Below the pieces are notes generated by a model. It was not told the origin of the DNA and did no database searches. It saw only the letters and a list, made by a program, of their open reading frames with translations. The translations under genes were made by a program, and so were the position numbers. Of a DNA stretch of 64,000 nucleotides, positions 1-64,000 are shown one piece after another (within the stretch, counting starts at the first letter, position 1; the number at the start of each line of letters is the position of its first letter). The stretch is from contig JALMLS010000310.1 of NCBI GenBank assembly GCA_038496445.1, positions 339,023 through 403,022 of the forward strand, in the 5' to 3' direction. The stretch is from Trichosphaerium sp. ATCC 40318 (lineage: Eukaryota; Protista; Tubulinea).

Positions 1-1358
1 CACATTTTTTTTTCAAGTTTTGTTTGTGGAATTACTCTTTTTTTTTTTTGTGGTAAATTTTGTTTTGTTTTCATACCTTATAAACAACGTCAAATGTTGG
101 TAAACCAAAAGCAAACTGAACAACAGTTACTTTTTCTTCTATACAAACATCCAAATGCTCATGATAATGAGGGAACATTGGTGTATCATAATCGCGCTTC
201 ATCCTCTTATTAGGTCTTTCAGCAAGCGTCGCTATAAGAAAGAAACACATAAGTACACAATAATGGCAACTAAATAAAACTAGAAGCTCGTTCACGAGCT
301 TAAAAAAAATGTGATAACCGACAGCAAACAACAAAATTTACGTAAAAACCGGTAAAGCGTAAAAAAAGGGAGCGCGAACCGGAGCGTTCTTGAGGGTTGT
401 AATACGTACGTTGTGCATCCATGTAACGAACAACACCTTTACCGTTATTATCCCTACAAGCTCTTTTTGTAGGTGCATGAGCATGACGAACATCAAAGTC
501 ATTATCATTGCCATTTGCAAGGTCAATTTTACCAAGCAATTGCTTTATATTAAAAATCTTTTCGTCCATTCCAACCATATCTCTTGCGTCTCTTTCATAT
601 GGTACAAGCAAATTTACACCGAATGGCTAAAACGGAGTTTAAGAACTACAGAAAAGTGCATAAGGAGAAATTGATTTTTTTTGTTGTAATTTTTTTCCGA
701 TAAAAAGGCAAAATTCTCATCTCCATACGGTGGAATTTGAATAAAAACCACTCTCATACGTTTAAAACATAGGTTTTTGTTTGTATGATGGGTTATAGTA
801 TAATACACAGACTTGGAATTGAGAATCGGATAAACACACCCAGAAAGAAAACTATACGCTAAAACCAAGTCGTACCTTCTTTGTTAACGCTTTAATTTGT
901 CTTATATTTGATCGGAGCTCGTCAGGCGACAAAATGCCTGCTCCAAATATTCCTAATCCGCCAGCGTTTGAAACAGCGGCAACGAGCTGTGGTGTGCCCA
1001 TTAGTTCATTCTACATGGTGTTAACTTTACACTCTTCGTTTTCGTTTAATCGCAGAAAAAGGGCGTTTACAATTCTACCCACCGGCAACGCAACGCAGAG
1101 TGCGTTGACAATTGCAATCAAACGTCAATTGAACGCAGATTGTTGTGGAATACAACAACAAGTTGTTCGTAAGTTCGAGAGAGCAAATTTTACGCAATGA
1201 GTTTGTTATACCGTATTATACGGTGTTTGACGTACTGTTATTGCCTGATTCATTGGTGCTAGTATTATTGGGTATTCAACGCCCAGTAGCTCTGAAACAC
1301 GCGTCTTAGGCCATGTGCGAAGCCCGCGAGGCACATTAGCTTGTGTTGAGGTGGTCAT
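1..1358 (-). CDS. Nitronate monooxygenase / FabK-like FMN-dependent oxidoreductase, spliced, 3' end runs off the left edge
   Basis: Hand-spliced exons from ATG 1358: MTTSTQ..ELLGVEYPIILAPM | NELMGTPQLVAAVSNAGGLGIFGAGILSPDELRSNIRQIKALTKK | PFGVNLLVP.. | ..EHLDVCIEEKVTVVQFAFGLP. These are the NMO family motifs; introns are GT..AG. Confidence 0.9.
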
Positions 1359-2109
1359 TAACAAAAATATGAGCTAATGCGTTGTTATCCTACTTAGCAT
1401 CGTATAATGCAACGCGAACTGCAATCATTTAATACGCAGTCGTAACTTAAAAAAACCGCGCTTAACGTACAAACCCGGCTGCAAGCCCCTTAAACTACGC
1501 GCTTGACGCTACTACCTTCACGAACGAGCAGTGTACGGAGTACAGTTTACGCTCGTAACCGCGTAACGGATGTCGGAAGAATTTCTGTACTAGACTCTCA
1601 ATACGCTTTAAACACGCTCCTTTACATGACATATCGTATTTTCTATGCTAGATATTACGGTGTATGCTCATTCTTACACTTCTCAACTTTTTTTATGTAA
1701 AATTGGTAAGTTTTTCCGAAAATTTACAACGGCTTTTGAACTTAGAACGGTTTTTTGTCAAGTTGTACAACCACTTGCTGGTACACATTGAAGGAGTTTC
1801 AATTAAATCAAAAAAATGCACACAAAAACGGGGAAATTAAAAAACTTTGCCCAAATCAGCTTACCATACTATCTATAATACCGCTGTAGCTAGTTGCTCG
1901 CGTGTACGGATTTTTTCTGCAACAATGCTGCGTTTAGTCAGGGTGAGGCGTATTTGCGTTCACAACGCTGGTGCCGTTTGGGAAACAGTATATATTGCTT
2001 GCTGGCGAAAAGTTTTTGAGTTTGGTCTAAGCGAGCAAGGAGGCTGACTTAGGACTGTTTGAGGTTTTTTTCAGTTTACACCTAAACTCTTTTGTTTTTG
2101 CTTGTAATA

Positions 2110-4517
2110 ATGTGGCAGTGGAGTGACGATGCTGGTGGGTGGAGGGATTATGATAAAGAGAGAAACAAAATTATTGAAACGGCGTTTCAAGCGAAACAGC
2201 CTTCAGCAGCTTTAACAATCAATGGAAACGCGTATAACGTTGTTTTTCAAAAAAAGGTGCTTATGAGAGTCCTCTGGGAGGAGTTCCTATCAAACCACTT
2301 TAAAATCATGTAATTACGCCTATTTAGATACGTCAAGTCCGTGTTGATGATAGTTTTTACTACAGAGACGTTCGTCGGTTAGTAGAGCAGGTAGGAACTA
2401 GAGGAAACAAAAAATAAACGTGATTTAAATAATTAAAGGCTGTAGGGTGAGAAGACTGTTGTGTGGGTAGACGACAACCCTCACAACAATGAAGGCCTTG
2501 TAAATGAAATTACAGCATCAGGTACTTAAAAAATTATGTTTCGCACGTGACTAACAAATTGTCCAGGTATTAAAGTAGTTCAGTTAAAATCAACTTGTGA
2601 AGCAATAAAGTACTTTCAACGCGATGATCTCAACACAGAAAATATGCGTGTTGTAAGTGATATGGCACGTGATGAGTTTAGTCCATCTTCAGACCGTAAA
2701 GAGATGATTACCACTGCTGGTGTTTTGCTTGCAAGACGTTTAGCTGTAGAACTTGACGTTGACGTATGCACTTTGTATTTTTTTTACTCTTCGATTTACT
2801 CAGTTTTGAAAGATACCTTACTTGATTTTTACTGGTGACTACTGGCAAGATATTATTAAAGAAAGATGGCCATTCATTAGATCATGCACTACAACACAAG
2901 AATGTAGGGATTTCATTACCTTCAAAGACTTGAGCCTTAGCGGTTTAGTAACGAACTTTGAAATGTGTATGTGCTTTAAAAAAAACAATAAGAGAAGCAC
3001 AACTAACACGATTTTAGACAGAGATCCAACCAGGAATGATAAAGAAGATTATCCATCATATTGGACACCATTCAGAGTAATTAAAACCGAAAACTAGCAC
3101 TCCACTTTGAACTAAAAGACTTTTTTAGGAACATGCTGATGTAGTAATCGACAACGCAACTGAAGAGTTTAAGTGTATAGATAGATTAATGAATGGAACT
3201 TTGAAGAAAAATCACGCGTATGGTGCGTACAGACGTGTGCCAAATGACTTACACCTCTACTTTTTTTGTTGATATTAACACGTGCAACCAAAACAGGCAA
3301 GTTAAACAACACGTTTCCATCAAAATATAAAGTGACACGTGTTGTTCGTCTGCAAGATGTAATGCAATGGAAGTTATATAATGTTCAGAGAGAGAAAATG
3401 CAAAGACAGCATAAAAAATACAGAGATACTCCAGGTACACCAACAAACATATCACCATCTGTTTAACAATTTCAAAAAAGGTTACAAAGAGACTTGCAAA
3501 CTACTTCGAGATAATCCTATCGAGACATCAAAATATAGCCAACAAGATATGAATAAAGATATAAGAGAAGTATACTTATTCCACGGAACAAATATATCAA
3601 CTACAATGAAGATAAAGGACCTTGGTTTTGATAACCGCGTTGGCAAAGTATCAGGTAAAATCAACTTTTTGATGTTTTTTGGATTTCTTGGTTCGAACGC
3701 TTAGATCCAATGCTCTTTAACGCACCAGCAATATTTTAAAAACCTATATACAAGATTAAAGCATCCGCACTGTATTTCCTAAGCGTCTTTACAATAAACC
3801 ACGTGACTAATGTTATTTATTAAAGGTATGTTCGGCGGAGGCGCATACTTTGCAGACGTTTCTAGTAAGGTAAGTCTAGCATTATATTAAATGATCACAA
3901 GTCAAATTAAACTAAATATACCCAACAGTCAGCACAGTATATACCTTGTTCTACTTGTGAAGGAGGCAACTACTTTAATAAAAAAAGGTGCACTTGCACG
4001 TGCAAAGAGGATCAAAAGGTACACAAGAAAAGAAAATACTAACCACAGCTACATTCAAAGAGAGCGTGGGCTATTACGAATACTAAATGAGGTGCTAGGA
4101 TTTGTGTATGATTGTTTCAAGGGTTTTACTTGGAGACTTTCATCTCGTTAAGAAGTACGATGAAAAGACATATAAAGGAACTACAAAGCATCCTGTGCGT
4201 ATATTGACGTGCTTTTTAGCATCTATAAATAAAGATGACGTTCATTAACGGAAAAAAAAACTAAAGCAAGCGTTAGGTTCGTCGTCCTCCTAACAAAGAG
4301 GGTTTAAATGGTATCACGTATGACTCTGTAGTCGCTGAGAGAAAGGAATGGGACGGATGTGTTGAATGGAGGGAGTTCGTGATTTACGACAGGTGCGTCG
4401 AATTGACGTGCTTTTTTTTTTGTTTTAGCGTAATTTATAGCGTCAACGCACTCACCGAAATGCTGTAGGAACCAGGCTTACGCCGAATACCTCGTTTATT
4501 ACAAACGAGTTTTGTAG
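2110..4517 (+). CDS. ADP-ribosyltransferase (PARP, tankyrase-like catalytic domain) with N-terminal WWE and receiver (REC)-like domains
   Basis: WWE: WQWSDDAGGWRDYD..IETAF. REC-like: VVWVDDNP..VVSDMAR..IPYLIFTG. PARP: YLFHGT, GMFGGGAYFADVSSKSAQY, WREFVIYDRNQAYAEYLVYY*. Many short introns. Confidence 0.88.
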
Positions 4518-5014
4518 CGTTTCAAATACGTCTTGAATGTTTTCTTAAAGTAGTACTAGATTCAAGGATAACAAATATACCATTGTTTAAACGATAAAAC
4601 GTAAAGTAACGTAAATTTTGAACCTTCTTTTTTTTTTTTCTTTATTACGGTAAACTACTTTTGTCTTCATGGAAACTACCAAACGACACATTCCTAAACT
4701 CCTAATGCCCCTAAATAATCAATTAAACATTACTACTAACAAAAAGGAGGTTGCTCAAATGAGGTTTTTCGGGTGAAATGCGAATTCGACATGCAAACCT
4801 AAATTTAGAAACCAGGTCAAAACCACTTACAGAAATTAGATATCACAAGACCTTAGTACCAATTTTAGCCTTGTACACACCCTCACTCATAATATTATAC
4901 CAAAAAAGCCTGTTTTGATCATAAAACAAGTTCACAAACTCACCAACCGTCGCAACAGGCTAGAATCATTTTATTTATTGTATTAACGCGTGGATACAAA
5001 CGTACTGCTTTAAA

Positions 5015-7127
5015 ATGTATCACAAGAAGATATTCAGTGGCGGTGGACGCGTTGGGCGTATAAAACACACGTCAGTAGACGCCGAATACCACAGTGCAGA
5101 CAAAATATATGCTATCAAAAGAAAGGCGAAAAGAAAGACTGTATCGGCACAAAGAAGAAAACTACCTTCATATATACTCACAGTAATAGTACAGCAAGGC
5201 GTTAACCTAATGGCAAAGGACTCAAACGGTACGGTCGGAGTGTAGTAACAATATTTCTCCATGATTTTCTTGTATTGCGTTTTTCGGGGTTTTTTGCAAC
5301 CTTTACTGATTTTAAAATAGGGCTGAGTGATCCTTTTGTTAAGCTATCAGTTGGTGCTATTAAATACAAGACAGCGATTATCAAAAAATCATTAAATCCA
5401 GTTTGGAAAACTGCTTTTTTTACATTGTGCGTACAAAATACAGACTTGCATCTTTTCCGCTACCGCTTTTTGACGCTTATAAATTACTAATTCATTCTCT
5501 TTTAGCGAACTTGAAAAGTTAGTAGGATCTCTATGCTTTACTGTTTATGATTTTGATAACTTTTCTCGAAACGACTTTATGGTACGTTTTTTTTTGTTGT
5601 TGTGCAATTACAATCACACGTGCTCTAATTGTTGGAGCTTTTCAAATTTATTTGTCTCCTAATATTAATAAAAAGGGAGAATATATAATCCCTTTGGAGA
5701 AAGTGAGACAATACCAAGGTGTACGTTATCTACACCTTCTTTCAAGATCAGGACAAAAAAATCAAGGATATGGTCAGCTTAAGGTAAAAATCAAGCTTGA
5801 TGGTTCTGCAGATCCGGAACCTATCCCAGAGATGACCCCTAAAAGACCAACACGTAAACTGCAGCTTTTACCAAAAGCACACATAGATGCAAAGAAGAAA
5901 AAGAAAAAAAGAAGAACCAGACCAAAAAAGAAGAAAAGTACTCCACGTGAAATGTTCAAAGCACAAACCGCAGTGAACATGACTGTACGATCTTCGCTAG
6001 AGTTCAAAGGTACTATATATACTACATTTTAAGTACCATGAGGCTTATGCTGGGGGTCTTAGTACTGTTTGTCGGAGACTACGCTGTTGGGAAGTCAACT
6101 TTGTGTCAAGTTTTAAACAACGAGATAAATGCAGCTGAGCTACCAACGGCAAAGCCGACTGTTGGTCAGGATTTTTATGTTAAAAAGTACGTGGGCAATC
6201 CTATAAATAGAAGTAACACTCTAAGACCGTTACCTAGGTATTTCGTTTACAATAAGTTTATAACCGTTCGTATCGTGGATACAGGTATACACTTTTTTTT
6301 TTCCTTTGTTTTCGTTTTGTAGTTACTAACCTACTTCTCCTAGCTGGTCAAGAGCGATTTAAGGCAATGTGCCAACAATTTTATAGAGGAGCACATGGCG
6401 CTGTAGTAATGTATGATATAACCCGCCTTGACTCTTTCGACAACGCCAGAAAGTACGGAAAAAACAATACAACGAGCTTTTTTTGTTGCGCTGCTTTAGG
6501 CTAACATTCCTTTCCAAAGTTGGATAACTGACGTGAGAGCTTATTCTGGAAATCCGTTGATACAAATTTTGCTAATTGGGAATAAGGTATGCAGTTTTAT
6601 TGAAAGAGTGACGCGAGACTTTTAACCTTTTTTTCTTCTTATTAAGTTATTAGAGTGATATGGCAAATAAACGTCAAGTTCCTTCTGAACGTGCAAAGAG
6701 ATTTGCACGTGAATGGCATATTAATTTTGTAGAAACAAGTAGTTTATCTCATGCTGCAGCAGAAATAACCTTTGATGTGGTACTGCAAGGTAGGTTTTTT
6801 AACTATTTATATCTTGTTTTCTAACTGTTTTTTTTCTGTTTAGATATTTGGTCTTTGTATAGTAAGATCGGTCTTCACGCCTTAAATCCTCAAGAAATGC
6901 ATATGGATAGGGCTGCATATGACGTATCAATGATGTCTTCGGAGGCTTTGGAGTTGTCTTTTTCAGACGATGAAGATAACTTGCCAGCGTTCCGTGGTCC
7001 TAGCCTACCTGAGGCTCCTCCTTCTCGGTTTTGGCATCCTAGACCAGAGACTACAAACGCACTTGTTGTAAAAAATACGCCTGAAAAAGAAGAGGAAGTT
7101 CAGTATGTCAAGTGCTGCGCAAACTAA
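5015..7127 (+). CDS. C2-domain / Rab-family small GTPase fusion protein with C-terminal CCxx prenylation motif
   Basis: C2: NLMAKDSNGLSDPFVK..SLNPVW..VYDFDNFSRNDFMG. Lys-rich linker. GTPase: GDYAVGKST, PTVGQDF, DTAGQERF, YRGAHG, LIGNKSD, ETSS. Ends KCCAN*. Confidence 0.88.
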
Positions 7128-7345
7128 CTTATTTCAAAAAAAAAAAAAAAGAACTGTACACAAAAAAAGATTGTAAATATTAGTCTGTTCACGTTATTTA
7201 GCGGTAGCGAGTACAATGAAAATTGCGTTCTCAGTTGCATTACCATTTCCACTTCACAACCTGAAGTATTGTCACGTGATAATGACTTATAGAACTCAAA
7301 AACTACCTTAACGAATTTTTGAGATATCGCCTGCCAAAAACCAGC

Positions 7346-9267
7346 ATGTCGCTGGAAAAAGGCAAGCAAGGGCTGCAAATAGCCCAGCAAAATCTTACAT
7401 CTATTGTGAAACAAGATAAGCATGGTACAACATACCAGGGAGAGGACTATTCTCGCCAATTACTACACGAACAAACAAGTAATGCAACTCCTGCGTTCGT
7501 ATACACAACAACCGCTCCGCCTGTACGATCATTTGCCCGTGAGGCGCTTTTGAGTCACCACTACCAAAATCAGCCGTTCTTTGACCACAACTTCACCAAT
7601 TGAATCAAAAGTTACCTTACGTACACTACATGTATTTACACGAAAATAGATTGCGTCAGGACACCCAGAAACAATGGTTGGCGGTAACTTATCATTAGGA
7701 GGTCAGCAAGGTGGTTTCCCGCACAATACAGCGTACAATCAACATGCAGCGCCAAGTACGCCAATTCTTCATTTCTCTATTCTTAACGGCCTGTTTCAGC
7801 ACAACTCCTTACCCATCAATACCCTACAACAGTACGTGGTTGTATTATTACCGTGACAAGTATCTAAAATCGCTTGCTGGCCTTATTTTGTTAGTTTTCT
7901 TCTTTTATCTAAAAATCTTTAGATTGCAGAAGACACAATGCCTTTAAACCCAATTGATGATACAGCAGCTATGGATGATGGTACGTTAAACTATATTCTT
8001 GCTGTGTTTGCGTTATTTAATGGTTTGGTGGTTAGAACTGAGCGCAAAACAACGAAAGAAAAAAAAACAAGAGAATCAAAAAAAATTGATCATGATTTTT
8101 CTTCGTGCTACGACTAAACAGACTGATGAAGCGCGGAATGTGGTATCTTGTCAAGAACAGAAACGCCCTCCTCTAGATAAAGCTAAATTATTCGGCATAT
8201 TCAGCCGTAACGTATGCGCAACATTTTTAGGGTTTTTTTTCAGTTTTCTAAAGGTTTTAGTTTCGTACTACACCTGAAATCTCCAAATCTGTTTTCTGGC
8301 GATACACTAAACAGGTATACACAAATAAGGCTGTTCATAAGGATAGGAAAACAGGTGGATACAAAGGTACGAAAGATTTTGTGAAAATGAAAAAAAAAAT
8401 ACCAAATGATCATTTTGACATTTATGTGACATCCTTGTTTTGTTTGACTTTTTTCGCTGTAATTTTGCTTACCTGTTTAAAAGGTTTCAGTGGGTTATGT
8501 TTTCGTAACCCAACGGATCCTCATGACTTGAATTTGATGCGTGACCATCTAACAAGAATAACGGCTTTTCTTGGCACTACTAAAGAGCAAGTGATTGCTG
8601 ACGTCATTGCTGCTGCACAGTCTCATGCAATGAAACAAGAACAGGGTGCAAGACGTACATATGGTAGTGGCGTGCGCCAAAAGCGCCAACATTCTGCTAT
8701 GGAATCTTACGATGAGATGGTAAGCTCGTTTTTCTCTTCACTGAATATTCTGTTGGACTCTTTTTTAATTTATTTCACCAGGAAGAGCCTGAATACAAAA
8801 GACAAAGAGTTGATGATTACGAGGGAATATCTGCTGCGCGTGCGCATCAATTAAGACAGCTTTTAACACCGACAGCACTCGAAGGACTAAAGTACAAAAA
8901 ATTCAGACACAATTCCTGTTTTGGTTTCTTACGGGTTTTACGTTAGGCTTTTAAATGATCCAAATATAGTCGCCGCTTTGCGAAGTTATAAAGAGGAGCT
9001 TGACCCCTCTGGTAATCTTCTCATACCAGAAACTAATAATGTGCCCCAACAGGAGCCTATGCGCGATCTAGGGCCTCAAATGGCTCAGACGTTATTGGAT
9101 ATGCAACAAGGTACAGATAGCGTGTTTTTTTTAGTGACGCAAGTTGCGAATTTACCTTTTTTGGTAATAACCCAAAATCTAACCTCTGTTAAGGTCAAAT
9201 CAACAACACAACACAAGCACCTCTTATACCAGAGGTTGTTGACTCGAGTTCAAAGCAACAGACATGA
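7346..9267 (+). CDS. Uncharacterised nuclear protein, possible RFX-like winged-helix transcription factor; 5' end uncertain (alternative ATG 7674)
   Basis: Spliced Q/P-rich exons, basic NLS-like stretch KQRKKKKQ, and core LDKAKLFGIFSRNFRTTPEISKSVFWRYTKQVYTNKAVHKDRKTGGYKGFSGLCFR whose pattern resembles the RFX DNA-binding domain. Confidence 0.45.
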
Positions 9268-9625
9268 TTTTAAAGCCTATTAAGCGAGTTAATCGAAGAA
9301 ATAATAATAGTATCAAAAAAAAACTTGGTAGCTACTTATTAATGCAAGACAAAAGAGTCACATCGTAAAGAGGCGTGTAGGAAAAGAAGGAGAAGAAAGA
9401 TTCACAACTAAAAAAAAAAATTGCCTTATTGTAAAAAAGGAAGTGACTTATTCATATCGCGTTATCGGTTTTTTTTTTGTAACAACGCACAACACGGATT
9501 TTATAAAAAAAGCTACCTCACGTTCTTATTGTGGCTATGATAAAAACGTAAAACGTTCATCCCCAAGCGGCGGAAGTTTCACGCAAAGAATTGTTTTTTT
9601 GTGTAGATAAAGAATTGGATTTGTG

Positions 9626-10857
9626 ATGCAAGATTATGAGTTTACAGCAATAACGGACGCTTTTGATGTTTTTGAAGATTCAACAGACGCTTTTCACAAA
9701 TCTCTCTGTATGTTCGATGATACACGATTTTCATACCCTGAGAGGCGTGAGAAGTGTACTACAAAACGGAGACGCGCCACAAACTCGTACGAGAATGAAA
9801 GGGTACATAAAACGCGAAGCTGTAGAGATTTGAGTACAGGGTACGTATATTTAGACGAACATATCTTTTTTATTCTAATGGAAAAAAATAGGCAGAGGCA
9901 AAACAAATTGCCCAAAACGGCTCGTCGCCGTCAAAATCGTGAGAGAGCGGCAACAACAAATCGTAGACGTAGAAGGCTTAGTTCTGATAAAAAAAGAAAA
10001 TATCCACCTCAAAATCGTTCTCTTCGCACTAGGCGTAGTTCACGTAGTTTCGATGGGTTCCTAAACGCTGAAGAAGAGACTAGAGAGGAAGATGTGGCAG
10101 CAACATACGTCAGATGGCCCAAACAAAGAAAAGTATTATCAGCCAGTGCTACACCACGTATGAACAAATCACGCGCCACTGGACGACCCCAAGCATCATC
10201 ACGTAAGGGAAGGACACCCAAACGGCCGAAATCACGATCGCGCAGTAATTCACCAAAACCTTCGAAGAGAAAATATGCCACTAAACAGCGCGCAAGCTCA
10301 TCTCCTGGACGATTTAAAGCGGTCTTTACAAATATAACACGTTTTTTAAGTCCAAGGCGATACAGACGTCACAGAGCAGTCTCAACGCCTACTACAATCA
10401 AAGAAGAACGTGAAGAAGAAAACCATGAAGAAAGTAAAATCACGGCAAGCGTGCGCCGATCTCGAAGTGCTGGCGATATCCGCGCTCAGAGGCGCCAAGA
10501 TGGCCTCGTACCTATAGTAGTGCAGCAAATTGGGAGGACATCACCAAGAACACATCACGTTAGTAATTACCGTAAAACTAACCACCTGACGATGAACTCG
10601 GTTCCCCGCAGGCCTAGGCGGCGTAAATCAATAATACGTAGACCCACGCGTGAGTCTGGGCCTCTATCACTTGATTTGAAGTCTGTAAGTAGAAGCAATA
10701 CGCTAGGTACCTTTTACAAACAAATCTTTCTTTTCTTATTGTTTATTAAGGTCCTATACGTGTAAAACAATCACCTAGAAGAACATTCAGCCCAGCAGAG
10801 GCATTTTTTAGCTTTGAGTCACTGCAGAGGATGGAAATACATAATTTACACGTTTAA
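9626..10857 (+). CDS. Arg/Ser/Lys-rich low-complexity basic protein of unknown function
   Basis: 380-aa ORF with many SP/RS motifs; probable in-frame intron 9841-9891 and a last intron at about 10707 leading to stop at 10857. Confidence 0.65.
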
Positions 10858-11316
10858 ACATAAAAACAAAATAATCAATGGTGTGCTTGACGTTAAAATA
10901 CTACTTGTCTCACCTCTAGTAGAATGTAAGAATAAATGTAGAATAAAAAAAATGTAAATATACAAAATGAACACTCGTTTTCGTTCAAGTTCGCAACTGA
11001 CTAGTTTGGAACATTGTTCTTCAAGTTATGGTGTTACGTTGTAAGCAGTAGTTCAACTCTACGAAGGCAGTCCCTGCAGACAGTCAATTGCCTTGATTAG
11101 TAAAAAGGAACTTACTAATCAGGTAATTGCCAGGTCAACCGTTTTCGCCCATGTTTTAGAAAAGCGTACAACAAAGCCGGAGTGTGCCATCTTGAGGTTA
11201 AAAGGCGTTCATTGTTCTTGTATTAGTGGCAAAGAGGCGGAGAATTGCTCCCAATGGCAACAAAACGCAAAGCATGCGTTTTAATCATATAGTAGTCCTA
11301 TTTAACAACTATATAG

Positions 11317-12588
11317 GTGAATACTACAAAATCGGGTTATGTTAACCTTCTACAGCTTCCAATAGAGCTACAACTTGATATTATCGATCTAGACTATGAA
11401 GTGTATACAAAGTGGCCTGTCTTATGCTCACAAGCGGCAACGAATACAAGGTTTGATGGCGACTTAGAAAAACACGGAAAATGGATGAAAAAGGGATATA
11501 AACAATACTATGCTAACACTCGCACTCAGTACACAAATACTGTGTTTAACCTTTGTAAAGATTCAAAAAGCTTTATGGAAACCATGAAAAAACGTTTAGA
11601 ATACATACCTGGCAGAGGAGGTAAGTTTGCTGAATCAAGACATCCAAAAATCCAAGACATACTCGAAGAATACTGGAGACATGGTAAGCTACATGGAGAG
11701 TTCAAGGGATGGCATGGACGAGAATATGGTATTGATGAAGATCAAATACTAGCAGAGCAAGGAAGTTACGTCGATGGTGAGCTTGATGGGGAGTATAAGT
11801 GCTGGGATGATGAAAATTTTGTGGTGAAGAAGTGTTACTTTGTAAATGGTAAACTTGAAGGAGAATATAAACTTTGGACTCCGGGTATTAAAGCTGATTG
11901 TATATCACAACGTGGTACTTTTGTTGATGATAAACTTAATGGAATATGTGAGTATTGGAATGGAGGTAGCATTAGTAAACAAGTGCACTATGTGAATGGG
12001 AAAAAAGAAGGATTATATCAGCTTTGGCATGATAATGACCAATTGGAGTATCAGACTACTTATATCAATGATGTAGAAGAAGGAAAGAGTAAGGGATGGG
12101 ATTATAATGGCCAATTGACACTTTTACAGTCTTTTTCTGGTGGTCATTCGCATGGAGAGTTTAAGAAATGGCATAGCAATGGATTAAAGTGCATGGAGTG
12201 TAGCTACATAAATGGTCAGCTAGATGGAGACTACAAGACGTGGAGTTACACTGGCCAACAGACTGTGCGATGTAATTACAAAAATGGTAAACTAGAAGGA
12301 CTTTATAACTGTTGGAATTACACTGGTGTGTTAGAACTTCAGATCAATTATGTACATGGTGAGCCAGATGGAGATTACAAGTGTTGGTACGACAATGGGC
12401 AATTAAAAAAGCAGTGCCATTATGTGAATGGTAAACAACATGGTCATTGCAAGCGTTGGTATGATGACGGGCAATTGAAAGAGCAGTGCAATTACGTCAA
12501 TAATAAACTAGACGGTGAGTACAAGAGTTGGGATGAAGAAGGTCACTTGAAAGAGCAGTGTAAGTACGTCAATGGTACAAAAGAATGA
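11317..12588 (+). CDS. MORN-variant (YwqK-like) repeat protein with F-box-like N-terminus, intronless
   Basis: Many ~24-aa repeats of type YxNGKLxGEYKxWYDNGQLKxQC; N-terminal LLQLPIELQLDII. The ORF starts GTG after ..tag, so the true start is uncertain. Confidence 0.85.
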   Translation: MNTTKSGYVNLLQLPIELQLDIIDLDYEVYTKWPVLCSQAATNTRFDGDLEKHGKWMKKGYKQYYANTRTQYTNTVFNLCKDSKSFMETMKKRLEYIPGRGGKFAESRHPKIQDILEEYWRHGKLHGEFKGWHGREYGIDEDQILAEQGSYVDGELDGEYKCWDDENFVVKKCYFVNGKLEGEYKLWTPGIKADCISQRGTFVDDKLNGICEYWNGGSISKQVHYVNGKKEGLYQLWHDNDQLEYQTTYINDVEEGKSKGWDYNGQLTLLQSFSGGHSHGEFKKWHSNGLKCMECSYINGQLDGDYKTWSYTGQQTVRCNYKNGKLEGLYNCWNYTGVLELQINYVHGEPDGDYKCWYDNGQLKKQCHYVNGKQHGHCKRWYDDGQLKEQCNYVNNKLDGEYKSWDEEGHLKEQCKYVNGTKE

Positions 12589-12665
12589 AGCACATAGCTT
12601 GTGAGAGATGTTGTTTTATTAAGTTTAAACACAAAATAAAGGTAGTATTAGTTGTATCAGTTGTT

Positions 12666-14287
12666 TTAAAACTTAACAGCAGAGGCGTATTCCTTACAGA
12701 CGAGGAATTTATCCAAAGATGGTTGATCAAGTGATAAAATTAATTCATCATTGTTGACATATATTTGCCTGCAATAAGCAGGCAAATGTGGTTCTGAAAA
12801 CAAGGTAGCTTGTAACTCCTTTATAGATGTTCCATTGCTATCTTTAAAATTCGTTCGTGGATCAAGGCAGTTGTTTGTTATTTCTACAATAAAGTAGGTT
12901 AAAAAAAAGAGGAAAAAAGAATGGATTTTCTTTAATTGTGCTTACCTAATAGTTTTTTCGTCAATAGATCGTTGTTATGTATCAATGATATTCTCCAAAC
13001 GTATTGGCCATAATGAGCTGTAGAACCTAAAGTTACAATTCCACTATGGGCATGATTGATGTAATCTGCAACAAGCCTATTTACTAATAAGAAAACACAA
13101 AAGTAATCAATGAAAAACAACTTCGTTGATGTTTTGTTTTTGTTTTGCTAGCAACCCTTCTCAACGATCAGTCACGAAGACATGTTTCAATGGCAACTGA
13201 TCTATTGAGAAACAGCGGACAATACAAGAGGTATTCAAAACACGTGATCTTGAGCATTAAGAGATCTTTGACTAAATTCTCAAAAAAATTTGGTTTTACG
13301 ACGTACTTTAGAAAAGCTTGTGTTTGAGTCTCTTGTTGATACCAAGATACGTTTACAAGTGCTTCTAGTTTATGCAATGATCCCCAATCCTTTGAGGTAA
13401 CTTTTTTAGGTAGCTTATTTGTTTTCCAATACCCTTGAATGTAATTCCATAATCCATTCTTTATTCCTTCTTGGGCATCTGGATAAGATAGTGCGCGATT
13501 GGCAATAAACTCTTCCCATGATACTGTTTGAACTTGATTTTTTCCTGATGAGTCTGTAGCTAATTGAATACCATCGTTTACCTTTTAGGACATAAATACT
13601 AAGAGCAAACAAAGAAAAGGAAGCAATTCAATCCAAAAAAACCCAAGACATCTTCAAGAAGAAGACTGGATTTACATTGAGCGTCACACTTTCAAATGGT
13701 TGCAAAAGGAAATTAAAATAGTAAAGTTGACGGCTGTCACCACGTTTTGAAAAACCAAGCTCGGAGGCCTCTCAGCACATTTTCTGAAAAACAACTGGCG
13801 AAAAACTTGTTTTTAGAATTCGCACGTGATGTTTTTAATTAAGGATTTTATTGGCACGTACCAAAGTTAAAGATGTTGCTATGGGCCCTCCATCTGGTAA
13901 CAGACTAATCAAAGAAGTAAAAATCGAGAAGATAATTCCAAACGGGTTTGTAGATGGAGGAGGATCTTGTGCTGTAAAGATACTCTGAAAAGCAATCAAA
14001 TTGGCAACATCTACATGGTAGGAATATTCGAATGCTTGCCTTGGTATTCATGTTAGCACATTGCGTAGCATAGGTGTTGTGACGTACATGAAGAAGTTTT
14101 GGAAGAAATACGGAGCGTCAAAACTTGTGGATGCTCTCAGTTCTCCTAAAACGCGAGAAAGGCTTTCATTTAGTAGTTGCTTCTCTTTTATCATATTAGC
14201 GGATATCGCTGGGCATTTTTTCGTAGAGATGGATAAAGATCCACCAATAAAAGCAATCAGTAATAATATAACAATCTCAAACTTCAT
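12666..14287 (-). CDS. Secreted protein of unknown function, spliced
   Basis: ATG 14287 with signal peptide MKFEIVILLLIAFIGGSLS; exons joinable by GT..AG introns (..GPIATSLTL|VNDGIQLATD..) to stop at 12666. Confidence 0.6.
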
Positions 14288-14530
14288 GAAGATGAACAGG
14301 ACACGTGGATTATGTAAAAAAAAAAAAAAGACGAGAGAAGAAAAACTGTCACAAATTCCTTCAAAGTTTCTCGTTTCTATTGTCCTTACTCGGAACAAGC
14401 TGTATGTAGACCTCTAGCACCCTGAAAAAGAGCATGACCCAACGAAAAGAGCGAAACAGGTTTGCTGAGGTGAAAGACTTAAAATGAGGATAAGCACGCT
14501 TGAAAATCGCTTTTATCTGCTCTATTACAA

Positions 14531-15667
14531 ATGTTGCGGCGCGCTATATCACTAAACGTTCGCAATGTTACGTTGCAGCGCTGTACAAGACGTGTACCAA
14601 TATTAATTTATTACTACCTGGTTATAACTCGTATTAGGCGCGGTTTGTTCGTAATAAAGTCTATTTGTCGGATGAAGTGATTAAAATACGCTCAACAAGT
14701 ACGTACCAACGCAAATCATAGCGCTAAGTACTTTATAGCCAGGTTACAACAAAAATACGCTCTAGCCATGGAAAAAGACCAAGAAGCTGGTATTAAACTC
14801 TTTAGCTTTCTAGCGCCAAGAGTTTATGACAGTGAGTTCGTTACGCGGGAATACGAACGTTTCACCACGTCTGGCGTAGAATTACCTCTAACGTTCTACA
14901 ACGCCTGCATAACCAGCTCAGACACTATAGAAACCGTAGATGCGAGAATGGACGCTCTACGAAAAGCTGGTCATAAACCTAACTCATACACATTCAGCGC
15001 GCTTCTGAGGGCTCTTTGCGCGGTTGATGCTAGCTTAGAGCGCATTGAAAAATGCTGGAAAGAGCTCGAAGAAACTCTAGACATAATCGATTTTAGACAC
15101 TATAATCACGTTATTCATGCTTACGGAAAGCATGGCGACTTAGCTAAAGCAAAGGAATTCTTAATGAGAGCAAAACAAGAGAAAAAGCTTAATTTTACGC
15201 TAATAACGGCTTACATACGTCATTGTCCACCAGAAGAAGGTATGCGTCTTCTTTATGAACACAGACACGGTGATGACTGCGGTCCAACTGAGAGATCTTA
15301 TTGTTATATCGTCGAAAAGTTTCTTCTTAATAATCAGCCTGAAGAAGCTGTTGAAGCTATTGATACATCTATCAGAGAGGCAGGCGGTGTTCGTCTTGTT
15401 TGTATTGAGAACATGATGACCTGGTACGCTGAGAGAGGTGATAGTGCTGAATGGTATAATATGTTCAAACGTCTTCGTGTAAAAGATGCGCGTGTTACTT
15501 TTATTGGGTTGAAGTCTTTTAAGATCTTGGTTGATAAAGTTGCTCCTGATTTCGAGTATAAGCCTATTGATGCAGAAGAGAGACATGGAGTTAAAATAAA
15601 TAAAGAAACGATGGATGCATTAATAGTCAATGCAAATACACTCAGTTCTCACCTTGCAAACAATTAA
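14531..15667 (+). CDS. Pentatricopeptide-repeat (PPR) protein, probably mitochondrial
   Basis: PPR motifs KPNSYTFSALLRAL, HYNHVIHAYGKHGDLAKA, GPTERSYCYIV; Arg-rich presequence MLRRAISLNVRNVTLQR at 14531. Confidence 0.8.
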
Positions 15668-16228
15668 GGAAAAAAAAAATGACGAAGAAGTCTTTCCTCC
15701 ATTAATAAAACAATTCAAAAAAAAAAACCTGCGCATGTTGACAAAGACGCTACAAACCTGTGACTGAAAACTTGAAACGACACTTTCCTTTATGTAACAA
15801 TTTGACCTTAATTGGAATTTTGTCGATTTTTTTGGGTGTTCAACTCAAACGAGTAGCTCAATTTTCAGCGGCACAGTGCTATTGATTGCATACATCTGTA
15901 CTGGCCAATATTCGTTTCGAATATTATGCAGCATTTGTAGATACGGTTTTACTAGTGCGCGAGTAAAGGAAATATTGCTAAGCCAGATAATAAAATCTGG
16001 TGCGTTATCTACAAGCCTTGAAAAGATATCCCGTCATTGTTAAAAAACTGCAATGTACGATCATCTTTACACTCTATTTACAGTGTGCCATTGTTGCATT
16101 CTGTAGTTAAGACTTCGAAATAGTTCGAATTGGAACCCCAATATAAAAAACCACCCATTGTTGGTAACATGTAGAAACATTACTTTTTATTTTGTATGCC
16201 ATAAAGTGGCTTTAACATTAGAAAATGT

Positions 16229-17922
16229 TCAAGGGCATCCACGGAAAGCAAGTCTGTTAGGACCTCTTGGGTCAGAGATTTGGTTCAAAGTGGCGGTATC
16301 GATGAGTTCCTTACGGACTTCTTCAACACCCCAGCTTGGGTTATCACCAACAATGAGAGCAGCAACACCACATACGTGTGGGGAGGCCATGGAGGTACTG
16401 CAAAGAATGTAAGAAAAGATAACAAGCGAAAAAACAAAAAAGATAAAGACACTTACCCAGAGAGAGTGGATGAGGCAGTGTCGCTTGAGATACCGCATGA
16501 GACAATTGATGAACCTGGAGCGTATACATCAATACCATCACCCCAGTTGGAGAAAGATGAACGAGCGTTTGTGCTTGTTGTGGAACCAACAGCGATAACA
16601 GTTGGGCAGTTAGCTGGGTAGAAGCTTCTTACATCAGCGTTGCTGTTACCAGCAGCAGCTACGAAAACAACACCAGCGCTGGAGGCTGCAGCGATAGCAG
16701 TGCAAGCAGCGTTACCGCCAGTACCACCGTATGACATGTTGACGACCTAAAAAGTACAACGTCAACTATTGTTTTAAACAATAAACTGTTGGTGTGTAAA
16801 AAAAATCACGTGATTTTTTGCTTGATTTAAATATTTAGAGGCTACGTACCATAGGGATGCTAGGGTTGGATCTCTTTTCGTTGAGCATGTAATCGTAAGC
16901 AGCGTTTGTTCCGGATGTTGGGCAAGAACCGAAACGTGTGCAGACTTTACCAGCGTAGAGTGTGACTCCTTTAGCAACACCAAAGGTAGTACCACCAACA
17001 GTACCGGCACAGTGGGAACCGTGACCGTTACCATCACCTTCACCTTCGTTGACAAAGTCTCTGCCGAAGATAGCACGTCCACCGAAGTCGTTGTGGGTGG
17101 TACGAATACCGCTAAGAAAAAATGTTAGATTTAAACAAAAACTTCAAAAAAAAAAACTAAAGGAAAGCGTACGTATCGAGAACGTAAGCGCGGACACCGC
17201 TACCATCAGATTCGTATTCGTATCTGTTTGGGAAGCTGCTTACTTTTGAGGAAATACGGTTGAGGCCCTGGTAGAAATGTCATTAGATAGTTCATGAAAA
17301 GTTAAAACTTCGGAATAACTCTTCACCGCAGTTGGCGTTTGTTATATTGCAACGTACCCATGAAGGAGGGTTAGATTGAGTTTTGCACTCTTGTACGATG
17401 TATTGTACAGTTTCACGTTCAATGTTCTCGAGCATGTGGCTCTCTTCGAGACGCATGAGGTCAACAACTCTAGAGCCACGTGAGTTTAATGAAAAAAAGA
17501 AAAATAAAAAAAAGCGTACTCTTCGTCTAGGACAGCGGCGAAACCTTTGAAAGTGTGGTGGTAACGGAAAGACTCATCAATATGGAATCTGGCGAGGAAT
17601 TTTGTGACTAAAGAATGTAAACAAGGAGAAATGTAGTACGAAAGGGAAACGACTCCAAATTTTTGGACAGAATATAGTAGGCGCTAGTGGGAGGCGTACC
17701 ATCATGTTCGCTGGCACCGGCCTTGAATCTGACGATGTAGTGGTTTGGCATTGCCGTTAGGGAGTCCTCTTCGAGGATTGGCACGAGTGCTACACGGTAG
17801 AGTTAATCACGTGATTGGGTTGGACAAGTTATAAAAGAGATAACTGTTGGCAGGTTTTTATTACTTGGCCACGTACCTGAAACAGCAGCTACGATAAAGC
17901 AAAGGACAATAGCGGCTTTCAT
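16229..17922 (-). CDS. Secreted subtilisin-like serine protease (S8, proteinase K-like) with I9 propeptide
   Basis: Signal MKAAIVLCFIVAAVS; propeptide NHYIVRFK; catalytic motifs DGNGHGSHCAGT, AAGN, SSFSNWG, DVYAPG, SG|TSMASPHVCG. Confidence 0.95.
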
Positions 17923-18444
17923 GGTTGTTGTGATTAGCTACGAATGACTTTTTTTGGTTAGAGTTAAGGTAGGCGGAAAATTCGTGAGCTATGGAGAACA
18001 GTGGTCAACAATTGAGGATACGTGTATTAGTTTATAGTTTATTACGCGCACCAATGAGTGTCGTAGTTTATACAGCAGTTTTTATTTTGTAACGTGATGT
18101 TACTTTACTTGTTGATTTGCTAACTACTCCTCTACGCGTTACTGTAAACTACAAACCAATTCGGAAAAAGTATGTTACCTTCTGCTTTTGTATTTTTTGC
18201 GCAACAATTTTTTTTCTCTACCTGGACATTGTCACGTTTTTGAAGGCTAGTCCAAAATGCACGCACGTGCGCGCTCAGAATAAGGCACAACGCACGCTTT
18301 TGTTGAATTTTCTTTTTTCGTCTCAACAGGTATAAGGCACATTCTCTCACGTGCGAAAGAATAGTCACAAATCTGATACTAGCGCGGAACAAAAACTAAG
18401 AAAAGATTTTTTGCACAATGTTATTACACAAAGAGTGATGGATT

Positions 18445-20686
18445 TTATTGATGAATTTTCTTTTTATCTTCGTCAAAAACATACTTTTTAAACTTTAGAT
18501 GAAGTTCTTGTCTATTATTTAAAGATCCATCTTTTAAATTACCACTTCGAAAATTAACTTTAACTTTTCCGCTTTTACCAAAACCAGACTCTATTGTACC
18601 TTCATCTCCTCTATCCGAGAGTATGAGTTTCTTATTAAAGAACGCAGATAGATCTGTGTGCTTTTTGAAAAGGTCCTTTGCTATGAGAACATTATCATTA
18701 ACGACTCTGTCTATATGTCCAATCCTTGTCTTCATTTTAAATACTTTTATCGTCTTAACACTCTCTGCTGGTACTATGGCATCAATTATACCATGAAATG
18801 CTATACGACATTTCTTTAGATCTATCAACAAAAGTTAGACAACGCGAAGAATAACCAATACGACACTAGGACCGTAAAGAGAAGCTGCTAAAAAAAATTG
18901 AAAAAAAATCGTACTAATATCAGTGTCAAGTTTAGACGCAATGACGATCGCCTGTGGAGGTGCTGGAATAGGATGTTCAAATGAAAGTAGAGCCCATGTC
19001 TTTGAAACATCTCCACGTGAGCTGATACCCTCCACATACTCATAATCTCGCTCTATATCAAAAACCTTGGTACTGGTGCCTTTTTCACCATCTTCTTCTT
19101 CTTTAAAAAACATCGCAGTGCAAAGCACTGTCGAGTGTCCAATGGTCGCTATACAATACTTAGACGCGTTTAACACATGTACTACAACTATATCGTACCA
19201 TGGAACTTCGTATTAGCCTTGATAGGTCCTTTATAATAGTTGATTACCTTCGGTCTGAAAACGCAATGTTTTATTTCTGGCACGTAACCAACCTACTCTT
19301 TACATTAACTCTGCAACAATAAACTCAGCTAAAAGACACGTACTTCAGCTGCAAAACATCTTTCTATTTGTGAAGCATCTAAACCAGTAACCAAACATCC
19401 AATACGATCGCCCTAAACACCAACTCAACACGAAGCTTCGATACGTTTCACTTTTTTGTTTCAGTGAAAATAATTTGTTTTGATTTGAAAGTCATTTCAA
19501 TTGCATTTTTGACGTCACCTTTGTAGCCTTTTGTACATCTTTTCTAAATATCTGTATAGACTTTATTTTCTTTTGTATCTTTGATTTACCAATTTCTACT
19601 GTATCTCCTACATTTAATGTTCCTTGCAAAACAGTTCCAGTGAGAACAGATCCTTTTCCTTTTAAAGGAAAACAATGATCAACAGCAAACAATAAAGGTT
19701 TTTCATATTCCTTGTTATCTATGTCCTTCTGTATACCATCTTTTGCTAGCTCATACAACCCATCTCTAAGATCCTCGATACCTTCCCTATAAAAGCAACA
19801 GTCAATTCAAAAAAAAAACAAGAAATCAAAGAGAGGAAAAAGTATGTATAGGGCTTTACTCGCATACTACGCGTAGCGTCTGTTTTTTTTTTGTTGAACT
19901 ACGCGAGTAAAGTCGCTCATCATACATTTTGATAAGAAGTGTCAAAGTTCCACAAAATTTTTTTGGAAGACTCTTCGTAACACGTGACAGTGGACTCTCA
20001 GGTTTCTTTTGTTTTGCATGATTAAGGTACGTACTCAGATACTGCTGATGTGAAAACGAACTTCAAATTGGATCCAAACTTGGTAGTTCCCAAGGCTTTC
20101 TTTAAACGACCTTTTACTTTTGCAAAAGCTTTTTCTCTTTGATTTTCAGGTACCAGATCAATTTTGTTTATAACTACCAGAATATCTCTCACTGCGATCT
20201 CAGCAATGACAAGACCTTCAGCAGTCTGCGTTTGGATGCCTTTCTGAATATCTATGACAACCATCGCGTAATCAATGATTTGAGCACCTGACACACTTTA
20301 ATATCTCATTTAATGCGTGCAGCCGCTTGTTTGCGTAGATTGAGCGGGGAAATTAATTGTTACCTCCAATAATCGTTCTAATGAGGGTGGCGTGGCCTGG
20401 GCAATCTACCAACGTGAATGCGACATCGTTGTGTTCAAAACACGAGAAACCAAGGTCTTTTGTTATGCCTGCAACCTACAGTTAAACAACACCATATGGG
20501 GAGTATTATACCTTGTTCCTGGGCTTGTGGGTCTTTATCGAGTGCAGCTGTACTCAAAATTGACGACAATTTCGCGCAAAGAGCTGTTTTACCCTTACAT
20601 TAGGTACTTAGCATACGCACAATCGTCAACTGACGTACTGAATCGACGTGGCCTAAAATGCCTATATTAATCCTCTTAGCTTTCAT
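18445..20686 (-). CDS. EEFSEC: Selenocysteine-specific translation elongation factor eEFSec
   Basis: NIGILGHVDSGKT, TLVDCPGHATLIRTIIGGAQIID, GIQTQTAE, DHCFPLKGKGSVLTGT, SKLDTDI..CRIAFHG, GFGKSGKVKV, LKFKKYVF. Confidence 0.95.
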
Positions 20687-20797
20687 TTATACCGGATTAT
20701 GATGGTGTAACTCTGTATCAAGCAAGTAAACAGAAATACGACCAGTTTTGACGCACGTTTTTTTCAGTTTTTCGTCGGCCGTTGCTCTCAAGCAGTG

Positions 20798-23796
20798 ATG
20801 TCTCTTCGAGACTCGTTTCAAGAGCAAATAGACATATTTACGTCACTGTATAAGAGTGTGGATACTCCTACAACTGCATTTGGAGAGAATGAGCACACTT
20901 TTGAACTGGCCACGTTTATTAAGCCTGTATTCTGTACACAGTGCGATAAGTTCGTATGGGGACTAAAGACCCAAGGGTATAAATGCATAGGTTGGTTACA
21001 TACGTAGATTGCGTGTATTAATTCTTTTTTAGCCCCTGGTTGCCATTGGAAGGTGCATAGACACTGTTGGTACGCAAATTGTATTGTTGTTATTTTCCAA
21101 CATAAATTAATCCGTTATCTTTAGCTCTGCGGCTCCTAAAAACTGTATTGGGTTGCCAGGAGGTACTACTACAGCTTTTTGGCAAATTTTCAGTTGACAC
21201 CTTTACCTTCCTAAAATCGTCACACTCTATTAGTTGCCAACAACATTGCTAGTGATATTAAAACTCACAACTTTTAATAAGGGACTTCACGGCCAAGTAG
21301 TGCCAGAATGCCTCGATCCGCATCGTACACGCACAGGCGAGCGCCAGCACCACCAACGAATTCAAATGGGGGTGGACAAAGACGACAAAGCGTGCATGGT
21401 CCTCCACCGCCTATTCCTTCGCGAAAACTACAACCCAAGGACAAAACTGATGAGTTAAGAAACAGTAATTTTGAAATTCGTAAACCAAGCCCTCGACAGC
21501 AACCCAGTCATTCTACAAGGCAACCAATCGCGTACCCACCACCCAACGTATGTCCAATACTGCCGTTAATACATAGTTTTTGTTTTGGTTTTTGCAGACA
21601 CGGTTTGATTGCACCGTAAAAGCAACTGCACGTGTTACTCGGCAAAAATGTTAGAAATTAAATTAGCAAAAAAAAAGTATAAAAACCTTACCTCCCTTTT
21701 CCTTCCAAATGTAGGCACCAGTTTCTAAAACGAGTATTTAGTATGAAAACTCGTACTAATCATTTTTTTTTTTGGGATTTTGCAGACAAATTCTCTGAAA
21801 AATTTTTATCTTCTGTTCAACCTCTACTATACCTTGTGTAACTCGAAAACCCTCTTAATATAGTACACGCATTTTATTAATATTCATTATCCTGTTTAGA
21901 ATCAATACCCACAGTGGTACACGCCTCCAAACACATTCAATCCAGATTCTGAGTTTCCTTTTTTTGATTTACATGAAGCATCTCCTCCAACTACTCCACG
22001 ACGTAGAAATGCTCCAGGAGAGTTTTCTAGTGTCATACCGAGACGTCCAATGCATAGTGGCCATATAAGCTCAGGAATCGGACATAGGGGACGTTCTTCA
22101 AGTTTTGATGGAGGTCAACGAAACCTTGATGATCCTTTACCTACACCACCTACACAGAATCCTTTGGGTGTTTCTATGCCTATTCCAGTATCAGCAGAGC
22201 CTCTAGAAGATAAAATCCTCAAAACTAGTATTTCTGAACCTCCACCATCATGTTTGTGCGTCGCATTGTTTTTTTTTGTGCATGATATCATTTTTTTTGT
22301 TTCTTACAAATTGGTAGATTGTATGAGTTCAAACCTGAAGAATTAACACGTATTTACCCTCATATTGCTCGTGGTACATATGGTATGGTATTTAAGGGTA
22401 CTTCATCTTCTATATCTGGTGTGGTTTGTATAAAAGATATGACACTTGGTGCGTTTGTTTGAGAAAAAAAAAGAAAGAAAATGAAAACGGAGTTTTAGTG
22501 TTTTGTTGCACTCGCTGTCCTATTTGATCTCATTCTTATATTTAATGTTTTATTTTAGGACTTTTACAAGGTCAAACTTCTCTTGATGAATGGAAGAAAG
22601 AAATACAAATGATGACGTAAGTAGTACTACAAGAAACTGTTTACCTTTTTTTTTGTTGATCTTTGTTTTTTAGGCAGAACCGTTGTCCTTATGTTGTTGA
22701 TATATTTGGATGGTGTAAATCAGATGATACTGTTACGATCGTTATGGAGTACATGCCCAAAGGAACAGTGTTTGATCTTATACACAAGTGCGTTTGAAAG
22801 TTAAATTTCTTTGTTCTTTTGAGTTGACGTGTTGTAGGAGCAAAGAACATCTTTCCTTACTTCAGCGCATGCGTATGGCTCGACACTGCGCTCTTGGTTT
22901 AACATATATTCACGCTAAAGGCATAATGCACCGCGACATAAAGTCTATGAACATTTTGGTACTGGTTCTTTAGTATTTCGAAGAAACAAAGTTGTTGTGA
23001 CTCAAGTGTAGGTGACAGAAAATTATGCTTGTAAATTGACAGATTTTGGTATCGCGAAGGCGGCTGCCGGAACCTTCCATACTGTAGGCAAAGGTAAGAG
23101 CTATCTTGTTGGGTGTTTCTATTTCTAATGGTAAAAAAAAGGTACTCCATTTTGGATGGCACCTGAAGTCTATCAAGGGCGGTATGATTACTCTGCAGAT
23201 TTATATAGCCTGGGTATTGTATTATTTGAGTTATTTGAGATGAAACTTCCAGCTTGGGATAAGAAAGCAAACAGAATAGTTTTGCCAGGATCATTTTCCG
23301 TACGATTTTGGAGCGTAAGTCGCCAAAACAAAAAACCAAAACAAACTTACCTCATTACAACGATATCACGTGACTTACTCTTAAAAATTTTTACCTAACA
23401 TTATTTTTTATAGTCTGAGCTTATTGTAAAGGAATGTATGCGTCAGGATCCATCAGAGAGGCCAACTGCGTACAAGGTAATTTATTCTTGTTTTTTTTCT
23501 CTTTTCTTTTTTTCTGTATGGCTCAAGTCTTCTGTAGTTTTTTTCAACTCTCTTGTAATTATGTTTTTTAGGTTGTAGAAACATTAGATAATCTTATACG
23601 TTCAACTATAAAAAATATTGTAAAGGTTCTTGATGATGAAGAGCAAAACTTTCTTGTTGATTCAACAAAACAATGGAAATTTCGTAAATCAACTGATACA
23701 CTTGAGAATGCTTTGAGGGATTTATATAATCTTTTACTTTCAAAGGATACAAAGTATGTCGATTATCTTATAAACAAAGCATTCAAAAATGTTTGA
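20798..23796 (+). CDS. C1-domain, Pro-rich, TKL-group protein kinase
   Basis: C1: HTFELATFIKPVFCTQCDKFVWGLKTQGYKC..C..KVHRHC. Kinase: IARGTYGMVFKG, HRDIKSMN, DFG, GTPFWMAPE, ADLYSLG, ERPT. Confidence 0.9.
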
Positions 23797-24232
23797 TAAT
23801 CAGCGAGATACGCGGCTAGACTTGATCGAAAAAGCGCAAAAAAAAATTCTCAAATTAATAATAACTCTGAAATGTTTCTAGTGTACCATAGTTTGTAAAA
23901 AAAATAAAAAATCTAAGTTCATATGTAAGGTAGCTGTGGGATATAAGTTCGTTGTTATTGAGATGTGCAAAAAATCAAAAATCAGCACCCTTAGCAACAT
24001 TTTGGGCAAGTGTCAAAAAAATGAAAAATGTCAAATTTTGCAAGTGTCAGATTTTGATTGCACGCACGTGTTTCTTTGTGCCGGTACAGAATCTAGGCTG
24101 CTTATTTTTGGTTTTACAAAAAATATGTTCAAACAGTGTTTCGTAGCTCGTTGTATGTTTGTTTTTTCTTTCGAAAAAAAAGCCTTGAAGTCAGAGCTTT
24201 TATTTCTTTTCTTTCGTTAAAATGCTACAACT

Positions 24233-27200
24233 ATGACACTAAAGCTTGTTGTTGCGTCAATTTGCTTATTGTGTACGTTGAGTGTTTATGGTGTAATACC
24301 TGGATGGGTTGCGGTATGTAATAATGACATTTTGTTTATTAATTGTTTATATTGTATAGGAAGACCATGGTATTCCTATAGACGTACATGTTACGTTGAT
24401 AGGCACGTTTGCTATTTTCTGCAACGTTGTTTGGTTAACGTCACGTAGATACCGTTAGTAGAACTGATTGGGTAGATACTAGCGTATTACGAGACCTTTT
24501 AAGTCACTCACTGCCGTATCATTACCCACACTCTATCGAGTCTCAAAAACGCCTCCATATTGGCTACAAGCTCAATTATTATGTACTATTGGCAAAACGC
24601 AATTGTTAACGCTTTGATTATTTATTTCTTTAAGGTCGCTCATACTTCGGCCGGACACTCTCCTATGATGCTAGAGGATATTCTACGCAAATCAAGTCAA
24701 CCTGATGGAACTGAAGAAGAAGGCGTTGTCAAAGTTAGCACAGAGGCCCTGTGCGACTACTTTTCGCAATTAGTATGTTCTCGTTACCTTTCTAGAAGTA
24801 GTACGGAACAAAAACTAGATCTAACTTCTTTCATCAAGGTGACACCTGTCAACAAGGATTGGTCTGACAGTTTTACAGTGTTTGTTATAAAGCCACTACC
24901 TATTCGCTTTCTGCCAGAGGGATACAAAAACGCACGATACGCATACCAGTACGTTTGATACAAAAAAGCAATGTGTTATTTTTTTTGTGGGTGTTTGATT
25001 CTTCCACGTGCCACGCGTTTTGGCTTGTGGTTATAATTTCTATTTTAGAGTTCCTGGGGCTAAAGGACTTGGTGCTTCATGGGTAGGCTGTAAGAGGTTT
25101 ATTGTGATTGATGTCATGGCAGGTATGTGTGACTATTCAAAAACGATTTTGTTTTTATTGAGTTTCTTTCAGGTCCTCTTTTCTATGGGCGTTTTGGAGA
25201 TGTAGAAGAAGGAAATACAAACCCAGAATCATTTCCACATCTTGAAAGAGATGGGTCAGAAACTGTAAAGCGTGTATGTATTACTTGCTTCTTTTGTTTT
25301 TGGAAGAAAATTGATTGTACGTTTTTTAATGTTTACTCATTAGAAAGTGGCTCTTGAAGGTAGACTCACAGCTAGTATCGCTCGTGGTATAAAACATGTA
25401 TTTTTGGGTGACATTTTATTTGATGAATTGCAACAAACAGACAAGTACGCATGCGGCTTTTAACCAAACATTAGTTTCTATTAATTTTTTTTTTTGAAAG
25501 TTGTTTTAATCCCTTTTACAGGATACTAATGCCAATAATTGTTCTTCGTGACCATACCACATATAACCCATTAGTACCTGGAACAGATTATAGTATAGAC
25601 ATAAGGCGCATTGAGGTACGTATTGGTCACTGGTGAAAAACCAGTTGACTTAGTGGGTTGTTGACTTAGCTGATTTTTCTTATTATTAGGATGAAGTATC
25701 TGGGATGCTTCTATCTAGTCAAAATTTCGATGTAGTACCTTCATTGAGATATCTTCATACACATATGAATATTTCTATACCATTCTCAACATCAAAAAGA
25801 AGCAGGTCAACATTCTCTGTTGATCTCAACACACATCATTTTGATCGTGTTTTGACGCCTTACCTTGATACACAAGAGTTTATAAAGCAGCTAAGAAAGA
25901 ACCACATACAAATCATACAAGTACGAGAAACATTCATTTACCACAGTCCTTTTCCTGGGCAACTGGAGACTTCCCAGTAAACATAAAAAGTGTTTTCATG
26001 TGCTTTATTGTTTTGGCTGAGGTTTCCATGTTAAAGTTGTTGGACTGCTTGTTTCAACAAGTCCTTACAATGATTAATTCTTATTGGATTGTGTTAATTA
26101 TAATTGTTAGGAATTAATACCACGTCAGTTATCGAAAATACCTCATAGTAAAGGCTTTTCTCCTAACCGTTCAGGGGTGCGTTTTTCCGAGTCAGTCGTT
26201 TCATTTTTTTCCTTTCATTGTTTGTTGTAATCCGTCGGATTGAACGTTGTGTTATCCTAAAGCTGTATAATGATATAAAATGATATGTACTAATTGTAAT
26301 ACTAGGGTAATGTTTTAGAATCAAGAGGAACAAGGATACTTCCTATTTATGTTTTCTCTGTTGAAGGATATAGTAACAACTTTTTCCTTGATAATTATCA
26401 GTCTGTTGTTTCTTATCAAGATGCTGTCATTGTCATACAAGTACGTGCTTAACATATACTCAACTTGGGTCACATAGCATCATTATTTATGCTTCTTCTA
26501 GCGCCTTGAGTCAGACAAGAGTCCTTTTATGTCTGAGAGTGGTACCATTGAACTTGACATCAAGGACGCCACAGCAAATATAATTGCAGGCATTACCATG
26601 GCACTAGGTGGTGTTACACCTCCTCAAATTGCTTGGGATGAAGAAGATAATAGATTGGAGAGAGATTATACATGGTACAGTAGTTTTTTGGACGAAACCT
26701 CCGTTTGTAAAGATGTTCTTAAGTCTGTTAATAGGAGCACCGGACATCATCCTTTTGGACCATTTGCAGCTAAAACATCCTCTATATCTCCTATTTTTAC
26801 GGATGCAGTGATTCGAAACCAAATCTTGAGTAGGCTAAGCTACTGTATTGATACATTACGTTCTGTTTCTGGTACGATGCATTAACATTTAAGATTCTTT
26901 GAAAGAAATGTTTTTTGTTTTTTTTTTGTTGGTGACATTGATACGCCAAGTGCAACTTTGACGTTCATAAAATGTGTTTGTGTTGGTTACTTATACCTTT
27001 GTTTCTTATAGAGAGTGTTGATAATTTTGCTAAAAAGTACATGTATGATCCTCTTGGCAATCTTTTAAGTGATGATAAAGTTGATGGTGCTGGGAAGTTA
27101 CCTTATGAATGGATGTCTGCTTTATATCGTAAATCTCATTCTACAAATGTCAAACAAACTATAGAACTCTTACGACGCGCAGAGAATCGTGTTGTGCTTC

Positions 27201-27768
27201 ACTTGAACGTTATTGCTGAGTTAGTGTCCAAGAACAAGTTGCAAGAGGTAAATCCTATTTTAATTTTTTTTATGTTGTCTTCATCATAGTCTGTCTCTAA
27301 CATAATATTACAGGCGTACCCATTGTCTAAGACATTCACAACATCTCTTAAAGGGCTTGAAGATTATGTAGCAGCAGAAATACGGTACATTTTTTGAGTA
27401 AGATGAAAAGTTTGCGGGTGTTTGACATTTTTGTTTTTAGTGAAATTGAAGGAGATATGGTTTGTTGTGATTTACAACATGATGTTGTTCATGAAGTTCC
27501 TTGGCTTAGATATGGTATAATCGTTACATCTGGTATTATTGCATTCTTTATAGTACTACGGTTTACAACACCAAAGCGTAGGCCAAGGCCATTGAAGAAG
27601 GTAAGCAAGTTTCCTGCTTTTTTTTTGATAATTTGTTCCGACTATTATTGACAACTTGACGACTTTGCTTATTATTTTATTTAGGGTTCCCAATCTACTA
27701 CGTATAGTAGTGTAATGGGTGTATTCAAGAATGTTCGAAAAAGAAATACACAGCACTTTGAGCTGTAA
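24233..27768 (+). CDS. Conserved uncharacterised single-pass membrane protein (resembles plant At3g28720/At5g58100 family, from memory)
   Basis: Signal peptide; motifs RFIVIDVMAGPLFYG, GTRILPIYVFS, HHPFGPF; C-terminal TM segment YGIIVTSGIIAFFIVL followed by basic KRRPRP. Confidence 0.7.
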
Positions 27769-27998
27769 AAAAAGAAATACTTTTCTCGAATATTTAATAA
27801 ATCTTGTACAAAAAAAACCATCTCCAAAAAAAAAATTATCTTCACTTCTGGGGTAGATATTGGCGAGTGTCGTTGGTGAAATTCCATAGAATGACCGTTA
27901 AAAATCCTATTACATTTCATGTTTACCGTGCGTGTTCTGTGTCTAAGAGAATGTCGTTGACTTCGTTTTTTGTTCTACTTTTCTTGCTCTTTACAACA

Positions 27999-30437
27999 AT
28001 GCTAATTACTAAATTATTCACTGTTGTGATCTTCACTGTACTGTTAAATGTCGGTGCAGCTGATCTTCCCAATTTCGTTATGCTGTATGCCGATGATATG
28101 GGCAAGCCAGTTCGTACAATTTTTCGCTTATTTACCTTCAGGTTACGGCGACGTTGGTGTTTTTGGCTCACCTACTATCTTAACGCCAAATATTGATCGC
28201 ATGGCCTACGAGGGACTCAAACTAACCAATTTCTATACAGCATACCCTATTTGCTCTCCTTCACGAGCGTCTCTACTCACAGTAAGCGCCGGGAAAATAG
28301 TATTTTGTATTTTTTTTCTAATCACGTGCGCTTTCAGGGAAGAGTTCCAATACGTACTGGCGTCTACTCTAACAGTACGTCAGCTCTTAGTAGACAGGAG
28401 ATAAATAAATTACACCTTTCTTATGCTTGTGTAGCGACGTATCCTGAGGATTTGGTGCTCCGTGTATTTTTACCACAATCTACAGGAGGCAAGTGAAATT
28501 TACTTTGCTTTTTTTTTGGAAAGTTCTGACGTTTTAGCATAAAGGCCTCTCTCAGAAAGAAATTACTATAGCTAAGCTCCTCAAGACAAAAGGTAACTCT
28601 TAAGATTAATAATACATATATCGTGATTTATACTATTCAAAGGATATCAATCAAAGCTTATTGGAAAATGGCACCTTGGTAAATAATTTGTTTTTTTTGT
28701 TCTTCCACGTGTGCCCTATAGATTTCATTAACCAAAACCCTAGGACATTACAACTACTCGCTTCCTACTGAAGTCGGTGGATTTGACTCATTTTATGGTC
28801 TTCCTTACTCACAGGATGAAGGTTGATGAATTTACATTGTCGCAATAGATTGATTTTTTTATATTAGGTTGTCCTCCTGGATATGGAAACCCTTGTTCCT
28901 GGGTACGCGATTAATATTTCCAACGTTTTTATAACTAAACTGGGATCTTGTTTTAGTGGCAAAAGGATGTCTTGCGTGTACCTGTGCCTTTGTATGAAGA
29001 TACAAAGATAATACAACAACCAGTAGATCTTGATACATTAATGGACCGCTACAACGATCAAGCTACATCTTTCATCAGTACGTTATGCTATTACAAATAC
29101 AAAAAGTGCCATACTAGAATATTCTCGAACTGACAGAGCTATCACTCAACCATGTCTCGAGAGCCTTGATTTTTTGATTTCTTTTGACTTATAATTTTTT
29201 TACAGAATCTTCTGTTGCTTCAAAGAAACCGTTCTTTTTGTACTATGCTTATGATGAAGTTCACGTGCCACTTTTCGCATCAAAGCAATGGAAGAACAAG
29301 AGTAAACGCGGACTCTTTGGAGACGCCAGTACACATTATTTGTAAAATGAGTTTTTAGCTTATCGTTACGTAGCCATGGAGATGGATGCTTCTATTGGAA
29401 TGATTATGGATTTATTAAAAGACTTAAAAGTAGATGATAACACATTTGTATTTTTCTCATCCGATAATGGACCATGGTTGGATCAAAAGCAAGATGGCGG
29501 TTCTGCCGGACCCTTTAAAGGAGGCAAAGGTGTGTACTTGTCAAATAGCCACCCTCATTGACCTCGAGTTCTTAGGAAGTACTTATGAAGGAGGTCTCAG
29601 AGAACCAGCAATAGCTTGGTACGTTTTCGTCTGTTTTTTACCTTCATCAAAGAGTTAAGTTATCCTTTTGGTGTCTGATTTTTCTTTAATTAAGGTGGCC
29701 CGGGAAAATAAAACCAATGTCTGTTAGTTCAACTCCAACAACTACAGTACGTATCAAAAAAATGAAAAGCAATATACTAAGTATTTCGTAGATGGATTTA
29801 TTGCCTACATGGTAAATCACGTGACCATTGTTCATGTATTATAAACAATGTATTTAAATAATGTTAGGTGTGAGCTTGCTGGTGTTACACTTCCTACAGA
29901 TAGAGTCTACGATGGGTACAATTTAAAACGATTTTTCGTTTCATACTAAAAATTTCATAAGACACTCAATCACAACTACTCTCTTTGGAACCCAAGAACT
30001 ACCTTCTAGACCGCTTGTATTTTACAGAGGTGCTTACACGTACAATGTCACGATTTCTAACACCATACAAGGGAAGAACGTTTATGCAATCCGTATTGGC
30101 TCTTACAAGGTAGGAAAAACTGTTTTTTGTTTAAACTTACTCCGATTTCTTTTAGGCCCATTTTTTCACTCGCTCTGGGTTTGGTGTTGATGCACCTGTT
30201 GCGCATAATCCACCATTATTATACAATCTTGATAATGACCCTGGTGAGGCATATCCTTTGGAAGGAACAGAGTATGATGAAATCATTTCAATGATACAGA
30301 AAGCGAAAACAGAACATGAAAAAAGTGTAAAGGTTGTTCCGCCAGAACTAGACGCAATGTCAGGAGCTGAAGATGTTGAACCTTGTTGCTATGGTACTAT
30401 ATTCCCTGCTTGTACTTGCAATGTTCCTCTGTATTAA
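27999..30437 (+). CDS. Arylsulfatase (formylglycine-dependent, ARSA/GALNS-like), secreted or lysosomal
   Basis: [58 protein letters not shown]. Many micro-exons and two GC-AG introns. Confidence 0.95.
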
Positions 30438-30862
30438 GATATAAAGAAACCTATTAGTAAGCGCTCGAACATCTCTTCAACCTTTTAACTCAAATTCTTA
30501 TCCAGAAATTAAAACACTGTACCATCTTTTAACATAGTGTCCCCATAAGTGAAAAGAAAGTAGTAGTTATGGGTGTCATATATATGACTCTTCAAATAAC
30601 GTTCGTAACAAAAGTCTTAGTATCGGCAACAAGCCACATAGTAAACCTTTTGCCAATACATAAAGTAGATGGTGACATAAAACGAACGGGATGCACAGTG
30701 TAAAAAAACTTTTTGTTTTCATTAGTTCAAGTGATAGTATCATTATGTCTTTTTCAGCTATTTATTACATAGTTTGTTACGGTGTTCCATCTTCTTGCAA
30801 GGTTACAGGATTCATACTGAATCAGTAACCTGCTAGTTGGCTTTTTTCTTCTTTACTTCTGT

Positions 30863-33592
30863 TTAAACATCGTGGATGCCATCCTCTTCGCCCTGTGCTG
30901 ACGTGATGAGCTCACTATTACGTTTCTTTAATATTTTCTTTAGTTTGTCTGATTTCTCTGGTTCTGACTTCATAGAAGACAATGGTTCTGCTTTTTTACC
31001 ACTTGAAGTTGTGTCTGAAGTGGACACTTTACCCATACTTTCAAATATCGCCTTACCAATTGGCTACAATTGTACATCATGAGCAGAGGTAGTTATGTAT
31101 TTGGTATCAAAGACGTACACGCCATGATTCCACATGTAGATTGAGTGTAAAGAAGAATATGATGCGGTTCAAAATTGGACATAGCCAAACCAAAATAGGA
31201 ACAATGAAAGGAACTGGTTTCTGAACAAAAACAATGAACATTGATACGCTGCAAAGTAAGTAAAATACGTACTATATGTTTTTCTGCACAATTACCCATG
31301 CTTGTAATCTCACATCCTAACGCATCGATCACATCTTGACCTTGTATCTCAACTTGACTTTTTGCTGAAAAAAAAACAATCAGTAAGAAAGTAGATTCTT
31401 TCTTGTATCTGGCTAACTGTGGTACGTACTGTACCAATATGATATAAAGAAAGGTAATAAAGATACTGCGTATGAAATAGATATTATGAGAGTTCGATAA
31501 TACGCTTGACGCTGTCGCTTGTGTCGGAAAACTTTGGCTTTTCTGCCTTGCTATTCAAATAATAAGCAAAGTAGTTTACACTCCTTAAACAAGGCACGGT
31601 ACATACAGCACCAATTAAGTATGCTAGGCTACCCAATACAAGACAAGCTAATAGCCATACTACAAAAAAAGGATAGAATCCTAGAAGTTCAAAGGTAAGG
31701 AACTCAGTGTCTGCTAGTCCAATTAACACTGAAGGCCTGTTTTGCGAAAAAAGGTTAAAACAACAATTGACTCATTGGTTGCGTACTGTGGTGCTAAAAG
31801 CGCGAATCCGAGTTTTCCTAGCCCCGCAGTTATGATAGGAAATATAAGAGGCGGTATGAGGGAAGTCGTATGGACGATAATCTTGTGTTTCATTGTAGAC
31901 AATGGGCGCAAGGTTTTGTAAACATAAATAAGAGCCAATCCCATCCAAACAATATAAATATCGGCCGCTAGCGAAGCCCACAGATGTATGAAGGCTTTAT
32001 TGTTGAAGTCAGTATAACACATATGTGAGTATATGGTGGTTCGAAGGTGCACGTGCCTACTATTGCGATGTATGGTGAATTTTTTTGACTTTTTAGCTCA
32101 GTATTGCTATGGCAAGCGTAGTTCATGTACTCACCAAAAAAAGTTGAGACACATGTAGGCAACAGGAGTACAACAGTCACTAGCGCAAATTATTAATAAT
32201 GACGGCTTTCATATTAGCCATCTAGAAGAAAGCGCAATTTAAGGCATTGATCATATGAATTAAACACGTGACGTACGCATGAGGTAAATATATTTGAGAT
32301 TATAAGGGAACATAAATATCTGCTCCTTTGACGTAATAACCCAAGAAGTCAACGCAAGGATACACAATAGCATCATAACCCAAGAAAGAGCGAGATATAC
32401 AGCCCATAATCTTTGAAGCCATTCTTCTGGGTATTGAAAATCCGGGCACATCAATCTGGAAATCACGTGTAAGTAACGCGTATTCTATACTCAAATATGA
32501 AAGTAGTCGTTCGTACTGGCATACATCTCCATTATTCTCAGACGCCAAAAAAGGTGGCGGGCAGTACTTACGGTTCTTTTCGCTGATTGGAGCTGCATTG
32601 GTGCAGTTGACTTGGATGCCAAAAAAATCATATCCTGTCTCTGGGTACGCCTCAAGCTTTGAAATATCGTCTCTAAAAGAACAATTGGGCAACGTGAACT
32701 CTACAGCCGTCTAAATCATTACTTAGTAATTATATTTGTCACGTGAAAGGCAGGTAGGTAATGTTTCAACAAAAAACCAAAGTAAGTGCTTTTGAAAACG
32801 AAACTAAGCGCACCAGTGCTGGTAAATCGCTTGCACATATATCCAGAAAATCAGTACAATCCTTCTTACATACTGGAGTTGCTAGTGAAAGTGTGAATGG
32901 TATAAGAGTTTTTGAAGGTAGTTCCCTTTTTTTTGAGACCGTTATTATAACGTACCTACAGGTAAATCACCAAAAAGAGTTGTAATATTGTAACAAGGTC
33001 TGAAGAAATCTTGGCAATAAAGCGACATTACAGCTGATTTGCATGCTGGATCCCTAACGATAATTGTAGAACTAGGAGATGCACTTAGTTTATTCGGTTT
33101 TTTCGAATATTACGGTTTAATCCCTGACAACCAAGTGCTATGTAAATCAAGACCATTTCAAAAGAATTTCTGTTCTTTCACAAATAAAATCGTAGCTTCC
33201 CTTTTATCGCAATCATACAGGTTAGATTTTAGGTAGGCTTTTTTTTTTTGGTCTACAAAATAAATCACGTGTTTTTTGATTAAAACTTTTTGCCATTCTT
33301 TTTTTTTTTTTGTTATTATAACGTACGTTTTTATGGCTATATCAGCGAGTGTGTAAAGTTCTTGCGTCGTATTGAGTATGTTTAAAAAACCCTCGCCATC
33401 TTTGATATAATCTTCACAAATCTGTACAGAACCGCCGGTATAAGACGCACACACTACATAGTTACAACAAGGGTAAGTTTTATAATTTTTAAATTAATAT
33501 TAAAAAATATTAGATCAGCACGCACCTTGAGCGTGTACTTGTATCGAGACGCAAGCGATTATAATACAGGCAGCATATAAGATACGAGCCAT
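30863..33592 (-). CDS. Frizzled/Smoothened-like (class F) GPCR, copy 1
   Basis: Signal peptide, Cys-rich domain (CASY..C..PAC..YCQDFFRPC..VCKKDCTDFLDIC..LPNC), CPPPF linker, about 7 hydrophobic segments, Ser/Lys-rich tail. Confidence 0.85.
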
Positions 33593-33973
33593 CCGAAAGC
33601 AGTCGGTTGTGAGTTAAAATGCTGTTGACATTAAGCCACAAACCGCCTGTTGCGGAGATTTGACGTATTTTGTACAATACATGATCATGATGTTATCGAA
33701 CTTACTGCAGTTTTGTTTTGATCATGAACAAGTTCTATTGTTAACATTCATTGCTAGGCGACAACAAGGTACACTAAGTTTCTGAAACATGGATACAATC
33801 CGTTGGTTGTAATTCACTTTATAAATGGGTGATTCGATGGTTCAAAAAGACGTTATCAAACTCTGATACTAGTCTTTTACTACATTTAGTTGTTCTTGTA
33901 AGTGGATTCGAGAGAAAGTCTATTAACATAAAAATACAAACCAATTTTTTTTTTTCGCGCTTGTTGCCTTTTG

Positions 33974-36567
33974 TTAAACGTCGTGAATGGTGTCCTCCTC
34001 ACCCTGTGCTGACATGATGAGCTTACTATCGGTTTTCTTCAATATTTTCTTTAGTTTGTCTGATTTCTCTGGTTCTGACTTCATAGAAGACAATGGTTCT
34101 GCTTTTTTACCACTTGAAGTTGTGTCTGAAGTGGACACTTTACCCATACTATCAAATATCGCCTTACCAATTGGCTACAATTGTATATCATGAGAATAGG
34201 TAGTTATGTATTTGGTATCTAAGACGTACGCGCCATGACTCCACATGTAGATTGAGTGCAAAGAAAAATAGGATGCGGTTCAAAATTGGTAATATCCAAA
34301 CCAAAACAGGAACAATGAAAGGAACTGGCCTCTTAACAAGTATGGATAGTTAATAAAAAAGCTGGGGATATAAATATGTACCAAATGTTCTTCACAGTTT
34401 CCCGTGCTCGTGACCTCACAGGCTAACGCATCGAACGTACTCTGGCGCTGTACCTCAACTTGGCTTTTTGCTGAAAAAAAAAACCAAACAGTTAGAAAGT
34501 AGATGCTTGAATATGATACGTACTGTACCAATATGATGCAAAGAAAGGTATCAAAGATAAAGTGTATGATATAGATATTATAATAGTTCGATAATATGCT
34601 TGACGCTGCCGCTTGTGTCGGAAAACTTTGGCTTTTCTACCTTGCTAAAAACAGAAAACTGGTTAGACTTCTTGAACAAAAACCGTCGCGTACTGCTCCT
34701 ACTAAGTACGCGAGGGCACTTAATACAAAACATGCTAATAGCCAAACTATGAAAAAGGGATAGAAAGTAAGCGCTTCGAAGGCAACGAAGTCAGTAGTTT
34801 CAACAACAATTAGAACTGTGGGCCTGTATAAAACTTGTTATACAAAATACGATAATAGAGTATAGTTGCCGTACTGTGGTGATAGAAGAGAGAATCCAAG
34901 TTTTCCAATTCCTGCAGCTATTATTGCTAGTATCAAAGGTGGTACAAGGGCCGTTGTATGAACGATAATCCTGTGTTTCAACGTAGATAATGGGTGCAAG
35001 GTTTTGTAAACATAAATAAGAGCCAATCCCATCCAAACAATATAAATATCGGCCGCTAGCGAAGCCCACATATACACAAATGCTAATGAGATGTTAATCA
35101 TGGTGTTTAAAAAGGGACTGCATATAAAAGTACACGTGCCAACTATTGAAATGTAAACAGAATTTTCTTGCTGTTTTAGTTGCGTATTATTGTGGCAAGC
35201 GTAGTTCTTGTACTCTCCAAAAAACGTCGAAACACATACTGGCACCAAGTAGACTACTGTCACTAAACAGTGGATCAATAATTACGCTGGAAATGATCAT
35301 GTGAATTGAACACGTGACGCACCCATGAGGTAAATATATTTGAGATTATAAGGGAACATAAATACCTGCTCCTTTGATGTAATGACCCAAGATATTAAAG
35401 CGACAATACTCAATATCATCATGACCCATGCAAGCGTAAGATATGCAATCCATAGACCTTGAATCCATGATTCAGGATGTTGAAAATCTGGGCACTCCAA
35501 TCTTCACGTGTTAGCACGTGTTAAAACTTAATGAATCGTACAAACAAATATCTCCGTTATCTGATGCAATGAGAGGTGGCGGGCAGTACTTGCGGTTTTT
35601 ATCGCTGATTGGAGCGGCATTGGTGCAGTTGACTCGTATGCCAAAAAAATCATATTCTGTCTCTGGGTACGCCTCAAGGTCAAAAGTAGCGTCTCTAAAT
35701 GAGCAATTGGGTATTACAAAGTCTATAGAGTCCTGTAGCATTCATTAGTGCTTTGAGGTCAGAAATAAAGACCACAAAAACTAGTTGAAGTTTTGCAAAC
35801 ACGCACCAACCCTGGCATATCGCTTGAACATACGTCTAGAAAATTAAGGCAATCTTTCTTACATACTGGAGTTGCTAGCGCAAGTGTGAATGGAGTTTAA
35901 GAGTTTTAGAATTGAAGGTAGTTCCCTTTTATTAGACGGAAAAACTAGTTTTTATAACGTACCTACAGGTAAATCACCAAAAAGAGTTGTAATATTGTAA
36001 CAAGGTCTGAAGAAATCTTGGCAAAATAGGGACATCACAGATGATTTACATGCTGGATCCTTAACCACAATCGTAGACCTAGGGTAATGTAATTACTAGC
36101 TTCCTTTTGCGGTTGAACAATCCAGTTATTGGCGAATAATTTCTGTTCCTTCACAAATAAGATCGTAGCGTTTATTTTACCGCAACCGATGCAGATTTGA
36201 TTTTAAACCACTCCTCGTTTTTTTGGAGTGGTGATATTTTTTTTCGCCATAATAAATCACGTGATTTAATAAAGAGGTGCGTAGATTTAGATCTTTAATG
36301 CTTTACGTACGCTTTTATAGTTATGTCAGCGAGTACGTAAAGTTCTTGCGTCGTATTGAGTATGTTTAAGAAACCTTCGCCATCTTTGATATAATCTTCA
36401 CAAATCTGTACAGAACCGCCGGTATAAGACGTACACACTACATAGTTACAATAAGGGTAAGTTTTGTAATTGTTTGTTTAAAAATCTGGAATGCACGCAC
36501 CTTGAGCGTGAACTTGTATCGAGACGCAAACGATTATAATACAGGCAGCAGATACGATATAATTCAT
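33974..36567 (-). CDS. Frizzled/Smoothened-like (class F) GPCR, copy 2 (tandem paralog)
   Basis: Same exon order and motifs as copy 1; ATG 36567 MNYIVSAACIIIVCVSIQVHAQ; several blocks nearly identical in DNA. Confidence 0.85.
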
Positions 36568-37002
36568 GGGATGGCGTGCTCAGTTGTAAGTCAAAAACTA
36601 TAATTAAGCCAACACAAACCGCCTTTTGCGGAGATTCAATATTTCGAGTACCTTTTTCATCTCAACTACCATTTAGACCGCCGTGTATTAAATTATGGCC
36701 TCGACTTTCCAAACAAACAGCGATGACATAACAATTGCACATGATTGGCCTTTGTCTATTGCTGTAATGTAAATGGAAGTTGTCCTATTTTGTCTTTTGT
36801 CAACTAGCACTTGTAGCAACTCGCTCACTTACTTATTTAAGTAACTCTTGCATATTTTGCTCTTAACGAAGAGTTAGTACTATTCTTGATATCGTTCTTT
36901 GTTGGTCATGCTGTGCATGATATCTCCATTTTTACTGTACTAGTAGCACTGATACCATTTCAGAATACAAGTGAATTTATTATTCTATTAATTAGAATTA
37001 CA

Positions 37003-38373
37003 CTACGATAAAATTTTAAGTTCTTGTTCCGTGTTATATTTCTGATTTTCAATTTCAGGGTACAACCTAAACAATCATCAGTCTCAAAACTTCAAAGGTT
37101 ACGGAGAAATGGTCAAACAAAACCCAATTAACTTACTTAAAGGCACGCTTATAAAAGCCTATAGCTTTCATCGCTTGACCTGATCTCTCTAGTTCCTCTG
37201 CTTCAATAATAAGCTTCTCTGCTTGCTTACGAAGTGTGCTATCTTCTGAATCATCTTCCTTTATCTTTTTATACATGCCTTAAAAACTCGTCAATAGGAG
37301 CTTGTGCGTTTAGTTTCTTAGCCTTACAATCACTTCTCATCAAATATTTAAGCCCTTTACCAAGTTCTTGACCGCAGTGAAGTAATGAATGATCAAATAC
37401 AAGAAGCATACCTTCATAAAGAAAATAAAAATTAAAAAGGAAAATAAGCAGAATAAAATAAGATCAATACCTGGTACTGGTTGTATCTTTTTTACAACGC
37501 TTCCATCATCAGAAATAAAGTTCGTAGAACCACTCTTAAGTAATAGTCAATATATAAATATAATCAAGCGACATCAGGGCGTACATCAGGGTTATCACTG
37601 AGATATATCATAAATGTTAGAAAAGATCTTTCATTCGAAGATCTCTGAAAGAATCCATCGCGATGTGTGCCAAAGGCTTGGCCTTGAGTGTATCTACAAA
37701 ATCGCAACCTAGAATAGCAGATTATGTGAGTAACAAATGACGCTAAACTATCACTATTTACCTATTATTGAGACCAATCTTTTCCCAAACGCCTCCTGGC
37801 CTCTTCACTTGCAAAGTGGTCGGTAAAAAACCTTTAAAAAGAAGAATGTCAACAAGAGAAGAAGATAGACGCCCAAGGGAATGTGTAGGAGAAACATGGG
37901 CGAATCGGTTTAAAAAGTTTCGTAACCAACCTTTAATACGCTCGTAAAGTATAGAACACATCTCCTCATCATCGATTATAACGCGCCAATTAGATCTATA
38001 TGACTTTTGATACCCTGTGAGCTCCTTAAACCCTATTTGGTTTTAGTTTACCAAATTGCGCATTTAACGCTCTATACCTGCTGACTCGGCCGCTGAAATT
38101 ATATTTTGAACTTCAGAAGGTGATAAAACGTTAAACAGTTGAAATGCTATTTTAGTTTCGTCATTAAACACATCAACGCGCTTAATACAATCTATCTGTG
38201 ATGTGGAGTTGGTTTTAAGCTCTTTCAAGAGCGCTAGAATTAGTTTTAGACAAACTACACTACAATGACGTATAAAGACCTTGACGCTTGTTGTCTTAGC
38301 GTAAAAGGTCATAATACGTACGTGACCAGTTTATCGATACGACGTTGAGAAGCTCTGCTTCTTTTTGCTCCAT
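37003..38373 (-). CDS. 2OG-Fe(II) oxygenase (prolyl-4-hydroxylase-like) with C-terminal TPR/MIT-like helix pair
   Basis: LFNVLSPSEVQ, YRSNWR, GLNNRLRFCRY..FGTHRDG (HxD), TFMIYL, LLVFDHSLLHCG, KYLMRSD; tail AEELERSGQAMKAIGFYKRAFKLYPEIE. Confidence 0.88.
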
Positions 38374-38806
38374 TGTAGTCTTATGTATTTGTATGTTAAT
38401 GGTAAAAAAGCACGAAATAGTTTTACGTTCAATGAAGCGAAGGTTACTTTCATGTCTTGAAATAAAAGTCGAACAAATGTCGAAGTGATATTGAACTGTT
38501 CGCCACAAAGGGAGACAACTGGATTATGGTGCTCAGTCGCCACTAGGCTCTGCCCCCAAACCCTAAAAGGGGGCTTTTTAAATAGTTCCAATGACATAAT
38601 ATATTTAGGATAAATAGTGACTTGTTTTTGATAAAATTCTACATATTTGGGCTTCCGAGCGAAGGTACACGAATTCATCAGTTTGGAGTGCCGTTATTCA
38701 TACAACAGGTATCCAAGAACGCTCAACAGTTTAAAGTATTATGATTTAGATATACTCTTGTGCGCACATGCTTTTACTAAGGTGACATATTTAGGTACAC
38801 TTTCTG

Positions 38807-39016
38807 TTATTGTACCAGCACATCCTTGATATTATTCATGATTTTGTTGGGTACAAAGAGATTCACCTCAAACAACAGTACAAGGGTATTATGAACAATG
38901 CCATAGTTTGTATGGACTTCAGCATATTGAGCAACAGAAAGTAAATCTTTAGCATCCACAAAATGTAAAATATTTGAAATGATTTCAGTAGGACAACAAT
39001 TGATATTCTTCTTCAT
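38807..39016 (-). pseudogene. F-box fragment (truncated or degenerate)
   Basis: INCCPTEIISNILHFVDAKDLLSVAQ matches the F-box pattern; stops follow and I could not find a good continuation. Confidence 0.45.
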
Positions 39017-39388
39017 TTTTTGTTCTTTATGAAGCTCATACTCCTTTTAAATATTACCTCGTGACATGAAAGTTAAAAAATAGAGTATGGGTTTATACTA
39101 GTTCAACAACATTGTTTAAATCAAAAAACTGGAGGCAAACGATTCCCAATGGCGAATGCGATAATATTCAAGACTAAGGCTTTGGATGTTGTACTTTACT
39201 AGCGTGTCAAATGTTGTCCATCACTACCATCGCTTTACCACATTGGCTTCAATTAAGATGGTTTGTTTTTCACTAGTTTGCAGACTTCCGTTTGTGCTTA
39301 TGTGCTGTCACATGATATCGCAAAAAACAGAATAAGTTTATTGCAGCAGCTTTATTGGTTAATCAAGCTAATATTACACTATTTTGTT

Positions 39389-41598
39389 TTAGTTTTGCTT
39401 AAAATAATCCATCATTGATTTCCTTTTTGGATGGGAAACATTGTATAAAGCATCTGTAGGCACCTAGAATCACAAGATTAGCAAAAACTTTTTAGTAAAA
39501 ATTGGAAAGAAAAACCCAATTTCCATTGTTGAATTGTTTGACTTGCCACTATATTCTTCTCACTACCATAAATAGTTTGCATGTTTTCAGTAGCGTTTGA
39601 TTGTGCAATAGATAAACCAGATAAACAGTAGCAAGTATGATAAAAGTCTCTTCTCCTAGAAAAACAAAACTTTAATAACACCATAAATAAAAATGAAAAA
39701 AACTGGAGTTAGAAGTACAACGTACACATCTGGTTTATCTCTAAGTCCTCCTCTAGGGTCCTTGTATATACATTAGGTAAAATACAGACAATTAAAAAAG
39801 TGAGTTGTCACATAGTGACAGAAATGATTAAAACCAAAAAAAGTTAAACGCACTTGACAGCAATGATTAAAAGCAAAAAAAAGTTCAAATTGCGCACTTA
39901 CAGACAGCACGTTAAGGTCAAAAAAAAAAAAACGTCAGCACGTTAGAAGACAATTTAATGACAAACAATCGATGTTTACCTGACAGCAGAATAAAATATA
40001 CTCCTGAAGAGCAATCTGATCGAATATATACTGTCCTAATCCACTTTTAAATTCCCCTGTCCCTTTATTCGCTTGATCCAAAGCGCTAAAAAGTATAGGA
40101 TGTGTAGCCCCTTAAAGAAAAAAACAATCAATTACAAAACCTTGTACTTGAGCAAAAGAAAAAATCTCTTTCCGCAAAATACTCATCATACCTTGCCAGA
40201 AAGAGTAGCATCCATCTACAAGCTTATTTGTGCGACCTTGAAACCCACCTTCCAATCTCATTTGCCTAGAAACAGCCCAATACTGCGTATAAATCATTAA
40301 TAAAGTCTACAAAAAAGTAGATACAAAATGAAAAAAAAAACTTACAGCTAGGCGATCAATGTCTAATACATCAGTTTTTCCTAGTATAGCCAGAGCAGCG
40401 ATACCACAATAGGTATATCCTCCATGGGCTTCATTCATTGGCGCACCACCTATACCTCCATCCCAAGACTGACATCTAAATTAGAGTAAGCAGATAACCT
40501 TTGAGAGTTTTGTTTAAATTGAGATACAACTGATACTTACGATGCAATATATTCTGCTACACCTTCAGTTAATTCAGGTGTTAGCGCATTCAAGTATGAA
40601 GCGATAACCATTGCGCAATAAGTAGCTCTAGAATCAAGTTAAACGAAAAAAATAAAAAAAATCACTTTAGTAGATTAACATACCTTACGTCAGCTTCTCC
40701 ATCCACATGCATACAAAAACCACCTCCAGGTACCCGTAATCTACAAGTGTGGGTTAAATAAACTGACCTCCTTGATTCAGTAAAAGATTACAAAGTACTT
40801 TTTGAGCCAATCTAGCATCGCTTCTCTAATTCATCGTAAGTCACCACTACACATCGTACAAGTACGTTTTTTGTTGTTTCACTTACCTGTCAATGGAGTC
40901 GTAAGCTTCTTTAGTACCAATAATAGCAAGAGTAGAAATCTACAATCTAGATTTAACAGAAAAACGTGACAAGTGTGAGAAATTTGATTAAATTTAATCC
41001 AAAGTTCTCATCAACGTACCGCAGCATACGACGGTGCAAGATGACCAAGTTGAATCGGACCACCGCCGTAACCGCCATCTACTCCTTTACACGCCTTAAT
41101 AGTGGAAACAACGCTAGTATGATATTAAAAAACAGTTATTACGTACATTTTCAAAAAATAGACTGGTTAGCCATGTGATGACATTCAGTGAGCCCGAAAA
41201 GCTTCTTTAAAGTACCGTTTTCCTGTCTCTTCATCGGGTAACGCATCTAGAAGCTCTAAACTATGTACAATCCAGAATACGATCCAAGGCTTCTGTGCGT
41301 CAAGCTGTGAAAACCCCCTGGCGTCGTGGTGTTAGTTAACGTGTTGAATACTATTTGCGCACGATGGGAGAGATTTAAGACCAGTATTTAAATATTTAAC
41401 GTGATTGGCCTTATCCAAAGTCACCCTGAGCATTTTATCAGAGTTTGTACTAAATGAGTTTTTTTTGTACTCCTTTGCGAATAATTTGCTCCTAAATATC
41501 CTAGATACCGTGTCTTCTATCTTTGCTTGCTCCCTAGAAGAATGTGTAGATAAACCGTCATCCGTTGACATCTTTGAGCGAGGTAGAAATGACGCCAT
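39389..41598 (-). CDS. FNTB: Protein farnesyltransferase beta subunit
   Basis: LDAQKPWIVFWIVHSLELL, GGYGGGPIQLGHLAPSYAA, EAHGGYTYCG, EGGFQGRTNKLVDGCYSFWQ, RDFYHTCYCLSGLS. Confidence 0.95.
39817..39950. repeat. Degenerate ~40-bp tandem repeat (about 3 units) inside an FNTB intron
   Basis: Units gacagaaatgattaaaacc-A7-gttaaacgcactt, gacagcaatgattaaaagc-A8-gttcaaattgcgcactta, gacagcacgttaaggtc-A-run. Confidence 0.5.
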
Positions 41599-41690
41599 AG
41601 TGATGTAAGCGGACGCTTGTTGGCGGTCGTTGTTGTTATGGCAATTCAATAAAAGTCAGTTACTCCCAAAACAAAAGGCACATCCCTTTC

Positions 41691-44600
41691 ATGGCCACAG
41701 CGCCTCCTAATGGCGTTTGCGTGCGCACGCTTGAGCAGCGCATCAAGCAGGTACGTATTTTATTGCGTTTTGATGTACATTGCGCTAAGATGTCATCTAC
41801 AGGCGAATTCATTCGTTGGAAAACAAACTCAGTTAAAAAACTCCATGTTGGCCAAAAAAGAGAAAGCAAATGACATAGTTAGCAAGAAAATGGCTGAATT
41901 ACGCAGCCTAGTCGACGATTGGGAACGTAGATTTATTGAAACTGCAGATGAAACAATAGATCTCAAAATAACCGCTATTGACAAACAGGTGCGTCGTTAT
42001 GGACAGTGATACACGTATAAAACAGTGCACCACAATTAAAACGAACCTTCTTGTTAACTCATCTAAAACCGCTAGATTAAAGAAGTTAAAGCTATAAAAG
42101 ACGAATACACAAAGTATTTACAAGATTGGCGTTTAGAAGATGATCTTGACGACACTTCTGTTTCAGAATCCGAAACCGAGACAGAAAACGAGGTATACGC
42201 TTACCTGTTAATCCGATTGATCTTTTTCTGGGTTTACTAAATAACGTTAATAACAGAGTTACAGCGAAATGGAGTACAAACGCATAGAGATGATGAAACC
42301 GCCCGATCAACGCTTAAAAGAAAAGTATGACAGCAAATTTCCGCTTAAACCCGAAGGATACTCTGCAGAAGAGGTAGAGGTTATTGCTGGACTTGGTTCT
42401 ATACTAGATGTACGTTTAAAATCTGTTAAATCGATTCTACAATATCACCAGCGATGGTTTTTTCCGTCGATGTCAACATTCCTTCAGTTAACATAGTAAA
42501 CGTCACTTTTATTTTTCTGATGTTTACTTTTTGTTTCGGCATGTAGGAAGGAAGTAAGTCATTAGCTAGATCCCTTACACTTGTTGGAGGCGTAGTAAGA
42601 GGATACCTGAAGAGAGGACATAACCATAAGAAAGATAAATGGGTTAAGCTGCTTAGAAGTGCGTGTTTTTTAGGAAAAAGAATGACATGTCATGTCTCTG
42701 TTTAGTTTCTACTTATTTATATGGATCTTGTTTTCATTACTAATATGTTAAATAGAGCTTGAAGGACGTCCTGACATTCAATCATCACCAACATTTGAAA
42801 ACAAACCAATGATAAAAGAGTACTCAGTTATCAAACAAACTAGGGTTAAGACAGTACCTGTACGCGGTCATTTTATTACCATGATGTCATCCGTAATGTA
42901 TTAAATGCTTATCAATATTCGTAGCGTGGTCGTGATAGTGTATGGCGTGCTGTTAGTGACTTGTACAGATATAAAGGAAATACACTCATGCAACAACGTA
43001 TTTGTGAAGAGTTGTCTAACCTTCACAACACGTGCCCTAGCGAGGTCGAATTTTACATACTACAACTTGTGTACGTCGCACTATTGTTTGGTTCATCATC
43101 GCAGTACTGAATATACCTTAGTACACTGTATCTCAACTCAGGGAAGGGCGAGACTAAGCCTATAAAGAATTTATTGTTGTCTAAAGCTAGGAAGTCTCCG
43201 TTATTCGCTTTAGGCGTTTATGTTTTCTCTGATGCGTTATCTGATGAAGATTCATCACCTAGTAAGCGCTGGTTAAGGCGTAGTAGAAAGGTAAGGCTTT
43301 GTTAGTCTTCGTGATAGTATTGTGTTGACAAGGTGCTTTTTTTACAGTTCAAGAAACGTTTGGAAAGCTGTGCTGCTGGCGTTGAAGCTTCCGAACATAC
43401 CGAAACTGAATCAAATGGAAAGTCTAATGTATGAACTTTTAATTGTCTTACTAGTACTTTAACTTACGTTCTCTTTGAAGTATGCCTTGCTAGATAGCTC
43501 TGAAGGTGATAGCCAGAAGTGTAAGTGATTTTAACTTGGGAATCAAAATTGTGTTTACTGTTTTCTAATACACTCTTTGCAGCTGGCTCTGGTCGTAGAC
43601 AGATATTTGCAGACCAGCTACAATTCTTACACAGGATGGTTGATATCTCTAAAGGCTTAGGAGAGAAATTTTCTGATAAGGAATCATGGCTTCCTGAATT
43701 AGTTGCTAAATTAAACGTACTCCAAAAGTGCGTCGACTTTTATTTCTTCGAGATTGTATTTTTTTTATGACTTCGTAGATCTGCTGAGACTCAATCATTG
43801 TACATACCAACAAAATATGATACTGAAAAAGATATACGTCAACGTGTTTTACGTATTGTAAGCGAGAATGCTTTTCCTATTGGGACATATGGAAGAGTAC
43901 GTTGAAATTTCCTTTTTTTTTTTTGTTTACAAAGAGTTTATCTGTTTATGGCTTATTACTCATGTAGGTACTTTATCACACTATTTTTGAAGTTGTTGAT
44001 ATACCTTCTACTATATCTCATAGCATGGAGCAACGTTATGTAGATTTAAAGTCAGAGTTCTCAGCAAAAGGAAAACGAAAAGGTTCGTTTTTATTTACTT
44101 GTTTTTTTGTCGTATGAGCGTAACACTTTTCGAATAGATAGCCAAACTAGTGCTTCACCTATGGTTAAAAGAAAATCTAGGACAAAGGCACGTGAATAGT
44201 TAGCCATCTCGAAAAGTTTGGAGACTTTTCATGAAAGGAAAGAAGGTGCTTACGTTTTTTGCTTAGGTGCCTTTTGGAGAGCGATGGCGAGACCAGAAAA
44301 AAGCTTTACGTGATGGATCTCATTACGGACGATTACCTCATTGGAATGCACAAGCTTTAATTATTAAACATGGTGATTTTGTACTACAAGAACAGGTGCG
44401 TTTAAAGAACCAAAAAAAAAACCTTGACAAAGCCACTATCTACCCATTGTGTTCCTGAACATTTTAACATTTTTTTTAGTTTACTTTACAATTGATTGTA
44501 ATGTTCAAACGTATTTGGGCTGAAGAACGTATTCCTCTGAAGCTTATTATGTATCCTTTTTTTTTTTTTTCGAAATTTTTTTGATTTGTCTCTTGTGGAT

Positions 44601-45854
44601 ACCTTGACTATATCAAGATATAAAATAACTGCATTAAGCTCACGAAGTGGTCTTATAGAGGTTGTTCCGAATTGCTTGTCTCTTGATAGATTGAAGCAAA
44701 ATGTTCCTAAATTCACAACATTGGCTGAGTACTTTCAACAACATTATAGTGATCCTGCACGTCTTGAGAAGGCTAGAAAGAATTTTGTTAGAACATTAGC
44801 CGCGTATTCACTATTATCTTACTTTTTACAAATCAAAGATCGGTACGTCAAAGCATGTGAGACAATGCAACGTTTCGTTGTTTTTTTGTTATTCGTAAGA
44901 ATTTTTCGAGAATTTTTTTTTTTGGATTTTCTTCTTCCTCTCGTACATGAAGAACAAAAAATTCTTCTGAAACAAAAATATGCAAGAATGATATTTGATA
45001 AGTCGATTAAGATGATTTACTGGATTTTTACTGACTTTTATATTGAATAGGCATAACGGTAATATTATGCTTGATATGGATGGTAATTTGTTTCATATTG
45101 ATTTTGGTTATTTACTTGGAAGGACTATGGATTTTGAAAAAGCACCATTCAAACTTACAGAAGAATATGTTGATGTTATGGGAGGTGATAAAAGCGACTT
45201 GTTTAAGGTATACAAAACACAAACTTTGTAGTTTCTTTTTTTTTTTTTTGAGTTATTTTTCTGTAAAAGAATCTCTTTGTTTAATCTTTGTTGTAGGATT
45301 ACTGTCTTCTTTGTGTTCAGGGATTTTTAGCATTAAGACGAAACTATCAAAAAATATTGTTTCTTATTGAAATGACAAAACCACGTGCGTATTTCAAGCT
45401 TTGCTAGTCAACAACAACAAAAAAGTCTATCATTTTAAAACCTATGATCTCTTTTCGTTCTCTGCTACTCAACCTCGCAAAAATACAGTTTGTTGAGCAA
45501 TAATACACTAAGTATCTATTGCGGAACGTGAGATAAGACAGAAAAAAAATAGTCACGTGATTCTTTAGCTTGTTCAAGTCAAAGCTATCACTTATGCTTT
45601 TTTTTCTTTTTTTTTTGGTTGACAGTTGGAAATATGAAGTCTTGTTCGCTTACTTTGGTTTTTTAGAAGGTAGTTCTGCTATTCCTTGTTTGGAACAAGA
45701 GGATGTTGTTTTAGAGTTATTGAAACGATTCCACTTGGACTGGACTGAAGAACAATGCGAGCAGTTTGTTATTAATCTTATTAAAGAAGCAAGAGATAAT
45801 TGGCGTACACAAATATACGATACTTATCAAAGGCTTCTAAATGATATATACTAA
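41691..45854 (+). CDS. PI4KB: Phosphatidylinositol 4-kinase, type III (beta-like), with N-terminal coiled region
   Basis: [91 protein letters not shown]. Confidence 0.9.
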
Positions 45855-46283
45855 AACAAACAAGTTGAACCTTTATTGTTGTTGTACAATTATTACCTTT
45901 TTTTTTTGAAAAATCAAGAACGGCTTTGTGTTCAGCTCTACTTTCTTTTAGAACCTATCCTTTACCTCGCCCTACTACTCATTTTCGCGATTCATCAAAA
46001 TAGATAATATTGGGAGGAAGAGATCAATGTCTAGTGGCTCTAGCGTAGCCCTTGATGTTGTTACTTTGAAATAATTGTATATTCATTCAAAATAAGTTCT
46101 GAGAATAACAGTCTTTTCGATCAATTACTAAACATATGTGGAAATAGTAAACTCCAGTGATAAAAAAGAAAGGTATTGTACATGGCATTGTTTATCAAAT
46201 GAACAAGCGAACTGTCTGGCTTATACTCTTGCTATCTGTAGATAGATTACTGTTTGGTAGGCAGAAAGAACAAAACCTTGTTT

Positions 46284-46930
46284 TTAATGTACAAATTGTT
46301 TTATTGGTATAGAACGAATGACAAGGCCTCTCTTCCATGTCTGTGATTGTGATTGACAACACTCTGAGTGTTCATTTATTTTGTTCAAATTGTTTATGTC
46401 TTGATGACTATCAAAGTCAACACTGGAACTGTCTGAGTTTGTTGATTCGTTGTCTGACCAATCTTCGTCATTCAAGTATCCTGTTGGTTCGTGTTCTACT
46501 GCCACTCGAAGTTTTGGGCGTTCGTCTTTCTTTGTAGAGCATAGTTTAACATCGAAGGTGCCTTTAAAAAACTTGTTGATATCACCAAAAAGATCTATAT
46601 TGACAGAGCCTTTGCTATTGTTTTGTTCTTTTTCTTCAACTTGAAAATAACAAATAAGTCTTCACCGTCTTTTCGTCTTACTTCCATAGGATCAAGAGGC
46701 ATGTACCATCCAACTTTGCTTGAATATCTAAGTGTATCATATGGTGTGCTTTCTTTCCTTGTCTTTTGTTTTTCGTTTGGTGACCATAGTTGTGCTTCAA
46801 CGCGAAGTGGTTTTGATGTCTCATTCATATTCAACAAATGTTCTATGCGAATACTTAAGACACCGCTTATAATATTCATTGTATTGTCTTGTTCTATAGT
46901 GCCCAGTGAGTTCGTTCTGGTATGATGCAT
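46284..46930 (-). pseudogene. C2-like domain coding segment, frameshifted or degenerate
   Basis: ORF 46595-46930 (LSIRIEH..LRVEAQL..KVGW..LFVIFKL) continues in another frame (KGSVNIDL..KLRVAVEHEP) across an A-run near 46612; flanking sequence has multiple stops. Confidence 0.35.
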
Positions 46931-47618
46931 GGTTTATATGAGGAGATGTGTTTGTCTTTGTAGTATTATTGTAAAAATGGGTGACACGTGATTTCTTTCA
47001 TACATTGAATATTTCTTGAAATAGTACTTGGGTATGTCGCGATTCTTCTCGATCGTTTAGACACTCAGTACCTTCATTGTATTGTATAAAGGAACGCCGA
47101 GTTTTAAAGGGATCATTGAACTATTTTGAAGCTTGAATTGACTCCGAAAGACCTCACAAGATCCTTTGAGTCTTAATATTAGCATCACCTTTTGGCGGAA
47201 TATCTGAGCATCACCGTGGGCCTTAAAAACGGCTAAATTAGTTTGATATTACAAGATTGTTCAGTGAACAATGCGCACAAAATAACTTAGTTAAAGCATC
47301 GCCAACAAATTAAGAACTTCCAAGAGAGGTATGGAAGCGCCTACATCACAAAGATACAAAGTTAAATATTGTTTTACAATACAGAAATAGCAATGTAAAC
47401 ACGCTGCTCCATGATGGTGTCATGTACTAAAGACAGTTGTTTAATGTACATGTACAGCTTAGAACTATATTGTTCCACAAATAGAATAAAATGGAATAGA
47501 CAAAGGCGTTTCTTTAACCATGATGTGTTATTGTCTATGTGAAGTATTTTCAAGTATGTTGTGGATAATGAGTGAGACCCGCAATTACTCAACGGATATT
47601 TGTTACGTGGTTTATTGT

Positions 47619-50600
47619 TTATAATTGTAGAGTCATAGGTTGTTTAAAGACTTGTACTTGCGTTGTTTTAATAATGGTAACTGTATCTCGTAGAACAGGA
47701 TGAAGTGTTCTCAAGTAAGCAACAACATCATCACTTGTTCCTTCTTTTAAAACAAAATCATGTCCGTCACAAGCATGACGTACAAACCAATCATGACACA
47801 TCATTCCTATAATCTCTCCTTCCATATGCATTGTGTATTCTAGTATCTGTAAAAAGACATCAAGGCATTCAACGCCACATTGATGTTTTACAAAGCCTGA
47901 TAAAACATATCCTTTCATTCTTTCGATTTGGTACTTATCACTTAACTTGTAAAGCATCCATAGAGTATCTATATCGTTTAAGGGAATGCTGTCTTTGTAT
48001 AGATAATCCAATAAAAGGTTGACGACATGGAGAGGTTCACCAATTTTGATGACATTAGCATTCTTATCTGTTGATTGATTTGATACCAGAATTTGTTCAA
48101 AGAACGGTATGCGTGCTACTAAGATAACCTAAAACAATACAATCAGATATTATATTACAATACTACGAGCCATCACAGTATTGGCTAGATAAAAGAAAAC
48201 TCGGAACAGTAAACAAAACAAAGAAAAAAAGTGCAAAAAGAAATAATGTACCTTGTGACACTTCAGTTCGTTGTCATCACTAGTCTTTAGAATTAAGTCC
48301 TTTGATTCCTCATGCTTGTATAGTCTATTTAAAGATCTTTTGATACCCTTCGAATTGATAAAGTAACATCCTGGCTTGGTCCTTTGGATTTCTTTTACGA
48401 GCTTATTCGTTTTAAGTGATTGTAACAGTTTTATAAATGAAGGTTCCGTTAGGTCATCGTATTGAACTGATTTGCCATAAATACAAGAAATAAGACAATT
48501 GAACGCTCTAGAAGAATGGTCAAGCTTCAGGACAGAATCGATTTCTCCAGCATCTACAAACAGTTCAGGCACTTGGCTCTCGACGAATACCTAAAAAAAG
48601 TAAGTTACAAATGTGTTTTTGCTTTTTTCTTACCCTGCTGATCTTAATTGATGACTCTTGGTTTAGTTTAAACTCAAAGTCATTAAACACTTCATATTTA
48701 TCTTCTCTGAGCCTACTAAACTCTGATGGAATTTTAGTAGCATCGCTTAAATCAGGAAACAAGTAAGACTTAAATGACTTTCCAAATCGAGTTTCAGGCT
48801 TCGCTTTACTCTCCTCAGTCTCCTCTTTCGAAAATGTGAGTATTTACATAAAATTATTAGTAGTGAGGTACCTCCACGTCTTGTCTTATAAGCAATTTTC
48901 TCAATTATGCGAACCAAGGGAAAGTGCAAATCGAACTCTGTTAGTGTGCTGCAAATGAACATTACATTGTATCTTCCTTTATTAATAGTCTTTTTCAAAT
49001 CTTCAATGATGTGTAAGACAATTTCATCAACATCAGATGAACCTTAAATAAAAATAAGCAAACAAAGTTATAGGCATTGATTGAACAACTGATATCGATC
49101 AAAAGAAAGAAAAAAATAGGAATATTCTTGTATTGTGGTCTAAGGGCTCTCAATAAATTAAATTTTCTTTTTTGTTTAATTTATGGGATCAATAAGGCAT
49201 GTTTTTAACGTACCTTTGTAGTGTGGAAACATTTTTTGGAATTTAACGAAGTTCTCAGGCATTAACTTTTTGAGAAGATCATATTTTGATAAAACTATAA
49301 TGACGCTGGCATGTGCTAACCATTTACTGCTAATTAGTTCTGAGAGTAAAACCTTCGCTTCTTCGTATGAATTTGTTTGTGCATCTTCATACAACAAGTA
49401 CATGAAGCTTGAGAGTTAAAGACAAAACAAAAAAAGAAATTCCAATAAATTTACAAAGTCACAACACGTAAACAACTATGGATTAGTGTCTTGCCTATGC
49501 CTTACTTTGAGAACAATTCAAAAAAGATACTCGGTCAGTGACACCACATGGCAAATATAATGTACATTTCCAAAGCAATGTAACCATTTTCTCCGTTCAT
49601 TTCGAGGACCTTAATAAATAAAAACTTAGACCAACTGCACAAAATAATAAAAAGTAGCATAAGCCTTCAACACAACAATGCTTTCACAGCTTATAACAAA
49701 AAACTCTAATTTTAATAAACAAATACTAAAAGAAAAGTATTATTGAGTACTGAGTAAAACGTGGTAAGCCTGAGGAACAAATACTTTTAAAACTAAAAAA
49801 GACGTACCACCAACATCCAAAAGCTTAAACTGTTGACCATTATGGCCTAAGTACTCTTTTTCTACAATCCCTGTTGTCCTTATACGTACATTCATTATTT
49901 CAGGTATTGTTACTTCCCATCCTTTAGTTCTTTTTGCAACAGCGTTCATTAAACTGAATAGAAAAAGTTTAGTAAGAAAGTTCATTTTGTATTCATTCTA
50001 TTTTCAGCTTATATATCAACGTACATAGATAAATTATGCATAGGGCTATTGTAAACAAGAGATTCTTTAAATGCAGTACATTCATCCATGAATTCTGAAT
50101 TGACGAGTCTGTAAAAATACTATTAACTTCTTTCTCAGAAAATTCTGTTTTTTTCTCCCTTTCACGTACTTTTTAACAGCATCAAAACAAGATTGCTCCG
50201 AGTCGAAATTATAATTGCAAGTACGATTAGGATCGTCTGGATCCGATAGACTCAAAATAGCGGATTGAGTGCTCTAGTTAATTAATTAAACCAAATCAAA
50301 GACCAGATCTTTAGCAGTAAGCCGTGCCTTCTGGCAACGATTAAAATAAGGACTTCGTTTAAAATCCTGTAAACAATTCCATATTTGATGTGTAATAGCC
50401 CTGTTGTAAGCTCGTCGGGCTTCTACATCCTGCTGAAGCAATTGTACGTAAAAATGCTTAACAAACGTAGATTTGCCTATTTACATGACTGAATAAGCTA
50501 ATAACCGCTTTTATTTCGTGCTAACCGCTGAATGCCGATCCTGGTGTGTATTAGTTTCAAATTAAATAACTGACGGTGTTTGATACGCCTACCAAGTACT

Positions 50601-50719
50601 AGAATCGTGATTTCGTCTATCTCTAGTTTTTTCGCTTCAATTACAGCTTTTTTGATAGATTTCAGTTTTCCAGCCTTATCTAGCCTGTCTACCGCATGCT
50701 TACATTTTTTGTTACCCAT
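47619..50719 (-). CDS. Atypical heterotrimeric G-protein alpha subunit fused to tandem BTB/POZ domains and a BACK-like region
   Basis: MGNKKC; ILVLGSAFSGKSTFVK; RIRTTGIVE; LLDVGGPRNERRKWLHCF; LYED..N; LSKYD; ICST. Spliced in frame to FNDFEFK..FNCLISCIYG (BTB1) and SKDLILK..LKCHKVILVARIPFF..LLDYLY..LSDKYQIERMK (BTB2). Confidence 0.85.
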
Positions 50720-51168
50720 TTCTGGACTTGTAAGCGTTGATACTGAAATAATTAAGACAAATCTGTTTCACTTAATTGCTTTCTTGAGTGCTTAGAAGGT
50801 AAGCTTTTGGAAAAGCAAGGTTTCGTGATTACATTCGTTTACATAAATATAGGCTTAAGTAACAGCCTAAAAAGTGTGAACTCCTTCAAGCACCTATCTA
50901 ATTTCTGGATTTTGTTTAAAGTCAAACGCACAATGTAGTAATGTGATTAGTCTACAATTTATGTCAAATGCATGCTAATATTACCACGTGTTTTTTATGC
51001 TAGACAGTTTTAGACTTGCAACTTCTTTATTTGGGAAGCTTGATCTAACGCCCTTCCGTTAACATAAATACTTTATTTAGTTCTGCAGTAGATTCAAAAA
51101 CAGACGAATTTCTCCGCCACATTCACTTGACACCAAGCCTTCAAAAAGATGGTTTCTAGTAATTGGAG

Positions 51169-51788
51169 ATGCACAGCCCTGTATTCGAAGCAATGCTAAA
51201 GCAGCCAGTGAAAGAAGGCAAATCCAGAGTAATCACACTCGAGGTACACAACGTGTAGCGCGCGTCAATGTAATTATATTTATCAGGGTAAGACTCACAA
51301 CGATGTTTTTAATCTCCTATCCCACATATATGACCCACAACCAATACCTTACCTATGAACGTCTCATTGAGAAGTGTGTAAAAGCTATAGAGAGTCTTCC
51401 TTGTAATGCAGGTATGAGTGGTGTATTTTATAGTTAATAAAGAGTAGAACGTTTTTTGGCAATTGATAAATGCGAAAAGTATAGAGATCTCATTTCGTCA
51501 AAGTTCATACCTTGGGCGACTAAGAACTTTGAAGATTGTTCAACAATTTTACATTTGTTGTGTGAACAAACCGCCTATAAACTGGCTAAGAAAATAGGCT
51601 CGCAACAACGCCACTATCGTTCAGAGTTTAACCGTTTACAACCTGTTTTAAAACAACTCCAGGAGAAAACTTACCCACACACACTTTCTGAAACTGTATT
51701 GCCATCTCGTGTGTATATTCACTACAACGATGAACTCTATCAAATCAACGAACCTGTTAAAGGTTGGATACTCAAGATGAATCCTTAG
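51169..51788 (+). pseudogene. Truncated or frameshifted BTB(-BACK) gene
   Basis: HSPVFEAMLKQPVKEGKSRVITLE|GKTHNDVFNLLSHIYDP is the second half of a BTB domain; stop codons lie just upstream and just downstream; ORF 51456-51788 follows. Confidence 0.55.
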
Positions 51789-52199
51789 ATAATTCATAAG
51801 TAGGATTTCCATCTCAGTGTAGAAGAAATGATGAAATAAATATTATTCATTTATAGGCTATTGTTATTTTTCTAGACAAAAGTCTACGCAATGTGTAACT
51901 TGAATGACATGCAATACTATTCATTTGGATAAGCCGTTTCACATTAAGAACAAGAGTTAAGTTTCCAAAGAATACTATTAAAAGGTGTAGAACATACTGT
52001 TAGTGCTGTCTATATATAGTACGCTTTGAACAATGAAACATGTTTTTATTTTCCTGTTAACATTGCTTACAAATTTTTACGTTATTTACATTTTAACAAT
52101 CTCTTCGTACATTTATCACATGTTTTCCGAGATAAGCTGTATACACAAATCAATGTGCCAACAAGAAAGGATATGTTGTTCACTTAAGTAAACTGTAAT

Positions 52200-54619
52200 C
52201 TATCTTTTTCTTTTTGCATCAACACGCACTTTACCACTATCAGAACGAACATCACAGAATTGATAATACGCCTCTAGGTTTGATACAAAAAGAGTAGAAA
52301 CAACAACATCTGATGCTTCTGGACTCACGTAAACACCATAAGCAGCAGGGAACGAAGTAGGGTTAAGTATACCATCATGAACAAAACTCTTTCCTGCGTT
52401 AATAAAATGAACTTCAAGATCTCTTAGTTTAACATCTGAGGAATCTGTCATAACATCAAACCCAATACCGTATCCAGCTACAGTAGATACATCCCTTACT
52501 TCGGCTCCAGTTACTACAACACTATTTGATCCTGAAAAAGAAAATCCACGAGCGCTGGCACCACCTTAAAGAAAAAAATGAGAACAATACTGAAAATAAC
52601 AAAACAACAGGCGTGCAACGCTAGTTCTCTATGTAGTTGAAACGTACCATAACCTGTAAGAGTTGCTCCTGGATGAGAAATAGAGTAACGACCACATTTC
52701 GATGATCCAATAGCTCCTTGATTAATCAATCCCTTAACAGAAACATCCTGCATTTTGACACCTGAAGCGCCGTCCATCTTAAACCCAATAATACCCTTAT
52801 TAACATGGAACATAGAGTCTCCATTACACAAATATCCCTTTATAGCAGAAAGCTTAGAAAGCTTGGCTTCAGGTGTACCAGGAGTAGCTTCAATCCAATC
52901 AAGCACAAGTTGGTCGATTGTATTCCTTCCATTGTCGAGGTGAAAATTATTGTCGAAATCTCCAGCTAGTTTTGCTTTGGCTATAAACGCTTTCGCGTTT
53001 GTGAGAGGATTACCAATATACTCGGCTTGATCTTCGTCCTCAGACGAAATAGTAATCAAGTTTCCAGTAGCTGGATCTCTGTTCCAAATTTGGAAGAGTG
53101 AACCGACAGAGTCTCTTACAGGTACTACACGGAAACAAAATAAGAAAACAAGTACTACCGACATAAAAATACGCTATGCGGTATACATACCTTCTGTGCC
53201 AAGAGCGACAATTTCGTTTACGGCGTTATGCAAGTCAAAAACGTGTACGTTGTTGAATTTAACATCGAATGAGAAGGAGTCGTAGTTTGTTGACAGAGGT
53301 TGTCTTGGGAACCCACCAACGGCAACGCCGAAGTTATTTACCAAGAAACCATATGCGTTACCATCAATAACAGAAAACTTGTTATGAAACAAAGCGTATT
53401 CAGCTGGATATTTCGTTTTGCTGATTTTAGAGTTTCCATCAACAATAAGATCAGTATGGACATTATTGATCATAGTACGTAGTTGCTGCGTTATTTTTGT
53501 AACATCCAAGACATTACCTTAATAGAAGTGAGTACAGAGAGAAACAAAACGTGATATTTAGAAACGTACCTTGTACAGTCAAAGTTGTGGCAGAGTTTGA
53601 AGAAACCAAGAAATCTAGGTACTTCTGGATAAATCTCGCTCCAGAGTATGTTCCTAGAACAGGAACATCCTTTCTGTTTGTTGCCGTACAATCACTAACA
53701 GTTAATTTATGAACACCATTAAGTGCTACAGCAGCGACTTCAAACTCATCAAATTCGATATGTTTTATAGTAATCTGTTCGTTTTGGTTTCCGTGAATAC
53801 CATGATGAGAAGAACGTCCAATACGACCTAAAGAACAAATTAATAAAGTGATTTTGACAAAGTACGATGCAAAGCGGCAAGCGATTACAGCCTGACATCG
53901 CAAGACAGAAAGATTAATCAAAATAAAACAAGTTTGGGGTTTTTTCGAGCACGTGAAGCTCAAAGGTCAGTGTACATACCATTCTTTATAGTAACTTTAG
54001 CTGCACCTTTGAATGTTGTACCAAAGTTATGAGGGCCTTGACCGACAACAAACGGTTTATCGGCAAGTTCAATGTTCGCGTAAAACCTTTGCAATAGCGC
54101 ATGTTCTTTACTTTGTTCAAGTGTATGACCATTTAAATCAAGAACGACGTCATCAGCAACTATTGAAATAGCTGCAAAGAATCCCAAAAATAGGCATTAT
54201 CGGGGTAGATACCACCTAATAACATTAGTGATGATAAAAAGAAAACAGAAACAAAATAGAATTCTGAAAAAAGCTCGAAAAGGCAAATCGGTAAACAACG
54301 ATTTTACATTTTTAGTTATCTATCTCTATTCTTACCTTGTGACTCAAACTGGCTTGGAAGTGGAAATGACGCATCCCAAGCATCGGTACCCAATGAAGAA
54401 GCACGATTTGGGTTGAAAGAGATATCTTCCATTAGTTTATACGTCCCTGGCTGGGAAATAATGTAAGTTCCATCAACAAAGTCTGCATTTGTAAGTTCGA
54501 AAGCAGCATCTAAATCAGACAACATTAGAGAGTTTCTGTATTTCTTTGCCTATATCGGGCTTACGAACTGAAGAAATCACCGCAACAAGCGCGTATATAT
54601 ACACTAATAACTTGTTCAT
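52200..54619 (-). CDS. Secreted right-handed parallel beta-helix (pectin-lyase-like fold) protein; 3' end approximate
   Basis: Signal MNKLLVYIYALVAVISS; ISQPGTYKLMEDISF, ISIVADDVVLDLNGHTL, VTIKNGRIGRSSHHGIHG, NGDSMFHVNKG and repeating beta-strand patterns. Confidence 0.75.
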
Positions 54620-55366
54620 TGCTGTTGCACCTTTTTTGTTGTAACTTGAGGTGATGCAAGAACGTTTCGTTTGAAAGAAAAAAATGTTATATTTAGCTTC
54701 GTTTGTCAAAAAAAAGCTACGTCGTTTCAAGGCATGTGTATTTAAGGTATGTATTAACGTAAAATGTATTTCATGAGGTTGTTCTGGGGTCATCTGAGTG
54801 AGCGTGTAAAGGTTCTTTTAAGAAATTGCTTCTTTAGTCGTTGCACGAAGTTCGAACTACGTGTGAAGCATTTAACTCTACGAAATAGTTTGTATCGTAG
54901 ATACGAAGGGGTTGTTACAAAGCTTGATTATCTGTTACACTTAAAATACTGCACACGATCTGATAGTCACGAAAACAACTACTGTTAATGTCTTTTATCG
55001 TTTTGGGCGTCTAGCCACTTAAAATGTAAGCCAATAGCGTAGTACGAAAATAATGTCGTATTAGTGTTAGTAATAACTACGATAGCGTTTTAATTGACAA
55101 AATACCAGTTTTCATGCTATAGACGGCTAGAATATCTTAAATCACCTACAAGTGATTGTTCCATACCCACCCACGCGTCAACATACTGTGTAGCGGTTCA
55201 CCGTTGAACTAGTTCAAATTACCTATGACAGTACGCAGTAGAGTCCTATTGCCATCATTGCATCGAAAGTGCTGTAGTACCAGCCTATTGAGTTTTAAAA
55301 CAAATTAGTAAAAAGGGAACAGAGATTTCAACATAAAAGTCGTTGACACATTTCTCCGTGCGGAAC

Positions 55367-58300
55367 ATGAAGGTGGTACAATTACTCCTTTTATGTCTAG
55401 TATGCTATACGTATGCAACAAACATTGTGTCAGTCATTCAACAGTTAAATAGACGCATAACAAACGAACAAGTACAGTAAGTCACGTTCACAATGCTATT
55501 TAATAATATTTGCACTGTTTGATGGCGTAATGTACTTACGAAACATAGAAACTCACAAGAGTACATTCCGCCGTTTCTACAGTCTAAAAAAGTGAAGGGT
55601 ACGCGTATTATGCAACTGCATACGCTTTCTGCGTTGTTGCAAGTAATTCCATTTAAAAGCACCTAAACGGCATCAAAGGTATTTACCCTAGCTACATTCA
55701 TGTCAATTTCCATGGAGACGTACCTTTCACAGAGCTTAGAAATCGTATCGAGTTTTTTGATAACAATATGTTCGTAACGAACTGGGTATCGCAGGTAAGC
55801 AATGATACAACGCGCAAAAAATAGTATTTGCACATAAGTGAACTTGTTCTTGTCGAATTCTACACTAAACGCTGCAAGACGCACCGAAAACAACTCTTAT
55901 GGACTATAAGCTAATACCTACGTAGGTTATTCTTGAATCAAATAAATACGGCGTTTTAAAAGCAAATGAAACCCAGCTCTCAATGGCTTTAGATACACTT
56001 ACGCAATACAAGAACAAGGTGTGATTTGTTTCATTTTATTTGACGATTCTTGTCTTTTTTTTCTCATTTTTTGTTTCCAACAGAACACCGACTATGAAGA
56101 CCCAATATACTGCTTTTGGCAACAAGTGCTTCGCAATGGTACATGGACATCTTTTCCTACCAATATTGGAGCACCTCTGGAAAAACTAGGCAGTTTCGGA
56201 GCCGTTCTAGAGCATTTTCTAAAAGAAATCGGTACACATTTTGTTAGAAACTCTTGTGGCTGTTTTGACTCATTCTGCATACTGTAGGCCTTTCAAAATT
56301 GGCTCCTATTGTAAAACCACTTGTATCTGGCCCCGCATTTGTATTGAGCGCGTTTGCAATTCCTCCAGATGCTGACGATACTTCTGTGAACTTAATGCTT
56401 GGCAAGTCTATGATGTCGACCTCGTTGATTTCTTAGTTTATTCTTCTTTTTTCTGTATCGTTCTCACTCTTTGTTTTGTAGGAGCTCTATTAAAAGAACA
56501 AGAGAATAAATACAAAAACGAGTTAGATTCTTGGCTATCTCACAATAAGAACATATCAGCTGCTGTTGAAAAGTTGGTTAAATACGCCTACAAGCCATTT
56601 GCTTCTGATATCGATTCTAACTTGATTGATCCACGGACATACTATTGGATAAGGTACACCATTATATTGGTATAGTTTTGTTAGTTAATATGTTTAAAAG
56701 AGACTTCTTGGCTCAAGAGAAAGAAAACAGTGCGTTGTTTTGAGTCTTTTTTTAGCTTCTTTTAACCAGTGTTTAGATGATTCTCCGTCACTCTACTTTG
56801 TTAGTACATGGTTATCTAGTGTTTCAGAGCGTCGTAATGGATCTTCATTGGTCAATATGCCATTTGAAATAAACAACGTAAGCGCTTATCTTAGCTCGAC
56901 GAGCTTTTTGTTTACGTTTGTTGTTTTAGGTTGATCTTACCGTTGCAGCTAATACAATCTTTGGTCTTGGAGGTGCAGTTCTTAACGATGTTGCAAACCC
57001 AGAATCATGGTTTAGCACAGAAGCACAAAAGCTGTACTCTGACACAGCAAGCCTTATAGCTTGGTACACAACTAACCTAGTGATTTATTGTTGAGTATCT
57101 AATAATCTCTTAGGGCTATAAACACCGGAGTCGCAGACAAAAGACCAGAGTTATCTCTAGTGTACGCAATAGTTTCTTTGGGATATCTTCTGTGATTCTC
57201 ACAAGCTGTCGCAGGTATTATCCACCAAAGTATGACTTTTTATGGTTTGCTGCTCGATCTGTATTCTTGCTTGAGGAGAAGAAAGATAATATGACTTACG
57301 GATGCTTTAAAAAAGCTAAGATGGAGTTGACTGAGGCAATGAAAGGTCCTGGTACTCAGAGTCTTCTTAAAGATAGTGTTGTTGATAAGGATAACAATGA
57401 TTGGGTTTATTGGGATGATTTCTTAGGAGATGGTACGTCAATGTAACAAAAAGAAGTCACGTGACGAATAATTTAAAACGTGTGAAGCTTTATCAAAGTA
57501 ACAAACATATCGACTTGGGGCGCTGTCTGTTTTTTCTATTGACCACGCAAGTTTCCATGTGAAAGTGTTTAACTTTTATTCTATTGATGTGTTGATTGTG
57601 ATGTAGGTGATAAAGTGTTTGGCTTTAAAAAGAACAACGCAGAAGATAGACTTTTCTCTACTTCTGTTGCTGTTAATGCTCTTATTGATATATGGTCCAT
57701 TCCCGACGAAAAATGTGTTCGCAGATGGTCTTCTGATGTACCTCAGGCATGTATTTCTAATACAACGATTGTAGTGGTTCAGTAGATTAACTGTATATTA
57801 GTCTATTGTTCAAACCGTAAACAAGGCAGTTGCTTTCATATCAAAGTTTATTTTGGGATCAAAGTATAAGCGAGAGAATGCCTTCTTTAGTGGATCAATG
57901 AAAGGATTAGGTAACCTTATTTCGAGTTTTCTACCTCCATACAAGTCATTTATTTAGAAACTAATGTATGTTAGATACACTACCATTTAGGTATCCTGGA
58001 AATTACGCTGTTTATTTGAACGGTACAGTTCTTAACAATCCTGGAAAAGGGTAAGCTTGAATTTTATTTCTTGTTTTTTTCAGTGTTATCCATACTAATA
58101 TGTGCGTGTAGTGATATCACTACAAGTCTTTCTTATGGCGTTTCCGGTCTAATACCACAAGATGAGTATGAAACCCAGCTTGGCGAGCTACACTTCGGTA
58201 CGAGTATTCTCAATTTTGGTGCTTCTTGTAGCTAACAGTATTGCTCCTCTAGGTTTCAAAACGCCTCTTAAGTTTGCTGGATACAATCCTCCTAATCCTG

Positions 58301-58392
58301 TAGCAGCTTTCCCTTATTGGTCATCACCAGCTTTTACTGATGCCATGGCTTTATTGGCTCTTAACAAACATAATAGCTTGTCAACATGTTAA
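55367..58392 (+). CDS. Secreted uncharacterised protein, putative alpha/alpha-toroid with DxDDT motif
   Basis: Signal MKVVQLLLLCLVCYTYA; spliced exons FDNNMFVTNWV, IPPDADDTSVN, IDPRTYYWIR, MPFEINNVDLTVAAN, YYPPKYDFLWF, EDRLFSTSVAVNAL, NAFFSGS; stop at 58392. Confidence 0.7.
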
Positions 58393-58925
58393 CAACATTA
58401 TTTTATACAAACAACATGATATACCAAAGTAATAAAGTAGTTTACCTAGCATACTTGTATTACTCTGTAAGGAGGAGCAAGTGCCATAATTTCTGACTTG
58501 TAAGATATTGTATAAAAACTCTAAAACATTGCTTTTGAGTGGTTGCAGAGCTGTAACGTTTGTAGAAAGCAACGTGAACTCAGTAAATATAACTTGGATT
58601 TGACTTTTCAGCGCCTGATTTCACTTAAAACCAGCTTCACAGGTACCAAGGTTAGGAATGAATTTTGGTACAAAGGAATCACTGTCAATATAACGTACTA
58701 TTCTTGTACCAATTCAGGTGATATACAGTTCAATACGCTTAATACAAAACATAAAGTAAAAAACTTGGAAATAACAATATTCTTGGATGCCATCATTGAT
58801 TCAACGCCAACTCCATGAGCTTGTTTAGTTAGGTACCACAACAGAAATACAACATATTTTAATGTAATAGTATTCAAACAATGTTAATGATCTTGTGTGT
58901 TTATTTCTTGTTGTATTGCTACAGT

Positions 58926-59286
58926 TTAACACAGCTGACCTTCAAGTTTAGTAAATGTTGAACGCAGCATTGCTTTTTTCATTCCATTTTTAAAGGTGAG
59001 TTTACTCTCGTTACAATACTCTGCACAGAGTTTAGCTACATCAACTGCCTTGCTTGCTAAAACAGACCTGACGATGACTAGGTGAAGTAAGATATTTACA
59101 AGCCCGAGAGGTTGACGTACTGGCACATTGAGCAACACTTAAGGAAAGCTTTTTGTCTTCCAGAATTTCTATTGTTCTTTCCACTGTCTTTGATGCCAGC
59201 CCTTTCTTTATGTAGGCCTTGATTTCATTCGCCTCTCTATCACTTGCTGCTCGTCTACACATTCCTTTCTTTGCTCCCACACTCAT
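58926..59286 (-). CDS. Small hypothetical protein (about 110 aa, probably one short intron)
   Basis: Overlapping ORFs 59041-59286 and 58926-59138 can be joined through a GTAAAT..AG intron; ATG in an A-rich context; no recognisable domain. Confidence 0.4.
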
Positions 59287-59859
59287 GCTGTTGTTGTTGT
59301 TGTGATAGTTTTACTCTGAATGTTCTTTGACTAATGGGGTTTTTTTGTGTCTTTTCGATGAATACCAAGACTAGGCGAACTCATTGACATTTGTCTTGTT
59401 TGTTTCTTTATGCAGTGTATTTTTGGAGTGTCGCCAGGTTATTTTCAAAGCATAGTCTTTATTTTTTTCTGATATTTTTGGCAAAAATGACTTGCTTAGG
59501 TTTGCCCGGGCAAAACTTTTTCTTGTAAGCGATCTAGAATTATGGCATAAGTTTGTCTGATATGATGAAAAAAAATCAACTTTTACTGTGAACTTACACG
59601 TGGATATTTTTGTTTTGAGTCACAATACAACGATGTGAACTTGGTGAAAATTTTGCGTTGTGAGTTTTTTTTGCAGTCCGTTTATTGGTTTGTGAGCACA
59701 AATAGGAACGTTGTAATATTTGCTTTCTACACACGTGTATTTTGTCTACACATTGCTTGAAAAGCGACAACTATACCAAAACATGTACTATTGTTGCTGT
59801 GAGATTGTTTAAATATTCGCTCCTCATTTTTACCGTCTGTCAACTCAAATGTCCTTTAA

Positions 59860-61782
59860 AACTCCAAGATGGTTTTGATAACCTAAAGTAACCGAAATTG
59901 GCGCTATTTTAAACATAATACAACGAGCTTTTGATGCCGTTCCAGAAGATTTTACAAGAGAATCTCTTTGCTTGAGATCGCCAAACTAAGCGGCGTACTT
60001 TGGGCGAAACAACGTTTTCCACGTGCTACAGATGCCTAGTACGTACAGGAAGTTATAAGGAGGTATTAGACTTTCTCACAACGTAGGTTTGTTCTTACGC
60101 TTTGATTCTTGAATACCAAACCTGTTGAAAATTTGAATGATATGCACAAAAGAGTTGTTGCTAATTTACAACCATGAGGGTATTTCACACTCGCCTTCTT
60201 TGGGTATTATTTTATAAGTGAAAGAAACCAAGCACCAATACTGTTATGTACTAGTAGCAGTGGTTTGTTCCAATCTTTGTTTATGATATCCTTATGGTTT
60301 AGAAAGCACAGTTTTGTTTCAGTTTTCATTCAAGGCTTCAAAGCTCATCAATATACAAGATCTTACCTTCAGGTACATAAGGACTACATACATGGTAAGT
60401 TTTAGACTTTAAAAGCTCTAAGAGCTAGTCTCATAACGGCAATAGTGATGTGTACACACTTTGTACTTTTCTATGGTGATGTTTATCTGATACGGTTCAA
60501 AGAATAGCGTGTGCCAAATTGAACTAAATCCTACTTCACACTCACATACCTAACCTCTACAATCAACCCTCAGTATATTACTTTAGGTTGTAGAGGTGTT
60601 ACTATGAATCAAGGTTTTAAGGTACACGCAACGTTTGTAAATTAAAGCGTCTAAGGTAGCCTTAACTTAAACAGGAAAAAAAGAACCTTGTGTAAAGTGT
60701 AGCATCTCCTTTAATGTATACTGCCAGTAAGTACCTACTCATTACAACAATAATAACCAATACCACAGCCGCCAAGAAAGGAGGCAAAGTATTAGAACAG
60801 TTCAGCGTTACCCCAGAGGTAATAAAACTGGTACCTGTAACTCGAAGTTGATGGGAACAAGATTCTAGATCTGGGACAAAACGTAACTGTTAGGGGCGTA
60901 AAACGTACGACTAGGCACTTTTAAGTTGAATGAATTACAGCAATTAACTAAGCAAAGGTGCTCTCAGAGACGTTTTAGAGGAATCTCAAGAAAAAAATGA
61001 AAACATCAATGCAGCGTTAGAAGAAGCTGCAGATTGGATGGGTTGTCAAGTACACCCTTTTGATAGTTATGTACTCAGTTCTGTGTAGGCTCTGTGTGAA
61101 CGCTATGTTGTTCAACTTGCTCTAAACAGCGATGATTTCGAAAGAGTTTTGGAGGACAAAGGAATGTTTTCTGCTTTTTCAAAAGTGCCTATTGCTCAGC
61201 TTTCCACGCAAGCTATCGCATTGGCTTCTCTAAAAGCTGTACAAAGTTCCCTGGGATATGTAAAAGAATACGAAGCAGGGATGAAGGTTGCCTTTACAGT
61301 TTTTGTTGACGAGTGCACGAGAAGATATTACTCAGCTACTTTACTAAGCGAGGAAGCGAGTATAGACAAGTATATTGAGTACGTTTCAGCCAAAGACGTG
61401 TACGAGTATCTATCATCCCAAACCGCGTAAGTACAACATATCAAACTATTTTAAAAGAATCCACAGGTATTTAAGGCTACGAAGAGTTAAAATTGGAGAG
61501 TACGCAATGACTCACGCAGTACTGTTCGAACCAGGAACGGATGTAGTTTCGTTTGTCAAAAATCACGTGGACATTATGCGTGGTATTAATGTTGATAAGC
61601 TCTTGTATGTTACACTATTGTTTAGCCTCATCTAACAAATCAACAGGTATTGTTTTTGCAAAGAAAGAAGTAACAGCGTAGTAATGCTTGAAATAAGTAA
61701 ATACTTGTTCAACTACAATGTAGCGGAATATGTGCCTAAGACCGCAGGCCTTCTTACTAGATTCGGTATTGACTATAACTAA
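59860..61782 (+). pseudogene. Degenerate multi-exon gene with a Skp1/BTB-like segment
   Basis: 3' exons are open (ALRDVLEE..LEEAADWMGCQ|ALCERY..), while the 5' part has many stops and frame changes but retains splice-like signals. Confidence 0.35.
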
Positions 61783-62039
61783 GGACTGTCAGATCTAAAT
61801 AAAACGTCATTAATATTTGACCTACGATAGAGTTACATGAGTAGTGATTGTTTCTTGTGATCATTTTTTTACTTTTGTTTCTAGACTTGACCTTTTTCAT
61901 ATGACTTCATTTGAAGGAAGTCGTTTCAAACAATCCATGTACATTTTACTAGCAGTAGTGAAGAATATTGGAACATTTAGATGTTATTTTTAGATTCCCT
62001 CCGATTCAACACGTACAACGATCAGAGCATATCCGACCT

Positions 62040-62250
62040 CCTCGCATTACCATGAAATCAATTTAGTACAAACAAATGTAACAGATGAAGCCTTGAAAGC
62101 ATTGACTGGTGTACATACTATTTGGCTATGTATTAATAACAGATGAGGGTATCAAACCGTTGGCAGGTGTACATGAAATCAATAGCACGTACAAAAGTTA
62201 CAGATGAAGGTTTAAAGGCAATTGCAGGTGTACATACTAACACTACAATC
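62040..62250 (+). pseudogene. Degenerate leucine-rich-repeat fragments
   Basis: Three related units, VTDEALKALTGVHTI, a frameshifted ITDEGIK.LAGVHEI, and VTDEGLKAIAGVHT, separated by frame changes. Confidence 0.55.
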
Positions 62251-62823
62251 AAAAATAAAAACTATACATTTACCACAAGGATTGCTTATGTGCTTGATAA
62301 AACTACAAAAGAACTTGCTTTGGTATATTGTGCAACTACAAATTGCCAGCTTTTTTGTGATGTACGGTTTTGTTCTTGATTTCTCAATCACTCATCTATT
62401 ATTTACAACATGCCACAGAGATTTCATGCCTATCATACATTTCGCGAGATTTCCAGCTGATTTCTTGGAACTAAACATAGAAAAAATTGAAACTAAGATA
62501 GTTAGAACTCTTAGAGTATTGGTGAATAGATACTACTGGTAAATGACTAAGATGTCGATTGGAAACAAATCAAGTTACAATAGGCTTAAAGCTTTGAAGC
62601 CAGTTGACTTGTTTGCCGTTAGTGATCAAAACAAAACAGACGTTAATTCAATCCTTAGATAGTAGTTAGAACTACATTGGCGTGTACTTCCCTCAATCAA
62701 ATATAACATCTTTGTTCATAAAATAACGTTTTTGATAACTATTATCGTTGTTCTTTCTTAATCTACAGCAAAGGTATTGTATGCTTTCTTTTAAACATTC
62801 ACTTTCTGAATTAACACAAGTAG

Positions 62824-63518
62824 ATGAATACATGCTTTCTATTACGCCTACCGCTTGAGCTACAGCTTGATATTGTCGATTTAGACGTTAACATTTATCT
62901 ACAGTGGCCTCTTCTATCAAAACAAGCAGCAAGTACAACAAGGTTTAATGTCAACTTGAACAAGCACAGCAAATGGCTTAAAAGAAGAAGTGTGCTAAAA
63001 CAGTCCAAAGTAGTTGAGCAAACTTGTTGGAAACATGGTGTTCCTCACGGAGAGCATAAGAGGTGGTACTATTCATATTTAGCCAAGCTTCAATTGAAAA
63101 GCGTGTGTAACTACATTGATGGCAAACTTGATGGAGAGTTTAAGTGTTGGTCAAATTGGGGTAAGTTGATTGAGCTTGCTACTTATTCAAAAGGTAAGAT
63201 AGAGGGAGAGAAAAAGGAGTGGTTTTCACGTGGTCAATTAAAAGAGTTTGTAATTATATCAATGGTAAAAAGGAAGGAGAGTATAAGGAGTGGCACCACA
63301 ATGGGAAATTAATGACGATTTGTTTTTATGTTGATGGAAAAAGAGATGGAGAGTTTAAGGAGTGGCATTCCAATGGTAAGTTAGCAATTCTTTGCCATTA
63401 TGCTAATGATAGACGACATGGAAAGTTCTCGCAGTGGTACTATATGGGTAAATTATTTAAGCAACACACTTATGTCAACGGTAAATTAGTTAAGCAACAC
63501 ACTTATAAACAACAATGA
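62824..63518 (+). CDS. Second F-box-like/MORN-variant repeat protein (paralog of 11317-12588), with one frameshift near 63240
   Basis: N-terminus LLRLPLELQLDIVDLD..WPLLSKQAA..TRF matches copy 1; the repeats continue in another frame (ORF 63219-63518) after ttaaaagag. Confidence 0.8.
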
Positions 63519-64000
63519 AACAGAACATCATGGAGTAATGATTGACTTTTATTCAACATAGATATTCAGCATTGTGATATGTAACGTTTGATTGATACTA
63601 CTACTTATAGCGCCAGCAACAGTTTGGATAAGTGTTAAGATCATTGATAGATTGTTTTATTGTTCAAATTAAACATTCTGTTGAGGCGACTGCCTTGTAA
63701 AAACCAGGAGTTTTAAACCACCTACCATTCCAAGGGACGTTGAAAAAGAATAATAGCATCTCCAGTCGTTACCAACGTTCACCAGGGAGCCCGATATTTG
63801 CGTATATGGTCCTCATCCACTACACAAAGGTACTTTTGTGCTCGCCCATTTGGTCCACCGGAAAGGTTCCTTCAGGAAGTGGGTTTTCTTTTGAAGTTTC
63901 TTCGAGGTGAGGGTTATCTGACACCTTGAATTTTTGTCCAAGAACATAGTAAGCGCCAACGGCGCAGTAGCTTGATCCAGAATTTGAGGCATCTTGTTGT

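What the first reader, a model, noticed from the sequence alone, without database searches (positions are those of the whole stretch)
2110..4517. WWE-receiver-PARP: possible two-component control of ADP-ribosylation
Seen: between the WWE and PARP domains lies a REC-like domain with the acidic pair (WVDD), a putative phospho-acceptor Asp (VVSDMAR) and the beta-4 Thr (LIFTG), but no obvious conserved Lys. The catalytic domain keeps the H-Y-E triad (FHGT, AYFA, WREF) and a Cys-rich insert (CSTC..CTCTC) where tankyrases bind Zn. Established: WWE domains can bind poly(ADP-ribose); REC domains are His-Asp phosphorelay outputs. Inference: a phosphorelay- or allosterically-gated PARP with PAR feedback, an architecture I do not recognise among described PARPs.
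Basis: partly seen in the sequence, partly recalled or inferred. Interest (0 to 1): 0.8.

Follow-up and report, generated by a model that had tools for sequence, protein, structure and literature searches.

The report
WWE, receiver-like, PARP enzyme in amoeba
A marine amoeba (Trichosphaerium) expresses one gene that joins an ADP-ribose-reader domain, a bacterial-style "receiver" switch domain and a tankyrase-like PARP enzyme; I found this combination nowhere else, it could link phosphorelay signalling to ADP-ribosylation, and whether the switch is really phosphorylated is untested.

Summary
Window 2110-4517 (+) is one 14-exon gene for a 498-aa protein. It matches, exon by exon, a complete transcriptome ORF of Trichosphaerium sp. 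ATCC 40318 (P0001) except for K103T. Spliced contigs from three studies confirm 11 of its 13 GT..AG introns, and one contig runs from the 5'UTR through WWE and the middle domain into the PARP region.

- **Domains:** Pfam finds WWE (residues 1-66) and PARP (244-495, H344/Y375/E477). The best solved relatives of the catalytic domain are tankyrases. A Cys-rich insert lies in the tankyrase zinc loop.
- **Middle domain (about 71-204):** it misses the Pfam receiver cut-off (14.7 vs 30.2 bits). Four other lines point to a CheY-like receiver fold: profile comparison, the ESM Atlas model, a weak AF2 model, and a Foldseek-independent PDB search.
- **Receiver residues:** D79/D80, D127 and T168 occupy the receiver's acidic pair, acceptor Asp and beta4 Thr positions. 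The beta5 Lys is probably missing.
- **Distribution:** no other protein with this domain was found apart from one 143-aa fragment.

Phosphorelay gating and PAR feedback remain inference; a phosphorylation-independent pseudo-receiver is about as likely. The scan noted this same stretch once before, and its unchecked notes report many other PARP fusions in this genome. Verdict: a new variant of a known kind, moderate interest.

The parts
2061..2109 (+). 5' leader of the mRNA
   Evidence: A SMART template-switch oligo appears as a loose end at 2061 in an X4 contig, and an X1 contig reaches 2006. An in-frame TAA lies at 2083-2085.
2110..2256 (+). Exon 1, residues 1-49: first part of the WWE domain
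   Evidence: Pfam WWE E 6.8e-13 on this exon alone. The exon translation is exact in P0001.
2328..2390 (+). Exon 2, residues 50-70: end of the WWE domain (to residue 66) and a 7-residue linker
   Evidence: Pfam WWE covers 1-66 on P0001. Introns 2257-2327 and 2391-2445 are seen in spliced contigs of three studies.
2446..2521 (+). Exon 3, residues 71-96: receiver-like beta1 and alpha1, with the acidic pair D79/D80 (codons 2470-2475)
   Evidence: hhalign aligns VWVDD to CheY LVVDD (D12/D13). Pfam Response_reg matches residues 75-116 at E 0.036. AF2 DSSP gives beta1 at 74-78.
2567..2763 (+). Exon 4, residues 96-161: beta2, alpha2, beta3 with the putative acceptor D127 (codon 2659-2661), a 12-residue insertion, and alpha3
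   Evidence: hhalign aligns VVSD to CheY VISD (D57). Residues 125-132 are 8/8 identical in the 54%-identical fragment P0002. AF2 DSSP gives beta3 at 122-126.
2813..2941 (+). First part of exon 5, residues 162-204: beta4 with T168 (codon 2831-2833), alpha4, beta5 and alpha5. T187/T188 (2888-2893) sit at the expected Lys position; K199 (2924-2926) is the alternative.
   Evidence: hhalign aligns IPYLIFTG to CheY LPVLMVTA (T87). VIA aligns model 4..137 to receiver residues 2..120, so the domain ends near residue 204. The ESM Atlas model gives 124 aligned residues over 69-202.
2942..3052 (+). Short linker, residues 205-224, across intron 2967-3017
   Evidence: The intron is confirmed in X1 and X4 contigs. 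No family match in this stretch.
3053..4517 (+). PARP catalytic region, residues 225-498, in exons 6-14. H344 is at 3582-3584, Y375 at 3846-3848, E477 at 4373-4375; the stop is at 4515-4517.
   Evidence: Pfam PARP 244-495, E 7e-22. Tankyrase-1/2 are the best solved relatives at E 2e-8, with H, Y and E aligned. Five of the eight introns within this span (3077-3128, 3223-3296, 3655-3825, 4019-4098, 4195-4276) are listed with GT..AG ends in spliced contigs; 3870-3928 is listed with 'between: not known'. Introns 3435-3480 and 4393-4468 rest on P0001.
3947..4003 (+). Cys-rich insert: C389, C392, C403, C405, C407
   Evidence: It aligns with the tankyrase loop (GCPTHKDRSCYIC) where I recall the zinc site to be. 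A CxxC...CxC pattern is shared by the PARP relatives P0004 and P0005. Metal binding was not tested.

Best explanation
Shown: one expressed 14-exon gene of the amoeba Trichosphaerium encodes a compact 498-aa protein. It has an N-terminal WWE domain of the E3-ligase type (closest to TRIP12, DTX1 and HUWE1). After a 7-residue linker comes a very divergent CheY-like receiver-fold domain (about 71-204). After a further 20 residues or so comes a tankyrase-like PARP catalytic domain with an intact H-Y-E triad and a Cys-rich insert in the tankyrase zinc loop.

Inferred: the receiver-fold domain is the regulatory switch of the enzyme.
- Its acidic pocket (D79, D80, D127, with T168) is intact, and the segment around D127 is the most conserved part in the only relative found.
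- The leading mechanism is that Mg2+-dependent phosphorylation of D127 changes the alpha4-beta5-alpha5 face, which leads straight into the PARP domain. The phosphodonor would be an HPt protein fed by the histidine kinases common in Amoebozoa, or a small phosphodonor.
- That change would switch auto- or target ADP-ribosylation on or off.
- The WWE domain would hold the enzyme on existing ADP-ribose marks, giving feed-forward.
- The missing beta5 Lys implies a non-canonical switch even if phosphorylation occurs.
For: - **Gene and transcript:** the exon model equals P0001, a complete MMETSP0405 ORF from taxid 498012, apart from K103T. Spliced contigs of three studies show 11 of 13 introns, and one 820-nt contig spans 2006-3148.
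- **Domains:** WWE E 6e-13 and PARP E 7e-22. Tankyrases are the best PDB matches, with H344, Y375 and E477 aligned. The best WWE matches are TRIP12, DTX1 and HUWE1.
- **Receiver fold, sequence level:** Pfam's only hit at E <= 10 is Response_reg. hhalign against 13 E. coli receivers gives P 0.0013, with 1 of 300 shuffles reaching the score and controls negative; the alignment maps D79/D80, D127 and T168.
- **Receiver fold, structure level:** all 10 listed nearest clusters to the ESM Atlas model carry Response_reg, TM 0.60-0.70. The AF2 model's Foldseek hits are mostly receivers, and nearly all of the top 50 of 48,161 chains in the Foldseek-independent search are receiver domains, at Z 7.3-8.8.
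- **Constraint around D127:** residues 125-132 are 8/8 identical in P0002, against 55% identity overall.
- **Background:** histidine kinases are abundant in Amoebozoa, with 48 in Acanthamoeba and 51 in Physarum (PMC6324907).
Against: - The Pfam receiver score is far below the cut-off (14.7 vs 30.2 bits).
- In the register favoured by both predicted structures, the beta5 Lys is replaced by Thr.
- A 12-residue insertion follows the acceptor Asp.
- The AF2 model is weak (pLDDT 51, and under 50 in the C-terminal half), and I could not inspect the Atlas model residue by residue.
- No histidine kinase or HPt partner was identified. None lies in this window by a crude scan.
- Unchecked scan notes describe other receiver remnants in this genome as dead.
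- The domain was flagged through these very motifs, so their presence is partly ascertainment.
- No biochemical data exist.
Confidence: 0.42

Rival explanations
1. Pseudo-receiver. The middle domain has the receiver fold but is never phosphorylated. It serves as a fixed spacer, a dimerisation surface or a protein-docking module that positions the WWE and PARP domains. This would resemble the phosphorylation-independent atypical receivers of bacteria, the Rim15 receiver of yeasts, or the receiver-like wing domain of acid-induced arginine decarboxylase.
For: - The beta5 Lys is absent in the structure-supported register.
- The Pfam score is sub-threshold.
- A conserved 12-residue insertion lies beside the acceptor Asp.
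- Atypical receivers (HP1043-type 2hqr) and AdiA wing domains are among the structural matches.
- About 10% of bacterial receivers lack a conserved residue and count as atypical or pseudo-receivers (PMC8510515).
- Unchecked scan notes report dead receivers next to PARP-like domains in roughly 40 Roco genes of this genome.
Against: - All three acidic residues and the Thr are kept at only about 22% identity to CheY.
- The strongest conservation with P0002 is exactly around D127.
- From my own knowledge, not checked here: a Lys-to-Arg change at this position in CheY still allows phosphorylation.
Confidence: 0.4
2. Ligand- or metal-sensing receiver fold. The acidic pocket binds a divalent cation or a small nucleotide-like ligand rather than a phosphoryl group, and in that way tunes PARP activity.
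For: - An acidic pocket is present without the Lys that normally contacts the phosphoryl group.
- The insertion next to the pocket is conserved.
Against: - No precedent was retrieved in my searches.
- No ligand-binding motif was recognised.
- This reading is pure inference.
Confidence: 0.1
3. The middle segment is not a receiver relative at all. It would be another three-layer alpha/beta fold (TIR-like or Rossmann-like), or a recently shuffled exon block without a function of its own.
For: - The top hit of the wide search is a human 'uncharacterized Rossmann fold protein', 28tm_A, at Z 8.8, tied with the receivers.
- Two of the Atlas hit clusters also carry TIR domains.
- Both 3D models are predictions only, and my AF2 model has mean pLDDT 51.
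Against: - Nearly all of the top 50 hits in the wide search are receivers, and rank 50 still scores Z 7.3.
- The sequence profile match maps the receiver's own catalytic residues.
- The domain is conserved in a second sequence with the same exon end.
- The reading frame is intact and expressed in three studies.
Confidence: 0.06

Closest known systems
Tankyrase-1/2 (PARP5a/b) catalytic domain
   Same: Best solved relatives (E 2e-8). The H-Y-E triad and the YFA...SSKS..Y NAD pocket are shared, there is no helical regulatory domain, and a Cys-rich insert sits in the loop where I recall the tankyrase zinc site to be.
   Different: There are no ankyrin repeat clusters and no SAM domain. The insert has a CxxC...CxC(xC) pattern instead of the tankyrase Cys/His pattern seen in the aligned loop. 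The N-terminal half is WWE plus a receiver-like domain.
Animal WWE-PARPs (PARP7/TiPARP, PARP11, PARP12, PARP13, PARP14; clade 3E of Citarelli et al. 2010, PMC2964712)
   Same: A WWE domain lies N-terminal to a PARP catalytic domain. PARP12 and PARP15 are the next-best solved matches after the tankyrases.
   Different: Those proteins have replaced the catalytic Glu, mostly with Ile (PMC2964712), and the WWE directly precedes the catalytic domain. Here the Glu is kept and a receiver-fold domain is inserted between the two.
Enzymatic response regulators (for example Dictyostelium RegA, receiver-phosphodiesterase; bacterial CheB, PorX, RssB)
   Same: A receiver-fold domain is placed directly N-terminal to an enzyme domain. 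PorX and RssB receivers are among the top structural matches.
   Different: An ADP-ribosyltransferase output did not turn up in my paper searches. The receiver here is sub-threshold for Pfam and probably lacks the Lys. That RegA has this architecture is from my own knowledge, not checked here.
Atypical or pseudo-receivers (fungal Rim15 receiver, HP1043-type orphan regulators, AdiA wing domain)
   Same: A receiver fold with an incomplete set of the five conserved residues, attached to a non-two-component protein (PMC8510515; 2hqr and 5xx1 among the matches).
   Different: In Ascomycota Rim15 the acceptor Asp itself is replaced by Glu, Ala or Gly (PMC8510515). Here the three Asp residues and the Thr are kept and only the Lys is missing.
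RNF146, TRIP12 and HUWE1 WWE domains (ADP-ribose/PAR readers in E3 ligases)
   Same: These are the closest solved WWE domains (TRIP12 E 5e-7, DTX1 3.5e-5, HUWE1 1.7e-3, RNF146 0.47). The Trp/Tyr/Gln positions W2, W11, Y14, Y42 and Q52 are aligned with TRIP12.
   Different: Here the WWE is attached to a writer (a PARP) rather than a ubiquitin ligase. Ligand binding was not tested, and I did not compare residue by residue with RNF146.

Membership tests
PARP / ARTD catalytic domain (PF00644) | Profile match above the curated cut-off | tested here: met
   78.3 bits against a cut-off of 26.7, residues 244-495.
PARP / ARTD catalytic domain (PF00644) | H-Y-E catalytic triad and the NAD-pocket Ser/Tyr motif | tested here: met
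   H344, Y375 and E477 align with the tankyrase-1 His, Tyr and Glu. The SSKS..Y motif is conserved and invariant in relatives P0004-P0006.
PARP / ARTD catalytic domain (PF00644) | ADP-ribosyl transfer activity (poly versus mono) | not testable with these tools
   Needs an enzyme assay.
Tankyrase subfamily | Ankyrin repeat clusters and a SAM domain N-terminal to the catalytic domain | tested here: not met
   Pfam finds only WWE and PARP on the whole protein.
Tankyrase subfamily | Zinc-binding motif in the catalytic domain | tested here: inconclusive
   The insert occupies the same loop but has a different Cys pattern. No metal data are available.
WWE domain (PF02825) | Profile match above the curated cut-off | tested here: met
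   49.4 bits against a cut-off of 21.1, residues 1-66.
WWE domain (PF02825) | iso-ADP-ribose/PAR-binding residues | tested here: inconclusive
   The alignment to TRIP12 and HUWE1 keeps the aromatic and Gln positions. There was no residue-level comparison with RNF146 and no binding test.
Two-component receiver (REC, CheY-like; PF00072) | Profile match above the curated cut-off | tested here: not met
   14.7 bits against a cut-off of 30.2, covering profile positions 1-42 only.
Two-component receiver (REC, CheY-like; PF00072) | (beta-alpha)5 CheY-like fold | tested here: met
   On predicted models only. ESM Atlas model: TM 0.60-0.70 to 10 Response_reg clusters. AF2 model (pLDDT 51): Z 8-9, 110-120 residues aligned at about 3 A, with receivers dominating a search of 48,161 chains.
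Two-component receiver (REC, CheY-like; PF00072) | Acidic pair after beta1, acceptor Asp after beta3, Thr/Ser after beta4 | tested here: met
   D79/D80, D127 and T168 align with CheY D12/D13, D57 and T87. In the AF2 model beta1 and beta3 end just before the Asp residues.
Two-component receiver (REC, CheY-like; PF00072) | Lys after beta5 | tested here: not met
   The domain boundaries from both models put T187/T188 at this position. K199 fits only in a zero-confidence global alignment that needs a 9-residue insertion. Both registers rest on predictions, so this verdict is provisional.
Two-component receiver (REC, CheY-like; PF00072) | Phosphotransfer from a histidine kinase or HPt partner | not testable with these tools
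   Only this 64-kb window was readable and it holds no canonical kinase or receiver exon. The proteome could not be scanned.

The most novel reading that the evidence does not exclude
A His-Asp phosphorelay directly gates a poly(ADP-ribose) polymerase. Phosphorylation of D127 in the receiver domain would switch a tankyrase-like H-Y-E PARP on or off, while the WWE domain reads the product. This would make ADP-ribosylation a new output class of two-component signalling, in a eukaryote.
Probability: 0.3. Interest if true: 0.8.

Novelty: new variant of a known kind. Interest (0 to 1): 0.5.

Why it matters
Receiver domains control many kinds of output enzyme, but my paper searches turned up no ADP-ribosyltransferase output. 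PARPs, in turn, are not known to be regulated by Asp phosphorylation. If the receiver-like domain is active, this small soluble protein (498 aa, three tightly linked domains) would be a convenient natural system for studying allosteric control of a tankyrase-like PARP, and it would link two major signalling chemistries.

If the domain is a pseudo-receiver, the gene is another example of domain shuffling among PARP genes. According to unchecked scan notes this amoeba has expanded that family greatly. In that case the gene is mainly of interest for PARP evolution.

Tried and rejected
- **AF2, whole protein, single sequence:** unusable, pLDDT 32.
- **ESM Atlas feature search with exon 4 alone:** only phosphoribosyltransferase-like fragments at 0.90-0.91; treated as noise.
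- **phmmer of the middle domain against PDB sequences:** one chance hit, an isoamylase.
- **Word-index protein searches for the middle domain:** as a region of the whole protein it found only itself; stand-alone it found nothing.
- **phmmer of exon 4 against 1.84 billion representatives:** only P0001, the fragment P0002, and a spurious repeat protein.
- **P0002 look-up:** no contig on record, so its organism and neighbours are unknown.
- **Scans of JGI metagenome contigs and IMG/VR viral contigs:** no relatives, so no sign of giant-virus origin.
- **tblastn of all exons against the window:** no paralogue in the window.
- **Crude HMMs of E. coli receivers and kinase cores against the six-frame window:** nothing below E 1. 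Exon 3 scored only E 2.7, which shows how divergent the domain is.
- **N-termini of the PARP relatives P0004-P0006:** not receiver-like.
- **K199 as the conserved Lys:** considered, but not favoured, because it conflicts with the domain boundaries in both models.
- **Joined exon model:** I did not build or submit a joined translation of the window's exons. The database protein P0001 served instead.
Full report
**Gene and transcript**

The window is eukaryotic: 36-37% G+C, with short ORFs broken by short introns. Reading 1950-4750 and locating the boundaries gave a 14-exon model on the + strand:
- 2110-2256, 2328-2390, 2446-2521, 2567-2763, 2813-2966, 3018-3076, 3129-3222
- 3297-3434, 3481-3654, 3826-3869, 3929-4018, 4099-4194, 4277-4392, 4469-4517

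The model encodes 498 codons, and all 13 introns are GT..AG, 45-171 bp long.

A phmmer search of exon 4 against 1.84 billion representative proteins returned P0001, a 498-aa protein. Its sequence contains every whole-codon exon translation of the window exactly and in order, apart from K103T. The other six residues are codons split by introns.

P0001 is a 'complete' ORF on a 2200-nt transcript of MMETSP0405, taxid 498012. That taxid is Trichosphaerium sp. ATCC 40318, Amoebozoa. The published Trichosphaerium draft genome has 37.7% G+C and a mean intron of 75 bp. This fits the window, and the paper does not mention PARPs or two-component genes (PMC10521059).

Contigs of public runs from three studies, laid on 1900-4800, skip 11 of the 13 introns exactly where modelled:
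- One 820-nt contig runs 2006-3148, from the leader through WWE and the whole middle domain into the PARP region.
- Others bridge 2822-3381 and 3567-4372.
- A template-switch oligo marks a cDNA 5' end at 2061.

An in-frame TAA at 2083-2085 precedes the ATG. I did not build a joined translation of the window's exons; P0001 was used by reference instead.

**Flanking domains**

On P0001, Pfam finds WWE (1-66, 49.4 bits) and PARP (244-495, 78.3 bits) and nothing else above threshold.

Against solved structures, the catalytic domain is closest to tankyrase-1/2 (E 2e-8). PARP12, PARP15, PARP2 and PARP1 follow. In that alignment:
- H344, Y375 and E477 match the tankyrase His, Tyr and Glu.
- The YFA...SSKS..Y pocket motif is conserved.
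- Residues 389-412, with Cys at 389, 392, 403, 405 and 407, align with the tankyrase loop (GCPTHKDRSCYIC) where I recall the zinc site to be.

The only database relatives of the whole protein are four PARP-domain proteins. Two of them, P0004 and P0005 at 36-38% identity, share a CxxC...CxC pattern in the same insert but have unrelated N-termini. A structural metal site is plausible but unproven.

The WWE domain is closest to those of TRIP12, DTX1, HUWE1 and RNF146. From my own knowledge, these are ADP-ribose/PAR readers.

**The middle domain**

Sequence searches are almost blind to it:
- Pfam's only hit at E <= 10 is Response_reg, at 14.7 bits against a cut-off of 30.2. It covers profile positions 1-42 only.
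- PDB sequences give nothing.
- Word-index searches find only the protein itself.
- The exon-4 search found one real relative, P0002, a 143-aa ENA fragment at 54% identity. Its homology ends at the same exon boundary.

As a profile test I fetched 13 E. coli K-12 response regulators by reference, aligned their receiver domains, and ran hhalign:
- The middle domain scores 24.9 (P 0.0013) over 83 columns, residues 72-170 against CheY 5-89.
- Only 1 of 300 shuffles reaches that score (mean 12.0, sd 2.5), and the reversed sequence scores 12.7.
- The WWE and PARP parts and the N-termini of P0004-P0006 give P >= 0.1.
- The alignment puts D79/D80 on CheY D12/D13, D127 on D57 and T168 on T87.

Structure predictions agree:
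- The ESM Atlas holds this exact protein (pTM 0.56, pLDDT 0.75). A search with residues 68-225 of its model lists ten nearest clusters, all carrying Response_reg. TM by query is 0.60-0.70, with 115-130 residues aligned, mostly over 69-205.
- My AF2 run on the domain with P0002 is weak: pLDDT 51 and pTM 0.50, with only the beta1-alpha1-beta2-alpha2-beta3 half above 60.
- Even so, Foldseek's top PDB hits for that model are almost all receiver domains, at E 1e-3 to 2e-2.
- VIA gives Z 8-9.1 with 110-120 residues aligned at about 3 A, model 4..137 against receiver 2..120.
- The Foldseek-independent search of 48,161 chains gives receivers for nearly all of the top 50, at Z 7.3-8.8. A human 'uncharacterized Rossmann fold protein' and decarboxylase wing domains are the exceptions.

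I conclude that residues 71-204 adopt a CheY-like receiver fold. This rests on predictions, not on a solved structure.

**Which catalytic residues are kept**

Four of the five canonical residues are in place. The fifth, the Lys after beta5, is doubtful.
- Both models end the domain near residue 204, and the Atlas match aligns 124 residues within 69-202. That leaves room only for the 12-residue insertion after D127.
- This fixes beta5 at 181-186 and puts T187/T188 where the Lys should be.
- A global hhalign alignment instead matches DFIT-F-K199 to CheY's GYVV-K109, but it needs a 9-residue insertion and has zero confidence.

The insertion after D127, and D127's own neighbourhood, are the best conserved part in P0002: residues 125-132 are 8/8 identical, against 55% overall. 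That argues for constraint on this surface.

**Mechanism**

The linkers are short, 7 and about 20 residues. The alpha4-beta5-alpha5 face of the receiver fold, which is the usual output face, therefore leads almost directly into the PARP domain, and allosteric coupling is plausible.

Histidine kinases are abundant in Amoebozoa: 48 in Acanthamoeba, 51 in Physarum, 14 in Dictyostelium (PMC6324907). Receivers lacking one of the five residues are classed as atypical or pseudo-receivers, about 10% in bacteria (PMC8510515).

I rate the readings as follows:
- Phospho-gated PARP: about 0.4.
- Phosphorylation-independent pseudo-receiver: about 0.4.
- Other ligand or metal sensing: about 0.1.
- Not a receiver relative: about 0.06.

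Nothing here tests PARP activity, PAR binding or zinc binding.

**Context and novelty**

I found no paper describing a receiver domain in a PARP or as a partner of an ADP-ribosyltransferase output. No relatives turned up in JGI metagenome contigs or IMG/VR viral contigs, and there is no paralogue in the window.

Earlier notes of this scan, which are unchecked, report the following:
- The same stretch was flagged once before.
- A SPRY-RCC1-PARP gene lies about 4 kb upstream of the window.
- The genome holds about 100 ankyrin-PARP genes, about 40 Roco-PARP genes with a 'dead receiver', and pseudo-kinase/pseudo-receiver fusions.

This gene is therefore one product of very active PARP domain shuffling in this amoeba. 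That lowers the surprise of a single new architecture.

**Verdict**

This is a new variant of a known kind, of moderate interest.

Noticed in passing
window 5275-6322 (+): The gene immediately downstream appears to combine a C2 domain exon (Pfam C2, E 1.2e-8), a very Lys-rich exon, and a small-GTPase P-loop exon with weak Roc/Ras matches.
   Followed up: partly
window 2587-2589, 2709 and 2965: There are strain differences. The window has K103 where the MMETSP transcript has T. 2709 T>A appears in contigs of all three studies. Run X2 (organism B, more divergent) has A at 2965, which would change M212.
   Followed up: partly
P0004, P0005 (relatives, not in the window): These form a small group of protist PARPs sharing the CxxC...CxC insert and 36-38% identity in the catalytic domain, with unrelated N-termini. 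P0005 has a weak SPRY match, like the SPRY-RCC1-PARP gene that the scan noted 4 kb upstream of this window.
   Followed up: partly
PDB entry 28tm_A (structural match to the model of residues 71-203): A human 'uncharacterized Rossmann fold protein' of 113 residues tops the Foldseek-independent search (Z 8.8, 17% identity), tied with receiver domains. I do not know what it is.
   Followed up: no
window 3655-3825: Intron 9 (171 bp) is more than twice the length of any other intron of the gene (45-82 bp). It is spliced out in an X2 contig.
   Followed up: no

Follow-up and report, generated by a model that had tools for sequence, protein, structure and literature searches.

The minus strand of the window (the whole 64,000 nt stretch of DNA that was analysed, to which all coordinates refer) very probably carries an intron-rich amoeba gene in which a lipid-anchored, GTPase-impaired heterotrimeric G-protein alpha subunit (G-alpha) is joined to a SPOP-like BTB module. 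The predicted gene (47619..50719) has 12 coding exons and encodes 714 aa. Chances are about evenly balanced that it is a real, transcribed and spliced gene whose main product is one G-alpha-BTB polypeptide of this length, working by the transfer of a partner to Cullin-3 (Cul3) that is proposed below. The exons of the predicted model lie at 50719-50593, 50540-50526, 50476-50292 and 50273-50170 (exons 1-4), 50108-50025, 49953-49808, 49609-49531 and 49407-49214 (exons 5-8), and 49042-48872, 48824-48634, 48590-48252 and 48128-47619 (exons 9-12). All join in frame into a stop-free translation, which starts at the ATG at 50719 and terminates with a TAA at 47621-47619, and this bears out the gene end at 47619 given in an earlier note on this DNA.

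RNA contigs confirmed that introns 1, 2 and 11 are spliced. Exon 1, a micro-exon and exon 3 are joined in them, as are exons 11 and 12, which proves transcription and splicing at both ends of the gene. The micro-exon (50526..50540, minus strand) has only 15 nt and encodes the core of the P-loop (G-SAFS-G); RNA contig X3 record 6 shows it at its loose end, running from exon 1 through GATCGGCATTCAGCG into exon 3. RNA contig X1 record 1 has intron 11 (48251-48129, minus strand) removed. Word depth in the RNA contigs is similar on the two halves (6.7 on the G-alpha exon and 6.0 on the BTB part), and the coding differences between RNA contigs and genome are seven synonymous to five non-synonymous, which suggests constraint on the coding sequence.

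Amino acids 1-368 (48873..50719, minus strand) constitute the G-alpha domain. Pfam profiles were run on separate exon pieces, and PF00503, which had been recommended as a check, matched three of these at 14.6, 26.9 and 46.1 bits (sum 87.6; profile positions 155-280), while PDB alignments were to Gs, Gq, Gi and Go chains. The G-alpha-specific Ras-like core, from switch I to beta5, is present. The last G-alpha exon (beta6/alpha5) gave no G-alpha match when searched alone, and exon pieces of the putative helical insert, a region that includes the exon 3/4 boundary, gave no HMM match; the ~143 aa that separate GKST (aa 48-51) from RTTG (aa 197-200) match the length expected of a helical domain. 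The N-terminus, MGNKKCK, is followed by an alpha-N helix, and its MG start is of a putative myristoylation type. The earlier note had seen a complete G-alpha with motifs G1 to G5; the MGNKKCK start and the PF00503 and PDB matches agree with a G-alpha, but 'complete' goes too far, as each of G1, G3, G4 and G5 departs from its consensus. The P-loop reads GSAFSGKST (aa 43-51; the micro-exon part is confirmed in RNA) where GAGESGKST is usual, and the DVGGP of switch II (aa 218-222) lacks the catalytic Gln of DVGGQ. The guanine motifs are SKYD for NKxD, with Lys and Asp kept and Asn replaced by Ser, and ICST for TCAT, with Ser for Ala. Switch I (RIRTTG, aa 195-200) keeps the catalytic Arg and the Mg-binding Thr, which we take to be the equivalents of R178 and T181 of Gi1. 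Judged from these motifs, the phosphate, Mg and guanine contacts are probably kept in part (GKST, switch I Arg and Thr, K-x-D), and the residues needed for fast GTP hydrolysis are changed (P-loop and switch II). The switch II surface, RNERRKWLHCF, is well conserved; this surface binds G-beta, RGS proteins and effectors.

Two introns within the G-alpha half are unusual. Intron 7 (49408..49530, minus strand) has the donor GA/GTATCTTT (slashes mark splice sites) and TCTTTAAC 7 nt before an AAG acceptor, and is possibly of the U12 type. Only its junction gives a gap-free SLTD-FMYLLYED alignment to G-alpha, and at least 81 nt of it are retained in one RNA contig. A scan with a relaxed U12 donor-plus-branch motif found 12 sites versus 7.6 in shuffles and was set aside as evidence, since this is no enrichment. 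At the exon 3/4 boundary, within the putative helical domain, lies a GT..AG stretch of 18 nt (50274..50291, minus strand; GTTTAATTAATTAACTAG), a candidate intron that contains in-frame TAA and TAG stops. An intron of 18 nt is unusually short, and an enumeration of frame-preserving, stop-free splice pairs also gave in-frame introns that span 30 to 96 nt or more. None of the RNA contigs reaches across this boundary. Ciliate-type reassignment of the TAA and TAG at 50274-50291 was rejected because the other exons are free of any in-frame TAA or TAG.

These two stops, unless the 18-nt intron is removed, could be signs that this is one copy in decay among an enlarged set of paralogues, with no functional product, as could the degenerate G1, G3, G4 and G5 motifs, the loss of catalytic residues, and a 1-nt indel at 47666 that makes the last 16 residues differ between the genome and the RNA contigs. 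Decay is, however, an improbable account of the locus, given that several in-frame splice solutions eliminate the stops and that the frame is kept across all ten other introns; in addition, RNA contigs show transcription and splicing, switch II is strongly conserved, and the part of the tail that varies has a prediction of disorder.

In the preferred reading, a functional gene for a fused protein, the two halves are linked by intron 9 (48825..48871, minus strand), a predicted 47-nt, phase 1 intron between the last residues of G-alpha helix 5 (...AYKTRRG) and a linker. The junction reads ...CGT GGA G/GTACCT...TACTAAT...CGAAAG/AG GAG, where TACTAAT resembles a branch site. The sequence thus holds the intron that the earlier note had described, and also the stop it had placed at 48747 in the unspliced G-alpha frame. 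With the predicted splice, the G-alpha would have no free C-terminus; in the main isoform of the model, the chain goes on from helix 5 (...IIEKIAYKTRRG) into the linker. That two adjacent, independent genes, one for a G-alpha and one for a BTB protein, have been wrongly joined in the model is very improbable. None of the RNA contigs spans the junction intron (48871-48825), as would be expected of separate genes, but the gap between the halves is just 47 nt, the 235 codons past the junction (aa 368 to 603) include no in-frame ATG, and BTB1 starts in an exon whose 5' part looks coding only in the fusion frame (codon-usage log-odds of the linker +0.32, versus -0.16 in the unspliced G-alpha frame). 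Along with the similar RNA depth and the splicing of introns 1, 2 and 11 in RNA, the lack of a Met, the short gap and the linker codon usage argue indirectly for one fused protein rather than two genes.

The acceptor of intron 9 consists of tandem sites, AAG/AG/GAG followed by ACTGA (48814..48826, minus strand; read from the sequence), with three AGs within 7 nt. Shifting the acceptor AG downstream by 2 or 5 nt would give proteins ending in ...TRRGGD or ...TRRGD, predicted to be free G-alphas of canonical length. The locus might therefore make mainly free G-alpha, either from these +2 and +5 acceptors or from transcripts that retain the intron and terminate at 48747, and the fusion would then be a minor or regulated isoform. 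The cluster of three AGs fits such a scheme, and so does the fact that both shifted forms end after one or two codons, where canonical G-alphas end; even so, it is unlikely. Transcripts of the BTB exons are spliced and about as deep as those of the G-alpha exon, and these exons lack a start codon of their own and display a synonymous excess and coding-type codon usage, all of which indicates that they must be translated as part of something, and the only coding sequence upstream is that of the G-alpha exons.

Beyond the junction, the fused frame continues into a linker of 43 aa (aa 369-411; 48697..48824, minus strand; EETEESKAKPETRFGKSF...), which is charged, probably disordered, and has the codon usage given above. 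Next come BTB1, a divergent BTB-like domain (aa 412-505; 48372..48696, minus strand) split by intron 10 (48633-48591), and BTB2 (aa 519-640; 47844..48332, minus strand), which is split by intron 11. The tandem BTB domains of the earlier note, and the PF00651 search it had proposed for them, held for the second domain and fell short for the first: on exon pieces, BTB2 (last exon) scored 29.8 bits (E 7.4e-07) against a Pfam cut-off of 20.5, and BTB1 (exon-11 piece alone) was below threshold at 15.9 bits. The BTB2 score was reached although the first 27 profile positions fall on the previous exon. BTB1 stayed below significance elsewhere too, with 4.9 bits to a local BTB HMM, an hhalign probability of 6.7% and just 4-5 bits against fetched tandem-BTB proteins (local BTB HMM, hhalign, phmmer); an AlphaFold model of exon 11 alone, aimed at BTB1, came out at a pLDDT of 45 and was set aside. 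In favour of BTB1, 74 of its 100 top neighbours in an ESM Atlas feature search were BTB-only clusters (best score 0.91).

The remainder of the protein (47622..47843, minus strand) was assigned from AF2 and Foldseek to a helical extension of the 3-box/BACK-like kind (aa 641-698) and a tail of 16 disordered aa (aa 699-714). The AlphaFold model of the last exon is of moderate confidence (pLDDT 69) and has helices at 86-149, after the BTB core; its Foldseek matches were the BTB/3-box of SPOP, KBTBD4, KLHL11 and KBTBD2 (TM ~0.5, E ~2e-3, ~147 columns). The order first described, BTB2 followed by a BACK-like region, is borne out by the Pfam BTB match and by the fold matches of this moderate-confidence model. 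The tail has a pLDDT below 50, and the RNA contigs carry a frameshift in it.

A phmmer search of 1.84 billion representatives with BTB2 and the C-terminus returned five matches at E <= 1e-3, none of which was a close relative of BTB2 or a RhoBTB. The top match (P0001), a plant NAM/NAC protein, is spurious, and the other four (P0002-P0005), which come from metatranscriptomes, a spider and a yeast, are tandem-BTB or BTB-Kelch proteins of a generic kind. A BACK_BPM_SPOP domain is present in distant relatives of the BTB2 sequence. JGI metagenome contigs contained no relative of BTB2, and fold and feature searches of the ESM Atlas gave clusters of either BTB/BACK or G-alpha, never both combined. 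No orthologue that could show conservation of the architecture turned up in the public protein libraries searched. Among the papers covered by literature searches in several wordings, none described a G-alpha-BTB fusion, in agreement with the earlier statement that no characterised protein with this architecture is known.

We infer that the protein acts as a Cul3 adaptor which hands a partner to ubiquitylation. It would be located at the membrane, with a C-terminus unable to dock into a receptor and a G-alpha domain held in one nucleotide state. The G-alpha surface would serve to capture a G-protein partner, be it G-beta-gamma, an RGS protein or an effector, and the BTB module would dimerise and recruit Cul3, so that the bound partner or the fusion protein itself would be ubiquitylated. 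The GTPase-like domain may restrain the BTB module, as in RhoBTB. A further idea is that the three acceptors of intron 9 form a splice-controlled switch, choosing between a receptor-competent free G-alpha and a G-alpha-Cul3 adaptor that destroys its own partners, across a lineage-specific gene family; this is improbable, and if true, it would mean that a G-protein pathway is turned off by alternative splicing and not by GTP hydrolysis.

The phi-x-E motif in the alpha3-beta4 loop of BTB domains is a Cul3 contact. At this position the alignment places Q-S-T in BTB2 (SNQSTD), versus L-K-E in KBTBD4 (SNLKEA), which, like the degenerate state of BTB1, would speak against the Cul3-adaptor reading; BTB1 could not be aligned at this site. 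It is possible, though rather unlikely, that the fusion is real and its BTB tandem is not a Cul3 adaptor at all, serving instead to dimerise or cluster the protein or to lock its G-alpha domain from within the molecule, in the manner of KCTD12-type proteins, BTB-zinc-finger proteins or channel T1 domains. Apart from the unconserved phi-x-E and the degenerate BTB1, the strong divergence of BTB2, with four true matches at E <= 1e-3 among 1.84 billion, would suit a role of this kind. On the other hand, every one of the top structural matches is a Cul3 adaptor that has a 3-box or BACK, the helices past BTB2 align with the 3-box/BACK region, and a 3-box strengthens Cul3 binding in SPOP-type proteins.

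GTPase-BTB fusions are already known for Rho (RhoBTB) and some ARF-family proteins. RhoBTB consists of a GTPase, tandem BTBs and a 3-box, assembles Cul3 ligases, and is autoinhibited by contact between its GTPase and BTB1 (PMC4931677); this binding of BTB1 to the GTPase domain itself is a further point for a lock rather than an adaptor. The parallel with RhoBTB drawn in the earlier note, for an architecture of G-alpha, linker, BTB-like domain, BTB and 3-box/BACK-like region, is supported by the structure of the gene and by searches of Pfam, PDB and folds. RhoBTB1-3 and Dictyostelium RacA, like this protein, have an N-terminal atypical GTPase domain, a linker, two BTBs of which the first is aberrant (here BTB-like), and a C-terminal 3-box/BACK-like region. 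However, instead of a Rho-type domain the GTPase here is a G-alpha of the heterotrimeric class, with a putative helical insert and a predicted lipidated N-terminus, the linker is charged whereas that of RhoBTB is proline-rich, BTB1 shows no bipartite insertion, and BTB2 has no specific sequence similarity to RhoBTB (none among the matches at E <= 1e-3). Since the BTB-BTB-C-terminal module shows no specific relatedness, the resemblance is one of convergent architecture and not of membership in the RhoBTB subfamily. The best structural matches to the model of BTB2 and the C-terminus are SPOP/BPM proteins (MATH-BTB-3-box-BACK), which, like this protein, place a recognition domain at the N-terminus, ahead of BTB and 3-box; here, G-alpha takes the place of MATH, an additional degenerate BTB-like domain lies ahead, and the phi-x-E contact of these Cul3 adaptors is not conserved in BTB2.

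In animals, KCTD-family BTB proteins pass G-beta-gamma to Cullin-3. KCTD5/Cul3 ubiquitylates G-beta-gamma (PMC10348674, PMC11047111), and KCTD5, KCTD2 and KCTD17 couple heterotrimeric G-protein subunits to Cul3 ubiquitylation (PMC10348674, PMC11047111, PMC9976452), so the logic proposed here exists in cells. KCTD proteins have pentameric, T1-type BTBs and bind G-beta-gamma via their own C-terminal domain, whereas in the present protein, with its BTB of the SPOP/KLHL type, the fused G-alpha would be the part that binds G-proteins. A natural protein of G-alpha and a SPOP-like BTB would represent an independent, hard-wired link between G-proteins and Cul3.

Lineage-specific joining of a GTPase to ubiquitin-ligase adaptor domains in protists is also seen in the ARF family, where GTPases are fused to BTB or F-box, and in a Rab-BTB-BACK-Arf protein of Malawimonas (PMC8358228). 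G-alpha itself derives from an Arf-like ancestor, but that survey explicitly left out G-alpha, and so none of its listed fusions involves one (PMC8358228). If the G-alpha-BTB family is large in this genome, it would point to a lineage-specific rewiring of G-protein signalling in Amoebozoa.

The protein would also add to the examples of pseudo-GTPases that act as recognition or regulatory domains, and would offer a simple system for finding what a receptor-uncoupled, hydrolysis-impaired G-alpha binds. Plant XLG proteins have a G-alpha-like domain without the nucleotide-binding and hydrolysis residues, and keep nucleotide-independent binding to G-beta-gamma and RGS (bioRxiv 10.1101/795088; PMC8584482). 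As in the present protein, a G-alpha-type domain is joined to an extra region; in XLG this extension is N-terminal and contains no BTB, leaving the C-terminus free, and the protein described here differs further in retaining GKST and the switch I Arg.

The minus strand holds a 12-exon gene, running from an ATG at 50719 to a TAA at 47621-47619, whose translated model is stop-free over 714 aa and is predicted to join a G-alpha domain, via a linker, to two BTB domains and a 3-box/BACK-like end. In a tblastn search of the window, the sole match of this model was its own locus. Its introns are 43-198 nt long, except for one gap of 18 nt. The window is AT-rich (G+C ~36%) and dense in short introns, in agreement with the published Trichosphaerium draft genome (G+C 37.7%, mean intron length 75 bp, 8.7 introns per gene; PMC10521059).

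Parts of the model are covered by contigs assembled from two RNA runs, X1 and X3. A 602-nt X1 contig links 48250/48252 with 48126/48128, and since intron 11 (123 nt, GT..AG) is spliced out of it, both BTB exons are transcribed and spliced. At the other end of the gene, an X3 contig spans 50737-50592, and its loose end (reverse complement) runs from a 15-nt micro-exon into the beginning of exon 3; this confirms the micro-exon as well as introns 1 and 2. The micro-exon (50526-50540, minus strand), which the RNA contig shows spliced to exons 1 and 3, specifies the middle of the P-loop (SAFS and two split Gly codons). RNA contigs differ from the window by ~2%, and the coding changes in X1 (7 synonymous, 5 non-synonymous) show a synonymous excess that is a mild sign of constraint. 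A short X3 contig matches at 48208-48243 only, where intron 11 is of low complexity; loose ends that are A-rich and unrelated flank the match on either side, and it is probably a chance low-complexity match and not intron retention.

The earlier note described a complete G-alpha in an unbroken frame, fused to tandem BTB domains. The observation is largely correct, with PF00503 and PDB matches for the G-alpha domain and a 29.8-bit Pfam match for the second BTB (BTB2), and three details were overstated. In a PDB search, chains of Gs, Gq, Gi and Gt align with exon 8 at E 1.5e-05, and those of Go and Gi with exon 6; PF00503 was detected on three exon pieces (14.6, 26.9 and 46.1 bits; profile positions 155-280). 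Pieces of the helical domain gave no match when searched alone, and likewise the last G-alpha exon (beta6/alpha5); by eye, YNVMFICSTLT and the next helix line up with the G5 region. To call the GTPase motifs G1-G5 complete was an overstatement: the P-loop is GSAFSGKST (canonical GAGESGKST), switch II has DVGGP (canonical DVGGQ), and the guanine motifs are SKYD and ICST (NKxD and TCAT). The nucleotide-binding Lys, Ser/Thr and Asp are retained, as are the Arg and Thr of switch I (RIRTTG). In Gi1 and Gs, fast hydrolysis depends on the Gln of switch II and on the second Gly of the P-loop; with both changed, the domain is predicted to be hydrolysis-impaired. Strong conservation is seen in RNERRKWLHCF of switch II and in TTGIVE. 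The switch II surface is the binding site of G-beta, RGS proteins and effectors, and its conservation suggests that selection has acted on partner binding. The N-terminus, MGNKKCK, would suit N-myristoylation, with a Cys and basic residues close by.

The frame is interrupted within the helical domain: exon 4 is in the same frame as exon 3, and between them lies GTTTAATTAATTAACTAG, which contains TAA and TAG. This 18-nt GT..AG stretch (50274-50291, minus strand) includes the motif TTAATTAATTAA, with a stop in all three frames. Judged from the sequence, the stops would be removed either by an 18-nt intron, far shorter than the others, or by another in-frame splice pair. Enumerated alternatives include pairs of 30 nt and 96 nt, the 96-nt option dropping 26 residues, and the segment so lost is weakly coding by codon usage (+0.05). 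The stretch may represent a very short intron, a portion of a longer one, or an insertion/excision footprint.

In the BTB half, exon 12 scores 29.8 bits against Pfam BTB (cut-off 20.5), the first strands of BTB2 (aa 519-640) being on exon 11. An AlphaFold model of exon 12, made from a small alignment, has a pLDDT of 69, and its best PDB matches by Foldseek are SPOP BTB/3-box, KBTBD4, KLHL11 and KBTBD2, all four of them Cul3 adaptors. The matches (TM ~0.5, ~147 aligned columns) extend into helices past the BTB core and those in the ESM Atlas are BTB and BACK-Kelch clusters, so that the BACK-like region proposed after BTB2 is a reasonable reading, held with moderate confidence. The first BTB (BTB1, aa 412-505) was put too strongly: its pattern is right by eye, its scores are 15.9 bits with Pfam, below the cut-off, and 4.9 bits with a local HMM (hhalign probability 6.7%), and exon 11 falls among BTB clusters by language-model features only. 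BTB1 is probably a degenerate BTB. The phi-x-E motif contacts Cul3 in KLHL/SPOP-type BTBs, and in an alignment of BTB2 with KBTBD4 this position is Q-S-T, so that Cul3 binding by BTB2 is not assured.

The two halves meet at a predicted phase-1 intron of 47 nt (intron 9, 48871-48825) with a TACTAAT branch-like site, lying within a gap in RNA contig coverage (48343-49252). Past this junction come 235 Met-free residues (aa 368 to 603), a span that takes in the linker, the entire BTB1 and half of BTB2. Codon-usage log-odds, trained on long open frames elsewhere in the window, give the linker (aa 369-411) +0.32 in the fusion frame and -0.16 in the read-through G-alpha frame, with other exons at about +0.15 and introns at -0.1 to -0.3. 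Without splicing, the G-alpha frame passes through a Leu/Arg/Cys-rich sequence and stops at 48747. In X1, the G-alpha exon has a word depth of 6.7, similar to the 6.0 of the BTB exons. A fusion transcript very probably exists, its junction splice being predicted. The acceptor reads AAG/AG/GAG, then ACTGA, and use of an AG 2 or 5 nt downstream would end the protein at ...TRRGGD-stop or ...TRRGD-stop. By alignment with Gi1, this corresponds to the end point of canonical G-alphas, and a shifted acceptor could thus yield a free G-alpha isoform.

With BTB2 and the C-terminus as query, a set of 1.84 billion representative proteins yielded four true matches at E <= 1e-3, each of them distant and of a generic tandem-BTB or BTB-Kelch kind; none was a RhoBTB, and JGI metagenome contigs held no BTB2 relatives. 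RhoBTB consists of a GTPase, linker, aberrant BTB1, BTB2 and 3-box (PMC4931677), an architecture that the gene resembles; the absence of RhoBTB among these matches points to likeness by design and not by descent. No G-alpha-BTB fusion was found in the literature searched. A eukaryote-wide ARF survey, from which G-alpha was excluded, lists fusions of the ARF-BTB, ARF-F-box and Rab-BTB-BACK-Arf types, which it regards as inventions of particular lineages (PMC8358228), and BTB is unmentioned in the de Mendoza survey of GPCR signalling. In animals, G-beta-gamma is ubiquitylated by KCTD5/Cul3 (PMC10348674, PMC11047111), while plant XLG2 is a G-alpha-like 'decoy' that binds G-beta-gamma and RGS independently of nucleotide (10.1101/795088). 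From these relatives and precedents, the gene is read as a GTPase-BTB fusion that may tie heterotrimeric G-protein components to CRL3, and the proposed Cul3-adaptor mechanism would be sensible given fold and precedent. Domain shuffling of the GTPase-BTB type has precedents.

The donor of intron 7 (49408-49530, minus strand), GA/GTATCTTT, is U12-like, and a branch-like box, TCTTTAAC, lies 7 nt upstream of an AAG acceptor. The intron may be of U12 type; a relaxed scan of the whole window for the U12 motif gave 12 sites against 7.6 in shuffles, which is no enrichment. The X1 contig over exon 8 continues for 81 nt or more into intron 7, which is unspliced in that contig. Near the end of the gene, contigs of both runs have a 1-nt insertion relative to the window after 47666, and X3 has another after 47639. 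The insertion at 47666 shifts the frame and alters the last ~16 codons, the 16-residue C-terminal tail being predicted as disordered; the indels at 47639-47667 are either a strain/allele difference or assembly indels. The neighbouring gene, on the plus strand, has an exon for a PI3/PI4-kinase catalytic domain at 44586-45050 (PF00454, E 3.2e-11), and its further exons probably reach ~45850.

Follow-up and report, generated by a model that had tools for sequence, protein, structure and literature searches.

A Trichosphaerium G-alpha–BTB gene with Pro at the catalytic Gln position of switch II: predicted loss of GTP hydrolysis and a P-loop core carried on an inherited 15-nt exon

Can a G-alpha protein whose switch II reads DVGGPR in place of DVGGQR still run a GTPase cycle, and what is the meaning of a P-loop core encoded by a 15-nt micro-exon? 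These questions were raised by an earlier note on a 64,000-nt stretch of DNA from Trichosphaerium sp. ATCC 40318 (contig JALMLS010000310.1), which is called here the window and whose numbering is used throughout. The window is intron-rich eukaryotic DNA with a GC content of about 37%. The focal gene lies on its minus strand, with an ATG at 50719 and a stop at 47619, and consists of twelve exons that encode 681-710 codons, depending on the splice model, with a single terminal stop. Its eleven introns are GT-AG with matching phases, the exon 3/4 junction being atypical. As argued below, it is probably a real and functional member of a lineage-specific G-alpha–BTB family, and its G-alpha part is predicted to be unable to run a normal GTPase cycle. 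The features of the gene model are as follows.

Exon 1, 50593..50719, minus strand: MGNKKC start and N-terminal helix, ending with ILVL and codon position 1 of the first P-loop Gly.
Exon 2 (micro-exon, 15 nt), 50526..50540, minus strand: AG/GT flanks, phase 1 in and phase 1 out.
Exon 3, undisputed part, 50354..50476, minus strand: GKST and the beginning of the predicted helical domain.
Disputed stretch, 50237..50353, minus strand: in-frame TAA and TAG at 50288-50274; part-coding or wholly intron.
Exon 4, undisputed part, 50170..50236, minus strand: predicted helical domain; indels relative to copy C217 are multiples of 3.
Exon 5, 50025..50108, minus strand: predicted helical domain.
Exon 6, 49808..49953, minus strand: RIRTTG at 49886-49869 and DVGG at 49817-49808 (last Gly split by the intron); PF00503 positions 155-192.
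Exon 7, 49531..49609, minus strand: switch II, with CCT at 49607-49605 and RNERRKWLHCF; PF00503 positions 194-219, E 1.2e-07.
Exon 8, 49214..49407, minus strand: alpha3 to G4, with SKYD at 49289-49278; PF00503 positions 220-281, 48.6 bits.
Exon 9, 48872..49042, minus strand: divergent G-alpha C-terminal part (G5 region), stop-free and continuing into the BTB exons.
Exons 10-12, 48824-48634, 48590-48252 and 48128-47619 (including the stop), minus strand: linker and two BTB-like domains.

Pfam and other database searches with the focal gene were performed exon by exon. Single exons matched the G-alpha family PF00503 with 48.6, 31.7 and 17.7 bits, and in a whole-genome scan with this profile the G4 exon alone reached 52.2 bits, to be compared with a curated cut-off of 48.8. 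The Pfam BTB profile matched the last exon with an E value of 7.4e-07 and exon 11 weakly (0.01). The G-alpha part is predicted to pass into the BTB part in one reading frame, with no stop in between and with phase-matched GT-AG introns. From GKST to RIRTTG the protein spans about 114-143 residues, depending on the splice model, and the exons of this interval gave no individual Pfam match. The N-terminal MGNKKC is a possible lipid-anchor motif; upstream of the ATG the frame is not maintained in the copies of the gene described below: the close copies have a 1-nt indel there, and C217 has an in-frame TAG.

The earlier note had read the P-loop as GSAFSGKST and assigned its variable residues to the micro-exon at 50526-50540, and our reconstruction of the minus strand gave the same result. 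Exon 1 ends with ILVL and G/gt (donor gtaggc); the micro-exon, located at 50540-50526 between ag/ and /gt, has the sequence GATCGGCATTCAGCG and encodes the rest of the first Gly, Ser-Ala-Phe-Ser and codon position 1 of the second P-loop Gly; exon 3 then opens at 50476 with GC AAA TCT ACG. The Walker A pattern GxxxxGK(S/T) is formed only when the 15-nt exon is included, and the canonical GAGES core is absent. The Gly equivalent to Ras G12 (Gi1 G42) is replaced by Ala; a G42V substitution in Gi1 drastically lowers GTPase activity, as cited in bioRxiv 10.1101/795088. Switch I, RIRTTG, aligned in a phmmer search with RVKTTG of Go, which confirms that the Arg and the Mg-binding Thr of the RxxTxG pattern are kept, as had been proposed.

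In switch II, DVGG ends in a phase-1 donor, G/gtacgt, at 49808, and exon 7 opens at 49609 with GT CCT CGA, placing a Pro codon at the position of the catalytic Gln of the G3 motif DxxGQ. The claimed Gln-to-Pro change is thereby verified, although the CCT codon, previously placed at about 49606-49608, lies one base off at 49607-49605. Because the RNERRKWLHCF that directly follows aligns residue by residue with RSERRKWIHCF of Gq, the Pro corresponds to Q209 of Gq and Q204 of Gi1, and because CCT abuts these conserved codons, Gln cannot be restored by any acceptor. The nearest upstream AG runs into a stop. That replacement of this Gln blocks hydrolysis, including Q209P in Gq, is documented: Gq Q209L and Q209P do not hydrolyze GTP and are constitutively active (PMC9926304, PMC12033907). 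By homology, a hydrolysis deficiency of the focal G-alpha is well supported. The G4 motif was also read correctly as SKYD, which aligns with NKQD of Gs and retains Lys and Asp with Asn changed to Ser, but the crippling effect ascribed to it is not evident, as these two residues are kept and sister subfamilies of the focal gene read TKLD. In Rac-type GTPases, G4 normally reads TKLD, and Thr or Ser at the Asn position is normal in Rho-family GTPases. Exon 9, the G5 region, gave no significant match with Pfam, in PDB phmmer or with BLASTP, and its registers conflict; by eye, the candidate for G5 is ICST or CSTL, depending on the register, where TCA(T/V) is expected.

The atypical junction is that between exons 3 and 4, where TAA and TAG stand in frame at 50288-50274. 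Enumeration of frame-keeping GT/GC-AG pairs gave three candidate introns, namely a GT-AG intron of 30 nt (50303-50274), a GC-AG intron of 54 nt and a GT-AG intron of 117 nt (50353-50237). The 30-nt intron would be smaller than all other introns seen in this analysis (at least 43 nt), and under this model two of the close copies and C217 would be frame-broken. The 117-nt intron has a weak donor, GTCCTT, while its C217 equivalent of 137 nt has a good one, GTAATT; it is the only solution that keeps the frame in all five copies, and all their indels that are not multiples of three fall inside it. On this comparison we favor the 117-nt intron. The motifs discussed above are unaffected by the choice among the three. 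An alternative genetic code, with TAA and TAG read as Gln, was also considered for the in-frame stops and was rejected, since the neighboring exons shift frame at GT-AG junctions and at this place the copies carry indels that are not multiples of three.

The genome (70 Mb, 642 contigs) contains four further copies of the gene, on contigs C459, C294, C270 and C217. The first three share about 99% identity among themselves and 95.5% with the focal copy, and C217 is 77% identical to the latter. In the trio the similarity breaks off some 60-140 nt before the ATG and some 100 nt past the stop; a similarity that is only gene-sized led us to reject haplotigs and to regard these loci as dispersed duplicates. 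None of the five copies has Gln at the catalytic position: the focal gene and C217 have CCT (Pro), and the trio has CAT (His), so the CCT codon is genuine and not a read error. Since Pro is common to the focal gene and C217 (dS 0.56), the loss of Gln is old. GKST, DVGG and SKYD are kept in all five copies, and switch I drifts to RIWTTG in the trio and to CMRSTG in C217. The micro-exon is identical in the three close copies; its C217 version is again 15 nt long, is 53% identical, and gives the P-loop core SLRS where the focal gene has SAFS. Between the focal gene and C217, dN/dS was 0.46 in the G-alpha part and 0.38 in the BTB part, and between the focal gene and the close trio it was 0.5-0.8 and 0.22, respectively. 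When changes in the G-alpha part were polarized by C217, four nonsynonymous and four synonymous ones fell on the focal branch and 13 and five on the trio. These values suggest that the focal copy is under constraint and evolves more slowly than its sisters. C294 and C270 carry one +1 indel, and C217 two +1 indels and CG in place of AG at the acceptor of exon 9; this last copy may be dead.

A six-frame scan of the genome with PF00503 gave more than 150 exon-level matches, and most loci encode DVGGQ and canonical P-loops. The Gln-less genes form a distinct set: survey of sampled loci revealed G-alpha–BTB paralogues that fall into at least seven diverged lineages and are spread over 15 contigs, with a phase-1 intron after DVGG, (S/T)KxD at G4 and downstream BTB exons as common features. 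The phase-1 intron after DVGG is also present in the canonical paralogue L008. In this family, Ser occupies the Gln position in seven loci, Ala and Thr do so in one locus each, and the focal clade has Pro or His, the L063/L064 lineage standing outside this count. The third P-loop residue is Ala, Leu, Cys or Ser and never Gly, and in the members of the Ser type the Arg of switch I is lost too. GKS, DxGG (with DTSGG in a single lineage) and (S/T)KxD are retained across the family. By these sequence comparisons, the catalytic machinery was lost long ago and in the family as a whole. The pattern expected of a pseudo-GTPase, with catalytic residues lost and nucleotide and Mg contacts kept, is thus seen both in the focal gene and in its family, and because catalytic residues vary where the contacts are retained, binding rather than hydrolysis would appear to be still selected, which is the best argument available at the sequence level. 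Our literature search yielded no description of a G-alpha–BTB combination, and within the searched literature the family appears to be undescribed. A Gln-less library fragment, P0005, was considered as a member from this genome and rejected, its best match there being 42%.

The 15-nt P-loop exon extends well beyond the Gln-less genes. It was sought as an exon ending with G/gt, a 15-nt exon with G at both ends, a short intron and G-N AAR TCN, and among the sampled loci this pattern search found the same phase-1/phase-1 exon in at least 10 further G-alpha genes. In the Gln-less family it encodes the cores SLRS, TCMS, ASMT, PSMS and PSKS, and in the canonical paralogues L011, L014 and L017, which retain DVGGQ, it forms GPGESGKST or GAGESGKST. 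These three genes share with the focal gene the intron positions around the P-loop and differ from it in having G(A/P)GESGKST and DVGGQ, where the focal gene has Ala and Pro. The Arf-like gene L062 (GLDNAGKTT) has the 15-nt, phase-1/phase-1 P-loop exon too. The length of the exon is constant across paralogues, and the introns around it vary from 43 to 86 nt on the 5' side (i1) and from 48 to 107 nt on the 3' side (i2). Its being a multiple of three follows from a fixed P-loop length and two phase-1 introns, and its inclusion is to be taken as the default because the canonical genes with the same exon need a P-loop to work. Judged from this distribution, the exon is an inherited, constitutively spliced element of G-alpha gene structure, not specific to crippled copies; the connection of the micro-exon with GTPase crippling that the earlier note had drawn does not hold, as canonical GPGESG and GAGESG P-loops use it as well. 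The 49-nt intron 3' of the micro-exon is 90% identical to its C217 counterpart, whereas the micro-exon is 53% and introns overall are 72% identical.

Several other explanations of the locus were weighed against this picture. An error of the gene model, with Gln recovered through a different acceptor or a micro-exon that is not real, is hardly credible: CCT abuts the RNERRKW codons and the next upstream AG hits a stop, joining exon 1 straight to exon 3 leaves no Walker A motif, and the length, phases and splice sites of the micro-exon are conserved among paralogues with differing flanking introns. Nearly as improbable is regulated skipping of the 15-nt exon as a toggle between isoforms with and without a P-loop. 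Skipping would indeed be frame-neutral (G/GC, leaving LVLGKST), as had been pointed out, but this is arithmetic only, and although the unusual conservation of the downstream intron could be taken in its favor, no significant RNA structure was detected around the exon (z = +1.47), and the same exon is carried by canonical G-alpha genes, for which a P-loop is indispensable, so that the in-frame length, being inherited, is no sign of a skipping switch. The gene might also be a decaying pseudogene whose substitutions represent degeneration after duplication. This would fit the TAA and TAG between exons 3 and 4, which remain unless an atypical intron is removed, the indels of C294, C270 and C217 together with the lost acceptor of the latter, and G-alpha dN/dS values against the close copies that are only moderately below 1. 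Moreover, no self-match was obtained in the protein libraries searched: the best match of exon 8 in a HMMER search of 1.84 billion representatives was 48% identical, and a word search with the 169-aa BTB exon gave no match. We consider a pseudogene unlikely all the same, because 681-710 codons are free of any other stop or frameshift and the remaining introns are GT-AG and phase-matched, the BTB part has a dN/dS of 0.22, the 117-nt intron puts all five copies in frame at the disputed junction, and nonsynonymous changes are fewer on the focal branch than on that of the sister copies. Furthermore, the Gln loss is older than the clade and is common to the resolved lineages, each with its own replacement residue.

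The most serious alternative, which we regard as possible though not the likelier reading, is a nucleotide-free decoy, i.e., a G-alpha module that does not bind guanine nucleotides and serves as a scaffold, like plant XLG2. It is consistent with a G5 that could not be recognized in Pfam and PDB searches, with the replacement of the conserved G5 Ala by Ser or Thr in either by-eye register, and with a P-loop that has Ala at G42 and a bulky Phe at the E43-equivalent position. There is also a precedent, as XLG2, with strongly reduced nucleotide binding, still binds RGS and G-beta-gamma (bioRxiv 10.1101/795088). Against it stands the retention of GKS-T, switch-I Thr, DVGG and the G4 Lys and Asp in the five copies and, family-wide, of GKS and (S/T)KxD, with DVGG in all but the DTSGG lineage, while the catalytic positions vary. 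Since these binding motifs are conserved throughout the family, we rank a protein that binds GTP and stays on somewhat above a nucleotide-free decoy; its nucleotide affinity may be low, given the unrecognizable G5 exon. Of the proposal that the protein is GTP-locked or a pseudo-GTPase, the loss of hydrolysis thus stands by homology, and a GTP-locked state is only somewhat likelier than a nucleotide-free one.

For the reading that we prefer, the focal G-alpha, with GxxxxGKS-T, switch-I Thr, DVGG, the G4 Lys and Asp and an almost canonical switch II helix preserved, would remain permanently bound to GTP; if its nucleotide affinity has decayed as well, it would instead act as a nucleotide-independent binding module. 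Either way, it would bring partners of G proteins to the BTB domains at its C-terminus, in the style of RhoBTB and Cullin-3, with binding of Cullin-3 being putative. A broader and more speculative proposal, which we advance with considerable reserve, is that the family of this amoeboid protist consists of membrane-anchored, non-cycling G-alpha modules, differing in the residue at the catalytic Gln position and wired to BTB/Cullin-3, whose permanently "on" surface picks partners for ubiquitylation. If so, G-beta-gamma, receptors, RGS proteins or effectors would be the candidate partners, the fast-evolving four-residue P-loop core on the 15-nt exon could be a hot spot of diversification, and the family would be a G-alpha counterpart of RhoBTB, one that is absent from the searched papers.

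Three known systems resemble the focal gene in part. With oncogenic Gq/G11 Q209L/P and Gi1 Q204L it shares the replaced switch II Gln, with Pro as in Q209P, within an otherwise nearly canonical switch II; unlike these mutations, the focal change belongs to the germline, is old and is of a kind common to a whole family of paralogues. In addition, the gene lacks the Gly equivalent to G42, has diverged in G5 and is fused at its C-terminus to BTB domains. XLG2 is likewise a natural G-alpha homologue without the catalytic Gln, with changes in the P-loop and G5 and fused to another domain, and it binds nucleotides poorly and functions in the absence of a normal nucleotide cycle (bioRxiv 10.1101/795088). 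However, XLGs are extended at the N-terminus and not by a BTB domain, the lineage is unrelated, and XLGs are without the nucleotide-contacting residues (GKS-T, DVGG, G4 Lys and Asp) that the focal gene keeps. RhoBTB has the same order of a GTPase followed by tandem BTB domains, and the Gly equivalent to G12 is substituted in both. Its GTPase domain binds GTP, its BTB region binds both this domain and Cullin-3, which it recruits, and classical regulation of the GTPase cycle is lacking (PMC4931677). The focal GTPase differs in being a G-alpha of the heterotrimeric type, starting with MG and carrying a predicted helical-domain insert, and not a Rho protein.

Should the biochemistry hold, the locus would represent a natural and evolutionarily stable lesion of the Q209P type, known from human tumors, that has become fixed in a G-alpha family and coupled to a ubiquitin-ligase adaptor domain. 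G-alpha would then have been recruited as a non-cycling recognition module, as in RhoBTB, Rnd and the plant XLGs, and the residues Pro, His, Ser, Ala and Thr found at the Gln position would offer a natural set of variants for studying how G-alpha tolerates the loss of hydrolysis. For annotation, any gene predictor that overlooks an exon of 15 nt will get the P-loop of every G-alpha gene in this genome wrong.

Three dispersed loci of the same genome (L048, L049 and L050) were found to be copies of the 3.3-kb G-alpha-BTB gene alone, introns included (window 47500-50860). Their similarity to the window begins about 60-140 nt 5' of the ATG and stops about 100 nt 3' of the stop codon, and the copies share about 99% identity among themselves and 95.5% with the window gene. 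The duplication unit of these copies is thus gene-sized.

The window gene was also compared with L051, its 77%-identical copy on contig C217. The 49-nt intron 2 (50477-50525), which lies 3' of the 15-nt micro-exon encoding the P-loop core, is 90% identical between the two genes, while the identity of the micro-exon itself is only 53% and that of the flanking exons 64-67%. The high identity of intron 2 could reflect either local gene conversion or a splicing element that helps to define the micro-exon; a search for RNA structure in this region gave a negative result. A 15-nt exon of the same phase (phase 1/phase 1) also carries the P-loop core, GLDNAGKTT, in an Arf-like GTPase gene (L062, contig C114, about 3726-3900, plus strand), and in two further Arf-like loci (L060 and L061) GKTT is immediately preceded by an acceptor. 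The P-loop intron position may predate the G-alpha family, or it may be of parallel origin.

In the sister G-alpha-BTB paralogues L056, L063, L052-L055 and L058, the exon encoding GKST is followed by a phase 0 intron of 45-48 nt, as in the following example:

L056, about 3086-3131, minus strand: intron after the GKST exon of a sister G-alpha-BTB paralogue, phase 0

These introns end in an in-frame stop, and therefore their retention would truncate the protein. The layout is the same as that of the disputed stretch between exons 3 and 4 of the window gene.

Since two short G-alpha fragments of other organisms in a public library (P0005 and P0007) have no catalytic Gln either (they read DVGG-S-RS, with TKTD as G4, and GG-A-RSDRRKW), Gln-less G-alpha proteins may occur outside this genome as well. 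The best match of P0005 in the window's genome is 42%.

Upstream of the G-alpha-BTB gene lies the following neighbour:

Window about 52200-54650, minus strand: putative separate multi-exon gene for a secreted protein

This looks like a separate gene with a secreted product. Its start resembles a signal peptide (MNKLLVYIYALVAVISS), and it contains long Gly/Val/Asp-rich stretches, which are suggestive of a beta-helix fold.
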